Notes under the pieces: model-generated | Databases searched by the model: none | What the model saw: the letters and a program-made list of their open reading frames with translations, nothing else | What the model was told of the DNA's origin: nothing | Shown here: one piece after another, positions 1-64,000 of the stretch | How the letters are laid out: each line of letters opens with the position of its first letter | Numbering within the stretch: position 1 is the first letter of the stretch | Position numbers and translations under genes: made by a program | NCBI GenBank assembly: GCA_965215015.1 | Contig: OZ244042.1 | Coordinates: 1,216,001 to 1,280,000 of the forward strand | Length of the DNA: 64,000 bases | Origin: Candidatus Poribacteria bacterium | Lineage (GTDB): Bacteria; Poribacteria; WGA-4E; PCPOR2b | Direction of reading: 5' to 3'

Positions 1-2827
1 CAACGCCAATTGAACCTTTGGCATCATCAAGGCGAAGTCGATTGCCCTCGCGTCGGAGCAAGTGGTAGCGGTTGTCGGAATCAAATTCACCGTCCGACCA
101 AACCGTTCCGAAGTCCGCGAAGATAATCCCACGAATGCCGCCAATTGCCCACGAAAAGGGCCAACCGAAACGAAGCTCGTCTATAAACGGAATCCGAAGC
201 TCAAAGTTCAACAACCCCATCCGCGTCCCAATCAGTTCTTCATAACTATAACCGCGTAGTGTATCAATGCCACCAAGGTAAAATAACGACTTATCTCTGG
301 CAAAACTCCCGCCGAGCAGCAAACGGGTTGCGAAGGTCGAACGCCTGCCGAGCTTAAAGTATCGACGGAGGTCAAAAATGAGGTTGGTTAACTCCAAATC
401 GCTCCCGGTCGCACGAGATGACTTCTCAAGGGTCAGATTATAACGAGTACCGCTATAGGGGCCGAACACCTGCCATCGTGTCGTGTCGCTAACCAGGGAG
501 AGAGTTGCAAGCATCAGAAGCCCACGATTATCTTCGTAATCCGTCTCAAATCTGAAAGCGTAGGGAGTGGAATACATCAACAACTGTAACTCCGCGCGAC
601 GATACCGATTGAAAGGATAGGTGACAGAACCGGCAATGCCCGTTAAACGTTGCGAGACACGGCGACGATTCCGGGTCGTCCCCAACAGGTGATACTCATG
701 AAAATTAAAAAGGGAGGCACCAAAATCTGCACGGCGCGAAAGGGAACCGTACCGGGCAATGAAGTCCGGCGCAAGGAAACCTGACTGATTCTGAACACTC
801 AATCCCAAGCGATGATTCCCCATCATATCGCTCGCGACCAGCTCCGTCGAGTTGCGTAGTATACCGTCAGCACCGAGACTGAAGTTTGTAAAAATAGCAT
901 CCAAGCCAATCTTCGTGCCGTACTTCCGATGCCCGATTCGGCGCTGTTTTCTTTCCGTAGGCTGTATGGCAATGGTCTCAATTTCAGAGGGGGGTATCTC
1001 AATCTTTTCATTAAGTGCCTTCTCCGCCTCCATGACATAAACATCCTGCTTACCCGATTGGTAAGCACCAAACAGGAGGTGCTTACGGTCTGGTGAAAAA
1101 CTCGGATTGAAACAGCCAGTGATGATATTGGTCAGCCGCGTGAGGTCGGTGCCGTCCGATTGCACAGTACACACGTCATAGACACCACCCATATCTGAGC
1201 AGAAAAGCAGCTGCTCCCCACCGTCCGTCCAACGAGGATTAACCGCATTGTACTCACCGTGCGTCAACTGTCTTGAGGTTTGACCGTTGACATCAATAAC
1301 AATTAGCTCGTACTTACCCCCTCGTTCCGAGGTATAGGCTCGCTCCGATGCGTAAACAATCTCTTCCTTCGTTGGATGCCATGAGGGATGGCTATCGTCA
1401 AAGGGATCATTTGTCAGGCGTGTCAGCTCTTCTGTCGCTAGGTTTATAATAAATAGGTCAGTTTGCCCCCTACTGAGCGCAGAAAAAACAATCCGCTCAC
1501 CGCTGCTGTCATAGTTTGGCGAACCAGCAGCATCGAAGTTGAGCTTGATGCGGCGTTCCAGTTGCTTACTGATGATGTTTACCTCAAGCAGATACTCCGA
1601 TTCGCGGTGCTTGGCGATAAAGGCGATACGGTCACCATCCGGAGACCATGCTAACCCACTACCGTCGCTCCGAATCTCTTCATATTTACTCCCAAAAAAA
1701 TCTTTGCTTATACGTTCCAGGCGGCTGCCATCTCTGGCAGACGCAAGAACAATTTCACTAAATCCATCGTTACCTGTGATATAAGCGATAAGGTCCCCGC
1801 TAGGAGACCAAATCGGTTTCACGTTATGCGAATAACGTGATTTCTCTGTCAAGTTCTTGGCGATTGAGTCAGGCATATCCTTGTGATCGATCATTGGCCA
1901 ATACTTCTTCTGCACCGTCAAACGCCAGTCTTTATCAAACTGTTCAAGACTAACACCGATCACGTTCTGGAAGGCCTGGTTGAGATCCTTGGTACGGATA
2001 TGACGCAGTTCGTGCATAATTTGCCCAATCTTATCCCGCCCATAAGTCTCAACAAAATATGCCACAGCGGACTGCCCCATCTTATATCCCAAAAACACCT
2101 GCGATCCGAGTATCCGAAAATCCTGAAGCCGCGTCAAGGGAACTATACGATTGGCAATGCTGGCATCTCTTAATACCATCTCTCCAACGGCATCATTATC
2201 ATTACCAAAATAATCTGCTGTCCCCTCCATAAACCAGATTGGGGGGCTATACAGAAACTCACCGCTATAAAAATGCCCCGCAGGCTTCTGATAAATGATA
2301 TCATACTGAAAGATGTGGACCAATTCGTGAAAAATGACCTCACGAAATGCCGACATAGAGCCGGTGAAAGGGATAACCATACGCCGCTTAAAGAGCTCTG
2401 CAAAACCGCCGACACCTTCATGCAGCTCAGCCAGCGTAATATTGGTCTCCTGAAAATCTTTGTGGGATTGATATAAAATCAGTGGTGTCCGATCCCTAAG
2501 CTCGTGCTCAAAATCCTCGCTATGTTTCTCGTAAGCCTCCTCAACAGTGTCCGCCATGATAGAGACCAGCTGCTCCTCGCCCGGATAGTAGTAGATATCA
2601 AAATGATCTGTCCGGTGAATCAGCCAATCAAAATCCTGGTCCGTCACCTTATTCTTACCAAAGCCTTGCGCCCAACCACTGCTAACCGAAAGGAAAAGGG
2701 GCAGTAAAAAAACAAGCAGGAGAGAAAAGGAGAAAAATCTCCCGTTTTCATCGCGTCTTTGCGTCTTTGCGTCTTTACCTTGCCTTTGTAATCTGTGATG
2801 TCTATGATATCCGCGATCGGTTTTCAT
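1..2827 (-). CDS. Peptidase MA-like (HEXXH) + PD40/TolB-like beta-propeller + Omp85/BamA-type barrel fusion protein, 3'-partial
   Basis: Absent from the ORF track, presumably because it runs off the window. Spot translation of the minus strand gives a signal-like FFSFSLLLVFLLPLFLSVSSGWA-QGFGKNKV...HFDIYYY, then VIFHELVHIFQYD and WFMEGTADYF (zinc motif), repeated P.WSP/P.WHP/PSFSPD propeller motifs, and ...RLDDAKGSIGV at the window edge. Start codon uncertain. Confidence 0.8.
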   Translation of the reverse strand, partial: MKTDRGYHRHHRLQRQGKDAKTQRRDENGRFFSFSLLLVFLLPLFLSVSSGWAQGFGKNKVTDQDFDWLIHRTDHFDIYYYPGEEQLVSIMADTVEEAYEKHSEDFEHELRDRTPLILYQSHKDFQETNITLAELHEGVGGFAELFKRRMVIPFTGSMSAFREVIFHELVHIFQYDIIYQKPAGHFYSGEFLYSPPIWFMEGTADYFGNDNDAVGEMVLRDASIANRIVPLTRLQDFRILGSQVFLGYKMGQSAVAYFVETYGRDKIGQIMHELRHIRTKDLNQAFQNVIGVSLEQFDKDWRLTVQKKYWPMIDHKDMPDSIAKNLTEKSRYSHNVKPIWSPSGDLIAYITGNDGFSEIVLASARDGSRLERISKDFFGSKYEEIRSDGSGLAWSPDGDRIAFIAKHRESEYLLEVNIISKQLERRIKLNFDAAGSPNYDSSGERIVFSALSRGQTDLFIINLATEELTRLTNDPFDDSHPSWHPTKEEIVYASERAYTSERGGKYELIVIDVNGQTSRQLTHGEYNAVNPRWTDGGEQLLFCSDMGGVYDVCTVQSDGTDLTRLTNIITGCFNPSFSPDRKHLLFGAYQSGKQDVYVMEAEKALNEKIEIPPSEIETIAIQPTERKQRRIGHRKYGTKIGLDAIFTNFSLGADGILRNSTELVASDMMGNHRLGLSVQNQSGFLAPDFIARYGSLSRRADFGASLFNFHEYHLLGTTRNRRRVSQRLTGIAGSVTYPFNRYRRAELQLLMYSTPYAFRFETDYEDNRGLLMLATLSLVSDTTRWQVFGPYSGTRYNLTLEKSSRATGSDLELTNLIFDLRRYFKLGRRSTFATRLLLGGSFARDKSLFYLGGIDTLRGYSYEELIGTRMGLLNFELRIPFIDELRFGWPFSWAIGGIRGIIFADFGTVWSDGEFDSDNRYHLLRREGNRLRLDDAKGSIGV

Positions 2828-2890
2828 TAGAATCTTCGGGATAGAGCCCCTATCCTTTAGATTGGGGAGGAAATCCCGCCTCTTTTTTAT

Positions 2891-3198
2891 TAGAAGTTAC
2901 GCACTTGAGTTTGTAGTCGCGCCATTCAACCCGCGTCTTTAGGGTAGTAAGCATACACCGTATGCCGCTTTCTCCCTCGCTTGCGGGTTGCGGCCCCGCT
3001 TGCGTTCTTTCCCCTCCGCAAGCAGGGGAAGAGAACCGGGTGGGTATTCGGGATTTGAGGGGAAACGGCGCAGCGGAGTGTGCCGACTCCTGTCGGATGA
3101 ACTGTAGTTGCCCGATTCATCGGGCGTTGAGAGTTGTCCTGTATGGCGATGAATCACCATACTACAAATTGCTTTGAGTGTTCAACTGCGTTAAATCC
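2891..3198. mobile_element. MITE-like element (degenerate AGGACTTACGCA...TGCGTAAGTCCT ends) with internal GTAG REP hairpins, nested in the IS605-like element
   Basis: Ends TAGAAGTTACGCACT / TTCAACTGCGTTAAATCC resemble the copies at 24939 and 37147. Internal GTAGTTGCCCGATTCATCGGGCG...CTACAAA REP pair. Confidence 0.5.
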
Positions 3199-3200
3199 AA

Positions 3201-3544
3201 TCAGTAACTCGGTGACTTAGGAAAAGTGCTCGTTTTTCGCTCTTCTCCCAACGTAGCGGTTGGAAGACTGTTGTGTGTCTGAGGTTTACCCGGAAGGTGA
3301 ACCCGTGATACCACCGCTACCCGGAGAATCCTCCTAAAAGGAAGCGACTTCCCTTCTTCTCCCCGCTTGCGGGGCGGGGTGGAAGGACGACACCTTATCC
3401 GTGGGGAGAAGCCCCCCGGCCCCGTAAACGGGGTGTCGTTCCGATCGGTTGCGGGTATGTAAAGTTACGAGCCGAGACCGAGAAACTCAGTAAATCCCGG
3501 GGAACGGGCAACAAGCCCTATCCTTTCAGGGCAGGGTAGTTGAC
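3201..3544 (+). ncRNA. Candidate ~340-nt structured RNA ending in an IS605 right end (omegaRNA/reRNA-like)
   Basis: Nested complementary pairs CTCGGT/ACCGAG, GCTCGT/ACGAGC, GTAGCGGT/ACCGCTAC and ACGACACC/GGTGTCGT, a G(CUUG)C tetraloop, and a G-U wobble favouring the + strand. Confidence 0.45.
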
Positions 3545-4311
3545 TATCTCACTAAAAACCTTTCCTCCTGTTCATAGTGCGGTGCAACTTGGCGAGTGAA
3601 CTCCGAGATCGCTTGTCGCGCTAAACTTTTTAGGATACCGTCATGCGGCGTGACCTCTGAAATAAGGAATGAACTAACACTATGCGAGTGGAACGCACGC
3701 CGTTCATACGTGTCATCCCGTATAATCTCCTCCGGGTCTACACCGGCAATGACGATTCTCAACGAAAGGATGTAGGTCTTCTCAAGGTAATCCTGATAAT
3801 CGGTGACATATCGTTGAAGCGTTCTGGAATAACGTTCCCCGTAGTAACGCCTCGGTTGACTCACTGCAAAGAAGTTATAGCTGCCCGCGATGACTGCATC
3901 AACTTCAAAATACTGACCAATACGCACCAACTCTGACACATCCACCAATAGGTCTTTATCAAGGGTTTCATTGGAAAATAGCCGCAGCGTATCCTGTGTA
4001 CTAACAACGTCTAGGTTTTGATTCCGTCCTAATCCAATTCGCATCAAGGACGCAATCTCCGTACCTGTCTCGTCAGAAGCCGCTATCCGTTGATGCTTTG
4101 AATCCTTCGCTTCAATAAATGGCAGCACCGCAAAACCTGAATACTTAGTGACGTCAATTGTGGACTCAACCTGAATTTTGATCGGTACCCGTTTTACCGA
4201 CGATGCACAACCCCAATAGATACCCAGACATAAGAGCATGGGCAGCATCGTAACGATGAACCGGATTCTCTGGATTTGGGTTGATTTGCGGATCTGTTGG
4301 TTTGTGTTCAT
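3544..4311 (-). CDS. Putative outer-membrane lipoprotein (CsgG/HfaB/GNA1162-like alpha-beta domain)
   Basis: 255-aa ORF, lipobox-like YWGC, motif FAVLPF...IGQYFEVDAVIAGS. Confidence 0.6.
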   Translation of the reverse strand: MNTNQQIRKSTQIQRIRFIVTMLPMLLCLGIYWGCASSVKRVPIKIQVESTIDVTKYSGFAVLPFIEAKDSKHQRIAASDETGTEIASLMRIGLGRNQNLDVVSTQDTLRLFSNETLDKDLLVDVSELVRIGQYFEVDAVIAGSYNFFAVSQPRRYYGERYSRTLQRYVTDYQDYLEKTYILSLRIVIAGVDPEEIIRDDTYERRAFHSHSVSSFLISEVTPHDGILKSLARQAISEFTRQVAPHYEQEERFLVR

Positions 4312-4328
4312 CTGTTTGACGATTCATT

Positions 4329-4772
4329 TTAAGATTCGGGTTGCTGTGAATCCCGATCTAATTGGGGCTGATCTGATGTCTCCGCTTTTTCTGCGGGGGA
4401 TGGCTTCACGCGGTTGCGCTGAACATGCAGTCGACACTTCCTGTAATTGAAGCGATAGTACCTATTATCGGGTTCTAATTCTGTTGCACGCTCATACGCC
4501 TCCATGGCTTCGTCAATCTTGCCCACCGCTTCGTAAGCGACGCCTAAATTATTGTATGCCTTCGCATTTTGCGGTTCAATCCTTAAAATGTACTGCAAGC
4601 GGAAAATCGCTTCGTTCCACAGCTGTAACTCCGCAGATTTAATCGCAAATTGATTATACTGCTCGATCGTCGGTTGAGTCTGTAAGGACCCACACGAAAT
4701 TATTACACAAGGAATAACAAGAAAGAATAAACATATACGAACTGACAAACTAAATTCCACCTTTCCGAGCAA
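4329..4772 (-). CDS. TPR-repeat lipoprotein
   Basis: Lipobox IISC; TPR motif AKAYNNLGVAYEAVGKIDEAMEAYERATELEP. Confidence 0.8.
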   Translation of the reverse strand: MLGKVEFSLSVRICLFFLVIPCVIISCGSLQTQPTIEQYNQFAIKSAELQLWNEAIFRLQYILRIEPQNAKAYNNLGVAYEAVGKIDEAMEAYERATELEPDNRYYRFNYRKCRLHVQRNRVKPSPAEKAETSDQPQLDRDSQQPES

Positions 4773-4979
4773 TACATTCTACACAAACTCAATTAATCAG
4801 TCAAGCCAAAAGAATGATAGCAAAAATATTTAATGGGTAATACCTGTAAAGAGAGGGAAATCTTTTTCCTTTTAATTTCCTCTATTCTATACTACAATTA
4901 TGAGACATATTTTGTGACGGTTGCAGAGAACTCCTACACTCAAAAATCTGCAATAGCGTATACCACAAAGGAGAAACAA

Positions 4980-5531
4980 ATGGCAGTCCAACGTTTATCA
5001 GTTACTCAAATTGAAGCCCAGATGGATCAATTAACACAGAGTCCCCAAGACCTCGGCAGCCTCGAATATATCGTCCTTCGCCTGCCCGACGAACAGCGAG
5101 CAACCCGCCAAGAAGCGGAGGTCAGCCCCGATGGCGGGCTTGATGGAGACCGCTGGGCACGACCGAACAGTCCAAATCCGGGTGCCCAAATATCTGTGAT
5201 GAATTCTCGATTTCTCAGGATAATCGCCGGGGACGATGCCCGAATGCCCCTCGCCGGTGATAACCTACTCGTTGACTTGGATCTGAGCGAGGAGAATCTC
5301 CCCGCCGGCACTCAATTACAGATCGGCACCGCCACTTTTGAAGTCACAGATGTTCCACATACCGGCTGTCAAAAATTCCAACGCCGATATGGCAAAGATG
5401 CGCTTGATGTGGTCAACGCAGAAACCCATAAGCCCCAACGACTCCGCGGCCTGTTTATACGCACAATCCAAGCAGGAAAAATCCAAGTTGGAGATTCTAT
5501 CCGTAAGCTAACTGCTGCCAATCCCCACTAA
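4980..5531 (+). CDS. MOSC domain-containing protein
   Basis: GGLDGDRW, LAGDNLLVDLDLS, PHTGCQKF, RLRGL motifs; AAGGAG RBS before ATG 4980. Confidence 0.85.
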   Translation: MAVQRLSVTQIEAQMDQLTQSPQDLGSLEYIVLRLPDEQRATRQEAEVSPDGGLDGDRWARPNSPNPGAQISVMNSRFLRIIAGDDARMPLAGDNLLVDLDLSEENLPAGTQLQIGTATFEVTDVPHTGCQKFQRRYGKDALDVVNAETHKPQRLRGLFIRTIQAGKIQVGDSIRKLTAANPH

Positions 5532-5721
5532 CGTTTCCGTTCAGCGGTGCATCTATACATTCCCATATAGCTTGGGGGTGCTCATAAAGTAGTGGACACG
5601 CTCCGCGTGCTGTAACCCCCACAACTTTCCAGATTTTAACAAAAATTCACTTTAGGGTTAAATCTCCGATTGCTAATAGGGGGCTTTAGGTTTGGGATAC
5701 AATCGTGCTTTAGCGTTTTTT

Positions 5722-5750
5722 CTTGCTTTTGAAAGCGTCTTGTGCTATAT
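5722..5750 (+). promoter_or_regulatory. Sigma70-type promoter upstream of the candidate ncRNA
   Basis: TTGCTT-N17-TATATT with extended -10 TG. Confidence 0.5.
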
Positions 5751-5759
5751 TTTCTTTTA

Positions 5760-6105
5760 AACACTATCAGTGGTCCGCGTTCCAGTGGCGTGCTAGGGTC
5801 AAGCCAACCACCCCCGACTAGAACCGGGATAATGAAGTTGAAGTTTTCCACACAGAAATGGGAAACTAAATATCAAAGAAAGAATCTTGAGGGGACACTA
5901 GTCTGAACGAATTCTTCCACACTTGGGTGGTTGTGCGTTAGGGCCGGCACCGCGTACTAGACATACGTGTAACCGTGTAAACGCCTCACGGGAGTTCGCT
6001 ATAAACGAATAAGAAAAACCACTTTGGCGGAAGATCCTACGCATTGTTTATTTGTACCGGAGAAGCTGGAAAGAATCCCAATGCTTCAGCTTTGGGAGCG
6101 GTCAA
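5760..6105 (+). ncRNA. Candidate ~345-nt structured RNA terminating in an IS605 right end; possible LE remnant at ~5680-5703
   Basis: Pairs TTCCAG/CTGGAA, CAACCACCC/GGGTGGTTG, GACTAG/CTAGTC and TGCGT-AGG/CCTACGCA; RE hairpin AGAATCCCAATGCTTCAGCTTTGGGAGCGGTCAA. Confidence 0.5.
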
Positions 6106-6149
6106 CTTGATTCTTTCAAGACGGATATGATAAAATTAGAAACCCTTTT

Positions 6150-6233
6150 GCCGGAGTGGTGAAATCGGTAGACGCGCTGGACTCAAAATCCAGTGAGCTT
6201 AGGCTCGTGTCGGTTCGAGTCCGACCTCCGGCA
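6150..6233 (+). tRNA. tRNA-Leu(CAA)
   Basis: GCCGGAG acceptor stem, anticodon loop CT-CAA-AA, long variable arm, GGTTCGAGTCC T-arm. Confidence 0.97.
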
Positions 6234-6240
6234 TTGACCC

Positions 6241-6275
6241 GCCATATAGCCTGTTGAGGCTATATGGCTTTTTTT
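6241..6275 (+). terminator. Rho-independent terminator after tRNA-Leu
   Basis: GCCATATAGCCT-GTTG-AGGCTATATGGC followed by a T-run. Confidence 0.8.
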
Positions 6276-6276
6276 G

Positions 6277-7113
6277 TCACGACCACACAAAAATCTCATG
6301 ATCGTCCGAAGAATAGCCAATGAACACCGCCAGAACAATTCGAGGATTATTCCCCTCCACCGGAGGAACTTCGTGGATGCAACGGGTGTTGAAGAAATAC
6401 AAATCGCCCGGCGAGAGTTCGACCCGACACTTTTCGATACCGTTTTCAGCGGCGTACTCGTGAAAGGTGCCCTCAGCAATATGTGGCTGCACCTCCTCCG
6501 TCCACAAACATCGGTGCAAAATCGCCTGCGTTCCTGTGTCAAATTCATCCGCGTTTTGCAGACACAGTACACCCGCAAATTGGTGCTCAAAACGGTATAC
6601 GGCGTAATCGGTCCGTGCTTCCCGCAGCCTCACATGATCAATGTGAGGTAGGTAGAGCTGGGTGTGATAATGGATACGAAAAATCGCAGGTCCATAACGG
6701 CGACCATCTGGCTCGTATGCTGTTCTGACCTTTTTGCTCGGTGCAAGATCCGACAGCGCGTTGTAAATGAGGTCCACTGGATTGTCAAATCCCTCAAATA
6801 GGAATTTGAACAGGTGATGCGTGGCTTCCGAATGTTGGAAGAAACGCTCTTGGTCCTTCCCTCGAATCCCTAGACTCGTGCCGATGTCGGTTCTCACCCG
6901 TTCGTCTCCACCATACGCGCTATCTTCTGGGTTACGCGCCAGTCCCATGTTGTAGAACCGTTGGATCAGTGGAGTACATTGATCTGGGTCATAAGCGCCT
7001 CGAAACATGATAGCAGGCATCTCTGCCTGAGACAAGGCATAAAGCGGGTCCGTATAATGCGCCCGAATCGTCTCCAAATCCGGCTCAACCGGTATCCAAT
7101 TTTCCACAGCCAT
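6277..7113 (-). CDS. 2OG-Fe(II) oxygenase family protein
   Basis: HxD (PHID)...H (IHEV)...R motif arrangement in a double-stranded beta-helix context. Confidence 0.7.
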   Translation of the reverse strand: MAVENWIPVEPDLETIRAHYTDPLYALSQAEMPAIMFRGAYDPDQCTPLIQRFYNMGLARNPEDSAYGGDERVRTDIGTSLGIRGKDQERFFQHSEATHHLFKFLFEGFDNPVDLIYNALSDLAPSKKVRTAYEPDGRRYGPAIFRIHYHTQLYLPHIDHVRLREARTDYAVYRFEHQFAGVLCLQNADEFDTGTQAILHRCLWTEEVQPHIAEGTFHEYAAENGIEKCRVELSPGDLYFFNTRCIHEVPPVEGNNPRIVLAVFIGYSSDDHEIFVWS

Positions 7114-7334
7114 ATAATCCCTCCACTTTTCGATGAATTGCCCCTTATCTAAATCTAATCTTCGCTATAGATTCCCATCTTTTCGGATGGGAAGAAAACC
7201 GCGCCTCTTTTTGTCTTGTATGTACACACCAACTATTTTATAATAACCCAAAATAGTAGCTTGAATCCAGAGTATACCGATTCAGACAAGCGTTCAACCG
7301 TTCAATGAACCAGCTAACAAGAAGGAATATTCAC

Positions 7335-8180
7335 ATGAACCTCGGTTATAGCACTTGGGGAATGCCAACCGTCCCCATTGATGTAGCAATTCCCCATATC
7401 GCACAACTTGGATTTGATGGGATGGAACTGGCAGTCGGCCCCCGTTTCATCACCGAGCTGAGCACGCTCGACGCCGCCGAACGCAAGCGAATTGCCGGGT
7501 TGTTGAAACTGCACAACTTGGCGTTACCTGCAATCGCCGCACATTCAAGCTTGATGGAAATTGACCCCGAAGCACACGCACAAAATATGTGGAGACTGAA
7601 AGGCGCAGCGGATCTCGGAGTCGAACTCGCTCAAGGAGATAGCCCACCGGCAATCAACACCACATCAGGCGGCCAACCAGAAGAATGGGACACCCAAAAG
7701 CAATTCCTCGCCGAGCGGATTGGCGAACTGGTCAAATATACCCAAACACGCGGCGTAACCGTTGCGATGGAACCCCACATCGGCGGTCTAATCGATACTC
7801 CCGATAAAGTCCTTGAACTCCTCGCCCTCGTCGGTTCCTCCTACCTCAAGGTCAATTTCGACATCAGCCATTTTGACATCATCGGCATACCCACTGAGGA
7901 AAGCGTCGCCGCCTTGGCTCCACATTCCGCGCATACGCATGTCAAAGATCAGCGCGGACTCGCCCCTGATTTTGAATTCCTCATCCCCGGCGAAGGGCCC
8001 TTCGATTACGTGAACTATTTAAAACTGATGCAGCAGCACGGTTACGACGGGTTCATCACCGCAGAGGTCAGTTTTATGGTGCAGGCCCGCGAAGACTATG
8101 ACCCACTCGCAGCAGCAGCCCTCTCTTATGAAACATTATCACGCGCCTTTACTAATGGGGGGATTGATAGGACGAGATAG
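7335..8180 (+). CDS. Sugar phosphate isomerase/epimerase (xylose isomerase-like TIM barrel)
   Basis: GFDGMEL, AMEPH, NFDISH, HTHVKD, GYDGFITAE motifs; AAGGA RBS. Confidence 0.9.
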   Translation: MNLGYSTWGMPTVPIDVAIPHIAQLGFDGMELAVGPRFITELSTLDAAERKRIAGLLKLHNLALPAIAAHSSLMEIDPEAHAQNMWRLKGAADLGVELAQGDSPPAINTTSGGQPEEWDTQKQFLAERIGELVKYTQTRGVTVAMEPHIGGLIDTPDKVLELLALVGSSYLKVNFDISHFDIIGIPTEESVAALAPHSAHTHVKDQRGLAPDFEFLIPGEGPFDYVNYLKLMQQHGYDGFITAEVSFMVQAREDYDPLAAAALSYETLSRAFTNGGIDRTR

Positions 8181-8392
8181 CCGGTTTCCAGCAGTTTAAT
8201 GTGTTAGCTCATGTTAAGAAATCGTGCACCACCAACCAAGTTTTTGACAAAGACTCGATTTCTCTTAACGTTTTGCCCCTTTTTTTTATAGACCCCCATA
8301 GGTTGGGCTTCCTAGCCCAACTGCACCAATGAACCAATGGTTTTCGCGTTTCACGCTCTTAACCTTCTTTTTACATGAGCCAATGTGCTTCT

Positions 8393-10231
8393 TCAGAGTA
8401 TCTCCTTCACTTTTCGGACGATTGCCCCTGCACTGATACCGTGTGCTTCCAAAAGTTCATCCGCCTTACCGGACCTCGGCAGACCGTTGACAGCGAGTTT
8501 GTGAACCTTAATCCCCTTAGGGGCGACCGCATCTAAAACCGCGTCATTAAGCCCTCCCTCCGGATAGTGCTCTTCAACGGTTACTAGCGTGTTATTAGTA
8601 GCACCGGCTGCGTGAAGAACCGTCTCTGCATCAATCGGCTTGACAGAATAAAGATCGATGACACGGATGGGGATACCGTCCGCTTTCAACGTTTCATACG
8701 CCTTCAACGCCTCGTGAAGTGTGACGCCGGCTGCGATAACCGTTACCTGATCGCTATCGCTCGACCGGAGAACCTTGCTCCCCCCAATTGGGAACGCCTC
8801 GGCATTCGTATAGATTGTCGGCGTCGGCGGACGTGAGGTGCGAATATAGACGATGCCCTGATGTGCCGCAGCTTGCGCGACCAAACGCTCTGTGGCGACA
8901 GCGTCACTCGGATACAGCACAACCGATCCGGGAAGTGCCCGAAACATAGCCAAATCTTCAAGTCCCATCTGGGAAGGACCATCTTCACCGACCGAGACGC
9001 CGCAGTGTGAACCCACATACTTAATATTCGTCTGGGAAATCGCAGACATACGAATGTGATCGCAGGCGCGAGTGAAGAACGCCGCAAAGGTCGAAACAAA
9101 CGGAATCTTACCGCACTTTGCCAGCCCAATCCCCGCACCAACCAGATTCTGCTCGGCGATGAACATTTCAAAATACCGATCGCTATGTTTCTCCATAAAC
9201 TGCTCGGCGTAGGTGGAATTTTTAACATCGCCATCCACCGCCACGACCAGTGGATTCGCATCCCCCAATTTGACAAGTCCAGTACCGTAGCCGCTACGGG
9301 TTGCTGCTGCTTCACCGGGTTCATATTCAGGGGCTGCCATCTCCTTAATCTGTGGTTCAGCGGCAGCCGTTGCGAGGGTTGTTTCAATCTGAAAGCTCCC
9401 GTCTGTACTCAAAGAACCCAGTTCTTTCAGAGCGGCATCCAACGGCTCACCCTTGGGAAGGGCTTTACCATGCCAACCCGCCTTGTTCTCAAGGGAGGAT
9501 ACACCCTTGCCCTTAAAAGTTTTCGCCACAATCATCGTTGGGCGATCTGCTGTGGACTTCGCTTTATCCAGTGCGGATAGAATCTCGTCAAAATTGTGTC
9601 CGTCAATCCCGATTGCCTGCCAACCAAACGCCTCAAACCGCCGACAATAAGAATCAATATCAAACCCGTACATCGTCGGTTCACTCTGACCCATGCCATT
9701 CACGTCAACGATGCCGATCAGGTTGTTGAGCTTGTAGTGCGCCGCAAGCGCAACCGCTTCCCAAACGCTGCCTTCTGCGGCTTCGCCATCTCCCATCAGG
9801 ACGTAAACATGATAATCTAATTGATCCAGATATTTGCCATTGAGTGCCATCCCAACCCCGATTGACAGTCCCTGTCCGAGCGATCCGGTGGCGACATTGA
9901 CCCACTCTAAGCGCGGCGTCGGATGCCCCTCAAGGTCGCTGTCAATTCGGCGGAGCGTTAGCTGATCCTCGACGGGGATGATTCCCACCTCCGCCCATGC
10001 GGCGTAAAGTACCGGCGCAGCGTGTCCTTTAGATAAGATGAAGCGATCATTGTTAGGGTTGTGTGCATCTGTGGGGTCATACCGCATCGTACGAAAAAAG
10101 AGAGCAGAGATAATATCCGCAGCGGACAGACACGTTGTCGGATGCCCGGACCCCGCTTCGGATGTCGATACAATCGAGTGGATGCGTAAGTTGTTGGCTT
10201 TCTGTTTCAGAACATCTGTAGAAGTTGCCAT
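8393..10231 (-). CDS. tkt: Transketolase (short, ~610-aa type)
   Basis: SGHPT, DRFILSKGHAAP, ATGSLGQG, GDGE TPP motif, EDGPSQM. Confidence 0.95.
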   Translation of the reverse strand: MATSTDVLKQKANNLRIHSIVSTSEAGSGHPTTCLSAADIISALFFRTMRYDPTDAHNPNNDRFILSKGHAAPVLYAAWAEVGIIPVEDQLTLRRIDSDLEGHPTPRLEWVNVATGSLGQGLSIGVGMALNGKYLDQLDYHVYVLMGDGEAAEGSVWEAVALAAHYKLNNLIGIVDVNGMGQSEPTMYGFDIDSYCRRFEAFGWQAIGIDGHNFDEILSALDKAKSTADRPTMIVAKTFKGKGVSSLENKAGWHGKALPKGEPLDAALKELGSLSTDGSFQIETTLATAAAEPQIKEMAAPEYEPGEAAATRSGYGTGLVKLGDANPLVVAVDGDVKNSTYAEQFMEKHSDRYFEMFIAEQNLVGAGIGLAKCGKIPFVSTFAAFFTRACDHIRMSAISQTNIKYVGSHCGVSVGEDGPSQMGLEDLAMFRALPGSVVLYPSDAVATERLVAQAAAHQGIVYIRTSRPPTPTIYTNAEAFPIGGSKVLRSSDSDQVTVIAAGVTLHEALKAYETLKADGIPIRVIDLYSVKPIDAETVLHAAGATNNTLVTVEEHYPEGGLNDAVLDAVAPKGIKVHKLAVNGLPRSGKADELLEAHGISAGAIVRKVKEIL

Positions 10232-10327
10232 GGTACTCGTAATTCCTTTCTCATCAAAGACCTCCTTGGCTACGGAAACCCACGCCTTCAGGTGGGGGAT
10301 GGAACACTGCTACGGAGATTAGACACA

Positions 10328-11389
10328 TCACCCCATTGCCCGATTCAAAAGGGATTTCACCAAATCCACCAATGTTTCCGCAGCATACAGCACAGCCTCA
10401 CGACTCGCATCATGATTTGCCACCATTCGGACAGTCATCGGTCCGTAAACAGAAACCTTAATATTGTGCTGCAGGGCACGGTCTGCAAAGTCCGCTGCGG
10501 AAATTCCCAACGGCTTCGTATTCACAAAAACCATATTGGAATCCACCTTCTCTGGATGCAGGGCTAATTCGTCAAACTGCGACAACGCTTTAGCGAGCAA
10601 TTTAGCGTTGGCATGATCCTCGCCGAGTCGATCCGACATCTCCGTCAGCGCGACAATCCCGGCCGCAGCAAGCACCCCCGACTGACGCATTGCACCGCCG
10701 AGTCGTTTCCGAGCGCGGCGGGCCTCTTGAATAAAGTCCGCATCCCCAGCGAGCATCGATCCTACTGGAGCGCATAATCCCTTCGAGAGACAGAACATGA
10801 CAGAATCAACGCGGCTTGCGACTGCCCGCACATCAACGCCCAGGGCATGTGCAGCGTTGAAAATCCGGGCACCGTCCAAATGAACCGGCACCCCATATCG
10901 CTGCGCCAGCTCATGAACCGCCCCCATCCGATCCAACGGAATAGCGCGGCCGCCGCGACGGTTGTGCGTGTTCTCCAAACAGATCAGACTCACTTTTGGA
11001 AATTTGGCGGGATCGCGTTGTAGGTAAGCCTCAATCTCATCCAGTGCAGGCACACCATCCGCGCTGTTCATAACAATCGGCATGATTCCCGCTAATGAGG
11101 ACAGATTTCCGTGTTCATAGTAGTAAATATGGCACTCGGCATCCATAATTGCATAATCACCAGCGTGGGTATGGGTCAAAATCGCTGCCGTATTCCCCAT
11201 CGTCCCTGTGGGAACGTACATCGCTGCCGCTTTGCCGATCTTTTCAGCCGCCAACGCTTCCAAACGATGAATCGTTGGATCCTCCCCGTAGCAATCGTCT
11301 CCTACCTCTGCATCCATCATCGCTTCGCGCATCCTAGCGGTCGGTTTCGTTACGGTATCACTTCGCAGATCAATAATTTTCTCCATCAT
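10328..11389 (-). CDS. ltaE: Low-specificity L-threonine aldolase
   Basis: IDLRSDTVTKPT, GTMGN, LENTHN, HLDGARIFNA, CLSKGL PLP lysine. Confidence 0.93.
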   Translation of the reverse strand: MMEKIIDLRSDTVTKPTARMREAMMDAEVGDDCYGEDPTIHRLEALAAEKIGKAAAMYVPTGTMGNTAAILTHTHAGDYAIMDAECHIYYYEHGNLSSLAGIMPIVMNSADGVPALDEIEAYLQRDPAKFPKVSLICLENTHNRRGGRAIPLDRMGAVHELAQRYGVPVHLDGARIFNAAHALGVDVRAVASRVDSVMFCLSKGLCAPVGSMLAGDADFIQEARRARKRLGGAMRQSGVLAAAGIVALTEMSDRLGEDHANAKLLAKALSQFDELALHPEKVDSNMVFVNTKPLGISAADFADRALQHNIKVSVYGPMTVRMVANHDASREAVLYAAETLVDLVKSLLNRAMG

Positions 11390-11913
11390 GCGGACTCACT
11401 TTCTTTATGAAGTTCCAACGAGTCGATTCGCCGTCGTGCCGCTGGTGCAAGGTAGTGCCGCTTAAAGCGTCTTGATAACTGCCCAAACGCTTTAACGGCT
11501 TGATCGATTTGGTTCAATTTGACATAAGCCTCCCCAATCCAATACATAGATTTGGCAATAATCTCATTCGTCGATAGTTTCGGCTTAGCTGAATCTTCCG
11601 CCGAATCTGGGGGATTCGGGGGCTGCAATTTTTCATACTCAATCGCGGCTTGAAATTCTGCGATGGCTTCCTCATAGTTTCGATCCTCATAATATGCCTT
11701 GTTAGCCTGATAAAAACTCATATTGTCGCCATGTAGGAACTCCAAATCTGCCCCAAGGGATGCTAATAAGGAAGAGTGATCCTCCTCCATTTCTGCTATA
11801 TCATCCTGTGTAACCTCATCATCTGAGGAAAAGTCATCCTCTGCTTCCACTGTCGTCTCTTCCACTTCTTCTGTATCATCCTGTGTAACCTCATCTTCGG
11901 GTGTCTCAACCAT
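11386..11913 (-). CDS. Acidic N-terminus + TPR protein (YbgF/CpoB-like C-terminus)
   Basis: Very D/E-rich N-terminus with duplicated DEVTQDD; TPR motifs YEEAIAEFQ and YWIGEAY. Confidence 0.7.
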   Translation of the reverse strand: MVETPEDEVTQDDTEEVEETTVEAEDDFSSDDEVTQDDIAEMEEDHSSLLASLGADLEFLHGDNMSFYQANKAYYEDRNYEEAIAEFQAAIEYEKLQPPNPPDSAEDSAKPKLSTNEIIAKSMYWIGEAYVKLNQIDQAVKAFGQLSRRFKRHYLAPAARRRIDSLELHKESESA

Positions 11914-12329
11914 ATTAAATCTCCTTCGGATATAGTGTATCCACTTAGAAAAATGGGTGGCTTCGCATCATTTCTTATCTTGGCACGAACGTATAGAAAA
12001 ATAGGCTCAAGAAAATTCCTTAATAAATGAACCGGCAATTGATTATAGTATACCAAATAATTAGGCTTTATGGCAAGAACCGCCAGGCAGAAAAAATCGA
12101 CAGATTACTCCATGGCAATGAGAGGCTGCCCCCTAGGAAAGTCGATTGGCACCTCGGCATTTACCTTTACCTCTCACCCCACCTCTGGTATAATTATCAA
12201 AATTCCCTATCTGTTCCGAGAGTTTTCAACCTACACAAATACGGTAGGGGGCATACCCTCCGAATCACGACTCTCTGACCCAATGAACCAAACTTCTTAC
12301 GCATTACATATTACGCATTATTCTCGTCC

Positions 12330-15300
12330 ATGAACACTCAAAACCTACCCAGTGCTGTCAAAAATCAATCACTCTTCTCAAACTACTACCTCGACTCCCT
12401 CATCGTTGGACAACCGCAGTGGGCGGATACGCCCAACATCGCCTCCGATTACGCCGCAATCAAAGCACGCTTCGACGCTGTCGCACCGAATGCCGAATAC
12501 CTCAACGAGGCACAAACCGAACACGAATTCATCCAACCACTACTAGAGCAGCTCGGGCACGTTTTCGAGGTGCAGCCGACACTCCAAACATCACAGGGAA
12601 CCAAAGTTCCCGATTACGCTTTCTTTCTATCAAACGATGCTCACGATACGGCGCAACCTCGCATCAACACCAACCAATTCTTCAAAACCGCCTTCGCTGT
12701 CGGCGACGCCAAAGCGTGGTCACGCAACCTAGATAGAAAGACGCAGGACGGAGGCGACCCGTTTAATAATCAAAATCCAAACTACCAGATTGATTTCTAT
12801 CTGCGAGGCGCGGATAAAGACTGGGGCATCTTGACCAACGGTAGGCAGTGGCGACTTTACCACCGTCAGACCAGTTATCGACTCGATAGTTTCTATGAGG
12901 TAGACCTCGCCGCACTTCTCTCCGAAAACGGAGACTTAGATTCCTTCTGCTACTTCTACTGCCTTTTCCGTCGTGAAGCCTTCACGCTGGGGGGTGATGG
13001 GAAATCGTTCCTTGATACGGTGCTGGAAGGGAGCCAACAGCACACCGTCGGCGTTTCTGACGACCTGAAAAACCGTGTCTACGATGCCCTACGCCGGCTC
13101 ATCGACGGCTTCCTCGATTTCCCACGCAACCGTTTCGACAGAGCCAACCCGCCGCTCGACGAGATCCACACCAACTCCCTGATCTTGCTGTACCGTGTTC
13201 TGTTTATCCTCTACGCTGAAAGTCGGGGATTGCTGCCCGTCGAAAATCCGGGCTACGCCGCCCGTTACAGCCTCGCAGCACTTGCGGAGACTGTCCACGA
13301 AACGTTGGATCGGGGCGATCTAATCATCCCGACAATCAGCGATTATTGGGCGCGGCTGCGCGGGCTATTTACGCTCATCAACGACGGTTGGGATGACCTC
13401 ATCCCCCAATACAACGGTGGACTTTTCAATCCAGCGTACCACCTATTTCTGGAGGAAAACGAGCTCGGCAACAAGGCACTGACACAGGTTATCGAACTCC
13501 TGACACGGACAGAGCACGGCGAGCGCATCGCCTACCGTGACCTTGACGTGCGCCATCTCGGAAACATTTACGAAGGGTTGCTCGAATATCAGCCCCAAAT
13601 CGCTTTTGAAGATTTGGTCATCGTTTCAAAGAAGGGAAATGAAACGGTCGCGCCAAAATCCTCCCCCAAGCAGGAGGTTGCCTATCGAGAAGGAGAAGTC
13701 TACCTGCTGACCGATAAAGGCGACCGGAAGGCGACCGGGAGCTACTACACCCCCGATTACATCGTCCGCTACATCGTCGAAAATACCCTCGCGCCACTCT
13801 GTGAGGGCAAAACCGTTGACGAAATCCTATCGCTCAAAATCCTCGATCCCGCCACCGGGAGCGGCCATTTCCTCGTCGGTGTTGTCGACTATCTCGCCGA
13901 AGAACTGATTACACACCCGGACGCTCCACACATGACCGAAACAGCGAGCGAAGAGACAGAGCTCGCCTATTGGCGGCGGCGCATTGTCGAGTCCTGCGTT
14001 TACGGCGTTGACCTCAACCCGATGGCGGTAGAGTTGGCGAAACTCTCCCTCTGGCTCCACACAGTGGCAAAGGGAGACCCCCTCTCATTTCTCGATCATC
14101 ACATCCGTTGCGGCAATTCCCTGATCGGCGCGAGGATTGAGAACCTATCGCACCTGCCAGAGCTGAAGAAAAGCCGCCGCGAAACGAGCGAAACCCAGAC
14201 AGAATTTCAGATGGCATTCCCCTTCACCGACAGGGTTGCCACGGCCATCGGACACTACCTGCTGATCGAGGAGACCGAGAGTCACACCGCAGACCAGATC
14301 CACGCGAAGGAACACGAATTCGACATCGCCCAACAAATGCTCTGTTTTCACAAAGGTGTGGCGGACCTCTGGACAAGCGTTTACTTCGGAAACGATGTGT
14401 CCCGGTCCACCTACCAACAAGCCTTAAGTACCCTCCGCTCTCAAAACACTGATACCCTTGAAGACCTGCACTCCTATCGTCGGGCGCAGGAGATCGCGAC
14501 GGAGAAGCGGTTCTTCCATTGGGAGATGGAGTTCCCCGAAGTCTTCCGTGACAAGTACGGACGGGAAAAGGACAATCCGGGGTTTGACGCGGTAATAGGG
14601 AATCCGCCATATATTCGCGAATCAGGTAATAAACCCTTGTTTGAGTTCATTCAGAAAGCAGAATCATTTCGCTTACATTATCAAGGTAAGACAGATATTT
14701 ACTTTTATTTTATTATGCAGGGAATCTGGCTGCTAAAATCTAACCAGCTGCTAGGATACATCGTGCCCGCAAATTGGCTAGAGGCAGTATCCAGTCAAAA
14801 ACTCCGTATTTTTCTTCAAAGTGAAGCGAAAGTAAGAAATATCGTAGTTTTTGATGGCTTACCTGTATTTGAAGATGTTAGCGTAGAACCCCTCGTTATG
14901 TTCGCGGAACAGCAGGGGATAGGGCACAAATTGATGTATCAACATCGGACAAACAGACATCAAAAGGCACAAGAGGTGTTGCAAAAAAAAGAAATCATAT
15001 CAGTTCCCAATGATATAATCCATGAGGAAGGTTGGTACTTAAAAAGTTTGCAAGTATTAGGATTAAATTCCATTTGTCAGAAAGTTGAGAGCGAAAGTGT
15101 ACCACTCGGAATGCTGTTTCATGTTGAAGCTGGAATTAACACCGGGGCAGATGCGGTTTCTTCACGGTCGCAAAAATACTGGCCTGATGATGCCAAAACC
15201 GGTGAAGGCATCTTTGTTGTCAATAGAAAGGAAATTAATCGGCTATCTCTTTCACCATCTGAAGCAAAATGTATAAAAAAATACATCCCAGCAGAATGGG

Positions 15301-16301
15301 TTGATCGATATTTTCAGATTGATCGCGATGATCTCTTTTTGATATATCTACAAAGAGATACTGATATATCATCTCTACCAAATATCAAGGTACATTTAAA
15401 TCGGTTTAGGAACATCCTCGAAAATAGAGCTGAAGTTAAACGGAACTCCAAGCGAGAATGGTGGCATCTACTATGGCCGCGAGATCCAAAGGTATATGAT
15501 GCACCTAAAAAGATCGTTATCGCAACTACAACAGCACATAACTCGTTTTATTTAGACAGCAAACAGACTTACTACAATATCGGCTGCACAATCCTTTCTC
15601 CTGCTTTAAATATTGTAATCAATCCTTCATATATACTAGCAGTTTTGAACTCAAAGCTTTTAGATCTTTATTACGGTATTAAAGGTCAAACGCAAGCTAG
15701 AAATCAACGGAAGTATCTCCCAGACAAAGTTCGGAAGATACCCATCCGCCGCATCAACTTCACCACCCCCCCCTACGAGCGCGACCGTCAACTTAAAAAA
15801 GCCAAAATCCTCTACCAACTCTGCCTCAACAAAGGGAGTGTAGACTGTGTTCTTGGCTTCGTGCAGCACCACCTCACTGCCGATCCAGAGCGTGCCGACA
15901 TCGTCCATGACCTGCTCGCCTTCCAGGCGGAGCAGATGGTTGAGATGAACAAAACGAAAGGGGAGGAGATTCGTGGATTTCTGCACTATCTGGAACGGGA
16001 AATCGGGGTCGAAATTGATGCACTCAAAAACAAGACCACGATTCAGGCTTACTTCGATCTATCATTTGACCGGCTGCTCGATATCCTGAAAAAAAACCAT
16101 CGATCCATCCCCGTTGACCTATCAAGCCGAAACCTCCAAGAATCGTTAAAGCGCGAGTTTACAGCTAGCTGCACCAAACTCAACCCCTTACTCACCCGCA
16201 TTCAGAAGACCGACGCACTAATTGATCAGGTAGTCTATCAGCTCTACGGCTTAACCGACGAGGAGATCACCGTCGTAGAAGGCAAAGTTTTTCCCTCGTA
16301 G
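12330..16301 (+). CDS. Type IIG restriction-modification enzyme (Eco57I-like fused endonuclease / N6-adenine methyltransferase / TRD)
   Basis: PD...DAK nuclease motif, WGILTNGRQWRLY, GSYYTP, ILDPATGSGHF (motif I), FDAVIGNPPY (motif IV), C-terminal IDQVVYQLYGLT. Confidence 0.93.
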   Translation: MNTQNLPSAVKNQSLFSNYYLDSLIVGQPQWADTPNIASDYAAIKARFDAVAPNAEYLNEAQTEHEFIQPLLEQLGHVFEVQPTLQTSQGTKVPDYAFFLSNDAHDTAQPRINTNQFFKTAFAVGDAKAWSRNLDRKTQDGGDPFNNQNPNYQIDFYLRGADKDWGILTNGRQWRLYHRQTSYRLDSFYEVDLAALLSENGDLDSFCYFYCLFRREAFTLGGDGKSFLDTVLEGSQQHTVGVSDDLKNRVYDALRRLIDGFLDFPRNRFDRANPPLDEIHTNSLILLYRVLFILYAESRGLLPVENPGYAARYSLAALAETVHETLDRGDLIIPTISDYWARLRGLFTLINDGWDDLIPQYNGGLFNPAYHLFLEENELGNKALTQVIELLTRTEHGERIAYRDLDVRHLGNIYEGLLEYQPQIAFEDLVIVSKKGNETVAPKSSPKQEVAYREGEVYLLTDKGDRKATGSYYTPDYIVRYIVENTLAPLCEGKTVDEILSLKILDPATGSGHFLVGVVDYLAEELITHPDAPHMTETASEETELAYWRRRIVESCVYGVDLNPMAVELAKLSLWLHTVAKGDPLSFLDHHIRCGNSLIGARIENLSHLPELKKSRRETSETQTEFQMAFPFTDRVATAIGHYLLIEETESHTADQIHAKEHEFDIAQQMLCFHKGVADLWTSVYFGNDVSRSTYQQALSTLRSQNTDTLEDLHSYRRAQEIATEKRFFHWEMEFPEVFRDKYGREKDNPGFDAVIGNPPYIRESGNKPLFEFIQKAESFRLHYQGKTDIYFYFIMQGIWLLKSNQLLGYIVPANWLEAVSSQKLRIFLQSEAKVRNIVVFDGLPVFEDVSVEPLVMFAEQQGIGHKLMYQHRTNRHQKAQEVLQKKEIISVPNDIIHEEGWYLKSLQVLGLNSICQKVESESVPLGMLFHVEAGINTGADAVSSRSQKYWPDDAKTGEGIFVVNRKEINRLSLSPSEAKCIKKYIPAEWVDRYFQIDRDDLFLIYLQRDTDISSLPNIKVHLNRFRNILENRAEVKRNSKREWWHLLWPRDPKVYDAPKKIVIATTTAHNSFYLDSKQTYYNIGCTILSPALNIVINPSYILAVLNSKLLDLYYGIKGQTQARNQRKYLPDKVRKIPIRRINFTTPPYERDRQLKKAKILYQLCLNKGSVDCVLGFVQHHLTADPERADIVHDLLAFQAEQMVEMNKTKGEEIRGFLHYLEREIGVEIDALKNKTTIQAYFDLSFDRLLDILKKNHRSIPVDLSSRNLQESLKREFTASCTKLNPLLTRIQKTDALIDQVVYQLYGLTDEEITVVEGKVFPS

Positions 16302-16414
16302 TCACAGGTTTCCCGACCTGTGATCGGATTGGTTTTCACTACGTTCCACTGCCACCCGTAGGTCGAGATTCACATCTCGACACCGATTTAAACGCACCGA
16401 GACGAAAGGACACA

Positions 16415-17815
16415 GTGAAGAATCAGAAAGCGGACGTAAACAAAGCAAAACTACTACACGGCCCGGTGGGAAAGACACTCATCTCACTAGCGGTCCCGAT
16501 GGCATTCGGAATTGTGGCGATTATTCTATTCACTGTCGTCGATACCTTTTACATCGGGCGATTGGGAACAGAACCGTTGGCGGCGATGGGGTTTACCTTT
16601 CCCATCAGTTACATTGTCATGAGCATCGCAATGGGGCTAAGCGTTGGTACTTCCTCAACCATTGCCAGAGCGATTGGAGAAGGGCATCAACTAAGAGTAC
16701 AACGCCTCGCGACCGATGGATTGGGGCTAGCCTTCCTCATCGTGACTTGCTTCTCCCTCATCGGGTTGACAACCCTAAACACCATCTTCTCCCTGATCGG
16801 AGCGAAAGGGGAGATACTCAAACTCATTTCCGACTACATGATCCCTTGGTGTTTGGGTGTGGGGTTGCTCGTCATTCCGATGGTCGGCAACGGTGCCATC
16901 CGTGCTACAGGGGACACCAAAACGCCCGCAACGATTATGATTATTGCCGGACTGGTGAACATCATTTTAGATCCATTTCTGATTTTCGGCATCGGGCCGT
17001 TTCCGCGATGGGAGTTGCGAGGCGCAGCGGTGGCAACCGTGACTTCTTGGGCGATGGCATTCATCGCATCGTTGTGGATTTTGGGGAAGCGTGAGCGGAT
17101 GATCCGACTGCCGGTGTTCGATCCAAAACATACCTTTGATTCATGGAAACGAATCCTGTTCATCGGTGTTCCGGCGGCGGGGACAAATATGATGGAACCG
17201 CTGTCAATGGCGGTGATTACCCGAATGATCTCCGAATATGGAGAGGAAGCGGTCGCCGCGTTTGGTGTGGGAGGGCGGTTAGAAGCACTGTCACTGATTG
17301 GGATTTGGGCGTTGTCTACCGCAATAACCCCCTTTGTCGGTCAGAATTTTGGCGCGGGCAATTACGACCGGATTCGAGCGACGCTACGGTTTGGCGTGAA
17401 ATTCTCGTTGGTCTGGGGAGGTGTTATATTCACAGGTCTCTACCTCCTCTCCGGTAGCATCGCACCAATTTTTAACGATAACCAAGCGGTGATTGCTTCC
17501 GTCATTCTCTTCTTACAAATTATCCCAATCAGCTATGCGATGTATGGAATCTCTGCGCTGGCCAATTCAATGTTTAACGCCTTGGGCAAGCCGTTGCAAG
17601 CATCGTTGGTCATCACACTACATCTCTTCGTTTTCGTCCTACCGTTGGCTTATCTGGGGTCAAAGGTATACGGATTGAAGGGAATCTTTGTCGGTATCGC
17701 CCTTGGGAATGCAGTGGTCGGGATCATCGCCTATCTGATGGTGCAGAAATTCCTTGCTCGCGTTGAGACAGAGCGCGAATCAGAGGTTACTGATGCGGTC
17801 GAGTCGGTCCAATGA
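16415..17815 (+). CDS. MATE family efflux transporter
   Basis: VDTFYIGRLG, RATGDTKTP, NIILDP, GQNFGA; about 12 hydrophobic segments. Confidence 0.93.
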   Translation: MKNQKADVNKAKLLHGPVGKTLISLAVPMAFGIVAIILFTVVDTFYIGRLGTEPLAAMGFTFPISYIVMSIAMGLSVGTSSTIARAIGEGHQLRVQRLATDGLGLAFLIVTCFSLIGLTTLNTIFSLIGAKGEILKLISDYMIPWCLGVGLLVIPMVGNGAIRATGDTKTPATIMIIAGLVNIILDPFLIFGIGPFPRWELRGAAVATVTSWAMAFIASLWILGKRERMIRLPVFDPKHTFDSWKRILFIGVPAAGTNMMEPLSMAVITRMISEYGEEAVAAFGVGGRLEALSLIGIWALSTAITPFVGQNFGAGNYDRIRATLRFGVKFSLVWGGVIFTGLYLLSGSIAPIFNDNQAVIASVILFLQIIPISYAMYGISALANSMFNALGKPLQASLVITLHLFVFVLPLAYLGSKVYGLKGIFVGIALGNAVVGIIAYLMVQKFLARVETERESEVTDAVESVQ

Positions 17816-17914
17816 ACCAATGCCCCAAATACAATTCGTAGGGAACAACGACTGTTGTTCCGTTCCTTCTTACGCATTACATATCACGCATTATTCTTAG
17901 GAGGTTAACCAAAC

Positions 17915-18658
17915 ATGCCAGAAAAAAGCACAGCGTTCGCCGTGATTGGCGATCGCTACCACAATTCAGACTACATTCGGACCGCACTAGGCAAAACCCT
18001 AGTGCAGGACCTTGGACTCACCATCGACTTCACCGACGACGTGAAACTGCTTAACACAGAAACATTGCACGGCTACAAAATGCTGATTACCTTTCGAGAT
18101 GGCATGATCTGGCCCCAAGGCTACGGTGCGGCGGGATCGCTGCCGCCAAACGTGAGTGAACCACCAGTCCCAGAAGTTGAGGCGACTGCCACAGATTGGA
18201 TCACCGAGGCACAAGCGCAGGCGGTCAAAGATTTCGTCGAAGACGGCGGCGTTGCGCTATTTTATCATAACTCGACCTACATCGCTAGAGGCAATGCAAC
18301 CTTCCGCGCAGTCCTAGGGGCAGCGACCGAAGGACATCCACCGGTTCGACCGTTCAAAGTCACACTCACTGATCCGGACCACCCCATCACTCAAGGTGCT
18401 ACCGATTTCATTGTAACCGACGAACAGCACTTCATGACCTACGACGGCGATTCAGCGCACGTTTTCATGCGGAGCGTCAACGAAGATGGGCTCACACACA
18501 ACGAGCTCGGCACCTCCTGTGAGGCGGGGTGGGCATACGGCTACGGGAAGGGGCGAATCTGCTATCTTGCACCGGGCCATACCGTTGCTGCACTATGGAA
18601 TCCGGCATACGAGAAGATTCAGCAAAACGCCGTTCGATGGTTATTGAGGGAGATCTAA
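17915..18658 (+). CDS. ThuA-like (class I glutamine amidotransferase fold) protein
   Basis: HPITQG, DEQH, YGKGRICYLAPGH, NAVRW motifs; AGGAGG RBS. Confidence 0.85.
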   Translation: MPEKSTAFAVIGDRYHNSDYIRTALGKTLVQDLGLTIDFTDDVKLLNTETLHGYKMLITFRDGMIWPQGYGAAGSLPPNVSEPPVPEVEATATDWITEAQAQAVKDFVEDGGVALFYHNSTYIARGNATFRAVLGAATEGHPPVRPFKVTLTDPDHPITQGATDFIVTDEQHFMTYDGDSAHVFMRSVNEDGLTHNELGTSCEAGWAYGYGKGRICYLAPGHTVAALWNPAYEKIQQNAVRWLLREI

Positions 18659-18748
18659 ATAGCTCGAGTTGCTGGGGCGTGTTCAGATTTATGTGAGGCG
18701 TGCCCGTGTCGCAGGGTCGAGGGCTCCTCGCCCATGTTGTACTCTCGT

Positions 18749-19282
18749 TTATGCTATTACCTTTTGGATACAGCAAATCTCACGCAGGTTCCGGTACTTC
18801 TGCGCGTAATCCAAACCGTATCCAACGACAAAGGTATCTGTAATCTCAAAACCGACATAATCGATCGGTGTTGGCACTATTCTTTGTGCCGGTTTGTCTA
18901 AGAGGCTACACACTTTCACACTTGCAGGTTCCAACGCCTCGATCTCCGTCATGAGAAAGCTCAAGGTTTGTCCTGTCTCAACGATATCCTCCACAACCAC
19001 CACGTCCGCGTTGTAAAGGTTACCGTTTAATCCCTGAACTACCTGAACATGCCCCGACGACTCCGTTCTATCGTCATAACTTGCAAGTTGGATAAACTCG
19101 CAACGCACAGGGGTCGAGAGCGTACGGAACAAATCTGCGAAGAATAGGACTGCACCCTTAAGAACGCAGACCAGCACCGGCTCACAATTGGAGTAATCTT
19201 TGGAAATCTGTTGACCCAATTCCCGGACACGTCTTTGAATCGCTGCTTCAGAGATTAGAGTGGATTCAATTTCGATTTTCAT
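18749..19282 (-). CDS. hpt: Hypoxanthine phosphoribosyltransferase
   Basis: VCVLKGA, VVEDIVETGQT, FVVGYGLDYAQKYRNL; overlaps the end of tilS. Confidence 0.95.
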   Translation of the reverse strand: MKIEIESTLISEAAIQRRVRELGQQISKDYSNCEPVLVCVLKGAVLFFADLFRTLSTPVRCEFIQLASYDDRTESSGHVQVVQGLNGNLYNADVVVVEDIVETGQTLSFLMTEIEALEPASVKVCSLLDKPAQRIVPTPIDYVGFEITDTFVVGYGLDYAQKYRNLREICCIQKVIA

Positions 19283-20699
19283 TGGTTTCACCAAAAGGTA
19301 AATAATTCAAATATAGCCGACGCTTTGTCTCAGGCCGGACCTTGAATGGTTCACTCGTTCGGTAGCCAACGACCCAAATAATCCCATCCCCATTCACTAG
19401 CACCGGGACCCGTCCCCGTTCCTGTCGAGGAATCTTGGCATCAATTAACAAATCCTTCAGTGTTTTTCTACCCCGCATTCCAAACGGATGAAACCGGTCC
19501 CCATCTCGCCGCTGTCGAAGCTTCAGCGGAAGTTGAAGTCGATCCAGATCAAATACAGCTTGAAATTTGCCATCGGGAAACTTATCCGCCACCGCACAGT
19601 TGATTGGGTGATCTATAACGGTAGCAATCATCTCCGCATCTAATAGTGGCAGCGCGGTGTGCCCCGGCACCGCAACCTCATATTCAAATGGAGCCCGACC
19701 GTTTGTCGATTTCTGGATAAGGATATGGTCATATTCCCGGCGGAACTCCACCCTATTAGGCAGATGCAAAGTGCTATTCGGTGCTTCTCCGTCGATCAAA
19801 TTCAACATTGATTCAAAATGATTAAAATAAAAATCTCTAACCTCTCCTAAAACTTCCGCGACAGCCAGACGCAGGATTCGGCGGCGCAAGGCGAGATGAT
19901 ATTCTCGAAATAAACACCGACCCAAAACAATAGTATCAGGCGTGTAAGATTCTACCCGGCACGCTTGGAACGCCTCATGAGCGAGAGCCTCCAGATAATC
20001 CGATTCGGCACGCAACAATTCAGCTGTCTGATTCAAGGTGTTCTGGAGATTAGAGTTATAAGTGCGCTCTAAGACGGGGATGAGTTCTAAGCGGATCCGA
20101 TTGCGGAGATAGTTGAGTTGATAATTTGTAGCGTCACAGCGCGGTTCTAATCCAAGCTGCGTCACAAAATCCTCAATCTGTTTTCGTGAAAAAGCGAGCA
20201 AGGGGCGGATGAACTTGCCTTCCCTCACCGGAAGCATCCCTTTTAACCCGGACGCACCCGCTCCACGCAATAGGTGTATCAAGACCGTTTCCGCCTGATC
20301 ATCACGGTGATGTCCCAACGCAATCTTCGCCGCCCCAATCCGCTCAGAGATGCATTCGTAGAACTGATGCCGTGCTCGTCGTGCTGCCACTTCAGTTGAG
20401 AGTTTCTGTTCCCGCATCAATTGCGGCACGTCAATCCTAGCTCTTGAAATTGGAACCCCCAAGCAATCCGCCTGCTTTGCCACATACGCCGCATCCGCAG
20501 CCGAATCCTCCCGGAAACCGTGATCCAGGTGAGCAACATGAAGTTGACAATCGAGTTGATGTCGTAGGGCGTGCAAGGCGTAAAATAGGGCAAGTGAATC
20601 AACGCCACCAGAAACACCGACAAGCACTGTCTCCTTTGGTTGAATCATCTGATGTTCAGTAATAAAGCGGTAGGTGCATTGCACAAAGCGAGCGACCAT
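19266..20699 (-). CDS. tilS: tRNA(Ile)-lysidine synthetase
   Basis: SGGVDS PP-loop, GHHRDDQAET, IRPLL, RNRIR and the C-terminal TilS domain. Confidence 0.96.
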   Translation of the reverse strand: MVARFVQCTYRFITEHQMIQPKETVLVGVSGGVDSLALFYALHALRHQLDCQLHVAHLDHGFREDSAADAAYVAKQADCLGVPISRARIDVPQLMREQKLSTEVAARRARHQFYECISERIGAAKIALGHHRDDQAETVLIHLLRGAGASGLKGMLPVREGKFIRPLLAFSRKQIEDFVTQLGLEPRCDATNYQLNYLRNRIRLELIPVLERTYNSNLQNTLNQTAELLRAESDYLEALAHEAFQACRVESYTPDTIVLGRCLFREYHLALRRRILRLAVAEVLGEVRDFYFNHFESMLNLIDGEAPNSTLHLPNRVEFRREYDHILIQKSTNGRAPFEYEVAVPGHTALPLLDAEMIATVIDHPINCAVADKFPDGKFQAVFDLDRLQLPLKLRQRRDGDRFHPFGMRGRKTLKDLLIDAKIPRQERGRVPVLVNGDGIIWVVGYRTSEPFKVRPETKRRLYLNYLPFGETNENRN

Positions 20700-20779
20700 G
20701 ACAGCATCTCGAATTGGATCCCAATCTTATCGGGGGTGAACACATTTCAGATTACGGGTAGATCTTATCAATCAAAAAT

Positions 20780-20801
20780 AAAAAAGCCGCACTAGGCGGC
20801 T
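20780..20801 (-). terminator. Terminator after tRNA cluster
   Basis: AGCCGC-CTAGT-GCGGCT + T-run on the minus strand. Confidence 0.65.
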
Positions 20802-20818
20802 AAATGATGGCTTGTGAG

Positions 20819-20890
20819 TGCCGGTGTGGAGAGTTGAACTCCAGACAGCACGATTATGAGTCGTGTGCTCTACCACTGAGCTACACCGGC
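20819..20890 (-). tRNA. tRNA with CAT anticodon (elongator Met or Ile2)
   Basis: GCCGGTGTAGCTCAGTGGTAGAGCACACGACT-CAT-AATCGTG...GTTCAACTC; paired G1-C72, so not initiator. Confidence 0.92.
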
Positions 20891-20961
20891 ATAAGAAAAA
20901 AGGGAAATGCACCTGAAAAAGCACATTTCCCATAGGCTTTCCTGCCTCCAATAGAACCAAA

Positions 20962-21038
<77 letters not shown>

Positions 21039-21053
21039 CCAAGATTTAGAAAA

Positions 21054-21141
21054 TGGTGGGCGAGGAGGGATTTGAACCCTCACACCCATTTACGGGCGAT
21101 GGATTTTAAGTCCATTGTGTCTGCCATTCCACCACTCGCCC
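21054..21141 (-). tRNA. tRNA-Leu(TAA)
   Basis: GGGCGAG acceptor, CT-TAA-AA loop, long variable arm, encoded CCA. Confidence 0.96.
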
Positions 21142-21174
21142 GCGGCAAGGAGGCATTGAATTTCAGCGAACCCT

Positions 21175-21203
21175 ATTGTAATAGATCCCCTCGGATTTGT
21201 CAA
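21175..21203 (-). promoter_or_regulatory. Sigma70 promoter of tRNA cluster
   Basis: TTGACA-N17-TACAAT on the minus strand. Confidence 0.7.
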
Positions 21204-21534
21204 GGTTTTTTTCTAAATTTACTAGGATCATTTAGTTGAGAGGAGCTCATAATAATTGCCTGAATAGCGGATTAAGCAGATTCCGCGGATTCTTGTCTGA
21301 GTCAGGAGGCTCAGGATTGAAGGACTCACAGGATTATCGATTTCTCTTTGCGTTTGAGACCTGCTTTTCTATGAACCTCGTGTGGAGAATGAACTAGAAT
21401 AAACTAATGAACAAATACTCTTCACGTTTCATGACGTTTCATGTTTTTTAGAGTTGACTTTCGCATGCCAGCATGGCATACTTTTTCCCTAGGGATCCAT
21501 CCAATTTTCCAATGAGAAGGAGTAACGACCGCTT

Positions 21535-22290
21535 ATGGAACTTACCTACGCACAAAAACAGGAAATCTTTAAGAACGGGTTCGTCAAGGTCCCCGGCGTT
21601 GTGCCACAAGTGATGGCGGAGGCAGCCCTCCGGGCAATCAATAGCTCGGTCGGTGAAGGGATGAACGTCGATGACATGACAACTTTCCGATCTAGATCCT
21701 ACTGCCCAGAACTTCAGGGAACATCCATCATCACTGACTTGCTGAACCGGACCCCCGCATGGGAGTTAGCAGAATCAGCAATCGGGGTCGGAAGAATTAT
21801 TCGCCCAAAAGGCGGGCAAATCGCGCTCCGGTTTCCGAGCATACAGGACCCGCCGCCGAAGCCGGGCGGCCACCTTGATGGAATGCACTCACCACACAAC
21901 GGTGTCCCCAAAGGGGTGATCCGAAACTTCACAATGCTGGTAGGTGTGTACCTTAGCGATGTGCCGCATCCGTACGCCGGCAATTTCACCGTATGGCCCG
22001 GAACACACCACGTCTACGAGAAGTATTTTCAGGAACACGGTCCCGAATCGCTCCTTGAGGGAATGCCACCGGTCGAATTGCCGGAACCGCATCAAATCAC
22101 CGGGGAGCCCGGCGACGTTATTCTGGCACACTACCAGATTGCACATACCGCGGCAGCAAATGTCTCACCGCACACGCGATACGCAATCTTTTTCCGCCTT
22201 CGCCATGTCGATCACCCCGACTACCGTCCGGAATCGATGACCTCTATCTGGTTGGAGTGGGAAGGGATGCAGGATATTGTAGCGGCGTAA
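21535..22290 (+). CDS. Phytanoyl-CoA dioxygenase (PhyH) family protein
   Basis: FKNGFVKVPGV, HLDG, GNFTVWPGTH, GDVILAH...H...R. Confidence 0.88.
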   Translation: MELTYAQKQEIFKNGFVKVPGVVPQVMAEAALRAINSSVGEGMNVDDMTTFRSRSYCPELQGTSIITDLLNRTPAWELAESAIGVGRIIRPKGGQIALRFPSIQDPPPKPGGHLDGMHSPHNGVPKGVIRNFTMLVGVYLSDVPHPYAGNFTVWPGTHHVYEKYFQEHGPESLLEGMPPVELPEPHQITGEPGDVILAHYQIAHTAAANVSPHTRYAIFFRLRHVDHPDYRPESMTSIWLEWEGMQDIVAA

Positions 22291-22544
22291 TTGGGGTGTT
22301 GATTTCTACCCCTTCCATTAACACAGAAAAGCCAAGAAAACGGCAATTCTTCGTAACATTTTTGCTGTACTATTCTAACGCGATATGTTGTAGACTTTTT
22401 CCTCTCTGTATCCTCTGTATTTCAGCAGGATAATACGTAACGAGTAAGGGGTTCACTTGAAATCCTGACTCGTTATTCATCATCAACCCCATTGGTGCGA
22501 CAGGTGTATAGCAATGCTGGCAATCTAAAAAGAAGGGGTTACTC

Positions 22545-23822
22545 ATGGCAGAACAACTTGCAATCCACGGCGGAAAACCGACAATCCCGGAAGGAGTTAT
22601 CAAACCCTGGCCCCACATTACCGACGCCGATCGGCGGGCGGTGATGGAAGTACTATCCGGCGAAGGCATCAACGAACAACGCAAGATTCAATCTGAGGCG
22701 TTATCCCAAGAGTGGGCAGCATACGTCGGGCGAAAATACTGCATCCCGACCAACAGCGGCACCGCCGCACTTCATATGTGCATCGCCGCTTTGGGAATCG
22801 AGCCGGGCGACGAAGTCATAGTTCCAGCTTTTACATTTTGGGCGACAGCAGCTGCTGTTCTCCACCACAACGCTATCCCAATCTTCGTTGACATCGATCC
22901 GAAGACATTCTGCATTGACCCCACACAGATTGAAGCTAAACTCTCGGAACGCACGAAAGCAATCATCGCCGTTCACATCCACGGGATGCCAGCGGATATG
23001 GATGGAATCCTTGCGATTGCTGGGCAACATGGGCTCAAAGTTATTGAGGATGCCGCTCAAGCACACGGTTCAAAGTATAAAGGCGTGCCATGCGGTGCGA
23101 TCGGAGATGTCGCCGGTTTTAGCACCCAGATGTCAAAAACGCTGACGACAGGCAGCGAAGGCGGTCTATTCGTCACCGACGATGAGGATTACCACAAACA
23201 GGCGGCACTGCTGCAATACTTTGGCGAATTGGTTGTGCCGGGCAGAGAACGGCAGGAGCAGGAGTATAATGCTTTTGGATTAGGTTGGATGTATCGCGGC
23301 GATGTGTTCGGTCAAGCACTCATCCGCAGCCAACTCAAAAGGCTAAATACGAATAACGCCTTACGCATCCGAAACTGCAACTTTCTCACAGAACACCTCT
23401 CTAAAATCAAAAGCATCGAAACACCGTATGTCCCGCCACAGCGCGAATCTGTTTTCTATAATTATGTGGTTGGTGTCAAACCGGACGAATTGGGGCTTTC
23501 TGTCTCACCGAGAACCTTCCGCGAAAAAGTTCAAGAAGCCCTAGCCGCCGAGGGACTGCATGTCGGACAGTGGCAACGAAGGCCTGTACCGGCGCAGGAA
23601 ATCTTTCAAGCCCAGATCGGCTACGGAAAAGGATGCCCATGGACCTGCGGTCATGCCCAGCCGGTGGAATATCGAACAGAGGATTATCCCAACGCCACCG
23701 CGTTCATCGATTCGCATTTCTACCTCTTCGACGTGAATCCGCCGAATGACCTCGACCTGATGAAGTTGTATGTCGAAGCATTCGAGAAGGTAATGGATAA
23801 CCCCGATCAGTTGGTCGAATAG
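22545..23822 (+). CDS. DegT/DnrJ/EryC1/StrS PLP-dependent aminotransferase
   Basis: NSGTAALH, PGDEVIVPAFTF, VIEDAAQAHG, SKTLTTGSEGG. Confidence 0.92.
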   Translation: MAEQLAIHGGKPTIPEGVIKPWPHITDADRRAVMEVLSGEGINEQRKIQSEALSQEWAAYVGRKYCIPTNSGTAALHMCIAALGIEPGDEVIVPAFTFWATAAAVLHHNAIPIFVDIDPKTFCIDPTQIEAKLSERTKAIIAVHIHGMPADMDGILAIAGQHGLKVIEDAAQAHGSKYKGVPCGAIGDVAGFSTQMSKTLTTGSEGGLFVTDDEDYHKQAALLQYFGELVVPGRERQEQEYNAFGLGWMYRGDVFGQALIRSQLKRLNTNNALRIRNCNFLTEHLSKIKSIETPYVPPQRESVFYNYVVGVKPDELGLSVSPRTFREKVQEALAAEGLHVGQWQRRPVPAQEIFQAQIGYGKGCPWTCGHAQPVEYRTEDYPNATAFIDSHFYLFDVNPPNDLDLMKLYVEAFEKVMDNPDQLVE

Positions 23823-23915
23823 GCGTGTAGACGAAAGGAAAGAAGGCTAGAAGGACTATGAAGAGTGGTTAACGTCTGAAGAATGTAATCCAGAAATAAC
23901 CTGAAAGGACAATTA

Positions 23916-24953
23916 ATGGACAAAATAGTAGCTTCGCCGACAAACGTTATCTTCTGCATCGGCGATGGGATGGGATTCGAGAAAGTTAAGGCAGCTAGTA
24001 TGTACGCCCATGGCATGGTAGGGGCACTCTCATTTGAAACGTTTCCCTACCAAGGCGAGGTGACGACGCACTCAGCCGACTCCCCGATGACTGATTCGGC
24101 GGCAGCTGCAACCGCCATGGCGACCGGCTCCAAGGTCAACAACGGCGTCGTCAGCACCGCTCTGCCGGGCGATGGCAGAGAGTTGTATACACTCCTAGAA
24201 TGTTTCAAAGACCAAGGTAAAAGCACAGGATTGGTTTCCACAACCTTCATCACCCACGCCACACCAGCCGCCTTCGGTGCACACGAGCCTAAACGTGGCA
24301 ATTTGGCAGAGATCGCCGAGGGATACCTAAATAAAACCCGCCCGAATGTTCTGCTCGGCGGCGGAGGCAATGGGATGGCTGAGGCGGCAGCGAAAGCAGC
24401 CGGCTACGCAGTTGTCACAAATCGGGACGAGCTCCTATCTCTGGATATCGAAAACGTCCCGCGAGTTTCAGGGCAGTTTGGCGACACAAATCTACCCTAT
24501 GAATTTGATGGACTTGGGAATTTACCGCACCTATCCGAAATGACCCTAACCGCGCTGAAGTTATTAGCGAAAAACCCAACCGGCTTTTTTTTAATGATTG
24601 AGGGGGGCAGAATCGATCATGCCGGACACTCTAACGATATTGAGCGCAATATTTACGAGACGCTTGAGTTTTCTAGAACGGTGCAAGTTGCAATTAACTG
24701 GGCAAATAAGCGGACCGACACCCTCATCGTTGTCACTGCCGACCATGAAACCGGCGGCTTGAAAGTCCTTGAAAACAAGGGCAAGGGCATTTTCCCAATC
24801 GTCTCCTGGTCCACTGGCGGTCATACAACAACAAATATCCCTGTATACGGTTGGGGGGCCAATGCAGCGTGCATCTCTGGTGTGATGGATAACACCGATT
24901 TCTTTAACGTTGTGATGCACAACCAATCCGCAGGAAAACAGGACTTACGCTAA
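23916..24953 (+). CDS. Alkaline phosphatase (PhoA family)
   Basis: NVIFCIGDGMG, TDSAAAATA, THATPA, EGGRIDHAGH, TADHETGG. Confidence 0.92.
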   Translation: MDKIVASPTNVIFCIGDGMGFEKVKAASMYAHGMVGALSFETFPYQGEVTTHSADSPMTDSAAAATAMATGSKVNNGVVSTALPGDGRELYTLLECFKDQGKSTGLVSTTFITHATPAAFGAHEPKRGNLAEIAEGYLNKTRPNVLLGGGGNGMAEAAAKAAGYAVVTNRDELLSLDIENVPRVSGQFGDTNLPYEFDGLGNLPHLSEMTLTALKLLAKNPTGFFLMIEGGRIDHAGHSNDIERNIYETLEFSRTVQVAINWANKRTDTLIVVTADHETGGLKVLENKGKGIFPIVSWSTGGHTTTNIPVYGWGANAACISGVMDNTDFFNVVMHNQSAGKQDLR

Positions 24954-25108
24954 AAAATGTAACGTAGGGTTCCTAACCTGCGATCGGATTAGGCCTCGCT
25001 ACGCTCAACCCCCACCACTATTGGATTGCAGCTAGCATGTGTCAAAGTTATACGCATACACACTGGAAAATAGGACACGATTTTCGCAACTGAAGTGCAT
25101 AAGTGCTA
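24939..25108. mobile_element. MITE-like element overlapping the alkaline phosphatase stop codon
   Basis: Ends CAGGACTTACGC ... TGCATAAGTGCTA, similar to the copy at 37147-37397. Confidence 0.5.
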
Positions 25109-25144
25109 CCCTTTTTTGGAGCTATCACTATACTCCTAGCGGTC

Positions 25145-25184
25145 CGTACCGCCATTTTCGCGTGGAAAATGGCGGTACGTTTTT
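25145..25184. terminator. Strong hairpin between convergent alkaline phosphatase and glnD
   Basis: CGTACCGCCATTTTC-GCGTG-GAAAATGGCGGTACG + TTTTT. Confidence 0.65.
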
Positions 25185-25206
25185 CCGTGATGCCGTATCA
25201 ACCGTG

Positions 25207-27867
25207 TTACGCCCGGATAACATCACCAGATGGCGGCTTAAAAATTTCCAACTGGGCCAATGCCTCCTGAATCTTTTTTAGTCGAGTCGGATCTGTAATC
25301 TTTGCCCCATTGGTGTCCGTCAAGTAGAATGAATCCTCTGCGATGAATACCTCGGTCGTAATCTTAGCGAGACGGATATCCAAGCCTAGTTTATAAAAGG
25401 CATCCGAGATGGTGTAGAGTAGGCCCACCTGATCTTGGGTGCGGATGTCAATAATCGTTGCACGGTCCGAACCTTCATTGTCAATTCGGATCCGTGGTTG
25501 GATATAACGTCGTTGACGGCGAGAGATTGGATCCGATCCGCGTTGCTCCTGCAGCACAGCTTCCACATCAACTTCCCCGTTCCAGACCGCTGTTAACGTT
25601 CCTTCAACTTGGCGATACCGATCTAAAATTGGTCCCTTACCCGTCTGTCCATCTGTCACATTCAAGACATCGATCACAATTCCATCGCTACGCGTATTAA
25701 TCATAGCTCTCAGTATATTAATATTCTCAACTGTGAATACACCCGTAATCTGCCGGAAAATCCCCCGTGCATTGCGGGTACAGATTCCGATTTGGGTATA
25801 GCTCTGATTCTCGGCAAAGTGAGAAACAGCGATCGGATAATCCCCTAGCTTCTCAACGAGTTGAATCTGTTTGCCAATTAGGTCAGGTGACTGCGAAACC
25901 AATCCTTGGTCAGGCATTGTTTCAAAATGTCGGGCAATTGCAGCCTCTCCAACCGCTTGGCCAATCAGTTGAGTAACACGGGCTTGAAGCTCTTCAACTT
26001 TCAAGAACTCCAGCTTACCCTGCAGAAACTTAAGTGTTCGTGTGTAGAGCTGCCAAAGTAAAATCGCATTCCACTGGTTCCAAATCTCTATACTCACGGC
26101 GCGCATGTCTGCAAAAGTCAAGAGATACAACATCTTCAGATGCTGTTCATCCTGTACCAACTCCGCAAAGCGTTCAATGACTTTCGGGTCATCAAGGTCT
26201 CGCCGTTGAGCGGTGTGGAGCATATCCAAGTGCCTCAAAATGAGAAATAGCACTACTTCTTTGTCCACGGTATCCAATCCCATGCGTTCTAACGCAGCTT
26301 GTGCCATTTCAAACCCACGCTCATCATGGCCCCCCGGCCCATTGACCCCTTTGCCGACATCGTGTAATAAGATTGCCAACCGCAGCAATTCCGGTTTCTC
26401 TACCTCTTTGAGAATGTCGAGAAAAGCTTGCCCATCCTTTAACTGTGCTAGTGTTGCCTCTTCGAGATTTTCAATCGCATACAAGGTATGTTCATCGACG
26501 GTATATTGATGCGGCCGATCCGCCCGTACCAACGATCGTACCTTGCCAAATTCAGGTAGATAGCGATCCAGCACCTGCCAACGATGCATCCGGCGCAGCA
26601 CTTCAGCAACCGCCTGCGGATAACGGAGAATCGACAGGAAGCATTCGGCGACTTCAGGTGAACGCTGGAAGTTTTCATCAATGAGATGAAGATTTGCAGC
26701 AATCTGATGTCGCACATCCGCGCTAATCCGATTCCCTAGTCGCTGGCGATGTGCGAATACCTTCATAATCCGTGTGGTCTCCCCCCTAAAATCGAAATGT
26801 CCTTCCTGAAAACCGATTTCGCCTCTTACAATTGTAAATCCATCGGACAACCTTTTTGCCTGCCATCGCTCAAGCCAGCGATTTAGCAGAGATCTCTGAT
26901 GCTTCACCCGATCTATGATCAGCTTTGCAAACTCATAGAGATGCTCTGCGTGTAGATAGTAATCCCGCATCATCGTTACCTCTGCGAGGGTATGTCCATT
27001 ATCCTCGTACCCGAGATTTTTAGCGATAGTTTCTTGCACATCTAGGACGAGCTGATCACTCCCCCTTTGATTAACATAATGAAGTTCATTGCGCAACTGC
27101 CACAGAAAATTAAGTGCCTCCTCACACGACCTAGCTACTGTTCGGGGGATAATTCCTCGCCGCTCGAGCTCCCCAAGGTCTTTAACCCCAAAACGGACTG
27201 CCGCAACCCAGATGCCCGTATGAAAATCTCGCAAGCCACCGGCACTCTCCTTGATGTTCGGCTCTTGAAGATAAATCGTTGCGCCGTAAGATTCGTGACG
27301 GGCACTCCATTCCTCAATCGTTTTTGCAATGAACTTTCCTACCTGCTTCTTGAAAAAGTGCTTGGAGGTCAATCTCTGAAATTCGCGATAAACCTGCCTT
27401 GCACCGACAATGTATCGCGCTTCAAGCATTGAGGTCTTGGAGAAAATATCGTCGTAGGTCGCGCGGACACACTCCTTGAGCGATCGACAGCTATGCCCAA
27501 CCTCAAAACCGATGTCCCAGAGCGTCGTAATCAACTGGTTCGCAAACGGTTCTACTTGCCTCACGTTCAGTTCCGAAGGATTATAGACCAACATGATGTC
27601 AATGTCTGAATAGGGATTCAGTGTCTCCCGTCCATAGCCACCCAATGCGAGGATGGCTATAGGAGCATCTTCGGACAATCTGGGACCACCATCGTCCGCT
27701 TTGATTGCGGATTGATAGATGCGCTGAATCACGTTGTCTGCAAGGCGGGTATATTCTTCGACAATCTCCCTGCCGCCAATTCCGAAGCGGTGGCGGGTAT
27801 AAATGCGCTCACGTTCTTTGATACAAAAATCTTTTAGGGCTTCTACAAGTGTACGGTTGTGTTGCAT
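25207..27867 (-). CDS. glnD: Bifunctional PII uridylyltransferase/uridylyl-removing enzyme
   Basis: ALGGYGR/SDID NT domain, EPNIKESAGGLRD, HQYTVDEH and LLHDVGKG HD domain, two ACT domains; GGAGGA RBS before ATG 27867. Confidence 0.95.
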   Translation of the reverse strand: MQHNRTLVEALKDFCIKERERIYTRHRFGIGGREIVEEYTRLADNVIQRIYQSAIKADDGGPRLSEDAPIAILALGGYGRETLNPYSDIDIMLVYNPSELNVRQVEPFANQLITTLWDIGFEVGHSCRSLKECVRATYDDIFSKTSMLEARYIVGARQVYREFQRLTSKHFFKKQVGKFIAKTIEEWSARHESYGATIYLQEPNIKESAGGLRDFHTGIWVAAVRFGVKDLGELERRGIIPRTVARSCEEALNFLWQLRNELHYVNQRGSDQLVLDVQETIAKNLGYEDNGHTLAEVTMMRDYYLHAEHLYEFAKLIIDRVKHQRSLLNRWLERWQAKRLSDGFTIVRGEIGFQEGHFDFRGETTRIMKVFAHRQRLGNRISADVRHQIAANLHLIDENFQRSPEVAECFLSILRYPQAVAEVLRRMHRWQVLDRYLPEFGKVRSLVRADRPHQYTVDEHTLYAIENLEEATLAQLKDGQAFLDILKEVEKPELLRLAILLHDVGKGVNGPGGHDERGFEMAQAALERMGLDTVDKEVVLFLILRHLDMLHTAQRRDLDDPKVIERFAELVQDEQHLKMLYLLTFADMRAVSIEIWNQWNAILLWQLYTRTLKFLQGKLEFLKVEELQARVTQLIGQAVGEAAIARHFETMPDQGLVSQSPDLIGKQIQLVEKLGDYPIAVSHFAENQSYTQIGICTRNARGIFRQITGVFTVENINILRAMINTRSDGIVIDVLNVTDGQTGKGPILDRYRQVEGTLTAVWNGEVDVEAVLQEQRGSDPISRRQRRYIQPRIRIDNEGSDRATIIDIRTQDQVGLLYTISDAFYKLGLDIRLAKITTEVFIAEDSFYLTDTNGAKITDPTRLKKIQEALAQLEIFKPPSGDVIRA

Positions 27868-27938
27868 TGGTTTCCTCCAGTGAAGCACCGAGAGTCCACA
27901 ATCTGAAATACCGAAACTTTCGAGGGTTCGGTTGATTT

Positions 27939-29288
27939 TCATCCTAACCCGGACGGATCGCTAAAAAAGAGGATACAAGCAAGTGCCGGTAACAAAGCAA
28001 GAAGCACCTTGACCTCAAGCAGATAGTTTTGATAGCGTAGGGCGGCCGGATCGCCCCCCTTGAACCGTTCAATAAATTTGATTCGCCGGTCAACCGAAGG
28101 GTGCGTCTGGAATAACTCGAACAGACGTTGGATAGACCGAGGCGTGTAGTTGAGGTATGCGAGTCGAACCAAGGCGAGCTGGAGTGCCTCTGGTTTGCCT
28201 GTCAGTGCAACGGCATACAAATCTGCTTGGTGCTCAAAACGTCTCGACAGGGCGCGGAAAATGATAACAAAATAGAGAGAAATGAAAAAGACCAAACCAA
28301 GTGCTGGTAACAGCGAGGAGGTAGCTAGAACCGACTCTAGGGGCTGCCCAATGTAGATGTAATAGATAGCATAGCTGAGAAAGTAGACAATCAAAAACAT
28401 GAGATAGGTCAAAATATGCTTGTAACGGACATGCCCAAACTCATGTGCCACGATAGCTTCGATTTCATCGTCGGAAAAGTGTTGCAATAAGGCTTCTGTC
28501 AGGAAAATCTGGCGGGACCACGGGGCAATCCCAGCCACAGCCGCATTAGCAACTGACTCTGTTTGCCAAACAACGATGTCTTTGTATTTGATATTGTTTT
28601 GGGCAGCCAATCGGTGGAGTTTGTTCTTTAGATTGACATCCGCCAGCGGGACGGTCCGCCAAATCCAACCCAGTAGCAAAGGTGCGTAGATGTACGCTAA
28701 AAAAATCAGCGATGCCATAAGCGTGATAGGCAGATAGGCGTGATAGGCGAGGAATGGGATGTGTGCAATCAGATCTAGTAAACACAAGTAAACCAATAGC
28801 GGCAATAGTGGTAATAGCAGAAATTTCAGATGGACGCTGAGATACTCTCCCCTTTTCCAGTTAGTTGACGCTACCTGCTGCTCGACTTCATAAAGCGCGA
28901 GACGGATAAGCATCAGACCTGCAATCAAAGGGACAATCCCTGCAAGGTGCTTTGTATAAATTAAGGGCACCCACTCCAACGCGTTGTTGATTAACAGCGG
29001 CAAATTCAACAGGTATACATCGCAGACATAACCGATTAGGAGAAGACATTCAAAGACAATCGCGGACCGTTTGATGAGGTAAAATCGACGGATTCGGGCG
29101 TCCTGATCGGTCGGCAAGGCACGTGTCGCATAAGATCCAAAAAAATAAACAAGTGCCGGCGGTAAGATAGTTATTGCAGCCGTGGCGAGCAGGGTAAGCA
29201 GTTGATTAAATTCTCCAGCTTCTCCCGAGGGTTCAAAGAAAAAAAGAAAAACCAACCCTGCGATTAAAACAATGCTAATCTGGCTCAT
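27939..29288 (-). CDS. M48 (Ste24/HtpX) family membrane zinc metallopeptidase
   Basis: Multiple TM helices, AHEFGH, EHQAD, THPS..RI. Confidence 0.9.
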   Translation of the reverse strand: MSQISIVLIAGLVFLFFFEPSGEAGEFNQLLTLLATAAITILPPALVYFFGSYATRALPTDQDARIRRFYLIKRSAIVFECLLLIGYVCDVYLLNLPLLINNALEWVPLIYTKHLAGIVPLIAGLMLIRLALYEVEQQVASTNWKRGEYLSVHLKFLLLPLLPLLVYLCLLDLIAHIPFLAYHAYLPITLMASLIFLAYIYAPLLLGWIWRTVPLADVNLKNKLHRLAAQNNIKYKDIVVWQTESVANAAVAGIAPWSRQIFLTEALLQHFSDDEIEAIVAHEFGHVRYKHILTYLMFLIVYFLSYAIYYIYIGQPLESVLATSSLLPALGLVFFISLYFVIIFRALSRRFEHQADLYAVALTGKPEALQLALVRLAYLNYTPRSIQRLFELFQTHPSVDRRIKFIERFKGGDPAALRYQNYLLEVKVLLALLPALACILFFSDPSGLG

Positions 29289-29293
29289 TACTC

Positions 29294-29945
29294 TGACATA
29301 CTCCCACACCCGAAAGAGTGGGACTTCTCGCCCGTTCCTTTCGGGTGTCGAATTGCTCCATCAACGAGATGAGCCATCCAAAGATGGGCTTACAACCTCT
29401 CCTGAGAGGGTGGATGCCCCAACCCTAAAGATATTGACCGCCGCATTGTGGTCTCTATCCAACTGTGTATGGCAGTTTGGACACTGCGTCATTAAACATC
29501 TTTTGGTAAGCTTCAGTACGAGCTGCCACGTCCTGTATGGCTTGGCAGCTGGTTCCAATGTGCAAATCTATCTGTCTTTTTGAATTTAGCTATGTGTTAG
29601 CTATGTGATTGATGAGTCTAAACTTGTGGATAGACTTGCCATATATCGCATAGCAGCGTCGCTGAAGGGCAATACAATGATTCCATACCTCAGTGTGTCC
29701 CTCTATTCGTCTGGTACAACTCACGATTCCCGTGATGGCTATACATCTTGAACTTGTGGGTTTTGATGGGATGCGTCCTTTGTCCTTCATACCCGATTCA
29801 GTGGGTGTGGGGACACCAACGCGCGTTGGTGTCCCCGCGAAGGACAAAGCAAGTATACCCCATTTTGCCTACAATATCAACGTTTTTTAGATGTTAACAC
29901 CATTAGCCAATCTGTATTCCCAGCCTAAAGGATCGGGATACAGAT
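29294..29945 (-). mobile_element. tnpB: Internally deleted IS605-type tnpB element (LE, tnpB N- and C-terminal remnants, omegaRNA region, RE)
   Basis: Frameshifted N-terminus IKTHKFKMY../WNHCIALQRRCYAIYGK; C-terminal CPNCHTQLDRDHNAAVNI; RE TCCCACTCTTTCGGGTGTGGGAGTATGTCA; LE hairpin TGTATCCCGATCCTTTAGGCTGGGAATACA. Confidence 0.85.
29852..29880 (-). promoter_or_regulatory. Promoter inside the tnpB remnant pointing to M48-glnD
   Basis: TTGATA-N17-TATACT on the minus strand. Confidence 0.55.
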
Positions 29946-30056
29946 CGGAACATTATAATAATTCCTGACTGGAAGGTAATTGAAACAAATCATTCGTATT
30001 CTATCACAGCGGAGTTTACGCAGTCAAACCAAAACCCAGTGGATGTTAGAAAGCTA

Positions 30057-30085
30057 TTGACAGCGGGCATTGAGTTACTTATAAT
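30057..30085 (+). promoter_or_regulatory. Perfect-consensus sigma70 promoter
   Basis: TTGACA-N17-TATAAT. Confidence 0.75.
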
Positions 30086-30414
30086 GCAAAAAGTCACAAT
30101 CCGAAGGGGCAACTTCCTAATCGACGAGTCTCCAAATAAATCCATAAATACCAAATAAACCTCGACAGGCCAGTGCAAGATATGTAACTATATCCTTGCT
30201 CCCTAACTGATTGCCGATGCGCCTGATTGACAGGCGAATATCCCTCGTTAGATCAAAGTGGGTGCGGTTATGGACCCTTGCCAAGCGGTTCGGAACGCAA
30301 AAGTAAAATGTAAACAAACGGGTGAGTTTCAAGCTAAACATAGCTCGATGCAAATCGAACACTTTGCACGGATTTGTGCGTGGGTGTTCAGATTGAAAGG
30401 TACAGGCATTAACG

Positions 30415-31254
30415 ATGCACACAACAGTTTCTACCCTGCCAACGGTTTCACTCGGTTCGCATCAGGTGAGCCGACTCATCATCGGTGACAACCCAATCTA
30501 CGGTTATTCGCACTTCAACCGACTCCTTGCTCAACACCAACAAGAGGCACACGCCCCGGATTCGGTGATGACAACGCTGAGACACGCCGAAGCTGTCGGG
30601 ATCAACGCTTGGCAGAACACAATCACGGAGCGTTCTCTCTCCGATCTGCTGCGCTACCGGGAAGAAGGTGGCACGATCCAGTGGCTGTGCCTCAGTACAT
30701 CGCAGTGGTACGATGAGCCGCACCGTATCGCGGAAGTCGCACGGTATAATCCAATCGGTATGGCACCCCATGGCGGCGGAATTGGAGACCGTTGTCTCCG
30801 GGAAAACAGGCTCGATCTGCTCAAAGACATCCTCAAACGAATTCGGGATACCGGCGTTTTGGTCGGGTTATCCGCTCACGACCCTAAACTCATCAGCATC
30901 GCAGAGGACGAGGAGTGGGATATCGATTATTACATGGCTGCCCTCTACAACCTGCGTGGGGGAAGGGAGGAGTTTGAGGAGAAATTTGGTTACTTACCGT
31001 TGGGGGCGATCTACCTCCGTGAGCATCGTCTCAAGATGTGTGAGCAGATCCTGCAAACAGACAAACCGTGTATCGTTTTCAAAGTGCTTGCCGCCGGTCG
31101 GGCGGTTGGATCGAAGGAACAGATCCGAGAAGAGTTTGCGTTTGCGTTGAAAAACATCAAACCCAACGACGCGCTTCTCATCGGCATGTATCAAAAATTC
31201 GGAGACCAGATTGGTGAGAACGCCGCGATGGTCGCTGAAATCTGTCAAGAATGA
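30415..31254 (+). CDS. Conserved hypothetical aldo/keto reductase-like TIM-barrel protein
   Basis: VSRLIIGDNPIYGYSH, GVLVGLSAH, KPCIVFKVLAAGR motifs. Confidence 0.7.
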   Translation: MHTTVSTLPTVSLGSHQVSRLIIGDNPIYGYSHFNRLLAQHQQEAHAPDSVMTTLRHAEAVGINAWQNTITERSLSDLLRYREEGGTIQWLCLSTSQWYDEPHRIAEVARYNPIGMAPHGGGIGDRCLRENRLDLLKDILKRIRDTGVLVGLSAHDPKLISIAEDEEWDIDYYMAALYNLRGGREEFEEKFGYLPLGAIYLREHRLKMCEQILQTDKPCIVFKVLAAGRAVGSKEQIREEFAFALKNIKPNDALLIGMYQKFGDQIGENAAMVAEICQE

Positions 31255-31469
31255 TTCTTTGTCTGCTAGAGCGTGTTGACATTTATGTAAGGCGTATCCG
31301 TAATTCAGGGCACAACATCGCTGGATGCCGATATGACCCAATCGTAGGGTCGAATTTTCCAAGCCCAACAGGTTGGGGAACCCAACCCTTACGCATTCAA
31401 CAGGTATCCAGACGATTGGTTTACGCATGTGAAACACTCTCGGAACGGAGACGCATTGCATATTATTCC

Positions 31470-32237
31470 TTATCGTGCCATCCAGCCCCCATCGACAGCC
31501 AGAATATGTCCGTGAATATATGAAGCCGCCTCAGATGCAAGGAAAACCGCTGCGCCTGCAATATCATCGGGCATACCAAACCGACCAACCGGTATTCGGT
31601 TCATCAGTTCTGCGACTCGCACCGGATCGTTCAGGAGCGTACTTGCCATGTCGGTTTTGATATATCCCGGCGCAATTGCATTTACGTTAACACCCTTTGG
31701 AGCCCATTCATTGGCGAGTGCTTTCGTCAACTGTGCTACACCGCCTTTGCTCGCAGCATACGCTGATGCCCGAATACCGCCGGAAAAACTCAACAGTGAT
31801 GCGATATTAATAATCTTCCCGCTGCCACGATTAACCATAGTCCGTCCAACCTGTTGAGAAAGCAGCCACACCGCCTTCAAATTAACCCGCACCACATCAT
31901 CCCAGCGTTCCTCCGGAAAATCAACGGCATCATCGCGGTGCGTTGTGCCGGCGTTGTTGACCAGAATATCGATTCGCCCGTAAGATGCGCTCACCGCTGC
32001 AACCAGATCTGAAATGCCCTCTGTTTGGTTTAAGTCACAAGGGAAAATCTCTGCTTGAACGCCAATAGCCTGTATCTCCTGCTGAGCCTCAATGAGTGTA
32101 GATTCAGATCTTGCAACAAGTGCGAGATTCGCCCCGGCACCAGCGAGACCGACTGCGATGCCTCTTCCAATCCCTCGGCTCGCCCCAGTGACCAGGGCCA
32201 CCTGTCCTTCTAATGAAAAAAGACTGTAAATTGCCAT
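31470..32237 (-). CDS. kduD: 2-dehydro-3-deoxy-D-gluconate 5-dehydrogenase-like SDR
   Basis: FSLEGQVALVTGASRGIG, NIASLLSFSGG, YAASK, LANEWA, VDGGWMAR. Confidence 0.8.
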   Translation of the reverse strand: MAIYSLFSLEGQVALVTGASRGIGRGIAVGLAGAGANLALVARSESTLIEAQQEIQAIGVQAEIFPCDLNQTEGISDLVAAVSASYGRIDILVNNAGTTHRDDAVDFPEERWDDVVRVNLKAVWLLSQQVGRTMVNRGSGKIINIASLLSFSGGIRASAYAASKGGVAQLTKALANEWAPKGVNVNAIAPGYIKTDMASTLLNDPVRVAELMNRIPVGRFGMPDDIAGAAVFLASEAASYIHGHILAVDGGWMAR

Positions 32238-32300
32238 GCCATCCCTCCAAATTCTAAATTACTTTGTAAATTTCTAAGCTTTACTACAACTACTTGACAC

Positions 32301-32330
32301 TTGACATACTAAAACAAGCATCGGTATAAT
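32301..32330 (+). promoter_or_regulatory. Sigma70 promoter upstream of htrA
   Basis: TTGACA-N18-TATAAT. Confidence 0.6.
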
Positions 32331-32489
32331 AACATAAGTTTGAATTTTCTACCATCGTCCGGCTGCAAATCCGATTTCACAGACCCTAATCCTGTTGCGT
32401 TGTTCCGGTGCTTACGGAATTTTGGATGCTCGGCGTTGATTAGATCGTTCCAATCCGTCAACTTTCGGTACTTGATAGAGGAAAATATT

Positions 32490-33896
32490 GTGAGAAACCA
32501 TCGCTGCTTCAGTTTTGTTATAGCCTTTGTTCTGTTTCTTCTACTTTTCGCCTGTAGCAAGGCGAAACTCCACGCCGTGGATCCGCCCCACAGCACCACC
32601 TCTTCGCTGTCTGGTGTCCAATTATTAGAATCGATTGAAAATGCCTTCGTTAGTATCGCTGAAAGGAGTAACCCCGCTGTTGTAAGTATCACCGCATTCG
32701 ACGTGAAAAATCGGGGAGCCCGCGCTCGAGGTGCCGACCGACAGGAGGGAACGGGGTTTATCTTTCGCAAAGATGGTTATATTTTAACCAATAACCATGT
32801 TGTAAACGGTGCAAAACGGATTACAGTCCGCCTATTCGATGGCAGAGAGTTCGAGGCGGCTCAATTGGTTGGAGTTGACCCAAACACAGACATCGCCGTG
32901 TTAAAAATTGATGCACAGGGCGAGCTTCCCGCACTTCCTTTTGCCGATTCGGATAGGGTGAAAGTCGGGCAGTTTGCAATCGCAATCGGTAATCCATTCC
33001 AGCTTAATTACACAGTGACCACCGGGATTGTTAGTGGAAAGGGACGTTCGCTAGTGCCAGCGTTTATGATTCGCTATCAAGATTTTATCCAGACTGATGC
33101 GTGGATCAACCGAGGCAATAGCGGCGGCCCCTTGCTTAATATCCACGGCGAAGTCATCGGCATCAACGCTGCAATTCGACGCCCGGACAATGTCCCGGCA
33201 ACAGAGGCAGTCAAAGCCGGTGCCGGTTTTGCTATCCCCATCAACCTCGTGAAGAAGGTCAGTGACCAGCTCGTTACAAACGGACAGGTGATACGCGGGT
33301 GGCTAGGGATTTTTATGAGGCAACATGCTGAAGGGATTCGGGTGACTGGATTTTCTAGTCCATCACCTGCCAAACAAGGTGGGATAGAGGTGGGAGATAT
33401 CATTGTCGAATACAATGGGGGTGAAACGCGAGAAGTGCGTAAATTTAGTTTTCTTATCGCCGAGTCCAGGGTTGGTGAGGAAGCGGCGTTTACAGTCCTC
33501 CGCCGCGGAGAGCGCAGAAAACTCTCCGTAACAATTGGCAGGATGCCGCTGCTTTACACGGGGCTAGCAATGGAGTCAGATTCGACGTCTTGGACGAAGC
33601 TGGGGATAGTTGTTCGTGAGCTAGGGAACCATCACTTTGAACGTTACACCTACCTAAGCTTAGAGGATGAAGGGGTCATTATTGATGAGGTGCGTCTCGG
33701 CGGACCTGTTCCCAGCGCAGGGATACCGCAAGGAACATTAATTGTGGCGATTAACGGTCAACGAATCAAAAACATGGAGGATTACGACAAAGCATTGCAA
33801 GACGCACTTGATAAGTCGGAAATCTCTTTTGAAATCAAGAATGTTTATACTGAAAAAGGGACGGAAACGGTTACAGTTAAAATCAATCAGGAGTGA
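32490..33896 (+). CDS. htrA: HtrA/DegP-family serine protease with two PDZ domains, lipoprotein
   Basis: GTG start after GAGG, lipobox LFAC, TNNHV, DIAV, GNSGGP, PDZ repeats. Confidence 0.9.
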   Translation: MRNHRCFSFVIAFVLFLLLFACSKAKLHAVDPPHSTTSSLSGVQLLESIENAFVSIAERSNPAVVSITAFDVKNRGARARGADRQEGTGFIFRKDGYILTNNHVVNGAKRITVRLFDGREFEAAQLVGVDPNTDIAVLKIDAQGELPALPFADSDRVKVGQFAIAIGNPFQLNYTVTTGIVSGKGRSLVPAFMIRYQDFIQTDAWINRGNSGGPLLNIHGEVIGINAAIRRPDNVPATEAVKAGAGFAIPINLVKKVSDQLVTNGQVIRGWLGIFMRQHAEGIRVTGFSSPSPAKQGGIEVGDIIVEYNGGETREVRKFSFLIAESRVGEEAAFTVLRRGERRKLSVTIGRMPLLYTGLAMESDSTSWTKLGIVVRELGNHHFERYTYLSLEDEGVIIDEVRLGGPVPSAGIPQGTLIVAINGQRIKNMEDYDKALQDALDKSEISFEIKNVYTEKGTETVTVKINQE

Positions 33897-34024
33897 AATA
33901 TCGAATTGACGAAGATGTAGCGGGTGAAACCTAATACCAATTCTCCGCTCCCCGCCGAGGAACAGCGATTAAATCACTCCTAAATGTCTCAGTTATCTGG
34001 GTTTTGGTTGTACGGAAGGTAGCA

Positions 34025-36001
34025 ATGAAAAAACATCTATCAAATTTACGGGAAGTCCTTGGTCCCGATGGATTGATTGCGAAACAGCTTGCTGGCTATG
34101 AATTCCGACCGCAACAGCTTGAAATGGCGGAAGCGGTTGCCAGTGCGCTGTCGTCCGATGAGCACCTTGTAGTTGAAGCGGGCACAGGTGTTGGTAAAAG
34201 TTTTGCCTACCTCCTACCTGCAATCAATCTCGCGCTTGATACCCACGAGCCGGTAATCATTTCGACCAATACTATTAACCTGCAAGAACAATTGATTTAC
34301 AAAGATATACCGTTTCTCCAACAGGTGCTCCCACAGCCTTTCACCGCTGCGCTCGCCAAAGGGCGTGGCAACTATCTTTCGCGCCGTCGGCTAGACAGCC
34401 TGTTGACTTATGAGCAGGGGCTATTTGATACAAAGGAAGAGGTGGAGGACCTCGCTCGCATTAAGGAATGGGTCAATGTCACTGAAGACGGAAGTAAGGC
34501 AGACCTTGAGCCGCAACCGATGTTTGAAATTTGGAATAAGGTGGCTTCAGATACCGATAACTGCTTGCGACAGAGATGTCCGACCTACGATACATGCTTC
34601 TACTTCAAAGCGCGGGCGCAGGTGAATGAAGCTGACCTGATAATTGTGAACCATCACCTGCTTTTTGCAGATTGGGCACTTCGAAAAGCCAATCCTTATG
34701 CCGCCATATTGCCAGAATATAGGCACCTCATCCTTGATGAAGCACATCACCTTGAAGCAACCGCTACGGAACACACAAGTGTTGAGTTGAGCAATACGCG
34801 GGTCAAGAGGTTCTTGGATTCTCTTTGTAACCCACAGGGAAAGGGAGGGCTTTTTATCCGATTTGAATCGACGGGTTCAATTCGGCTTGTCCAGGACGCA
34901 CGGGAGGAAGCAAACCAACAGTTTGCTTTGATTATGAGCTGGTTAGAACGGCAAGGGGGGAGGGACCGAGGGCATGGAATCACGCAAACCGTCGATCAAG
35001 CCGATTTCGTGCACAATGTGTTGGATACCCCCTTGGGCGAGCTTCAATCTCGATTAAAATCGATGAAAGATACCGCTACAACTGAAGATGATCAGCAAGA
35101 GATTGATGCCCATCTGCGTCGTTGTCGTGAACTCCGTAACGACTTGGATGTGATGGTTAGCCACACACTACCAGATTACGTCTACTGGATCAATACCTCG
35201 ACGCGAGGACGATCTGATCGAGTTGTGCTACACGCGACCCCAATCAATGTGAGTGAGGAACTGAACACCCACCTGTTTGAAAAGCTAGACAGCATCATCA
35301 TGACCAGTGCTACACTGGCGACCAACCAGAATTTCGACTACTTTCGGGGGCGGATTGGTCTCTCCGACTCCCGTGAATTACTTGTCGGATCACCCTTTAA
35401 CTATCAAGAGCAGGTTGAAATCCATATCCCTTCGCGGATGCCAGATCCACGAGACCGTACCTTCACGCGATCCGCTACCACGCAAATCTTGAATTACCTC
35501 AGGCTAACGCATGGCAAAGCCTTTGTCCTATTTACAAGCTACCGAATGATGGACGAGGTTTACGAGGGAGTTCAACCTTATCTTGAGCAGCTTGGGATTG
35601 ATGTGCTCAAACAAGGGGGTGGGCTTTCGCGCAGCGCGATGTTGACAGAATTTAGGGAGAACATAAATTCTGTTCTGTTTGGAACTTCCAGTTTTTGGGA
35701 GGGAGTTGACGTGCGGGGCGAAGCACTCAGTAGCGTGATTATTACCAAACTACCTTTTGAAGTACCCACACATCCGGTGATAGAAGCGAGAGTCAAGCAA
35801 ATCGAAGAGCGGGGGGGAAATCCATTTATGGAGTTTAGCTTGCCGGAAGCGATTATCCGGTTCAAACAAGGGTTTGGACGTTTAATCCGCACAAAAACGG
35901 ACACCGGAATTTTCGTTGCCCTCGATTCGCGCATTAAAACCAAGTTTTATGGCAAGCAGTTTTTGAACTCGCTGCCACCCTGTAAAATCGTAAGGGGCTG
36001 A
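34025..36001 (+). CDS. dinG: DinG/YoaA-family ATP-dependent helicase
   Basis: EAGTGVGKS, DEAHH, TSATL, FWEGVD, QGFGRLIR. Confidence 0.92.
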   Translation: MKKHLSNLREVLGPDGLIAKQLAGYEFRPQQLEMAEAVASALSSDEHLVVEAGTGVGKSFAYLLPAINLALDTHEPVIISTNTINLQEQLIYKDIPFLQQVLPQPFTAALAKGRGNYLSRRRLDSLLTYEQGLFDTKEEVEDLARIKEWVNVTEDGSKADLEPQPMFEIWNKVASDTDNCLRQRCPTYDTCFYFKARAQVNEADLIIVNHHLLFADWALRKANPYAAILPEYRHLILDEAHHLEATATEHTSVELSNTRVKRFLDSLCNPQGKGGLFIRFESTGSIRLVQDAREEANQQFALIMSWLERQGGRDRGHGITQTVDQADFVHNVLDTPLGELQSRLKSMKDTATTEDDQQEIDAHLRRCRELRNDLDVMVSHTLPDYVYWINTSTRGRSDRVVLHATPINVSEELNTHLFEKLDSIIMTSATLATNQNFDYFRGRIGLSDSRELLVGSPFNYQEQVEIHIPSRMPDPRDRTFTRSATTQILNYLRLTHGKAFVLFTSYRMMDEVYEGVQPYLEQLGIDVLKQGGGLSRSAMLTEFRENINSVLFGTSSFWEGVDVRGEALSSVIITKLPFEVPTHPVIEARVKQIEERGGNPFMEFSLPEAIIRFKQGFGRLIRTKTDTGIFVALDSRIKTKFYGKQFLNSLPPCKIVRG

Positions 36002-36084
36002 CGGTACAGGATAAAACGTAACGAGTGCAAGTGATGAGTGCCCCCATCCGGTTTCACTCATCACTTGACACTCATTATTGATCG

Positions 36085-36864
36085 CTAGTATCGATGCGGT
36101 GCCGGTTGTGCTAGCCGAATTCCTTTATGGTGCACGAAGGGAAATTCGTATACCAACCTTTTATAACGAGTGGCGGTACCTTCCGGCGGTTTAATCTCAA
36201 GCGGAATGATAACTGTTAATGTTTCAGCGTTGTGCTTCATCTGATAGAATGGGAGAAAACCCTCGATGCTCTCGCCGGGTTGTATCCCCTTTTCCGTGTC
36301 TGGCAGCTGTGTTTCTATCAAAATCTCTCTCGCCTTTCTAAGTCCGTTCTTAACATATATTCCCGCAGCACGAGACATGTAAGTCAAACGTTCTTTTAGG
36401 GCATTGTAATCTAATGACCCATAACGGTTCTCCCCTTGATCGACCATCTCGCAGGGAACTTGTCGGGTGCCCTTGATTCGATAGACAACGGGGGTGACGG
36501 CATTGTTTGTGATTTTAAGGTAAAAGACATCCGTTTTGTCGCCCTGATGGAGTGCTTCTGTTTCATAGAACGGCGAGTAGGCGTTTCCACGATTATACTT
36601 GCGATCAAGGTCTGCACGACGCCAGTAGACAATCTCAACTTTAACATCATCCTTAGTCATTGAGAGTATTTTTCCCGTGGGCGGTCTAATTTTAAATGCG
36701 TCTGGATTACCCCCTTCAAGGATAACATTCTCTGGTAACATATCAGCCGGTTGAACCGGAGGAAGATTTTTTAGTGAGGTCCCCGCTGCACAGCCAGCGA
36801 CCGATAGGATGAATACAAAAAGCCCAGCACTACTTATCCATGAGTTTCCATTTAATTTTTTCAT
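36085..36864 (-). CDS. Hypothetical lipoprotein
   Basis: 259-aa ORF from MKKL with lipobox VAGC and GAGG RBS. Confidence 0.7.
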   Translation of the reverse strand: MKKLNGNSWISSAGLFVFILSVAGCAAGTSLKNLPPVQPADMLPENVILEGGNPDAFKIRPPTGKILSMTKDDVKVEIVYWRRADLDRKYNRGNAYSPFYETEALHQGDKTDVFYLKITNNAVTPVVYRIKGTRQVPCEMVDQGENRYGSLDYNALKERLTYMSRAAGIYVKNGLRKAREILIETQLPDTEKGIQPGESIEGFLPFYQMKHNAETLTVIIPLEIKPPEGTATRYKRLVYEFPFVHHKGIRLAQPAPHRY

Positions 36865-37146
36865 GGTGACTTTGCCTCCTTGTTCGTCCATCACTCATAA
36901 TGGACGTTTTATTAATTAAACATAAATGTTTCGATATTCGCGCTTTTGCCTTGGCATCCAAAAATCTATCAAATGATGTCGGGGCACTTTATGTAACTCG
37001 ACGGTGTCGAGGATTTCTCATTAGTTTGCTAGTATAGCATACCTTCACTTTTAATTCAAACACAAAATTGACTCGGTGCTTCAGAAAACCACATCGAGTT
37101 TATTGACCAACCGGTAAATTTAACCTATACATCGTCAGACAATTTT

Positions 37147-37397
37147 TAGGAATTACGCACTTCAGTAGGGAACTCGTTGTTCCCTAGTACCTCCTTATGG
37201 GGTCTGTCCGATTCATCGGACGTTGACAACGGTGTCCTGCGGCGAGGAATCGCCGAAAGATACCAGGACTATTGCGCCACACGATTGGCTCAATCCACCC
37301 GGAACATTGCGCGAGAGTCCGGGTGTTTTCAACCCACCCGAACAGCCATGCAGCAGTGCTTGGTGTTCCCTTTGAGGGTTCAACTGCATAAGTCCTA
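37147..37397. mobile_element. MITE-like element with internal REP hairpins
   Basis: Terminal inverted repeats TAGGAATTACGCA / TGCATAAGTCCTA. Confidence 0.6.
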
Positions 37398-37744
37398 AAA
37401 TTTAACAGGTCTGCCTCTGTATAGTTGATAGGGTTCAACAATTGTTGAACCCTACAATGGGGATTCGATCGGTAAGGTGACATAACCTCTGCTCACCCCA
37501 AATTGTAGCAGATGGCTGAAATTCCCTGTGCACTGTTTAAGTCTCTGCACATCGGGATATAGATAGTATATCACATCATGGTGTAATTTCAACTTCAAAG
37601 GGGTCATTTTCTGTATTTGCACCGGGCAATTACACCCCGTTCTGCCAATTCTGCCTTTACATAATGCGCCGGCATCTGGGGTGATTTCCATTGTCCCGCG
37701 ACCTGCATATCCACAATTGACGCTCCTGCTTGTGCAAGTCATAG

Positions 37745-38035
37745 CGCGCTCCCCACACGAAGCGAATGCCCACTGATTAATCTTTGCCTTGTACCTCTCT
37801 ATCGCTTGCATCGCGCTATCCCCCACATACAGCTCTTCACCCTTTGACAATCGGTTTTGCTTAATACAATCCGTAACGTGTTGTCTTGGAGGGCTCGACG
37901 TTGACCACCACCGCTTCACTAATCCGCAACAGGCAATCGCTCATCAATCGAATCAACCCCGAGTCTCTCAATCCTACCACTGTTTGCTCAGCTTCGGCAT
38001 AGGCACAGACCTGGTCCACGTCACACCATCCGATG
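37745..38035 (-). pseudogene. Frameshifted fragment of a Cre-like tyrosine recombinase
   Basis: Joining three frames gives VDQVCAYAEAEQTVVGLRDSGLIRLMSDCLLRISEAVVVNVE / LQDNTLRIVLSKTD / GEELYVGDSAMQAIERY, i.e. RD..L...LRxSE box I plus the SKTD motif. Confidence 0.7.
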
Positions 38036-38166
38036 TCATTGAGTTGCCCTCATAAACATTATCAAGTTTTTTTTCTAAAATGAGGAGCGATAACAATACA
38101 CTATCTACTATTCGCCAAACCCTTTATCTCTAGGGGTGATACCGCTTTTTCTATTTCGCTGGCTCA

Positions 38167-38991
38167 CTAGGTGAGCTTCTCCATCGTTTTCCGGTAGCGT
38201 TTCTCCATCTCCGGCTTCTGCAGCTGCAAGTACTCCTGTTCGGCACAACGTGCCATCTTTTGTGATGGGGGGGCGGGGATATCGATGACGGCGGTTGAGA
38301 TTTGGTCGTTGCCCCACTTGTAAGCGACAATCTCACCCTTGCTGATGATGAGGTTCATGCCGACATTCGCTTCGACGATTGGCACTCCGTTTTCCCGCGC
38401 CCGTGCAAGCACTGCCTCGTTTTGCCCTTTGCTTTTCGATCCATAGGATGGGATGAGGATGAGGCGTGCCCCATCAAGAACAAGTGTACGCGCTATCATC
38501 GGATTCCATCGGTCATTGCAGATGACCGCCCCGGCACGACCGATCGGTGTATCAAAAGCGCGCAATGCCTTGCCGATACGGTTAAAGTTCCAAGAGGGAT
38601 GGGTGCCTTCAGCAAGCTGTGTTTTGTGATATTTGCCACAAATTTCACCGTTGTGATCGATAAACACCGCGCAGTTGTAAGCCTCATCCGCAATACGCTC
38701 GGCGAAACCGAAGCAGAGACAAATCCCCAACTGTTTGGCAAGCTGCTGAAAACGCTGAATATAGGGTCCATCAATTGGCTCGGCAATATCTATCAACCGC
38801 TCCGCCGTTTCTCGATTCTCAATGACCTCCATGACGACATAGCCCTCAAGTGCCCCTTCTGTCGTCAAAATCACCTGTGGCTGCTCCTTGGCGGCTTCAA
38901 CAAAAAATGCCTCCATCTTGTCAGCGTTTGCGGCTTTATCCCACTTCTTTGGTTTAATCGAAATCGCTGCGACCTTGACTGAGTTATACAT
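38167..38991 (-). CDS. Carbon-nitrogen hydrolase (nitrilase family)
   Basis: E-K-C triad: TEGAL, YHKTQL, ICND. Confidence 0.9.
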   Translation of the reverse strand: MYNSVKVAAISIKPKKWDKAANADKMEAFFVEAAKEQPQVILTTEGALEGYVVMEVIENRETAERLIDIAEPIDGPYIQRFQQLAKQLGICLCFGFAERIADEAYNCAVFIDHNGEICGKYHKTQLAEGTHPSWNFNRIGKALRAFDTPIGRAGAVICNDRWNPMIARTLVLDGARLILIPSYGSKSKGQNEAVLARARENGVPIVEANVGMNLIISKGEIVAYKWGNDQISTAVIDIPAPPSQKMARCAEQEYLQLQKPEMEKRYRKTMEKLT

Positions 38992-39036
38992 GCTTCACCT
39001 CTCTATACCTGACGAGTACCCACTTTCTATGGGATT

Positions 39037-39972
39037 TTAGTGAAAGGGCCAGGTGCCCGGGTTGATTTGGTCTGGACTTACGATAATCTCTCGCAGGGCG
39101 TCTAATAGCTCCGGCGGAAGCGGGTCGGCCCCTGCAAATGACACAATTTCCTGCAACTCATGGGCGCGACTCGTGCCCACCAACGCGGTGGAAACCGCAG
39201 GATGCGCGAGCACAAAACGGTAAGCCAATTCCGGCAAGCTGTTAGCTTGTGCACCACACAATGAATTTACCCCATCGATTACCGTCCGCAGTTCGCGGAG
39301 CTCTTCGGGAAGGTATGCGTAACGATAGGTCAATGCGCCTTTCAGGAGGACGGATCGGATAACAATCCCCACATCGTTTTCTTTAGCCAGCGGCAATACC
39401 CGTTCTTCAAACTGACGGTCTAATAGATTATAGGCAACCTGTATGCAGTCGAAACGACCATCTTTTAACACGGCTAACGGCGCAGCTTCGCCATAGGTGG
39501 TTGTGCCGATAAAACGGGCGTAACCTACCTGTTGCGCTCGCTGCATAATCTCTACGATTTCCCCGCGTTGAATGAGCTCAGGAGTGGCATTGTGAATGTA
39601 GAGAAGGTCAATGATGTCTGTCTGTAGTGCTCGCAAGGATTCGGTGATTGATGTTTCCACCTGCTTTCGCAACTCGATGCCGGTATACTCCTTCCAACTC
39701 AAGGAGGAAATCTTCGTCGCAAGAATATATTCGTTCCGACGCGATTTCAGTGCCCACCCAATAATGGCTTCGCTCCCCCCATAAGCCCGCGCAGTATCGA
39801 TTAAATTGACGCCCAAATCGAGCGCACAGTTGAGTAAGCGGGCGGCCTCCGCCTCGGACGGTTGTCGATGTTCTCCCTGCACAGGGATACCGTAGTCCAT
39901 TCCTAGCTCTACAGTCCCCAGCGAAATCTCCGATACTTGCAGGTTGGTCCGCCCCAAACGACGATAGTTCAT
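39037..39972 (-). CDS. Aldo/keto reductase
   Basis: MNYRRLGRTNLQVSEISLGT, IDTARAYG, LATK, DLLYIH. Confidence 0.92.
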   Translation of the reverse strand: MNYRRLGRTNLQVSEISLGTVELGMDYGIPVQGEHRQPSEAEAARLLNCALDLGVNLIDTARAYGGSEAIIGWALKSRRNEYILATKISSLSWKEYTGIELRKQVETSITESLRALQTDIIDLLYIHNATPELIQRGEIVEIMQRAQQVGYARFIGTTTYGEAAPLAVLKDGRFDCIQVAYNLLDRQFEERVLPLAKENDVGIVIRSVLLKGALTYRYAYLPEELRELRTVIDGVNSLCGAQANSLPELAYRFVLAHPAVSTALVGTSRAHELQEIVSFAGADPLPPELLDALREIIVSPDQINPGTWPFH

Positions 39973-40085
39973 GGTGCCACTCCTGCAAGATTCAGCCATT
40001 TGGTTTGCATTGTTAAGGGGAGTACTGTAGTGTTCCACCTCGGGCCCCAACGATTCTCATATTCATTGATATTAGAAATTAGGAG

Positions 40086-40859
40086 TTATTTAGTTCCCGG
40101 AAAATCGTCTCGCTGAAAATAACCGTTCTTAATTGTGTCGATTTCACACGTCGTTTGTGCGCTCGCCCAATGCGTAGCGTAACCACGCCGCCAGCGGTCA
40201 GATTCGTTACGATGGGATGTATGCAGCGTCTTACAGTGGTGAAAGACAACACCACCCTTTTTGACCGTCGCGAGTGCCTCTTTCGATAGGTTAATCAATT
40301 CAGGTGGAGGCACAAGGTTATATGGCTCATCCGGATCTGGGGTTTCGTGTGGCAACACCGGCCCCTTATGCGAACCTTCGATATAGCGAAGGCAGCCGTT
40401 TGATTCGTCTACATCGTCCATTGCAATCCAAGCGGTGATTACATGATCCGCTGGATCACATTTGAAGTAGTAGTTATCTTGGTGATACGGTTTCGCGCTA
40501 CCGAAGTGCGGCGGTTTCATGAAAATCTGATCCGTAACCAATACCGGCTCCACACCGATGAGATCTTTGATGATACGCGAGAGACGGGGGTCGAGTACAA
40601 AGGATTGGAAGGCAGATTCCTTGAGGAAGGGACCCTCAATTTTTCGTGGTGCAATTGTACCATCTTCCGCTTGATCAACGGCGTAACCAACTCCCTTATC
40701 CGCGGTTTCATCGGGATCCATCGAGTGCTTCATATCACGGTCGCTGACCTCAATGGCAATTTGGGCAATGTGCTCAACTTCGGCGGGACTGTAGACGCCT
40801 TCGATGGCGACCCAACCCTTTTCCCAGTAGTGATTATAAGCATGTTGATTGATGTGCAT
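40086..40859 (-). CDS. Phytanoyl-CoA dioxygenase (PhyH) family protein
   Basis: KPYHQDNYY, AWIAMDD, NGCLRYIEGSH, LHTS..N.S...RR; GGAGG RBS. Confidence 0.9.
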   Translation of the reverse strand: MHINQHAYNHYWEKGWVAIEGVYSPAEVEHIAQIAIEVSDRDMKHSMDPDETADKGVGYAVDQAEDGTIAPRKIEGPFLKESAFQSFVLDPRLSRIIKDLIGVEPVLVTDQIFMKPPHFGSAKPYHQDNYYFKCDPADHVITAWIAMDDVDESNGCLRYIEGSHKGPVLPHETPDPDEPYNLVPPPELINLSKEALATVKKGGVVFHHCKTLHTSHRNESDRWRRGYATHWASAQTTCEIDTIKNGYFQRDDFPGTK

Positions 40860-40917
40860 GTGCACCTCCTCCGGAAAATTGTTATGCTCCCATTCGTGAT
40901 GATACCCTCGTAATCTC

Positions 40918-42513
40918 TCATGCCAGAAACCGTTCCAGCACATTGGTGGTAATTTTTGAAATCGTATCGTCCACCAACATAGAACAGGGATAGGTGATTG
41001 AACCTACGGAGAATACCGCGCCGCCCGCACCGGGTTCGTGGTAAACGATTTCGGCGCCACCATCGTCGGGGTTGAGCCCCTTGGCGAGTCGCTGGACGTT
41101 TTTAGGAGAACTTGCGGAGATTTTGTCCGTTTCGTGGCCGGAAGCTCCGCCCGGACAACGCATATGTAGACTATTTTTCCCGAACACATTCCCATTCTTC
41201 AGGCCTGTACCGTCAAAAATCCAATGGGAATCATCGATCACCCGATAAGGCGCGCCGGTCATGATGCCGGTATCGGTACAGACGACGCCTAAGAGATTGG
41301 CCTCGGATTCATGACGCAGGTGGAATCGGCTTTCAAACCCGACATCCTGCAGCGTGGTGAAGCTGCCGCTGCCACAGTTCTCGTTGTGAACGACCATTGT
41401 GTATTCGTCGAGGAATTCGACCTCGCAGTTCAAGCCATTGCCTCCGAGATACATCAACTTGCCGCCGCCCTCGAAGACCCACGCTTTGAGTCGAAAGTAC
41501 ATATCCGCCGACCAGTATTCGGGATGGGTGCTAATCATGAGAACTTTGTAATCTTCCAAGTTCAGAACGCCTTGGTGAAACTGTGTCTCGGCGTAGAGGT
41601 CGTAATCGAACCCCTCGCGCTCCAGCCAACCGAAGAGACGCCATTCTGCGGGGGCGACGTGACAGGCGGAGCGCCCCTCGACTGGATCCGTGATTTCCGT
41701 ATCTTCAGAGATGAAGTTAATCGGTTCAGGGCGATCAAACGACAAAGGGGCATATTCGTCGGCGTCAAAGTGCTTGTGTTCTCGGTTGGTGTATCGTTTC
41801 AAATCGAGTCGAGCGTTGATGGTGGGTGTCGGTGGAAATTGATCGGGGTGGATATAGTTACTCCGACCACCGAAGTTGTTATAGGCATTCCAGTTGATGT
41901 TGGAAGCCAATACGGCGATGGGTGCCTGCGGCTTCGCCGGCGCAACAGTCCACGGAAAGGAAAAGAACGCGCCCGATTCCCCCTTGGCGTGAAAATAGTA
42001 GAGCCCACTTCGAGCCGGGGCTTCAACGAACTGGAGGTGATGGGGGTTCGTATATCCGAACTTGTTCCACTCGATGCCGGTTTGGGTGTAATCTCCGTCA
42101 GGAGAGATCTGCATCGTCGCGCGGGGGCCATGCTCATCATGCCAGCCGAGGTCTCGGATGAATTCCTTCTGCAACCCATACCGCCACAACGAAAGCTGAT
42201 ACGCCTCGACAGCGTGAACCCGGAATTCGGATTTCTCACCGGACCGCACCCACTTTGGCCAGGCATACCCCAGCAAACAGTCCGAAAGCAGGCGAAACTG
42301 ATAGGGTTGATCTTCCCGAACTGTCATGTTAACGCTCTTCGCGCCGAAGCCGGGTTTATAGAGCGTCACTTTATAAAATCCTGGTGACAGATCCGCGTAA
42401 ATCGCCCCCGTCGCTCGTGAACGGGCTTCAAACGAACCTAATTCGTTTACAAATTCTAATAACACATCGGGAACCGCTACATAGCGCTCGTCGCTGACAT
42501 ATCCAATCAGCAT
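40918..42513 (-). CDS. N,N-dimethylformamidase beta-subunit-like protein with N-terminal carboxypeptidase-regulatory-like domain
   Basis: WNAYNNFGG, LSFDRP, WLEREGFDY, HPEYWS, LMYLGGNG, GHETD, GGAVFSVGSI. Confidence 0.8.
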   Translation of the reverse strand: MLIGYVSDERYVAVPDVLLEFVNELGSFEARSRATGAIYADLSPGFYKVTLYKPGFGAKSVNMTVREDQPYQFRLLSDCLLGYAWPKWVRSGEKSEFRVHAVEAYQLSLWRYGLQKEFIRDLGWHDEHGPRATMQISPDGDYTQTGIEWNKFGYTNPHHLQFVEAPARSGLYYFHAKGESGAFFSFPWTVAPAKPQAPIAVLASNINWNAYNNFGGRSNYIHPDQFPPTPTINARLDLKRYTNREHKHFDADEYAPLSFDRPEPINFISEDTEITDPVEGRSACHVAPAEWRLFGWLEREGFDYDLYAETQFHQGVLNLEDYKVLMISTHPEYWSADMYFRLKAWVFEGGGKLMYLGGNGLNCEVEFLDEYTMVVHNENCGSGSFTTLQDVGFESRFHLRHESEANLLGVVCTDTGIMTGAPYRVIDDSHWIFDGTGLKNGNVFGKNSLHMRCPGGASGHETDKISASSPKNVQRLAKGLNPDDGGAEIVYHEPGAGGAVFSVGSITYPCSMLVDDTISKITTNVLERFLA

Positions 42514-42654
42514 AATGTACCTCCAAAAAAAGAACTGAATCATTGAGCAAGCCAAAACAAGCAAAAGTTTAGCAGCCGTTAAATTTTATGTCAATGATTT
42601 TCCTGCTCCTGACGGCGAGTTTGTCAATAACCCTAACGGTACAGAAGATTGATG

Positions 42655-43830
42655 TCACAACGAATTTTCCTGCCCGCTGCACCAGATTTCATAAGGATTT
42701 TCTCGGTTCTTGAGTGGGAAGGATACCCGTGTTCTCAGGCGTTGGGACTCATGGACTGCCATAATCATCTCCAATACTGCGCGCGCATCTGCCCCACTGG
42801 AAACGGTGATCACCTCACGATCCTCCTCAATGGCTTGAATCAGCTCTTGCACAATCATCTGGTTACTGAGGTGCATCTGCTCTTGACCCGACCGGCTTGT
42901 GCCATCTGGTTGTTTCTCCCACTCCTCCAGAAGGATACGCTCCCATTCCCCCTCCCCCGGGATCCATAGTCCGTGAGGATAGAGATACATCTCGCCGCTG
43001 GGGGAGTTTCGCAGCGAGATAATTCCCTCAGTGCCGTAAACCTCAAAGCCAAACCAGCGGCTGCTTGAGTGGTTGCCGGAGGGATTCCCTCTGTATGATT
43101 CATAGTGGGCGGTGATTCCGTTCTCGAAGACGTAATACGCCGCCAGACCGTTCCCAGCCAGCCAGCCAACCCCCTCGTCTCCCTCTCGGATATCTGGGGG
43201 TGTGACCTCCCGCCCATCTTGAGTTACATGCCCATGTGCCCATGCGACATCGGCACCGGCAAAATACCGTATGCTATCCAGCATGTGCGTTCCCAACACC
43301 ATCAGGTCCATGGCGCCCGCCCGCTGATCGGCTTTGCCGTGACCGCGCAGCACCTGAATCTCTCCAATTACACCTTCATCGACCAATTTCTTGGCGTGTT
43401 GTTCGTAGGCACACGCCCGCCGATGTGCAACGGCTATCTTCACCCCGTTGCGATCGCAGGCTTCCATCATGGCGTCGGCTTCCGCTAGAGTTCGGGCGAA
43501 TGGCTTCTCGCACAAAATTCCTTTCACGCCGGCGTTGGCGCAGGCGATAACCATCTCCGCATGGCAGTCGATCCAACGCGGGCCGACGCTCACCAAGTCT
43601 AGGTTCTCCTTTTCCAGCATTTCGCGGTAGTCTTGGTAGAGCCGCTCTGCTCCGGTTCGTTCTCCAGCCGCCCGAAGTCCCTCCGGGTCTGAATCGGCGA
43701 TAGAAACGAACTGCACATCCGAAAGCCCTTCAATGGAATCGGGAGGAATCTGAAATGCTACATCGAGACCGTGGCCATAATCGCCCTTGCCCGTCCTGCC
43801 AATAGCTCCTGCGCGATACGTTGTCTTCAT
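42655..43830 (-). CDS. Gfo/Idh/MocA family oxidoreductase
   Basis: YQDYREMLEKENLD, ILCEKPFA, LGTHMLD. Confidence 0.9.
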   Translation of the reverse strand: MKTTYRAGAIGRTGKGDYGHGLDVAFQIPPDSIEGLSDVQFVSIADSDPEGLRAAGERTGAERLYQDYREMLEKENLDLVSVGPRWIDCHAEMVIACANAGVKGILCEKPFARTLAEADAMMEACDRNGVKIAVAHRRACAYEQHAKKLVDEGVIGEIQVLRGHGKADQRAGAMDLMVLGTHMLDSIRYFAGADVAWAHGHVTQDGREVTPPDIREGDEGVGWLAGNGLAAYYVFENGITAHYESYRGNPSGNHSSSRWFGFEVYGTEGIISLRNSPSGEMYLYPHGLWIPGEGEWERILLEEWEKQPDGTSRSGQEQMHLSNQMIVQELIQAIEEDREVITVSSGADARAVLEMIMAVHESQRLRTRVSFPLKNRENPYEIWCSGQENSL

Positions 43831-43896
43831 GGATCTTTCCTCATTAACGATTGAGAGGTCAAAACTTAGGTGGCATATACATGCTGTCTGGAGTAA

Positions 43897-44652
43897 CTAT
43901 TCAAACTGACGGTAATAAGCCGCTGCGGTTTCATGGTCAACCGTCTCGTCCGGTGTCATATCCAAGCGTTTATAAAGTTCTGCCCGTCCGCGCATGTCCG
44001 CGAGCAGCACCGCACGCGCGTGCACCGCAACCTGTTCAGCGAGTTCAATTGGCACAACGACGACACCATCGCCATCGCAACCGACAATGTCGCCGGGACG
44101 CACCTGTACCCCGCCACAGCCGATGGGGGTTTGGGCCTCTACCGCTTGAATACGACCGGGAATAATCGTGCGCCCACGCGCCCGGGAACATATCGGGGTC
44201 TGTTGGAGGATCAACTCGTCTGTGTCACGACAGTACCCATCCGTGATAATTCCAACCGCGCCCGACGCGATCATGTTCAAGCTGTTGGCAGACCCCCAAA
44301 AACCGACTTCACGGGCACCGCCTGTAGCTGTTACGATGGCGTGTCCCGGCTGGATCTGATCGCGATAACTGATGTTCCCAACTTCGTTAAACCAGACCCC
44401 GTGCGCTCGAACAACCGCTTCGGTAGTATCCAGCTTCCACATCGGACGGTTGGCGGGGATACAACGAAGGGTGAAAGCAACGCCCCAGAATCTCATACCG
44501 TGCCAGAGCGGGCGAACTTCAGGGGCCATCAACCCGGTGTCGAAGTGCCCAACCCCGTCCATTCCATCGCAGACATCGGCGACACGGAGATATTTGTACA
44601 GTTTACGTAATTCAAATGGGTCTATATTGTGCGTTGATTCGGTGGTATGCAT
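43897..44652 (-). CDS. RraA/HMG-aldolase family protein
   Basis: ADVCDGMD, GIITDGYCRD, VRPGDIVGCDGDGVVVVP. Confidence 0.88.
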   Translation of the reverse strand: MHTTESTHNIDPFELRKLYKYLRVADVCDGMDGVGHFDTGLMAPEVRPLWHGMRFWGVAFTLRCIPANRPMWKLDTTEAVVRAHGVWFNEVGNISYRDQIQPGHAIVTATGGAREVGFWGSANSLNMIASGAVGIITDGYCRDTDELILQQTPICSRARGRTIIPGRIQAVEAQTPIGCGGVQVRPGDIVGCDGDGVVVVPIELAEQVAVHARAVLLADMRGRAELYKRLDMTPDETVDHETAAAYYRQFE

Positions 44653-44985
44653 GATATATAGCTCCTCAAAGTGGCGGTGTGGCAGTGCCGTGAATTCGAT
44701 CTGTCTGTCCCTTTTCATCGGATATGTGCGATCTCGCGGTTATACAATTCTCCGCGATGAAACCAATACCGTTATGGCTTATATTAAGAAATGGTGCAAC
44801 AGAAACCGAGTAAAAAAAACTGGGGTTCAAATACCAATCATGTCCTACTATGGTGTTTGGTGAATTGAGCCAAAGTTGTTGCGCGATGTCCCGGCTATCT
44901 TTGCACTTTCTGTTAACGTGAGCCTCCACCTATTATAGCACTTTTGTTTGAAAAATTAACAGGTCTTTAGTTGACTGGACGCATA

Positions 44986-46458
44986 TCAATCCAAATAATC
45001 CATCTCCGGCAGCAAATTCCATCGGTGCTGCTCTGCGGGTTCCGTTCGGCGACCCCAATCCGCTAGAATCTTCGTATCCGCGCGTTTTGCATCCATTTTT
45101 GCTGCGACGACCTCCGGATTCCAACCGTCCAGTACCTGCTGTATCAATGTCTCCAAAACCTCTCGGCATGTTGCATCTTCCGCCCGATCATGCAGCTCAG
45201 CCGGATCCTCCTTTAGGTTGAAGAGTTGGGGCGGGTATCCATGGTAGTAATTCAGCTTCCAATCGCCACTTCGGAGCATCCGGTGGTAGCAGCCCTCGTC
45301 AGTGCAATACTCCGAGAAGGCGATGTCCTCCCACTCCCTTCCTTTCTCCCGCAAAAGCGGGAGTACACTTCTACCACGAGAATTTGGCAAAGCTGGCGCG
45401 TTGAGTGTATCTAACATCGTTGCATTTAGGTCTAAAGAACTAATCACCCTATCGCATCTCACACCTTTGGACAGCACACCAGGCCATGAAAGGATGGTAG
45501 GAACTCTCACCGAATCCTCATAGAAGGTCTGCTTCCACCAAAGCCCATGCTCCCCCACCTGCTCGCCGTGATCGGACATATAGAGGATAATGGTGTTCTC
45601 CGCCAAATCGTTTTCTTGGAGCGCAGTCAAAATCTCGCCGATCATCCGGTCCATCCGCGTGACCAACGCCCAATACGCTGTCCGCGCCCTGAGAATCTCC
45701 GCATCGGAAACCTCAACGATGCCACACCGTTCTCGCCACCATCGAAAATAAGGGTGCAACGCATCGGAGAAGGGTTCAGGGTGTTTCGGGAGCGTCATTG
45801 CTCCATCGTAGAGGTCATAATCCTCCCGCCGTGCCACAAAAGGTTGATGAGGCAGCATGAACCCGACGGAGATACTGAATGGTTCGTCCAATACTCCTGC
45901 CCGTTTTCGGACGCCGAGACGGTTCAAATAGTCCACTGTCGCAACGGTTACATCTTCGTCATGAACCTGATACGCGCTTTGACCGGGGCCCGACTTTTCG
46001 AGACTCACGCGCGCGGGCCCCGCCGTGCCCGTAAGCGTTCCATGATCAACGCCTTTCCCGCCGAGATAGTTGGAACCGTGATCTCCGACTAACCGTTCAG
46101 CGTAACCGTGTAACTGATCCGGCCCTAGCGAGTGCATCCGACCAATCAGGACCGGGCGGTAACCAGCTGCCCCCATTGCGTGTGCAAAAGTCGGGCTCCC
46201 GGGGTCAAGGATGTGGTTGTTCGTCCAAACCTCGTTTTCGTAAGGGTAGCGTCCGTTCAACATCGACATCCGCGAAGGGACACAAATTGGGGAGGGACAG
46301 TAAACATTATCAAATACGACACCCCGCGCTGCCAGTCCATCCAGATTCGGCGTCTGCACCAATGGATCGCCGTAACAACCGGTCACAGCGGGGTTGTGCT
46401 GGTCGGAATGGATGTACAGCAGATTGGGACGTTGGGTCAAAGAGTCTTGATTGTCCAT
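44986..46458 (-). CDS. Sulfatase (choline-sulfatase-like, Cys-type)
   Basis: RPNLLYIHSDQH, CVPSR formylglycine motif, GRMH, SDHGE; no signal peptide. Confidence 0.92.
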   Translation of the reverse strand: MDNQDSLTQRPNLLYIHSDQHNPAVTGCYGDPLVQTPNLDGLAARGVVFDNVYCPSPICVPSRMSMLNGRYPYENEVWTNNHILDPGSPTFAHAMGAAGYRPVLIGRMHSLGPDQLHGYAERLVGDHGSNYLGGKGVDHGTLTGTAGPARVSLEKSGPGQSAYQVHDEDVTVATVDYLNRLGVRKRAGVLDEPFSISVGFMLPHQPFVARREDYDLYDGAMTLPKHPEPFSDALHPYFRWWRERCGIVEVSDAEILRARTAYWALVTRMDRMIGEILTALQENDLAENTIILYMSDHGEQVGEHGLWWKQTFYEDSVRVPTILSWPGVLSKGVRCDRVISSLDLNATMLDTLNAPALPNSRGRSVLPLLREKGREWEDIAFSEYCTDEGCYHRMLRSGDWKLNYYHGYPPQLFNLKEDPAELHDRAEDATCREVLETLIQQVLDGWNPEVVAAKMDAKRADTKILADWGRRTEPAEQHRWNLLPEMDYLD

Positions 46459-46473
46459 AAACACCTCATTTCA

Positions 46474-46529
46474 GTAGGGGCAGGTCTTGTGCCTGCTCGA
46501 TAGGGGCAACCCTACGGGTTGCCCCTACA
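46474..46529. repeat. GTAG-type REP/BIME doublet
   Basis: GTAGGGGCAGGTCTTGTGCCTGCTCG...GGGGCAACCCTACGGGTTGCCCCTAC; similar GTAG palindromes near 5590, 16358, 17838, 31344 and 62088. Confidence 0.65.
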
Positions 46530-46564
46530 TAGCATATCTTTGATCGAAAGGCAACGGAGCCAAG

Positions 46565-47035
46565 TTATAATCGCCGCAAAAGTGCTGATAGGAAGATTAC
46601 GATTAGTCCCAAGATGAGCGTCAAATTCAACCACGGCGCGGGACGTTTCTGAATCGGTGCAAAAACAGGATAGGGGAACGTCAGCAACACACCAAAGGTA
46701 AATATGATAAAGACGATAAAGAGTTTAACCCCCAATACAAGGATATATATGGAAAGGTCCTCAACAGGTTCTTTGGGGAGATCCTGAGACAGAGACCCCG
46801 TTGACCTCAGGAAGGCAATAAAATTGTAAACGCCTGAAAACAGAATTGTCAGCAGCGCACTCCAGATAACGACCCTGAATCGGCGAAATGCTGCTTCTAG
46901 GAGTTTGGGTTGCTGGTTTTCGGGAAGCACTTTGGCAGAAGGCAGCAGAATGACGCGGAGAAAGAAAAAACCGCCAATCAACAGCACAACCGATCCGACG
47001 TGAATCCATTGTATCAAAGCAGATAGGAATGCCAT
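46565..47035 (-). CDS. CopD-like small membrane protein
   Basis: QWIHVGSVVLLIGG..F, four hydrophobic segments, LGVKL. Confidence 0.7.
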   Translation of the reverse strand: MAFLSALIQWIHVGSVVLLIGGFFFLRVILLPSAKVLPENQQPKLLEAAFRRFRVVIWSALLTILFSGVYNFIAFLRSTGSLSQDLPKEPVEDLSIYILVLGVKLFIVFIIFTFGVLLTFPYPVFAPIQKRPAPWLNLTLILGLIVIFLSALLRRL

Positions 47036-47076
47036 AGGTTTTGGTATGTTGAGTCAAGCGGGCCGTGAATAAACCA

Positions 47077-48261
47077 TCACTGTATCTGTGTTTGACTACG
47101 CTGTCCCCAGCCCCCCACTACGCCTGCGCCGAGAAGTAACAGTAGCCCCATTGACCAAAACATCGGTGAGAAATCAAGCCACTGAATTAGGAATCCCCCC
47201 AAGATCGGACCGACAACCTTACCTGCATTTTTGAGGGTGCCAATGAGCCCCATCCCCGCGCCGATGTGCAGTGCACTAATTTGCGTGGATACGAGGGCGA
47301 CCGTGGCGGGAAACACCAGAGCTTGGGCACCACCAATCAACACCGCCAGGGCCATCAAACCCCAAACACGATTTGTCAATGTAACTAAGGGGAGCGCGAT
47401 TCCCATGAGACCCATGCCTAGGCATATCGCCCCGAAATACCCCAAGCGATCGCCTGCCCTGCCCCCAATAGGCTTTAAGGCGGTATGCACCCCCTCCTGT
47501 GCCGAGAAGAAAGCCCCTACCCAGGCAACACTAATCCTTGTAGACAGGGCGTAGATGGGCAGAAATGCTTTGACAGCGTAGAGCGCAATAAACACGGACG
47601 CTTCTAGACCGCCCGATAGCCAGACAGATGGCGTGTGTGTGCCAGATTTTAGAGCATGGATAATCTGTTGACGGATGGGAAGGTTGACGATTTTGATACG
47701 CGGGGCAGGCTCTGAGAGTAATAGAATCGGGACAAAAGCGAGGCAACTGAACAATCCGATGATGGTAAAAACATTGACAGGACTCACCTCTGCGACTAAT
47801 AGCCAGCCCGCAGCCGCGGGCCCGACAATATAACCGGCACTGCGAGCCATGCCGAACCAACCCAACTTCTCCGCCAGCCGGTCTTTTGCACCTTCCGCCA
47901 CGAAGGCGAGGGTCACGGGACCGTAAATGGCTGTGGCTAAACCATGGATAATGCGTATGCCAAACAACTCTGCCGGGGTGTGGACAAAGCGATACAAAAA
48001 GGGCATACCAGCAAAAAACACGGTACCAACAATCAGCCACCAACGTCGGCCCCAGCGGTCAGAAAGCATCCCAATCGCTGGCTTGAGAACCATGCCGGTC
48101 AGGGTCGAAACAGAGACAATAAACCCAAGAAACGCATCGGTCGCGCCCAGCGTCATTGCGAAAATCGGCAGGAGCGGCGTCTTTCCCATCTGATAGGCGG
48201 AGCGCACGATAAAATCAGCACCCGTGATGCTGATAAAATTAAGGGGGGGCTTCATTGCCAT
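47077..48261 (-). CDS. MFS transporter
   Basis: GMLSDRWGRR motif A, about 12 hydrophobic segments; start uncertain. Confidence 0.9.
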   Translation of the reverse strand: MAMKPPLNFISITGADFIVRSAYQMGKTPLLPIFAMTLGATDAFLGFIVSVSTLTGMVLKPAIGMLSDRWGRRWWLIVGTVFFAGMPFLYRFVHTPAELFGIRIIHGLATAIYGPVTLAFVAEGAKDRLAEKLGWFGMARSAGYIVGPAAAGWLLVAEVSPVNVFTIIGLFSCLAFVPILLLSEPAPRIKIVNLPIRQQIIHALKSGTHTPSVWLSGGLEASVFIALYAVKAFLPIYALSTRISVAWVGAFFSAQEGVHTALKPIGGRAGDRLGYFGAICLGMGLMGIALPLVTLTNRVWGLMALAVLIGGAQALVFPATVALVSTQISALHIGAGMGLIGTLKNAGKVVGPILGGFLIQWLDFSPMFWSMGLLLLLGAGVVGGWGQRSQTQIQ

Positions 48262-48542
48262 GTTTAAGGTAGGGGTGTGTAAGTTAAGTTGACGCATCAG
48301 CAGAGATAAAAATTTTGTGCGATTTAATCAGCCGTACGAGAAACAGAAGACAGCTGCTGGGGGGGTTGAAATGGTTTTGAGTTTTCCACCGGATAGGGGC
48401 GTTACCCTCTCAGAAGAAGTGGTAAGTCCATCTTCGGATGGAACAAGTAAGAATCTTGTTCGTAGTAGTGCAATTTATTGCACGTCTCTTAATTCCCCTC
48501 TCAAAGAACCAAGTAAGCCTCCCACTCCTTAAAAAACCAACA

Positions 48543-48938
48543 TCAACTATCGTTGGCTCTTGGTGTTCGGCCATGATGTGTTAAGTGGTCTATATGGTTC
48601 TGGTTAAGTTGTCGGATGCTCGCTTCTATATCCGATAGACGTTGATTCATCTCAGTAAAACGCTGATTCATTTCGGTTTGCATATCAGACAAACGCTGAT
48701 TCATTTCGGCTTGCATATCGGATAGCCGCTTATCCATCCGGTCTTCGAGGCGTTCAAAGGCGTGAAAGAATATCTCGCCTTGCTCTTTGAGTGCTTGCTT
48801 AAAATCGTCCCCTTGCTTTTCCAACCGTTCGGTTGTCTGTTTCAAACGTGCAAGGATAGCGATGGTTTGTCCAACAATAGTTGCAATAGCAAGCGCGGCT
48901 ATAATCAGATGCGTCGGGCTCCAGTCTGTAAATTGCAT
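48543..48938 (-). CDS. Small TM + coiled-coil repeat protein (copy A, 131 aa)
   Basis: N-terminal hydrophobic helix, then QRLSDMQAEMN/QRFTEMN repeats; near-identical to 49711..50202. Confidence 0.75.
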   Translation of the reverse strand: MQFTDWSPTHLIIAALAIATIVGQTIAILARLKQTTERLEKQGDDFKQALKEQGEIFFHAFERLEDRMDKRLSDMQAEMNQRLSDMQTEMNQRFTEMNQRLSDIEASIRQLNQNHIDHLTHHGRTPRANDS

Positions 48939-49255
48939 TGTGTCTGTGAGTGGCTCGGCATAGCGAGTCTCTAACAGTCCTCCTTTCCGTGATTTCTTCC
49001 GCTCTTTGATTCGCTTGTTTTCTCGAATCAATTAAGCGGGGCAATTCGTTTTTGATGCATGTGCGAATGATACGGATTTTCAGCACGCCGAAATGAGATT
49101 ATCCAACGCTTTTGTCTCACACTGTATTAAAAGACGCAAGCGATTTTACCGGACCGGTGTGAAGCCACGTTGATATTCGATAGAGGCTTCGCCCGTGCGA
49201 AATATGTGATAAAGTTTCAAAAAGGCACAACAGATTCCGTTTATCATCCGCGTGT

Positions 49256-49688
49256 ATTGATTGCACGTCTCTTAATTCCCCTGCTCGCTTCTATATCCGA
49301 TAGGTGCTGATTCATCTCAGTCAATGTAACAATTAAGGATCTTGTTCGTAGTAGTGGAATTGATTGCACGTCTCTTAATTCCCCTGCTCGCTTCTATATC
49401 CGATAGGTGTTGATTCATCTCAGTAAATGGAACAAGTAAGAATCTTGTTTGTAGTAGTGGAATTGATTGCACGTCTCTTAATTCCCCTGCTCGCTTCTAT
49501 ATCCGATAGGTGTTGATTCATCTCAGTAAATGGAACAAGTAAGAATCTTGTTTGTAGTAGTGGAATTGATTGCACGTCTCTTAATTCCCCTGCTCGCTTC
49601 TATATCCGATAGGTGTTGATTCATCTCAGTAAATGGAACAAGTAAGAATCTTGTTTGTAGTAGTGGAATTGATTGCACGTCTCTTAAT
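49256..49688. repeat. Tandem array of 103-bp units (about 4.2 copies)
   Basis: TTGCACGTCT recurs at 49261, 49364, 49467, 49570 and 49673; units 2-4 are identical, unit 1 is diverged. Confidence 0.95.
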
Positions 49689-49710
49689 CCCACTCCTTAA
49701 AAAACCAACA

Positions 49711-50202
49711 TCAACTATCGTTGGCTCTTGGTGTTCGGCCATGATGTGTTAAGTGGTCTATATGGTTCTGGTTAAGTTGTCGGATGCTCGCTTCTATATC
49801 CGATAGACGCTGATTCATCTCAGTAAAACGTTGATTCATCTCAGTAAAACGTTGGTTCGTTTCGGCTTGCATATCAGTAAAACGTTGATTCATCTCAGTA
49901 AAACGCTGATTTATCTCCGTAAAACGTTGATGCATTTCGGCTTGCATATCAGATAGCCGGATATTGGTTTCGGCCTGCATATCGGATAGCCGCTTATCCA
50001 TCCGGTCTTCGAGGCGTTCAAGGGCGTGAAAGAATGTCTCGCCTTGCTCTTTGAGGGCTTGCTTAAAATCGTCCCCTTGCTTTTCCAACCGTTCGGTTGT
50101 CTGTTTCAAACGTGCAAGGATAGCGATGGTTTGTCCAATAATAGTTGCAATAGCAAGCGCGGCTATAATCAGATGCGTCGGGCTCCAGTCTGTAAATTGC
50201 AT
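49711..50202 (-). CDS. Small TM + coiled-coil repeat protein (copy B, 163 aa)
   Basis: Paralogue of 48543..48938 with 32 extra residues of 7/11-aa repeats. Confidence 0.8.
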   Translation of the reverse strand: MQFTDWSPTHLIIAALAIATIIGQTIAILARLKQTTERLEKQGDDFKQALKEQGETFFHALERLEDRMDKRLSDMQAETNIRLSDMQAEMHQRFTEINQRFTEMNQRFTDMQAETNQRFTEMNQRFTEMNQRLSDIEASIRQLNQNHIDHLTHHGRTPRANDS

Positions 50203-50375
50203 TGTGTCTGTGAGTGGCTCGGCATAGCGAGTCTCTAACAGTCCTCCTTTCCGTGATTTCTTCCAAAAATTATAAGCCCTTCAGGCTCAACCGTGGCGGG
50301 GCTTTCGGAAAACCTTCCCTCATTTCTTCCGCCCTCTGATTGGCGTTAAAGTTGGTGTGTTCAACTTCTGTAACA

Positions 50376-53300
50376 TTACGTCACAACCGCCGGTATATTG
50401 GCTTCGCTGATAAGGTCGTTAAAGGCAGCGACATCTTCCTCGATCACCGACTTGAGTTGATCCAATTGGGCATCGATCTGGCTTGACAGATCCTCAAAGA
50501 GCTCATAGGCCTGTTTCGGCGGAGCGAAGTCAGCAACCGACACAACACTAACTAATCCGGCAAGCTTACCGCTTAACATTGTAGGCAGCCGAAGTCGATC
50601 GCCGATGGTATCCGCTCCGGTCTGTATCAATTCCCCTTCGATGGTTTTCAGCTTTTCCTGTAAGGCTTCAGCGGCTTCGCGGATTGGCTCGGTAGTGATG
50701 TTCTCCGTCGCATCTACGCGTTTCTTCCACTCATTGACCTGTCGTTGTATTCGGCGGAGGTGATTGATTGCTTCATGTGTTTCCGAAAGCTTATCGCGAA
50801 TCTGGCTCCATAACTCAAACTGGGCATTGAAATCTACTTGGCTGGTTGTTACCCGTGGGTCTTTGCAAATCTCGAAGATCTGCGTCTGCGTCTGCTCACC
50901 AACCTTGAGTTGGACCTGATAGGTTCCCGGCGAGGCGAGCGGCCCATTCTTCGGCTTATCCGGTGACAGTTCCTGTTTGTCGTTCCGCGGCTCCGTCACC
51001 GCTTGTGAATCTGGATAGCGCATGTCCCACACAAAGCGATTCAAGCCCGCCTCCGCTGGAATGTAGTGGTCTTCCTTGGCGTCCGAGTTTGTTTCGTCAT
51101 CTTCAGCGTCGTCGGTGTCCTCCGGTTTAGTTGTGAAGGTTTTGATTGTTGCCCCACCCGCATCGAGGAACGTGATTTCGACGGAATCAGCGGGTGTATT
51201 TCCCAAGAGGTAGTAGACAATCACACCCTGCGGCGGTCCCTCTCCGGCATCAAGGAATCTACGCGTGCGTTCACCGTCAGGCGATTTCTCCAGGTAGAAG
51301 GTTGCGGCGGCACCCAACCCCATCAGGTAGTTCTTCCGTGTCTCGCTACGGAACATGCCCGCACCCCATTGTAGCCAACGGCGATAGGTGGCACGAGGCT
51401 CGAACAGGTGGAAAGAGGCATGCGCTGCTTCCGCTGTCAGTTGGCGTAGCGGTGTCACGTCGTCCAAAATCCAGAAAGATCTGCCGTGAGTGCCTGCGAC
51501 TAGATCGCCATCCTTAATCTTTAGGTCGTAGACCGGGACTACTGGGAGATTGTTTTGCAAGCGATGCCAATTTTCCCCGTCGTCCAGCGAGACATAAATT
51601 CCTGTTTCCGTGCCGACATAGAGGAGGCCCGATCGAACCGGATCCTCTCGAATGACGCGGGTAATCTCACCGTCGGGAAAGTTCCCACTGATTATACGCC
51701 AACTCCTCCCATAATTGTCCGTCTTGTACAGATAGGGTTGATAGTCATCCAGCTTGTATCGGGTGACAGCTACATGCGCGGTCGCCGGGTCATGTGGAGA
51801 GGCTTCTATATTGCTGATCAACGACCATTCAAGCAAATCCGGCGGGGTAATATTCTCCCAATGCTGCCCTCCATCTCTGGAGATGTGGATCAAGCCGTCA
51901 TCGCTGCCGGCCCAGAAGACGCCGGGCTCATGTGGAGATTCAACAAAGGCGTACACTGTCGCGTAATGTTCGGCACCGCTGGCATCTTTGGTGATGGGGC
52001 CCCCTGATGCTTCCAGTTTCGTTACGTCATTACGGGTCAGATCCGGGCTAATCGGCTCCCAACTGCTGCCTTCGTCCGTCGAGCGAAAGATTAGATTGCC
52101 CGCTGTATAGAGAATATTTGAATCGTGGGGCGAGAACGCGATGGGAAACGTCCAGGAGAAGCGATACTTGAGATCTTTCGGCCCCAAGCCGATATACTCT
52201 TCGGGCCACACATTGACCAATCGAATCTGGCGGGTACGATGGTCGTACCGCTGGAGTACCCCACTGCCCCCCGGCGAGCTACCTACCGCCCCGATGTAGG
52301 CGATATCGGGGTTGTCGGGATGAACCACGATGTCACCGCTCTCACCGGTGCCAACTGGATAACAATCAACCCAGTGAATACCACCATATTCGCTGGCACT
52401 TGGAACACTGATACTGGAATTATCCTGCTGTGTGGCGTAGACACGATAGGGGAATCGGTTGTCCGTGTCGATGCGATAGAACTGCGAGGTGAGTTGGTTA
52501 TAGATGGTTGTCCAGCTGGCACCTCCATTGAACGAAACACATGCACCGCCATCGTTACCCTCGATCATACGCTGCGGGTTGTGCGGATCAATCCACAAGT
52601 CGTGATTGTCGCCATGCGGGGTGGTAATCTCGGTGAAGGTATGCCCGCCATCGGTGGATTTCCACATCTTAAGGTTCAGGACATACACGGTCTCGGAGTC
52701 CTGTGGGTCAGGGAAGATGTGGCAGTAATAAAACGGACGATGCCACAGGTCGCGGTTAGCCGTTAATAGCTCCCACGTTTCACCGCCATCGTCGGATCGG
52801 TGCAGCCCTCCCTTTTCCGCTTCAACGATTGCCCAGACCCGATCAGACTTGGCGGGGGAGGCAGCAACGCCAATTTTGCCCTTGAGACCTCTGGGAAGGC
52901 CAGGGTTATCCGTGAGCTCCACCCAAGTATCGCCACCGTCGGTGGATTTATACAAGCTGCTGTCAGGCCCGCCGCTCGACAATTCCCAAAAATTGCGGTA
53001 GGTTTCCCATATCGCCGCGTAGAGAATGCGTGGGTTGTTGGAGTCCATTGCTAGATCAACCGCGCCCGCTTTTTCACTGCGAAACAAGATATTTTCCCAA
53101 GTTGCGCCACCATCCTTGGAACGAAACACACCCCGTTCCGCGTTTGGTCCAAAGGCGTGACCGAGAGCCGCGACATAGACCACATCGGGGTTCTGCGGGT
53201 GAATCCGAATTTTGCCGATATGCCGCGTCTCCGCCAATCCAACATTTGCCCATGTTTTACCGCCATCGGTAGACTTGTACACCCCATCGCCGTAAGAGAC

Positions 53301-53591
53301 ATCGAGGCGGATGGTCGTTTCGCCGGTGCCAGCATAGATGACGTTCGGATCCGCTGCTGCCACCGCGATAGCTCCTACAGCAGCACAGTCGAAGAAGCCG
53401 TCTGAAATGTTTTCCCAGTACGTTCCGGCATCGTCAGTTTTCCAAACACCACCGGCGCACGCTCCAAAGTAGAAAACCGCAGGCTCTGTGGGATGCCCTG
53501 CCACAGCAACAACGCGCCCTCCCCGTGGGGGGCCGATACAACGCCATTTGAGCGATTGAAACAGACTTGAATCTGATTGAGAATTGGTCAT
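50376..53591 (-). CDS. VPS10/sortilin-like BNR-repeat (Asp-box) glycosyl hydrolase family protein
   Basis: WRCIGPPRGGRV, many SxDGGxTW Asp-boxes, HGDNH, THGRSFWILDD, C-terminal coiled coil. Confidence 0.9.
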   Translation of the reverse strand: MTNSQSDSSLFQSLKWRCIGPPRGGRVVAVAGHPTEPAVFYFGACAGGVWKTDDAGTYWENISDGFFDCAAVGAIAVAAADPNVIYAGTGETTIRLDVSYGDGVYKSTDGGKTWANVGLAETRHIGKIRIHPQNPDVVYVAALGHAFGPNAERGVFRSKDGGATWENILFRSEKAGAVDLAMDSNNPRILYAAIWETYRNFWELSSGGPDSSLYKSTDGGDTWVELTDNPGLPRGLKGKIGVAASPAKSDRVWAIVEAEKGGLHRSDDGGETWELLTANRDLWHRPFYYCHIFPDPQDSETVYVLNLKMWKSTDGGHTFTEITTPHGDNHDLWIDPHNPQRMIEGNDGGACVSFNGGASWTTIYNQLTSQFYRIDTDNRFPYRVYATQQDNSSISVPSASEYGGIHWVDCYPVGTGESGDIVVHPDNPDIAYIGAVGSSPGGSGVLQRYDHRTRQIRLVNVWPEEYIGLGPKDLKYRFSWTFPIAFSPHDSNILYTAGNLIFRSTDEGSSWEPISPDLTRNDVTKLEASGGPITKDASGAEHYATVYAFVESPHEPGVFWAGSDDGLIHISRDGGQHWENITPPDLLEWSLISNIEASPHDPATAHVAVTRYKLDDYQPYLYKTDNYGRSWRIISGNFPDGEITRVIREDPVRSGLLYVGTETGIYVSLDDGENWHRLQNNLPVVPVYDLKIKDGDLVAGTHGRSFWILDDVTPLRQLTAEAAHASFHLFEPRATYRRWLQWGAGMFRSETRKNYLMGLGAAATFYLEKSPDGERTRRFLDAGEGPPQGVIVYYLLGNTPADSVEITFLDAGGATIKTFTTKPEDTDDAEDDETNSDAKEDHYIPAEAGLNRFVWDMRYPDSQAVTEPRNDKQELSPDKPKNGPLASPGTYQVQLKVGEQTQTQIFEICKDPRVTTSQVDFNAQFELWSQIRDKLSETHEAINHLRRIQRQVNEWKKRVDATENITTEPIREAAEALQEKLKTIEGELIQTGADTIGDRLRLPTMLSGKLAGLVSVVSVADFAPPKQAYELFEDLSSQIDAQLDQLKSVIEEDVAAFNDLISEANIPAVVT

Positions 53592-53701
53592 GCTTTGTTT
53601 TCCTTTTTCGTTGGATGTGAAGATGTGAAATTGTGTGAAGCTATGTATCAGGGCCCGGCTGGATGATCCGATTTATCTGTCATCAGTCGGGAGACCCCCG
53701 C

Positions 53702-53950
53702 CTAGAAATCCGAATCCACTTTTTCGTCGAAATCTAGGGTGACAAATCGGTAGCCGATTGTTTTCATCCGTTCCACAATTATTTCACGTATCTGAAGGGC
53801 TCTATCGAAATCAGATTCTGCCACCTGTATTCGCACAATTTTCTTGTGAGGATAAATTGATGCGCCTGCAATGCCAAGTTCCGATAAACGCTGTTGAGCG
53901 AGTGCAACCATTTCATTTTCGTTGAGTTTTTTTGTTGGATTCGATTCCAT
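53702..53950 (-). CDS. Small protein resembling the C-terminal domain of LarE
   Basis: RIQV....F......REIIVERMKTIGYRFVTLD pattern; TTGATC-N17-TATACT promoter upstream. Confidence 0.6.
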   Translation of the reverse strand: MESNPTKKLNENEMVALAQQRLSELGIAGASIYPHKKIVRIQVAESDFDRALQIREIIVERMKTIGYRFVTLDFDEKVDSDF

Positions 53951-54052
53951 ATTTCACTTGCTGTCAGATGGTAAAACCAATTGCCAATTTGAAAGTATTA
54001 GGAATACAAGTATAACAGAAATCCTGACGGAGATCAATATTAACAAGCATAT

Positions 54053-54896
54053 TCATTTACCCCCATTTTTTTTTGGTTATAGATTTGATTTATTTTTATG
54101 ATTTAGGCTAGTGAGAATAGTTGTGATTAAGTGTGTTGGTATGTATCTCCCGTGCACAGGGGGAGTGTGAACCATGGCTTGAGACACCACCCGCGCCACG
54201 CCTCCGCTACCACTCGCTTTATGACCGTAATCAGTGAGTATATTTTTGTCCGTGTAAGGATTAACAGGAGGATATGAATCAAGTTGATACCTAAACGACG
54301 AGATGTGTCTGATGAGGGTGCATCATGGTTCTTTGAATATAGAGACCTAGGGGAAAGTCTGAATCAGGATTTTCAGGATTTAAGGATTAACAGGATGATA
54401 TGACTCAAGTTGATACCTCCTACAAGGCTTCAATCTGTTTTTGCTGCGCTTCAGTTTTTTCGTCTTGTGTACGTATGTCTTTTCGCTGCAAGGCGGCGAT
54501 GATTTGTGGTATCCCGATGACCGCGGCAATGAAAGCTACCAAAGCCATGACCCGCATAAAAATGTGGTTTAACCGTTCGCCTAACGCTTTGGTTTCGCGG
54601 GTCAGGCGTTTGTCCATCTCTTCAATTTTGCTCATTTACCCCCATTTTTTTGGTTATAGATTTGATTTATTTTTATGATTTAGGCTAGTGAGAATAGTTG
54701 TGATTAAGTGTGTTGGTATGTATCTCCCCTGCACAGGGGGGTAGTAGGTATCCATTTGATTCATATGCTCCTGTAAATCCTTTCATCCTGACAATCCTGA
54801 TTCAGACTTTCCCCCAATGATGCCCCCTCCTCAGACACATCTCGTCCTTTAGGTATCAACCAACATGACACACCAAAAAAAAATGGGGGTAAATGA
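54053..54896. repeat. Nested direct and inverted repeats
   Basis: Direct repeat 54053-54163 / 54632-54740; inverted repeat 54283-54417 / 54747-54860; inverted ~25-mer at 54872-54896. Confidence 0.85.
54420..54635 (-). CDS. Small coiled-coil + TM protein (possibly truncated)
   Basis: 71 aa, EMDKRL...hydrophobic VMALVAFIAAVIGIPQII; GGGGG-TAA-ATG start. Confidence 0.55.
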   Translation of the reverse strand: MSKIEEMDKRLTRETKALGERLNHIFMRVMALVAFIAAVIGIPQIIAALQRKDIRTQDEKTEAQQKQIEAL

Positions 54897-55116
54897 GTGA
54901 AAACCGATCGACAAATCTTTCGATCGGTTGTATTATAAAATTGTGTATTCAAAACCCTTTACTTTAGTATTGGTCTTTTTTGTTTTCAAAAACGTCAACA
55001 AAGCGAATTCAATAGATGGAGGGTTATCTTTTGCAGTAGCACCTGTAAGACGTGAAAAGGGTACTATTGTTATTGAGTTAATCTGAAATTAAATTTTCTC
55101 ACGAAAGGATTTTATT

Positions 55117-58100
55117 GTGATTAAACCAAGAGATGTAAATTTTCGGAAGTTAAGTGTGTTTTTTGTTATCAGTTTGATGTTGGTTGTGGGGTTGTTCATC
55201 AACGACGCTGCGCCGCAGGGTCGTATATATTCTGATTTGATAAGTATCTATTTTAATCCGCTCGATAGTCCGGAAGCCACAGATATTATTCCGATTGATG
55301 ATATTACTGCCGGGCAATACCAACTGCGAGTTGCATATACATCGCACAACGACGACGATAAGGCGGGGTTTCGGGTGGATATTCCAGACGGTATTGTGTT
55401 GGATCGGAGCTCCCTAAGAGTCCGTATACGTGCTTTCACGGCAGGTGATTCACGGCTAGCAGGAGCCCCACTGATGTTCCTCCCAGATACTAATGCTCCA
55501 GATAGTGTTGCTTTTAATGCCTTCACAGACTCACAAAAATTCGGAGCTCGAAGGCGGTCAGATGGGTTTTATTACTTTGACAGCGATCCTATCCCCCATC
55601 ACCCGCGCTTTAAGCAATCGGGAACTGCTGAGTATGCGCTTACGGGTGGGGAATCGCCCTTCACCGATCAAACGTCTATTGATCAGACTGGCGGCCGTTT
55701 TCTGACCCTTCATGATACCGATGGGGAGGGAACTTTTAGTGATAAGGGTATATTCCTTAACGGGAATGAGATAATCATCAGGCATTCAGCGGGAGATTTT
55801 GAAGACAAAACTCAGCCGAATAGATCTGCTCAAGAGAAAACGGATAGACCTATTGTGCAGGTGACCTACCTAATCTGGTGCGACGTAACTATCCCTGCCA
55901 GTGAAAGTGACGTGACCTATACATTCGAGTATGAAGTCAACACACCGGCATCAGGTGCCTCAGCCGACGCTTGGAGGCCTCTGAACAGGGAATCCATAGA
56001 TGTCACAGCTAGCGGTAAGCTCCCGGCCGCTTATCATACTGGTGGGGCGAAAGAGATAGATGTTACGATGGACGTGCCGCAAAACGAATTCCCGGACACC
56101 AAAATAACGGTATTTGTCCCGAATAACAAGGCACCCGTATATGGATCACATGGATTCGGCCCAGTACTAGAACCACGTGAAAGTGCTGATTCGTATATTA
56201 CAAGAAGCAGAGTGGGAGACCCCGACGCCGACACCCTTTCTATAAAGGTCCGGGGCGGTGCAAGTGTCCAAGTAGGTTGGGGTTTCCGAGAAACGGCTGA
56301 CGAGGAGCCTCCGGATATTACTGTTGCTACTGACAGCACGCTTCCGCTTGCTGCTGGCAGTTATTGGAACGTTCTGAAATTTACCTACAGACCCACGGCT
56401 GATAACCTGTCTGATGGACGCTTTCGGATAGCGTTTCCCTCCGATTGGGAGGTGTCTAACAAGTTTCTATCGGTCATGGAGGAGGGTGATGATGGTCCGG
56501 TAACAATATACGAAACGAATGGAGAGGGCGCCGTCTCAGCAGATAGTGATACGGATAGGGTGGACTTTGAAGCGGACAAGCGGATAACCGTCGCCCTCGA
56601 TTCGGCGTGGGGTCCCCAACGGTTTAATAGAGACCTCATCATCCAATTGGGTGATGTAACGGCTCCGATTCCTTCTCGTCTGGATGAGGCTGCTACGGAC
56701 GATTATGCTGCGCATGCTGAGTATGAATTCCTATGTAGTGAGAGTACCCGGAATGATGTGCTTAGTCTGTTACCCAGTCCTCCGGTTGTCAGGGTTGGCA
56801 ATATTAAAGGGGGTACCGACCGTGACCCTCTCAAAAGAAAGCTGACAATTGAACCGGGGCGGGTATTTTCGGGTGAGGAAAATACCGAATTCACTCTCAC
56901 CTTCACAGCTCCTGGGCCGATGCACAACAGTTCCCTAGAGTTATTATTTGGCCCCGAAGGCGCAGATATGGCACATTTAGGGCCACAGGACACCCCCGTG
57001 AAGGCGGATTTTAATGTGGAACCCAGGGGCGGGGCAACCTTAGACGACACCACAGACCCCACTCCTTGGACTGTTGATGAGGGTACGGCCACGGCTCCCG
57101 CGAAGCTAACTATCCCTATTGCCAAGCTTGATACGGGTCAGCAAATTATTGTTTCGTATACTCGTGCAGCCGCTATTGGTTCCAGTGCTGATGCCGATAT
57201 CACCGCGTGGACCACTGTTCGTAGGTACGCCGTGAAGGTCAGTACTGGTACGTACGCCTCTGTAGAAGTCAGTGGTGGGGTGTGGGTTGCTAAGGCGGGT
57301 TCTGGTAAGTTGGACTTGTCTCCTGCGTCTGTGGAGGCGGGTTCTCAACGGAGAGATATCGACCTGACGTATGAAGCCTACACCGATCTTGAGGATGCCA
57401 CGATAACGATTGAGCCGAAGGGCATTGTTCTCGATGATGATCAGAAACTCCAAACCGATACCTCGACGGACTATGGGTATGTTTCGGGTTCTGAAGGGTT
57501 AGTGGTAAACGACGGGGATACCCTTGAGTGGTCAGGTCTCGACCTTGAAAAAGGGAAAACCGTGACCGCTAAAATCCGTAGGGTCAATATCCTCGCAGAA
57601 GCCGACGAGTATGAATGGGGTGTGATGGTTAATGATACGAAACTTGCCAACGACGAAACGACCGACATTGATGATCGTCCCATCCTCTCGGTTGTGAAGA
57701 CCTCAGGCGATGCGGTTCGATTTGAAGTTGATGGTGACGACACTTTCCGTGCCGGAAGTAAAGCGACTATCAATTTCAAGTTTATAGCGGATTCGACCCC
57801 CATACGGGACGGCGAGGTGCGGTTGACCATCCCGTCCACTTTGGGCTTCAGTCCACCGACCAAGGCAGACGCGACCGCCGGTGAGGTGGCCGTCTCCGGC
57901 GAGGCACTAAAGAGCGGGGGTGCCGGGGGTATTGGTGCGGATCAGATAACCCTCTCCGGTCGCACCATCACCGTGGCAATCGGTCGGCTCGATGTCGATG
58001 AATCCGTCACGATTACGTATGGTGCTGCCGATGATAGTAAAGCAGTCTTACATCATGCCGCCGGTGCGGTCGAAGTGGCTGGCACCTTTAGAACGTCACG

Positions 58101-61100
58101 GGGTGCCAGCACCCGGACCGCTGGGACCGCCACGGTCACGCTGAGCAACGTCGAAGACGGTATGGGGGCAGCCGTGCTATCGCCGGGGACGATTGAGGCA
58201 GGGAGTAGCAATCGGGCGATTGAGGTCGTGTTCACCGCAGCCGGCACGATGGATGGCGGGGCCGTGAGTCTTGAAATTCCAGACGGTTGGGGGTCGATGC
58301 AGAATGACCCGACCCAGCGGAATTATGTGACGACGCGCGGCGCGGGGGTCTCCGCCGTGGAGATAGCCGATCGTTACGCGATAGCGACCATCGATACGCT
58401 TGCCAAAGGAGGGAGTTTCCGATTTATCTATGGGGGTGGCACCGGTGCCGCTGTCGGTGCGGAGGTTCAGGACAATGTTGGCACCGCCCAGTTCGTGATT
58501 AGATCCGATGGGGACGGCGACGGCGTTTTCGAGGCTATTGAGAGCGACTTGGAACACACCGGCCGGGAGAAGATAAGAAACCCGGACAAGACCCAGAAGA
58601 TTTATAAAGATGCCGCCGGTATCTTACAAGTCAAAGTGACGAGCGCGTTGGACGGGACGGGAACGGTTACATTGGATACCTCCTCCGTCCGTGCAGCGTC
58701 CGACGATGTGGTATTGGTGTTTACCTACAAACCGAGTCAGACAATTGAAGATGGGGAGCTGAAATTCACCGTCCCATCGAGCTGGAGTCAACCGCAGGTC
58801 GAAGAGGTCAGTCTACCGGGGTATACTGAGGTGGAGGGTGTGGGACTTGGCAGCGTAGCGGACGATGATAAATTCTCTGTGACCGTGCCTATCTTCTCGC
58901 TTGACAAAGCCAATGATATAAAGATTACCTACGGTGCGACCGATGCAGGGCGTGCGGTGGCTTCTGCCACGACCGGGGTTGATGCGTTTCGGTTTGCGGT
59001 TCGGGGCGGTGAAAGCGGTAACCTGGCACCGATTCGAACGCAGCCGACCGTCACAGTCAACCCGCAAGCCAGTGGTAAAGGCAAAGCCGTCATTGCCATA
59101 ACCGATGGGGAGGGGTCGCTTCATACCGGTGATACCGGCAGGGAGCTGACCGTCACCTACACGGCAGCCGGTCAAATGGTCGGTGGCAAGGTGCGGCTCG
59201 CGGTCCCCGCCGGTTGGTCTGCACCGACCGCGGATACGGTGACGATTACACCCGCAATCGCCCCCACCTTTAGTGGTCAAATGGCTATCGTCGAAGGCGT
59301 CAACTTGAGTGCCAACGGGACGGTGACCTTTGTCTATACAGGTGATGTGCAGCCCAACGTGGGCACCGGTGTCGCCTTTGCGGTTGGAGTCCACGGGGGC
59401 GATGCAGCCGATGATTTTGACGATGTCTCCGGCGATGAGACCATGCTGACCGTCGACGTCGACGAGGCGAGACGGGGTGCCGGTTCCGGTGAGGTCGCAC
59501 CGAGGATTGTAGACGCCGGTGCGACAGGGGTGAACCTGACCTTTACCTACACTGCTGTCGGCCTCGTCAACGCGCCGCGGGAGTTCCGGGTGCAGGTGCC
59601 CCCCGGTTGGACTGCGCCGAGCAGTGCGCCGATGGACCCTGAAAATAAGGGAACCTACACCGTTGCGCACCGGCACATGGGTGTTACGACGACGGTGAGT
59701 GTCGAGAAACTGACACCGGTCGGTCGAGACATGGTGGCGCGTGTGAAATTAGGGGGGCTTGAGGTCGAAGCGGGTGATGAAATTATCTTCACCTACCAAA
59801 ATGCCGACGCCCCAGCCAACCGTGAGGTCTCTGAATTCGTCATGCTGTTTGATGGTCAACGGGTAAACTCCAATGTTTCGGTGCGCGTCCAAGACTCGAC
59901 GCCGACCCAACTCACACTGAGCAGTGCCGGCACGGTTTCTGCCGACGACGGCGCGATGCCGTTAGGTATCACAGTTGGATTGAGAGATGCCGAGGGGCAT
60001 GAGGTGGCGATGGTCTCCGATGTGTCGGTCACCCTGACCTCCAGCTCCGCGGGCACGTTCTCTGAGCTCGCTGAAGGGACGGGAACCGAGAGCATCACCG
60101 TGACCGTTGCAGGCGGCGAGGTCTCAGCGATGGTCTACTATCAAGATTCGACACCCGGGATCGCAACGATTACCGCAACAGCACCGGGACTGACGATGGC
60201 GAGCCAGCCGGTGACGGTCACAACCTCTGTGATAGCCATTACCGAAGGCAGCGTCACCATTGAACCTGCACTGGCTATGGCGGGGGATACGGTCACCGTC
60301 AGTGCCATGGGCACGGCAGGCCGAACCGTGATGTTCTCCGTCGGTTCGATTGTCACCGACCACTCGATGGCAGAAGTCTCGAGCGGTGCCTACAGCGGGT
60401 CGTTTACCGTCGTGGCTGATCAGCACCCCGATGGTATGTATGATGTCTCTGTCAGTCTGAATGGTCAAAGTGTGATGGTGTCCAATGCGTTGACACTTGA
60501 CAGCACAATGCCGACCGTGATGGCGATGGCATCTCCTGAGACCATTGCCAACGGTGAGCCGGTGGAAATCTCTGCGACCGTCTCCGACGCGAGCAGCATC
60601 ACATCCGTGATGGCGGACGTCTCTACCTTGGACACCACCCAAACCGATGGGGTCGCTCTGACGATGGGGACCGATGGTGCTTACAGTGCCTCAGTCGTTG
60701 TCAGTGAAGATAACACAGCCATCAATGGCTCGAAAACCATCACCGTAACCGCGATCGACGCCGCCGGCAACAGCGGCAGCGGCACAGCGATGGTTACGTT
60801 GGACAACCAACTGTCCTATACCTCGCAGATACCGGCGGGGACAAGCCTGTTCCACGTCCCGTTGGCAGTTGAGGGGCTCAACACCGTAGGCGACCTCCGA
60901 GAGATGCTCGGCAGCGACGCCAATCTGCTCATCGTCTATGATAGCGCAACCGATTTATGGAATAGTCGGAGCGACGATGTACCGATTACCGCAGACCTGG
61001 GTATCCTCCTTTCAATGAGTGCCGAAGCGACGGTGACTTTCACCGGGTATGCGTGGGACGACGGCGCATCAACCATCAATCTCACCGCCGGTTCTAACCT

Positions 61101-61995
61101 CATCGGTCTACCCGTTAACGATGCGAGACTGACCAATGTCAGCGACATTGCCGCGCTGTTTGCTACCGGCGTTGTCACCAGTGTCGTTGTTTCAACGGCG
61201 GATGGATACAAGTCAGTTACAGCGGCAGGGGATGTAAATGATGGACCGGTCATGGGCGATGCTGCCTATCTGGTCACAGCAACCACCGATGCAACCGCTG
61301 CACTTATCGGAACCGGTTGGAGTCAGGACACAGCAGCGGCTGCCCCTATCGCGTTGGTTAACCATCAGGTTGCCGGCCAAACCCCCGTCCTTGAGGTCAA
61401 CGGTTCGGTCGTTGATGAGACCAACGGAGTGGCCCAGGACGGATTCAGGGTCAAGGTGAAGAATCTCTCCACCAAAGCCGCACTCAACCGGGTGACCTCC
61501 GCTGAGGCAGCAACAGGCTACAACATGACCTTTGTTGACCTGAAGGTGGGGCATGCGGCACAGGTCGGGGATGTCCTGGAGATTTCGGCAGATTCACCCA
61601 GTCCGTTAATCGGGGTCCAGCCGGTGCGTCATATCGTTACCATTGACGATGTGAAAGCCACTCGGATTGAGTTGGCAGACCTCATCGCCTATGAGATTCC
61701 GTCAGAGACGGAGCTGCTGCGCAACTATCCCAATCCATTCAACCCCGAAACGTGGATACCGTATCGGTTGGCATCAGATGCGGAGGTCGTCTTGACCATC
61801 TACGATAGCACCGGCCTTGTGGTGCGAACCCTCGATATGGGGCATCAGATGGCGGCGGTCTATGAGTCGAGAGCCAAAGCCATCTACTGGGACGGCCGAA
61901 ACCGTTTCGGTGAACAGGTCGCCAGTGGCATCTACTTCTACAGCCTGAGTGCAGGAGACTTCTCTGCAACCCGTAAGATGATGATTCTGAAGTAG
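55117..61995 (+). CDS. Giant secreted/surface protein (2292 aa) with repeated beta-sandwich domains and C-terminal FlgD-Ig/T9SS-like sorting domain
   Basis: Signal peptide; about 8 repeats of AG...L.FTYTA.G.M.GG.V.L.IP.GW..P; Ig-like repeats; C-terminal LLRNYPNPFNPETWIPYRL...YWDGRN..GE.VASGIYFY. Confidence 0.9.
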   Translation: MIKPRDVNFRKLSVFFVISLMLVVGLFINDAAPQGRIYSDLISIYFNPLDSPEATDIIPIDDITAGQYQLRVAYTSHNDDDKAGFRVDIPDGIVLDRSSLRVRIRAFTAGDSRLAGAPLMFLPDTNAPDSVAFNAFTDSQKFGARRRSDGFYYFDSDPIPHHPRFKQSGTAEYALTGGESPFTDQTSIDQTGGRFLTLHDTDGEGTFSDKGIFLNGNEIIIRHSAGDFEDKTQPNRSAQEKTDRPIVQVTYLIWCDVTIPASESDVTYTFEYEVNTPASGASADAWRPLNRESIDVTASGKLPAAYHTGGAKEIDVTMDVPQNEFPDTKITVFVPNNKAPVYGSHGFGPVLEPRESADSYITRSRVGDPDADTLSIKVRGGASVQVGWGFRETADEEPPDITVATDSTLPLAAGSYWNVLKFTYRPTADNLSDGRFRIAFPSDWEVSNKFLSVMEEGDDGPVTIYETNGEGAVSADSDTDRVDFEADKRITVALDSAWGPQRFNRDLIIQLGDVTAPIPSRLDEAATDDYAAHAEYEFLCSESTRNDVLSLLPSPPVVRVGNIKGGTDRDPLKRKLTIEPGRVFSGEENTEFTLTFTAPGPMHNSSLELLFGPEGADMAHLGPQDTPVKADFNVEPRGGATLDDTTDPTPWTVDEGTATAPAKLTIPIAKLDTGQQIIVSYTRAAAIGSSADADITAWTTVRRYAVKVSTGTYASVEVSGGVWVAKAGSGKLDLSPASVEAGSQRRDIDLTYEAYTDLEDATITIEPKGIVLDDDQKLQTDTSTDYGYVSGSEGLVVNDGDTLEWSGLDLEKGKTVTAKIRRVNILAEADEYEWGVMVNDTKLANDETTDIDDRPILSVVKTSGDAVRFEVDGDDTFRAGSKATINFKFIADSTPIRDGEVRLTIPSTLGFSPPTKADATAGEVAVSGEALKSGGAGGIGADQITLSGRTITVAIGRLDVDESVTITYGAADDSKAVLHHAAGAVEVAGTFRTSRGASTRTAGTATVTLSNVEDGMGAAVLSPGTIEAGSSNRAIEVVFTAAGTMDGGAVSLEIPDGWGSMQNDPTQRNYVTTRGAGVSAVEIADRYAIATIDTLAKGGSFRFIYGGGTGAAVGAEVQDNVGTAQFVIRSDGDGDGVFEAIESDLEHTGREKIRNPDKTQKIYKDAAGILQVKVTSALDGTGTVTLDTSSVRAASDDVVLVFTYKPSQTIEDGELKFTVPSSWSQPQVEEVSLPGYTEVEGVGLGSVADDDKFSVTVPIFSLDKANDIKITYGATDAGRAVASATTGVDAFRFAVRGGESGNLAPIRTQPTVTVNPQASGKGKAVIAITDGEGSLHTGDTGRELTVTYTAAGQMVGGKVRLAVPAGWSAPTADTVTITPAIAPTFSGQMAIVEGVNLSANGTVTFVYTGDVQPNVGTGVAFAVGVHGGDAADDFDDVSGDETMLTVDVDEARRGAGSGEVAPRIVDAGATGVNLTFTYTAVGLVNAPREFRVQVPPGWTAPSSAPMDPENKGTYTVAHRHMGVTTTVSVEKLTPVGRDMVARVKLGGLEVEAGDEIIFTYQNADAPANREVSEFVMLFDGQRVNSNVSVRVQDSTPTQLTLSSAGTVSADDGAMPLGITVGLRDAEGHEVAMVSDVSVTLTSSSAGTFSELAEGTGTESITVTVAGGEVSAMVYYQDSTPGIATITATAPGLTMASQPVTVTTSVIAITEGSVTIEPALAMAGDTVTVSAMGTAGRTVMFSVGSIVTDHSMAEVSSGAYSGSFTVVADQHPDGMYDVSVSLNGQSVMVSNALTLDSTMPTVMAMASPETIANGEPVEISATVSDASSITSVMADVSTLDTTQTDGVALTMGTDGAYSASVVVSEDNTAINGSKTITVTAIDAAGNSGSGTAMVTLDNQLSYTSQIPAGTSLFHVPLAVEGLNTVGDLREMLGSDANLLIVYDSATDLWNSRSDDVPITADLGILLSMSAEATVTFTGYAWDDGASTINLTAGSNLIGLPVNDARLTNVSDIAALFATGVVTSVVVSTADGYKSVTAAGDVNDGPVMGDAAYLVTATTDATAALIGTGWSQDTAAAAPIALVNHQVAGQTPVLEVNGSVVDETNGVAQDGFRVKVKNLSTKAALNRVTSAEAATGYNMTFVDLKVGHAAQVGDVLEISADSPSPLIGVQPVRHIVTIDDVKATRIELADLIAYEIPSETELLRNYPNPFNPETWIPYRLASDAEVVLTIYDSTGLVVRTLDMGHQMAAVYESRAKAIYWDGRNRFGEQVASGIYFYSLSAGDFSATRKMMILK

Positions 61996-62022
61996 CGGCC
62001 ACACTATACATTCACTTAACAT

Positions 62023-62070
62023 AGCTGCTAAATGCCTCCTCGCAACGAGGCATTTAGCAGCTTTTTTTTT
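62023..62070 (+). terminator. Rho-independent terminator
   Basis: AGCTGCTAAATGCCTC...GAGGCATTTAGCAGCT + T-run. Confidence 0.85.
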
Positions 62071-62146
62071 GTAAATATCAACGAACAGTGTCGAGATGTG
62101 AATCTCGACCTACAGGAGATTGACTGCCAAATGCACTTTTCTTTCC

Positions 62147-62175
62147 TTGACAGTGCCCCTCCCCTGTGCTACACT
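62147..62175 (+). promoter_or_regulatory. Sigma70 promoter
   Basis: TTGACA-N17-TACACT with extended TG. Confidence 0.6.
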
Positions 62176-62250
62176 TAGTTATCGTGCGAAAAAGGTCATG
62201 TGCTTAAAATAGATCAGATTCCAACCTCGAACGGGTACAAGGAGAAAATC

Positions 62251-62910
62251 ATGCACAACCATTTCTGCCACACTGTGTGCATCCTAGCTTTATGTCTACT
62301 CCTGATGAGTTGCGGTCCAGCACCTCAAGGGGAAAGGCTGCCCATCCCAAGCGCAACTCGTTCACAGTCTACTTCAACCTCGTCGGCGACTCGAGCCTCC
62401 TCGGCTACAGGAACATTGCCTGCTGCCGCTGCAATTGATGTTACTAGGAAGCCACCCCTGAAAGTGCTCTTCAGAATGGATCATGATATCAAACGACTTG
62501 AAGACCTCTATGTGACGACAAGGGTGACGACAGGGGGGAAAATTCACAATCTCAGCGTTGTGTCTAACTGTAATTTGGAGGTATTGAAAGTGTTTGTGGC
62601 AACGGATTGGACTCCCGTTATCCTATCAGGACGTTCTAGCAAGGGACATCTATCAGCGGTTATGGGATATGATGATGCCGAGCAGCAGATTCAAATCGGA
62701 AACCCGCTCGGCGTACGGAGAAAAGGAGGGGAGCCGAGGGGCGGGCGGATGCTTACTTACTCAGACTTTGAGAAGGAGTGGGCAACCGGATCCGGACGCA
62801 CGTGTGTGCTGGTTACGCCGAAAAAACTTGACGAATCGGAAATATATGCCGCTTTGAAGAAATACCTCCCCGAAGAACAGGTCGCTCAGATTAGGGTGAG
62901 GAGTCGCTGA
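62251..62910 (+). CDS. Lipoprotein with peptidase C39-like C-terminal domain
   Basis: AAGGAG RBS, lipobox LMSC, Ser/Thr linker, PVIL....GHLSAVMGYD......NP...FEKEW. Confidence 0.65.
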   Translation: MHNHFCHTVCILALCLLLMSCGPAPQGERLPIPSATRSQSTSTSSATRASSATGTLPAAAAIDVTRKPPLKVLFRMDHDIKRLEDLYVTTRVTTGGKIHNLSVVSNCNLEVLKVFVATDWTPVILSGRSSKGHLSAVMGYDDAEQQIQIGNPLGVRRKGGEPRGGRMLTYSDFEKEWATGSGRTCVLVTPKKLDESEIYAALKKYLPEEQVAQIRVRSR

Positions 62911-63394
62911 AAAAAGTTAGGCGTTAGGGGCTTGAGTTTGTCGTAACGCCATTCAACCTGCGTCACGATAGAGGATAGACCACTAACTGTCGCCGCCCGA
63001 TGAATCTTGCGAGGCATGTTCGCCGAATTTGTAATGGTGACGTAGAACCTGCCCTTGCTGAAATTGGGGTCGCCTAAACTGCCAAATGCACCCACGTAGG
63101 CCCACTGTCTGTCAATTTTCTAAAATCGAGACTATGGACATTTCGGTGTCGAGATATGAATCTTGACCGACAAGACGTCGAGGGTTCAACCGCGCGGGCC
63201 TATCTTTAAGAATTACAGCGGATGTAGGAGGCATTTAGTTCTCCTGGAGGGATCTCCGAATCCCCACACATCGCTCAGACAAAGAGACAACCGAAAACTA
63301 AATAGCCCTAACAGCGGCTGAATCGCTATTACGAGACATTGAGGTATTCAGCTGCGTAAATCCTAGAATTAATAAACTTAGGTAGGGAAATTAG

Positions 63395-64000
63395 ATGCCT
63401 GAATTGATGCACAATCTTTTTAATACACTGCAAAGCTTTGAAGCTGATGGACAGCGTATCCATTACTATTCACTTCCTGCCTTAGAAGCACAAGGCATCG
63501 GGAAAGTTTCTAACTTACCTGTCAGCATACGCATCCTGCTGGAATCGCTACTGAGAAACTACGATAATCAGCAGATTACAGAGCCGGACATCGTGGATTT
63601 GGCAAACTGGAACCCGAAACAACCCAAACCTGTCGAAATCCCGTTTAAGCCAGCCCGTGTGCTCGCCCAGGATTTCACAGGTGTCCCCCTCCTCGTTGAT
63701 CTGGCGGCAATGCGTTCAGCGGTAGAGGAACTTGGGGGTGATCCGCAGATTATCGAGCCGCTCGTCCCTGTCGATCTGGTCATCGATCACTCCGTTCAGG
63801 TGGATGCTTATGGGACAGCGAATGCGCTACAGATTAACACCCAAAGAGAATTTGAACGGAATAAGGAACGATACGAATTTCTGAAGTGGGGGCAGCAGGC
63901 TTTTGATCAATTTAAGGTAATTCCCCCCTCCATCGGCATTGTCCATCAGGTGAATCTGGAGTATCTTGCCAAATTGGTTGTTCCTGATACGATTAACGGC
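63395..64000 (+). CDS. acnA: Aconitate hydratase AcnA, 3'-partial
   Basis: Manual translation: [52 protein letters not shown]; runs off the window. Confidence 0.95.

Follow-up and report, generated by a model that had tools for sequence, protein, structure and literature searches.

A single-copy, probably PATE-type IS200/IS605 derivative with an orphan interior beside the promoter of a tRNA-Leu gene

Non-autonomous derivatives of the IS200/IS605 family form a class that is already described; it comprises the PATE-type elements, including versions that carry an omegaRNA. PATEs were first defined in Haloquadratum walsbyi. As set out in the available part of PMC3119063, they have no terminal inverted repeats, carry palindromes near their termini, do not duplicate their target and are too short to encode a transposase. 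The same part of that paper also describes 'heterogeneous' PATEs, PATE origins by deletion of a core, and genomes whose IS1341-type genes are mostly pseudogenes. Protein-less, PATE-like elements of Geobacillus stearothermophilus often encode omegaRNAs for use in trans, according to the available text of PMC10055086. IStrons are a further system to which structured RNA between ends of the IS605 type invites comparison. The rule given for group I introns and IStrons in the available sections of PMC13565253 is that U is the last base of the 5' exon, G is the last base of the intron, and a group I core is present.

The element described here was found in a window, a 64,000-nt stretch of a Candidatus Poribacteria genome that was analysed as a whole. 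It occupies most of the 617-nt spacer (5532-6148) that separates the gene for tRNA-Leu(CAA) from an ORF whose last base is 5531 (Table 1). The element is one discrete insertion. It is absent from all eight orthologous loci of the same genus, each of which retains the synteny of the ORF and tRNA-Leu; the distance between the ORF match and the tRNA-Leu match is 63-456 nt in these loci versus 590 nt in the window. Four of the eight (L023, L024, L025 and L039) have TTTTAA followed at once by CTTGATTC (CTTGATT...), which is an empty site, and the remaining four have TTTTACC or TTTTGCC and then CTTGATTC. The letters of the left flank (5626-5639) continue straight into CTTGATT in L023, L025 and L039. 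It is because the orthologous loci have an empty site that the window can be said to carry a discrete insertion. There is no target duplication, the two junctions having no more than a single base (C) in common; the insertion lies 3' of a TTAA-type target and closes with GTCAA. The letters AAC occur at both junctions, which leaves an uncertainty of 1-3 nt in placing the element, and the end was set at 6105, the family's other right ends having variable bases after GTCAA. A preliminary description of the sequence had recognized here, beside tRNA-Leu, a unit of the IS200/IS605 type that has no ORF and closes with an IS605 right end, and homologous ends, empty sites and the lack of a family-matching ORF agree with it. 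Its extent of 5680-6125 is replaced by the wider one, 5640-6105, that the relatives' empty sites define.

The right flank is the conserved upstream region of tRNA-Leu. The stretch 6106-6136 is found upstream of tRNA-Leu in all eight orthologous loci, and a whole-genome BLAST of the spacer against 40 relatives marks 6106-6148 as conserved there in many same-genus genomes. A promoter scan places a promoter-like site at 6107-6136, with a -35 box TTGATT (6107-6112) and a -10 box TAAAAT (6131-6136). This site overlaps the flank that would serve as the guide of an omegaRNA, a coincidence that had been pointed out before and that holds.

Contigs from other sequencing runs contain the same insertion. 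In a DNA contig of a close strain (run X5) the element is complete; the single substitution in its 466 nt is 6005 A>G, one base is deleted at 5638, and the flanks compared differ at 4 of 368 bases. This low divergence is compatible with constraint, and also with chance or a recent common origin. The substitution falls in a predicted loop beside a stem and is uninformative on structure. Contigs of run X7 span both junctions with zero differences. The contigs of RNA-library runs X17 and X19 that lie on 6046-6113 carry other upstream letters and therefore belong to other right ends, and none covers 5638-6045; as the organism may be missing from those libraries, this is uninformative on expression. 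An X19 contig of 148 nt extends over 6104-6227 with 5 differences, and upstream of that it has the relatives' empty-site letters. The label 'sponge metagenome' on runs with a small share does not count as evidence for where the organism lives.

Table 1. Features of the insertion, its surroundings and the related 5' module (window positions unless a locus is named)
Feature	Position	Strand	Basis or remark
Left flank and target site TTTCCAGATTTTAA	5626-5639	+	TTAA-type target directly 5' of the element
Whole insertion: protein-less IS200/IS605 (IS1341-group) derivative, 466 nt	5640-6105	+	Empty sites in relatives
Left end (LE)	5640-5735	+	Homologues: LEs of TnpB elements of types C and B, and LE of L016, an element with TnpA
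13 extra bases in 5' arm/loop of the LE hairpin	5671-5683	+	Gap in 7/7 other rows of alignment A5; placement alignment-dependent
Promoter-like site: -35 TTGCTT 5723-5728, 17-nt spacer, -10 TATATT 5746-5751	5723-5751	+ (inward)	Read from sequence
Orphan interior	5775-6060		Without detectable homologue, family-matching ORF or RNA family
Right end (RE), closest to C-type TnpB REs	6061-6105	+	Profile matches; hairpin and GTCAA
Right flank: would-be omegaRNA guide (~6106-6121) and conserved tRNA-Leu promoter	6106-6136	+	Promoter scan
tRNA-Leu(CAA)	6149-6234	+	ARAGORN; Rfam tRNA 57.5 bits
tRNA-Leu terminator	6241-6268	+	Terminator scan
5' module examples	L036:1625-1706; L060:329-410; L048:373-454; L054:287-371; window 29777-29846	- (window example)	

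By their sequence, the ends of the element derive from the TnpB-only IS1341-type elements of the genus and are type-C-like. A profile of the relatives' 5' regions matches the window at 5628-5735 with an E of 2.4e-14, and this stretch and 6061-6105 are the only ones matched by the relatives' 5' and 3' nhmmer profiles. The ends are 75-100% identical to those of relatives, and parts of both (5684-5731 of the LE, 6071-6105 of the RE) are dispersed repeats present in many places in 18 of 19 same-genus genomes (BLAST). At the places inspected in relatives, the same kinds of LE and RE bracket TnpB-only elements of ~1.4 kb, whose proteins fall into three types (A, B and C), as well as internal-deletion derivatives and ORF-less elements of 230-500 nt; ORF-less derivatives as a whole span 230-980 nt. 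These family elements sit behind TTAAC, TTATC or TTACC. Full-length TnpB elements with the same kind of ends, which the preliminary description had proposed as a check, are at hand as TnpB-only IS1341-type elements that are abundant in the genus. Like those elements (types A, B and C), the element in the window has an LE with a promoter, an RE with a hairpin and GTCAA, and a TTAA/TTAH target, and its ends are closest to type C; unlike them, it is without tnpB, the pseudoknotted 5' module and the omegaRNA scaffold.

Of the palindromes near the termini, the one at the RE is intact, whereas the LE is homologous with its main hairpin disrupted and unfolded. The RE hairpin pairs TCCCAA (6076-6081) with TTGGGA (6092-6097) and is followed by GTCAA at 6101-6105, as had been described; as DNA it folds at -6.2 kcal/mol, and 28 of its 28 bases are identical to the type-C REs of genomes G018 and G012. 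The opening of the LE resembles type C in alignment A5. As single-stranded DNA, the LE of the window folds at -3.7 kcal/mol (z +0.41), versus -17.4 (z -5.2) for L060 and -14.2 (z -4.6) for L061. The window hairpin is broken because the 13 extra bases (~5671-5683), together with substitutions, disrupt its 5' arm.

The promoter-like site of the LE was apparently inherited with it. Its -35 and -10 boxes share columns of alignment A5 with those of B-type and D-type elements (-35 TTGAGC and TTGATT; -10 TG-GTATAC and similar), and a TG at 5743-5744 extends the putative -10 TATATT. The site scores 8 of 12 consensus letters and is not listed by a simple scan with a threshold of 9/12. Since it occupies the same columns as the promoters of relatives, it is best regarded as a part of the LE and not as a chance site. 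The promoter TTGCTT-N17-TATATT of the preliminary description is thus present, one base from where it had been placed, and aligns position for position with that of the TnpB relatives.

The interior is a different matter from the ends. Similarity to relatives fades at ~5736-5774 on the left and at ~6061 on the right, leaving an orphan core of ~290-330 nt. BLAST of the interior against its own 5.94-Mb genome found no copy elsewhere, only the ends of the element recurring, and BLAST against 40 relatives found no homologue. The best match among 158 other genomes of the order had an E of 0.0015, which is chance level, and 175 other genomes of the phylum gave none at E up to 0.001; plasmids and phages gave none by blastn. 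Exact-word probes, which detect near-identical copies only, were equally unproductive. A 21-mer (6026-6046) matched two loci in metagenome contigs, which proved to be one identical unrelated sequence with 23 bases in common; a 21-mer had no match in GTDB contigs, a 20-mer had one 22-base chance match there in an unrelated MAG, and a 19-mer had no match in viral contigs. Two further candidates for the content of the core were rejected. The segments 5805-5933 and 5934-6043 are bounded by inverted repeats of 8-9 nt as a nested MITE would be, and neither recurs in any genome searched. The nine bases at 5878-5886 (GAAAGAATC) are common with 6069-6077 and could suggest a degenerate second right end, with nothing similar beyond those nine bases.

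It is likely that 5640-6105 is a single-copy, non-autonomous, PATE-type IS200/IS605 element that is now most probably an immobile relic. The element arrived as one unit 3' of TTAA, a single base upstream of the tRNA-Leu(CAA) -35 box, and left that promoter intact. It has lost tnpB, the conserved 5' leader module and the omegaRNA scaffold, and has ~290-330 nt of unrelated non-coding sequence in their place. Uniform decay does not explain the core, because identity to relatives is 75-100% at the ends and the interior has no similarity to them at all. The contrast calls either for a putative replacement or acquisition event or for selection confined to the ends; the simplest guess would be that the core was replaced or that foreign DNA was captured. 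From its sequence the element is presumed to be immobile now, since TnpA would have to bind the broken LE hairpin and the searches revealed no intact TnpA. Should the left-end promoter be active, transcription would continue through the RE into the promoter region of tRNA-Leu and the tRNA itself, a read-through predicted because no terminator lies between; the only terminator-like site on the + strand from 5400 to 6400 is that of tRNA-Leu, and none precedes it. The 3' part of such a leader RNA would have the geometry of an omegaRNA (RE plus flank), with no recognisable scaffold and no partner nuclease found.

The comparison with described elements supports this assignment in part. Like the PATEs of Haloquadratum, as characterized in the available part of PMC3119063, the element has no terminal inverted repeats, no target duplication and no room for a transposase, and its RE has an IS605-related palindrome. 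Unlike them, it is single-copy and bacterial and the palindrome of its LE is broken, and its core is neither a remnant of fused termini nor a recognisable piece of a parent. Copy number counts against the PATE reading: PATEs are usually multi-copy, whereas this element is unique in its genome and its interior is in no other genome searched. The resemblance to the Geobacillus elements, as far as the available text of PMC10055086 describes them, lies in ends common with the TnpB elements of the lineage, in the absence of a protein, and in an RE and flank at the position of the guide; the difference is that the element in the window has no recognisable omegaRNA scaffold and that no intact TnpB was found.

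The genome appears to be a graveyard of the IS605 family, whose elements here all seem decayed. It has 19 matches to PF07282 and 4 to PF01385, all in open frames of at most 109 aa and several with stops, and the ~80 tblastn pieces with similarity to TnpB types A, B and C are all partial. Of two TnpA matches, one has a stop and the open frame of the other is 91 aa long. PF07282, PF01385 and tblastn of types A, B and C revealed no intact TnpB, searches that a TnpB of an unqueried type lacking a match to either family would escape. Ten other right-end-like sites of the genome were inspected, and their interiors are decayed or deleted. The 5' module has up to 88 copies in relatives versus 16 in this genome. 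The window itself holds a second IS605 relic at 29370-29846 on the - strand, in which the 5' module is joined to fragments of a type-B TnpB (residues 3-97 and 337-383); it is apparently an internal-deletion derivative.

The strongest of the alternatives is that the element is a stand-alone, large omegaRNA, transcribed from its own promoter and acting in trans to direct a TnpB-type nuclease to cut the empty site (TTAA then CTTGATTCTTTCAAGA). This is improbable. It draws on the retention of the inward promoter-like site, an RE intact to GTCAA, the absence of a terminator before the flank, and an empty site that relatives do contain; moreover, ORF-less elements of relatives with the same ends keep covarying RNAs of the omegaRNA type, and such elements have been described in print (PMC10055086, in its available text). 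However, homology to the scaffolds of types A, B, C and D is lacking by nhmmer: profiles made from the 3' regions of A, B/D and C find an alignment at 6061-6105 and nowhere else, with no scaffold in the interior. Covariance model R2, built on the type-C omegaRNA region, scores 87-149 bits at five true scaffolds of this genome, one of which is a training sequence. At 6001-6105 it scores 32.6 bits, with the RE alone aligned and 72 core positions skipped, a score like those that R2 gives to the right ends of other types (19-42 bits). Covariance model R1, which represents the pseudoknotted module that follows the promoter and precedes the start of tnpB in types A, B and C, has a best score of 8.1 bits (E 0.2) in 5400-6300, against 16 matches elsewhere in the genome. 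To judge by these models, the interior is neither the omegaRNA scaffold of the family nor its 5' module. The description of the RNA as omegaRNA-like has consequently found no scaffold homology by either method, and its action in trans, which had also been put forward, meets a genome in which no intact TnpB was found. The folding of the interior, considered below, is at chance level and not strand-specific, and the lack of any homologue found also counts against an omegaRNA.

Rfam adds little on this point. At gathering score, the whole window yields four tRNAs only. At E up to 10, the region 5450-6300 yields the tRNA and chance-level matches to SNORD78 (E 1.6), SAM-II (E 3.5) and a frameshift element (E 4.9). 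The models for HEARO, IS605-orfB and group I introns, named in the preliminary description as those to scan, give no hit on the + or the - strand of this region when E up to 10 is allowed. Rfam is equally silent on the bona fide TnpB elements and scaffolds of relatives. Its silence is therefore uninformative on omegaRNAs, because true scaffolds of relatives are also missed; it does speak against HEARO and group I introns.

It is very improbable that the interior is an RNA as yet unseen, whether the guide scaffold of an undetected RNA-guided protein or a self-standing ncRNA, that was captured by IS605 ends, is transcribed from the left-end promoter together with tRNA-Leu and has its 3' end set by RNase P cleavage at the 5' end of the tRNA. 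A related proposal, and a highly unlikely one, is that the interior is a new, self-standing structured ncRNA captured as cargo between IS605 ends and expressed from the LE promoter. That the interior is non-coding and lies behind a conserved promoter position would suit such a cargo, as would its lack of relation to the usual contents of these elements and the few differences in the close strain. The absence of an Rfam family at E up to 10, and of a homologue in any collection searched, argues against it. So does folding. The long-range helices of the preliminary description are all where it put them: TTCCAG (5780-5785) with CTGGAA (6066-6071), CAACCACCC (5805-5813) with GGGTGGTTG (5925-5933), GACTAG (5816-5821) with CTAGTC (5898-5903), TGCGTTAGG (5934-5942) with CCTACGCA (6036-6043), and AGTGGT (5769-5774) with ACCACT (6018-6023). 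They do not go beyond chance. A perfect stem of at least 9 bp occurs in 40 of 200 dinucleotide shuffles of 5755-6105, and the 14 stems of at least 6 bp observed in this segment are matched or exceeded in 55 of 200. For 5755-6110, the z-scores of the minimum free energy are -1.78 (+ strand) and -1.76 (- strand), and in either case 3 of 100 shuffles fold as well. A structured RNA would thus have to be claimed for an interior that folds at chance level and equally on both strands, and the suggestion of a new ncRNA class for a sequence with no homologue in genomes, Rfam or the other collections searched; neither claim is retained.

Less likely again is that the interior is tnpB, tnpA or other coding sequence decayed past easy recognition. 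In its favour, tnpB fragments and internal-deletion derivatives abound in the genome, and alignment A5 shows a likeness between the first ~10 bases that follow the -10 box (CTATCAGTGG) and the opening of the 5' module (CTTTCGGTGG). However, tblastn of TnpB types A, B and C and of a TnpA fragment against the interior had a best E of 0.59, and Pfam found no family in 5 ORFs and 10 stop-free segments. The ends are still 75-100% identical, and equal decay would leave the interior recognisable. The longest start-to-stop ORF overlapping the 466-nt element has 71 aa, and no transposase is encoded. The preliminary description had named decayed tnpA/tnpB coding sequence as the alternative to its own view; tblastn and Pfam detected no such remnant.

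There is next to no prospect that the element is an ORF-less IStron, with a group I intron ribozyme between IS605 ends: there is a loose fit in size (~345 nt), in long-range pairings and in a possible pseudoknot, and IStrons have their ribozyme in the 5' untranslated part (available sections of PMC13565253), but no Intron_gpI model matches at E up to 10 on either strand, the element lies in an intergenic spacer, and its junction letters misfit group I splicing, since it is preceded by A (or C) and ends GTCAA/A (or C) while group A IStrons follow T and end TCAG according to the same sections.

With the PATE-type element inferred here, a well-described class gains a further protein-less IS200/IS605 derivative, which as it stands matters little. 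It does provide a clean case, bounded by empty sites, of an element that settled a single base away from the -35 box of a conserved tRNA promoter and left the promoter whole. The exchange of its core for unrelated sequence would mean that ends of the IS605 type are able to bear foreign cargo, or at least that turnover is much faster in cores than in ends. Were the interior a true functional RNA, it would be an example of transposon-borne ncRNA cargo; no finding here points there.

The relatives offer structured RNAs of their own. Between the left-end promoter and the tnpB start codon of TnpB types A, B and C lies a conserved module of ~80 nt that consists of three nested helices and a pseudoknot helix. 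Six sequences of the module have 95.8% of cells paired versus at most 52% in slid controls, with changes on both sides in 10 of 28 pairs and covariation in 5 of the 6 pseudoknot pairs. R1 finds it in 18 of 19 same-genus genomes, and Rfam has no match on seven loci that contain it. The 3' strand of its outer helix, GAAAGAC, recurs just before the start codon, and because of this repeat a switch that occludes the RBS is suggested.

An ORF-less type-A family of ~400-435 nt is represented by L041-L047 (genomes G005, G013 and G015) and L026 (G004). In each member a promoter is joined to a variant form of the 5' module and to the tnpB 3' end together with its omegaRNA region; the RNA part, from promoter to GTCAA, measures 320-335 nt. 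Compensatory changes are present in 16 of 94 predicted pairs among seven copies. These elements are the lineage's real units of a promoter and a ~330-nt structured RNA.

Small hairpin repeats (CCCGAT..ATCGGG type, ~16-35 nt) occur at various places inside the IS605-type elements of relatives. They are seen as insertions in L042, L045 and L046 compared with L041, and also in L061, L091 and L093. Such inserts recall the small mobile repeats that target the PATEs of Haloquadratum (PMC3119063, available part).

The spacer upstream of tRNA-Leu, which measures 63-456 nt in relatives (L022, L033, L037 and L032 among eight species), looks like a hotspot for small mobile elements. In L033 it contains a different insertion of ~300 nt, flanked by a repeat of ~20 nt (AAATAACCCTCAATTTCCAG). 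Directly upstream of the insertion site in the window, at 5567-5626, is a REP-like hairpin repeat of ~50-60 nt with GGGGG..CCCCC arms, which has 36 further matches in the genome and is absent from the spacer in all eight orthologous loci. Elements of the family adjoin tRNA genes elsewhere as well: two tRNAs (L054:1-140) lie directly upstream of the type-B element of L054, and L097 has a right-end remnant downstream of two tRNA-like genes.
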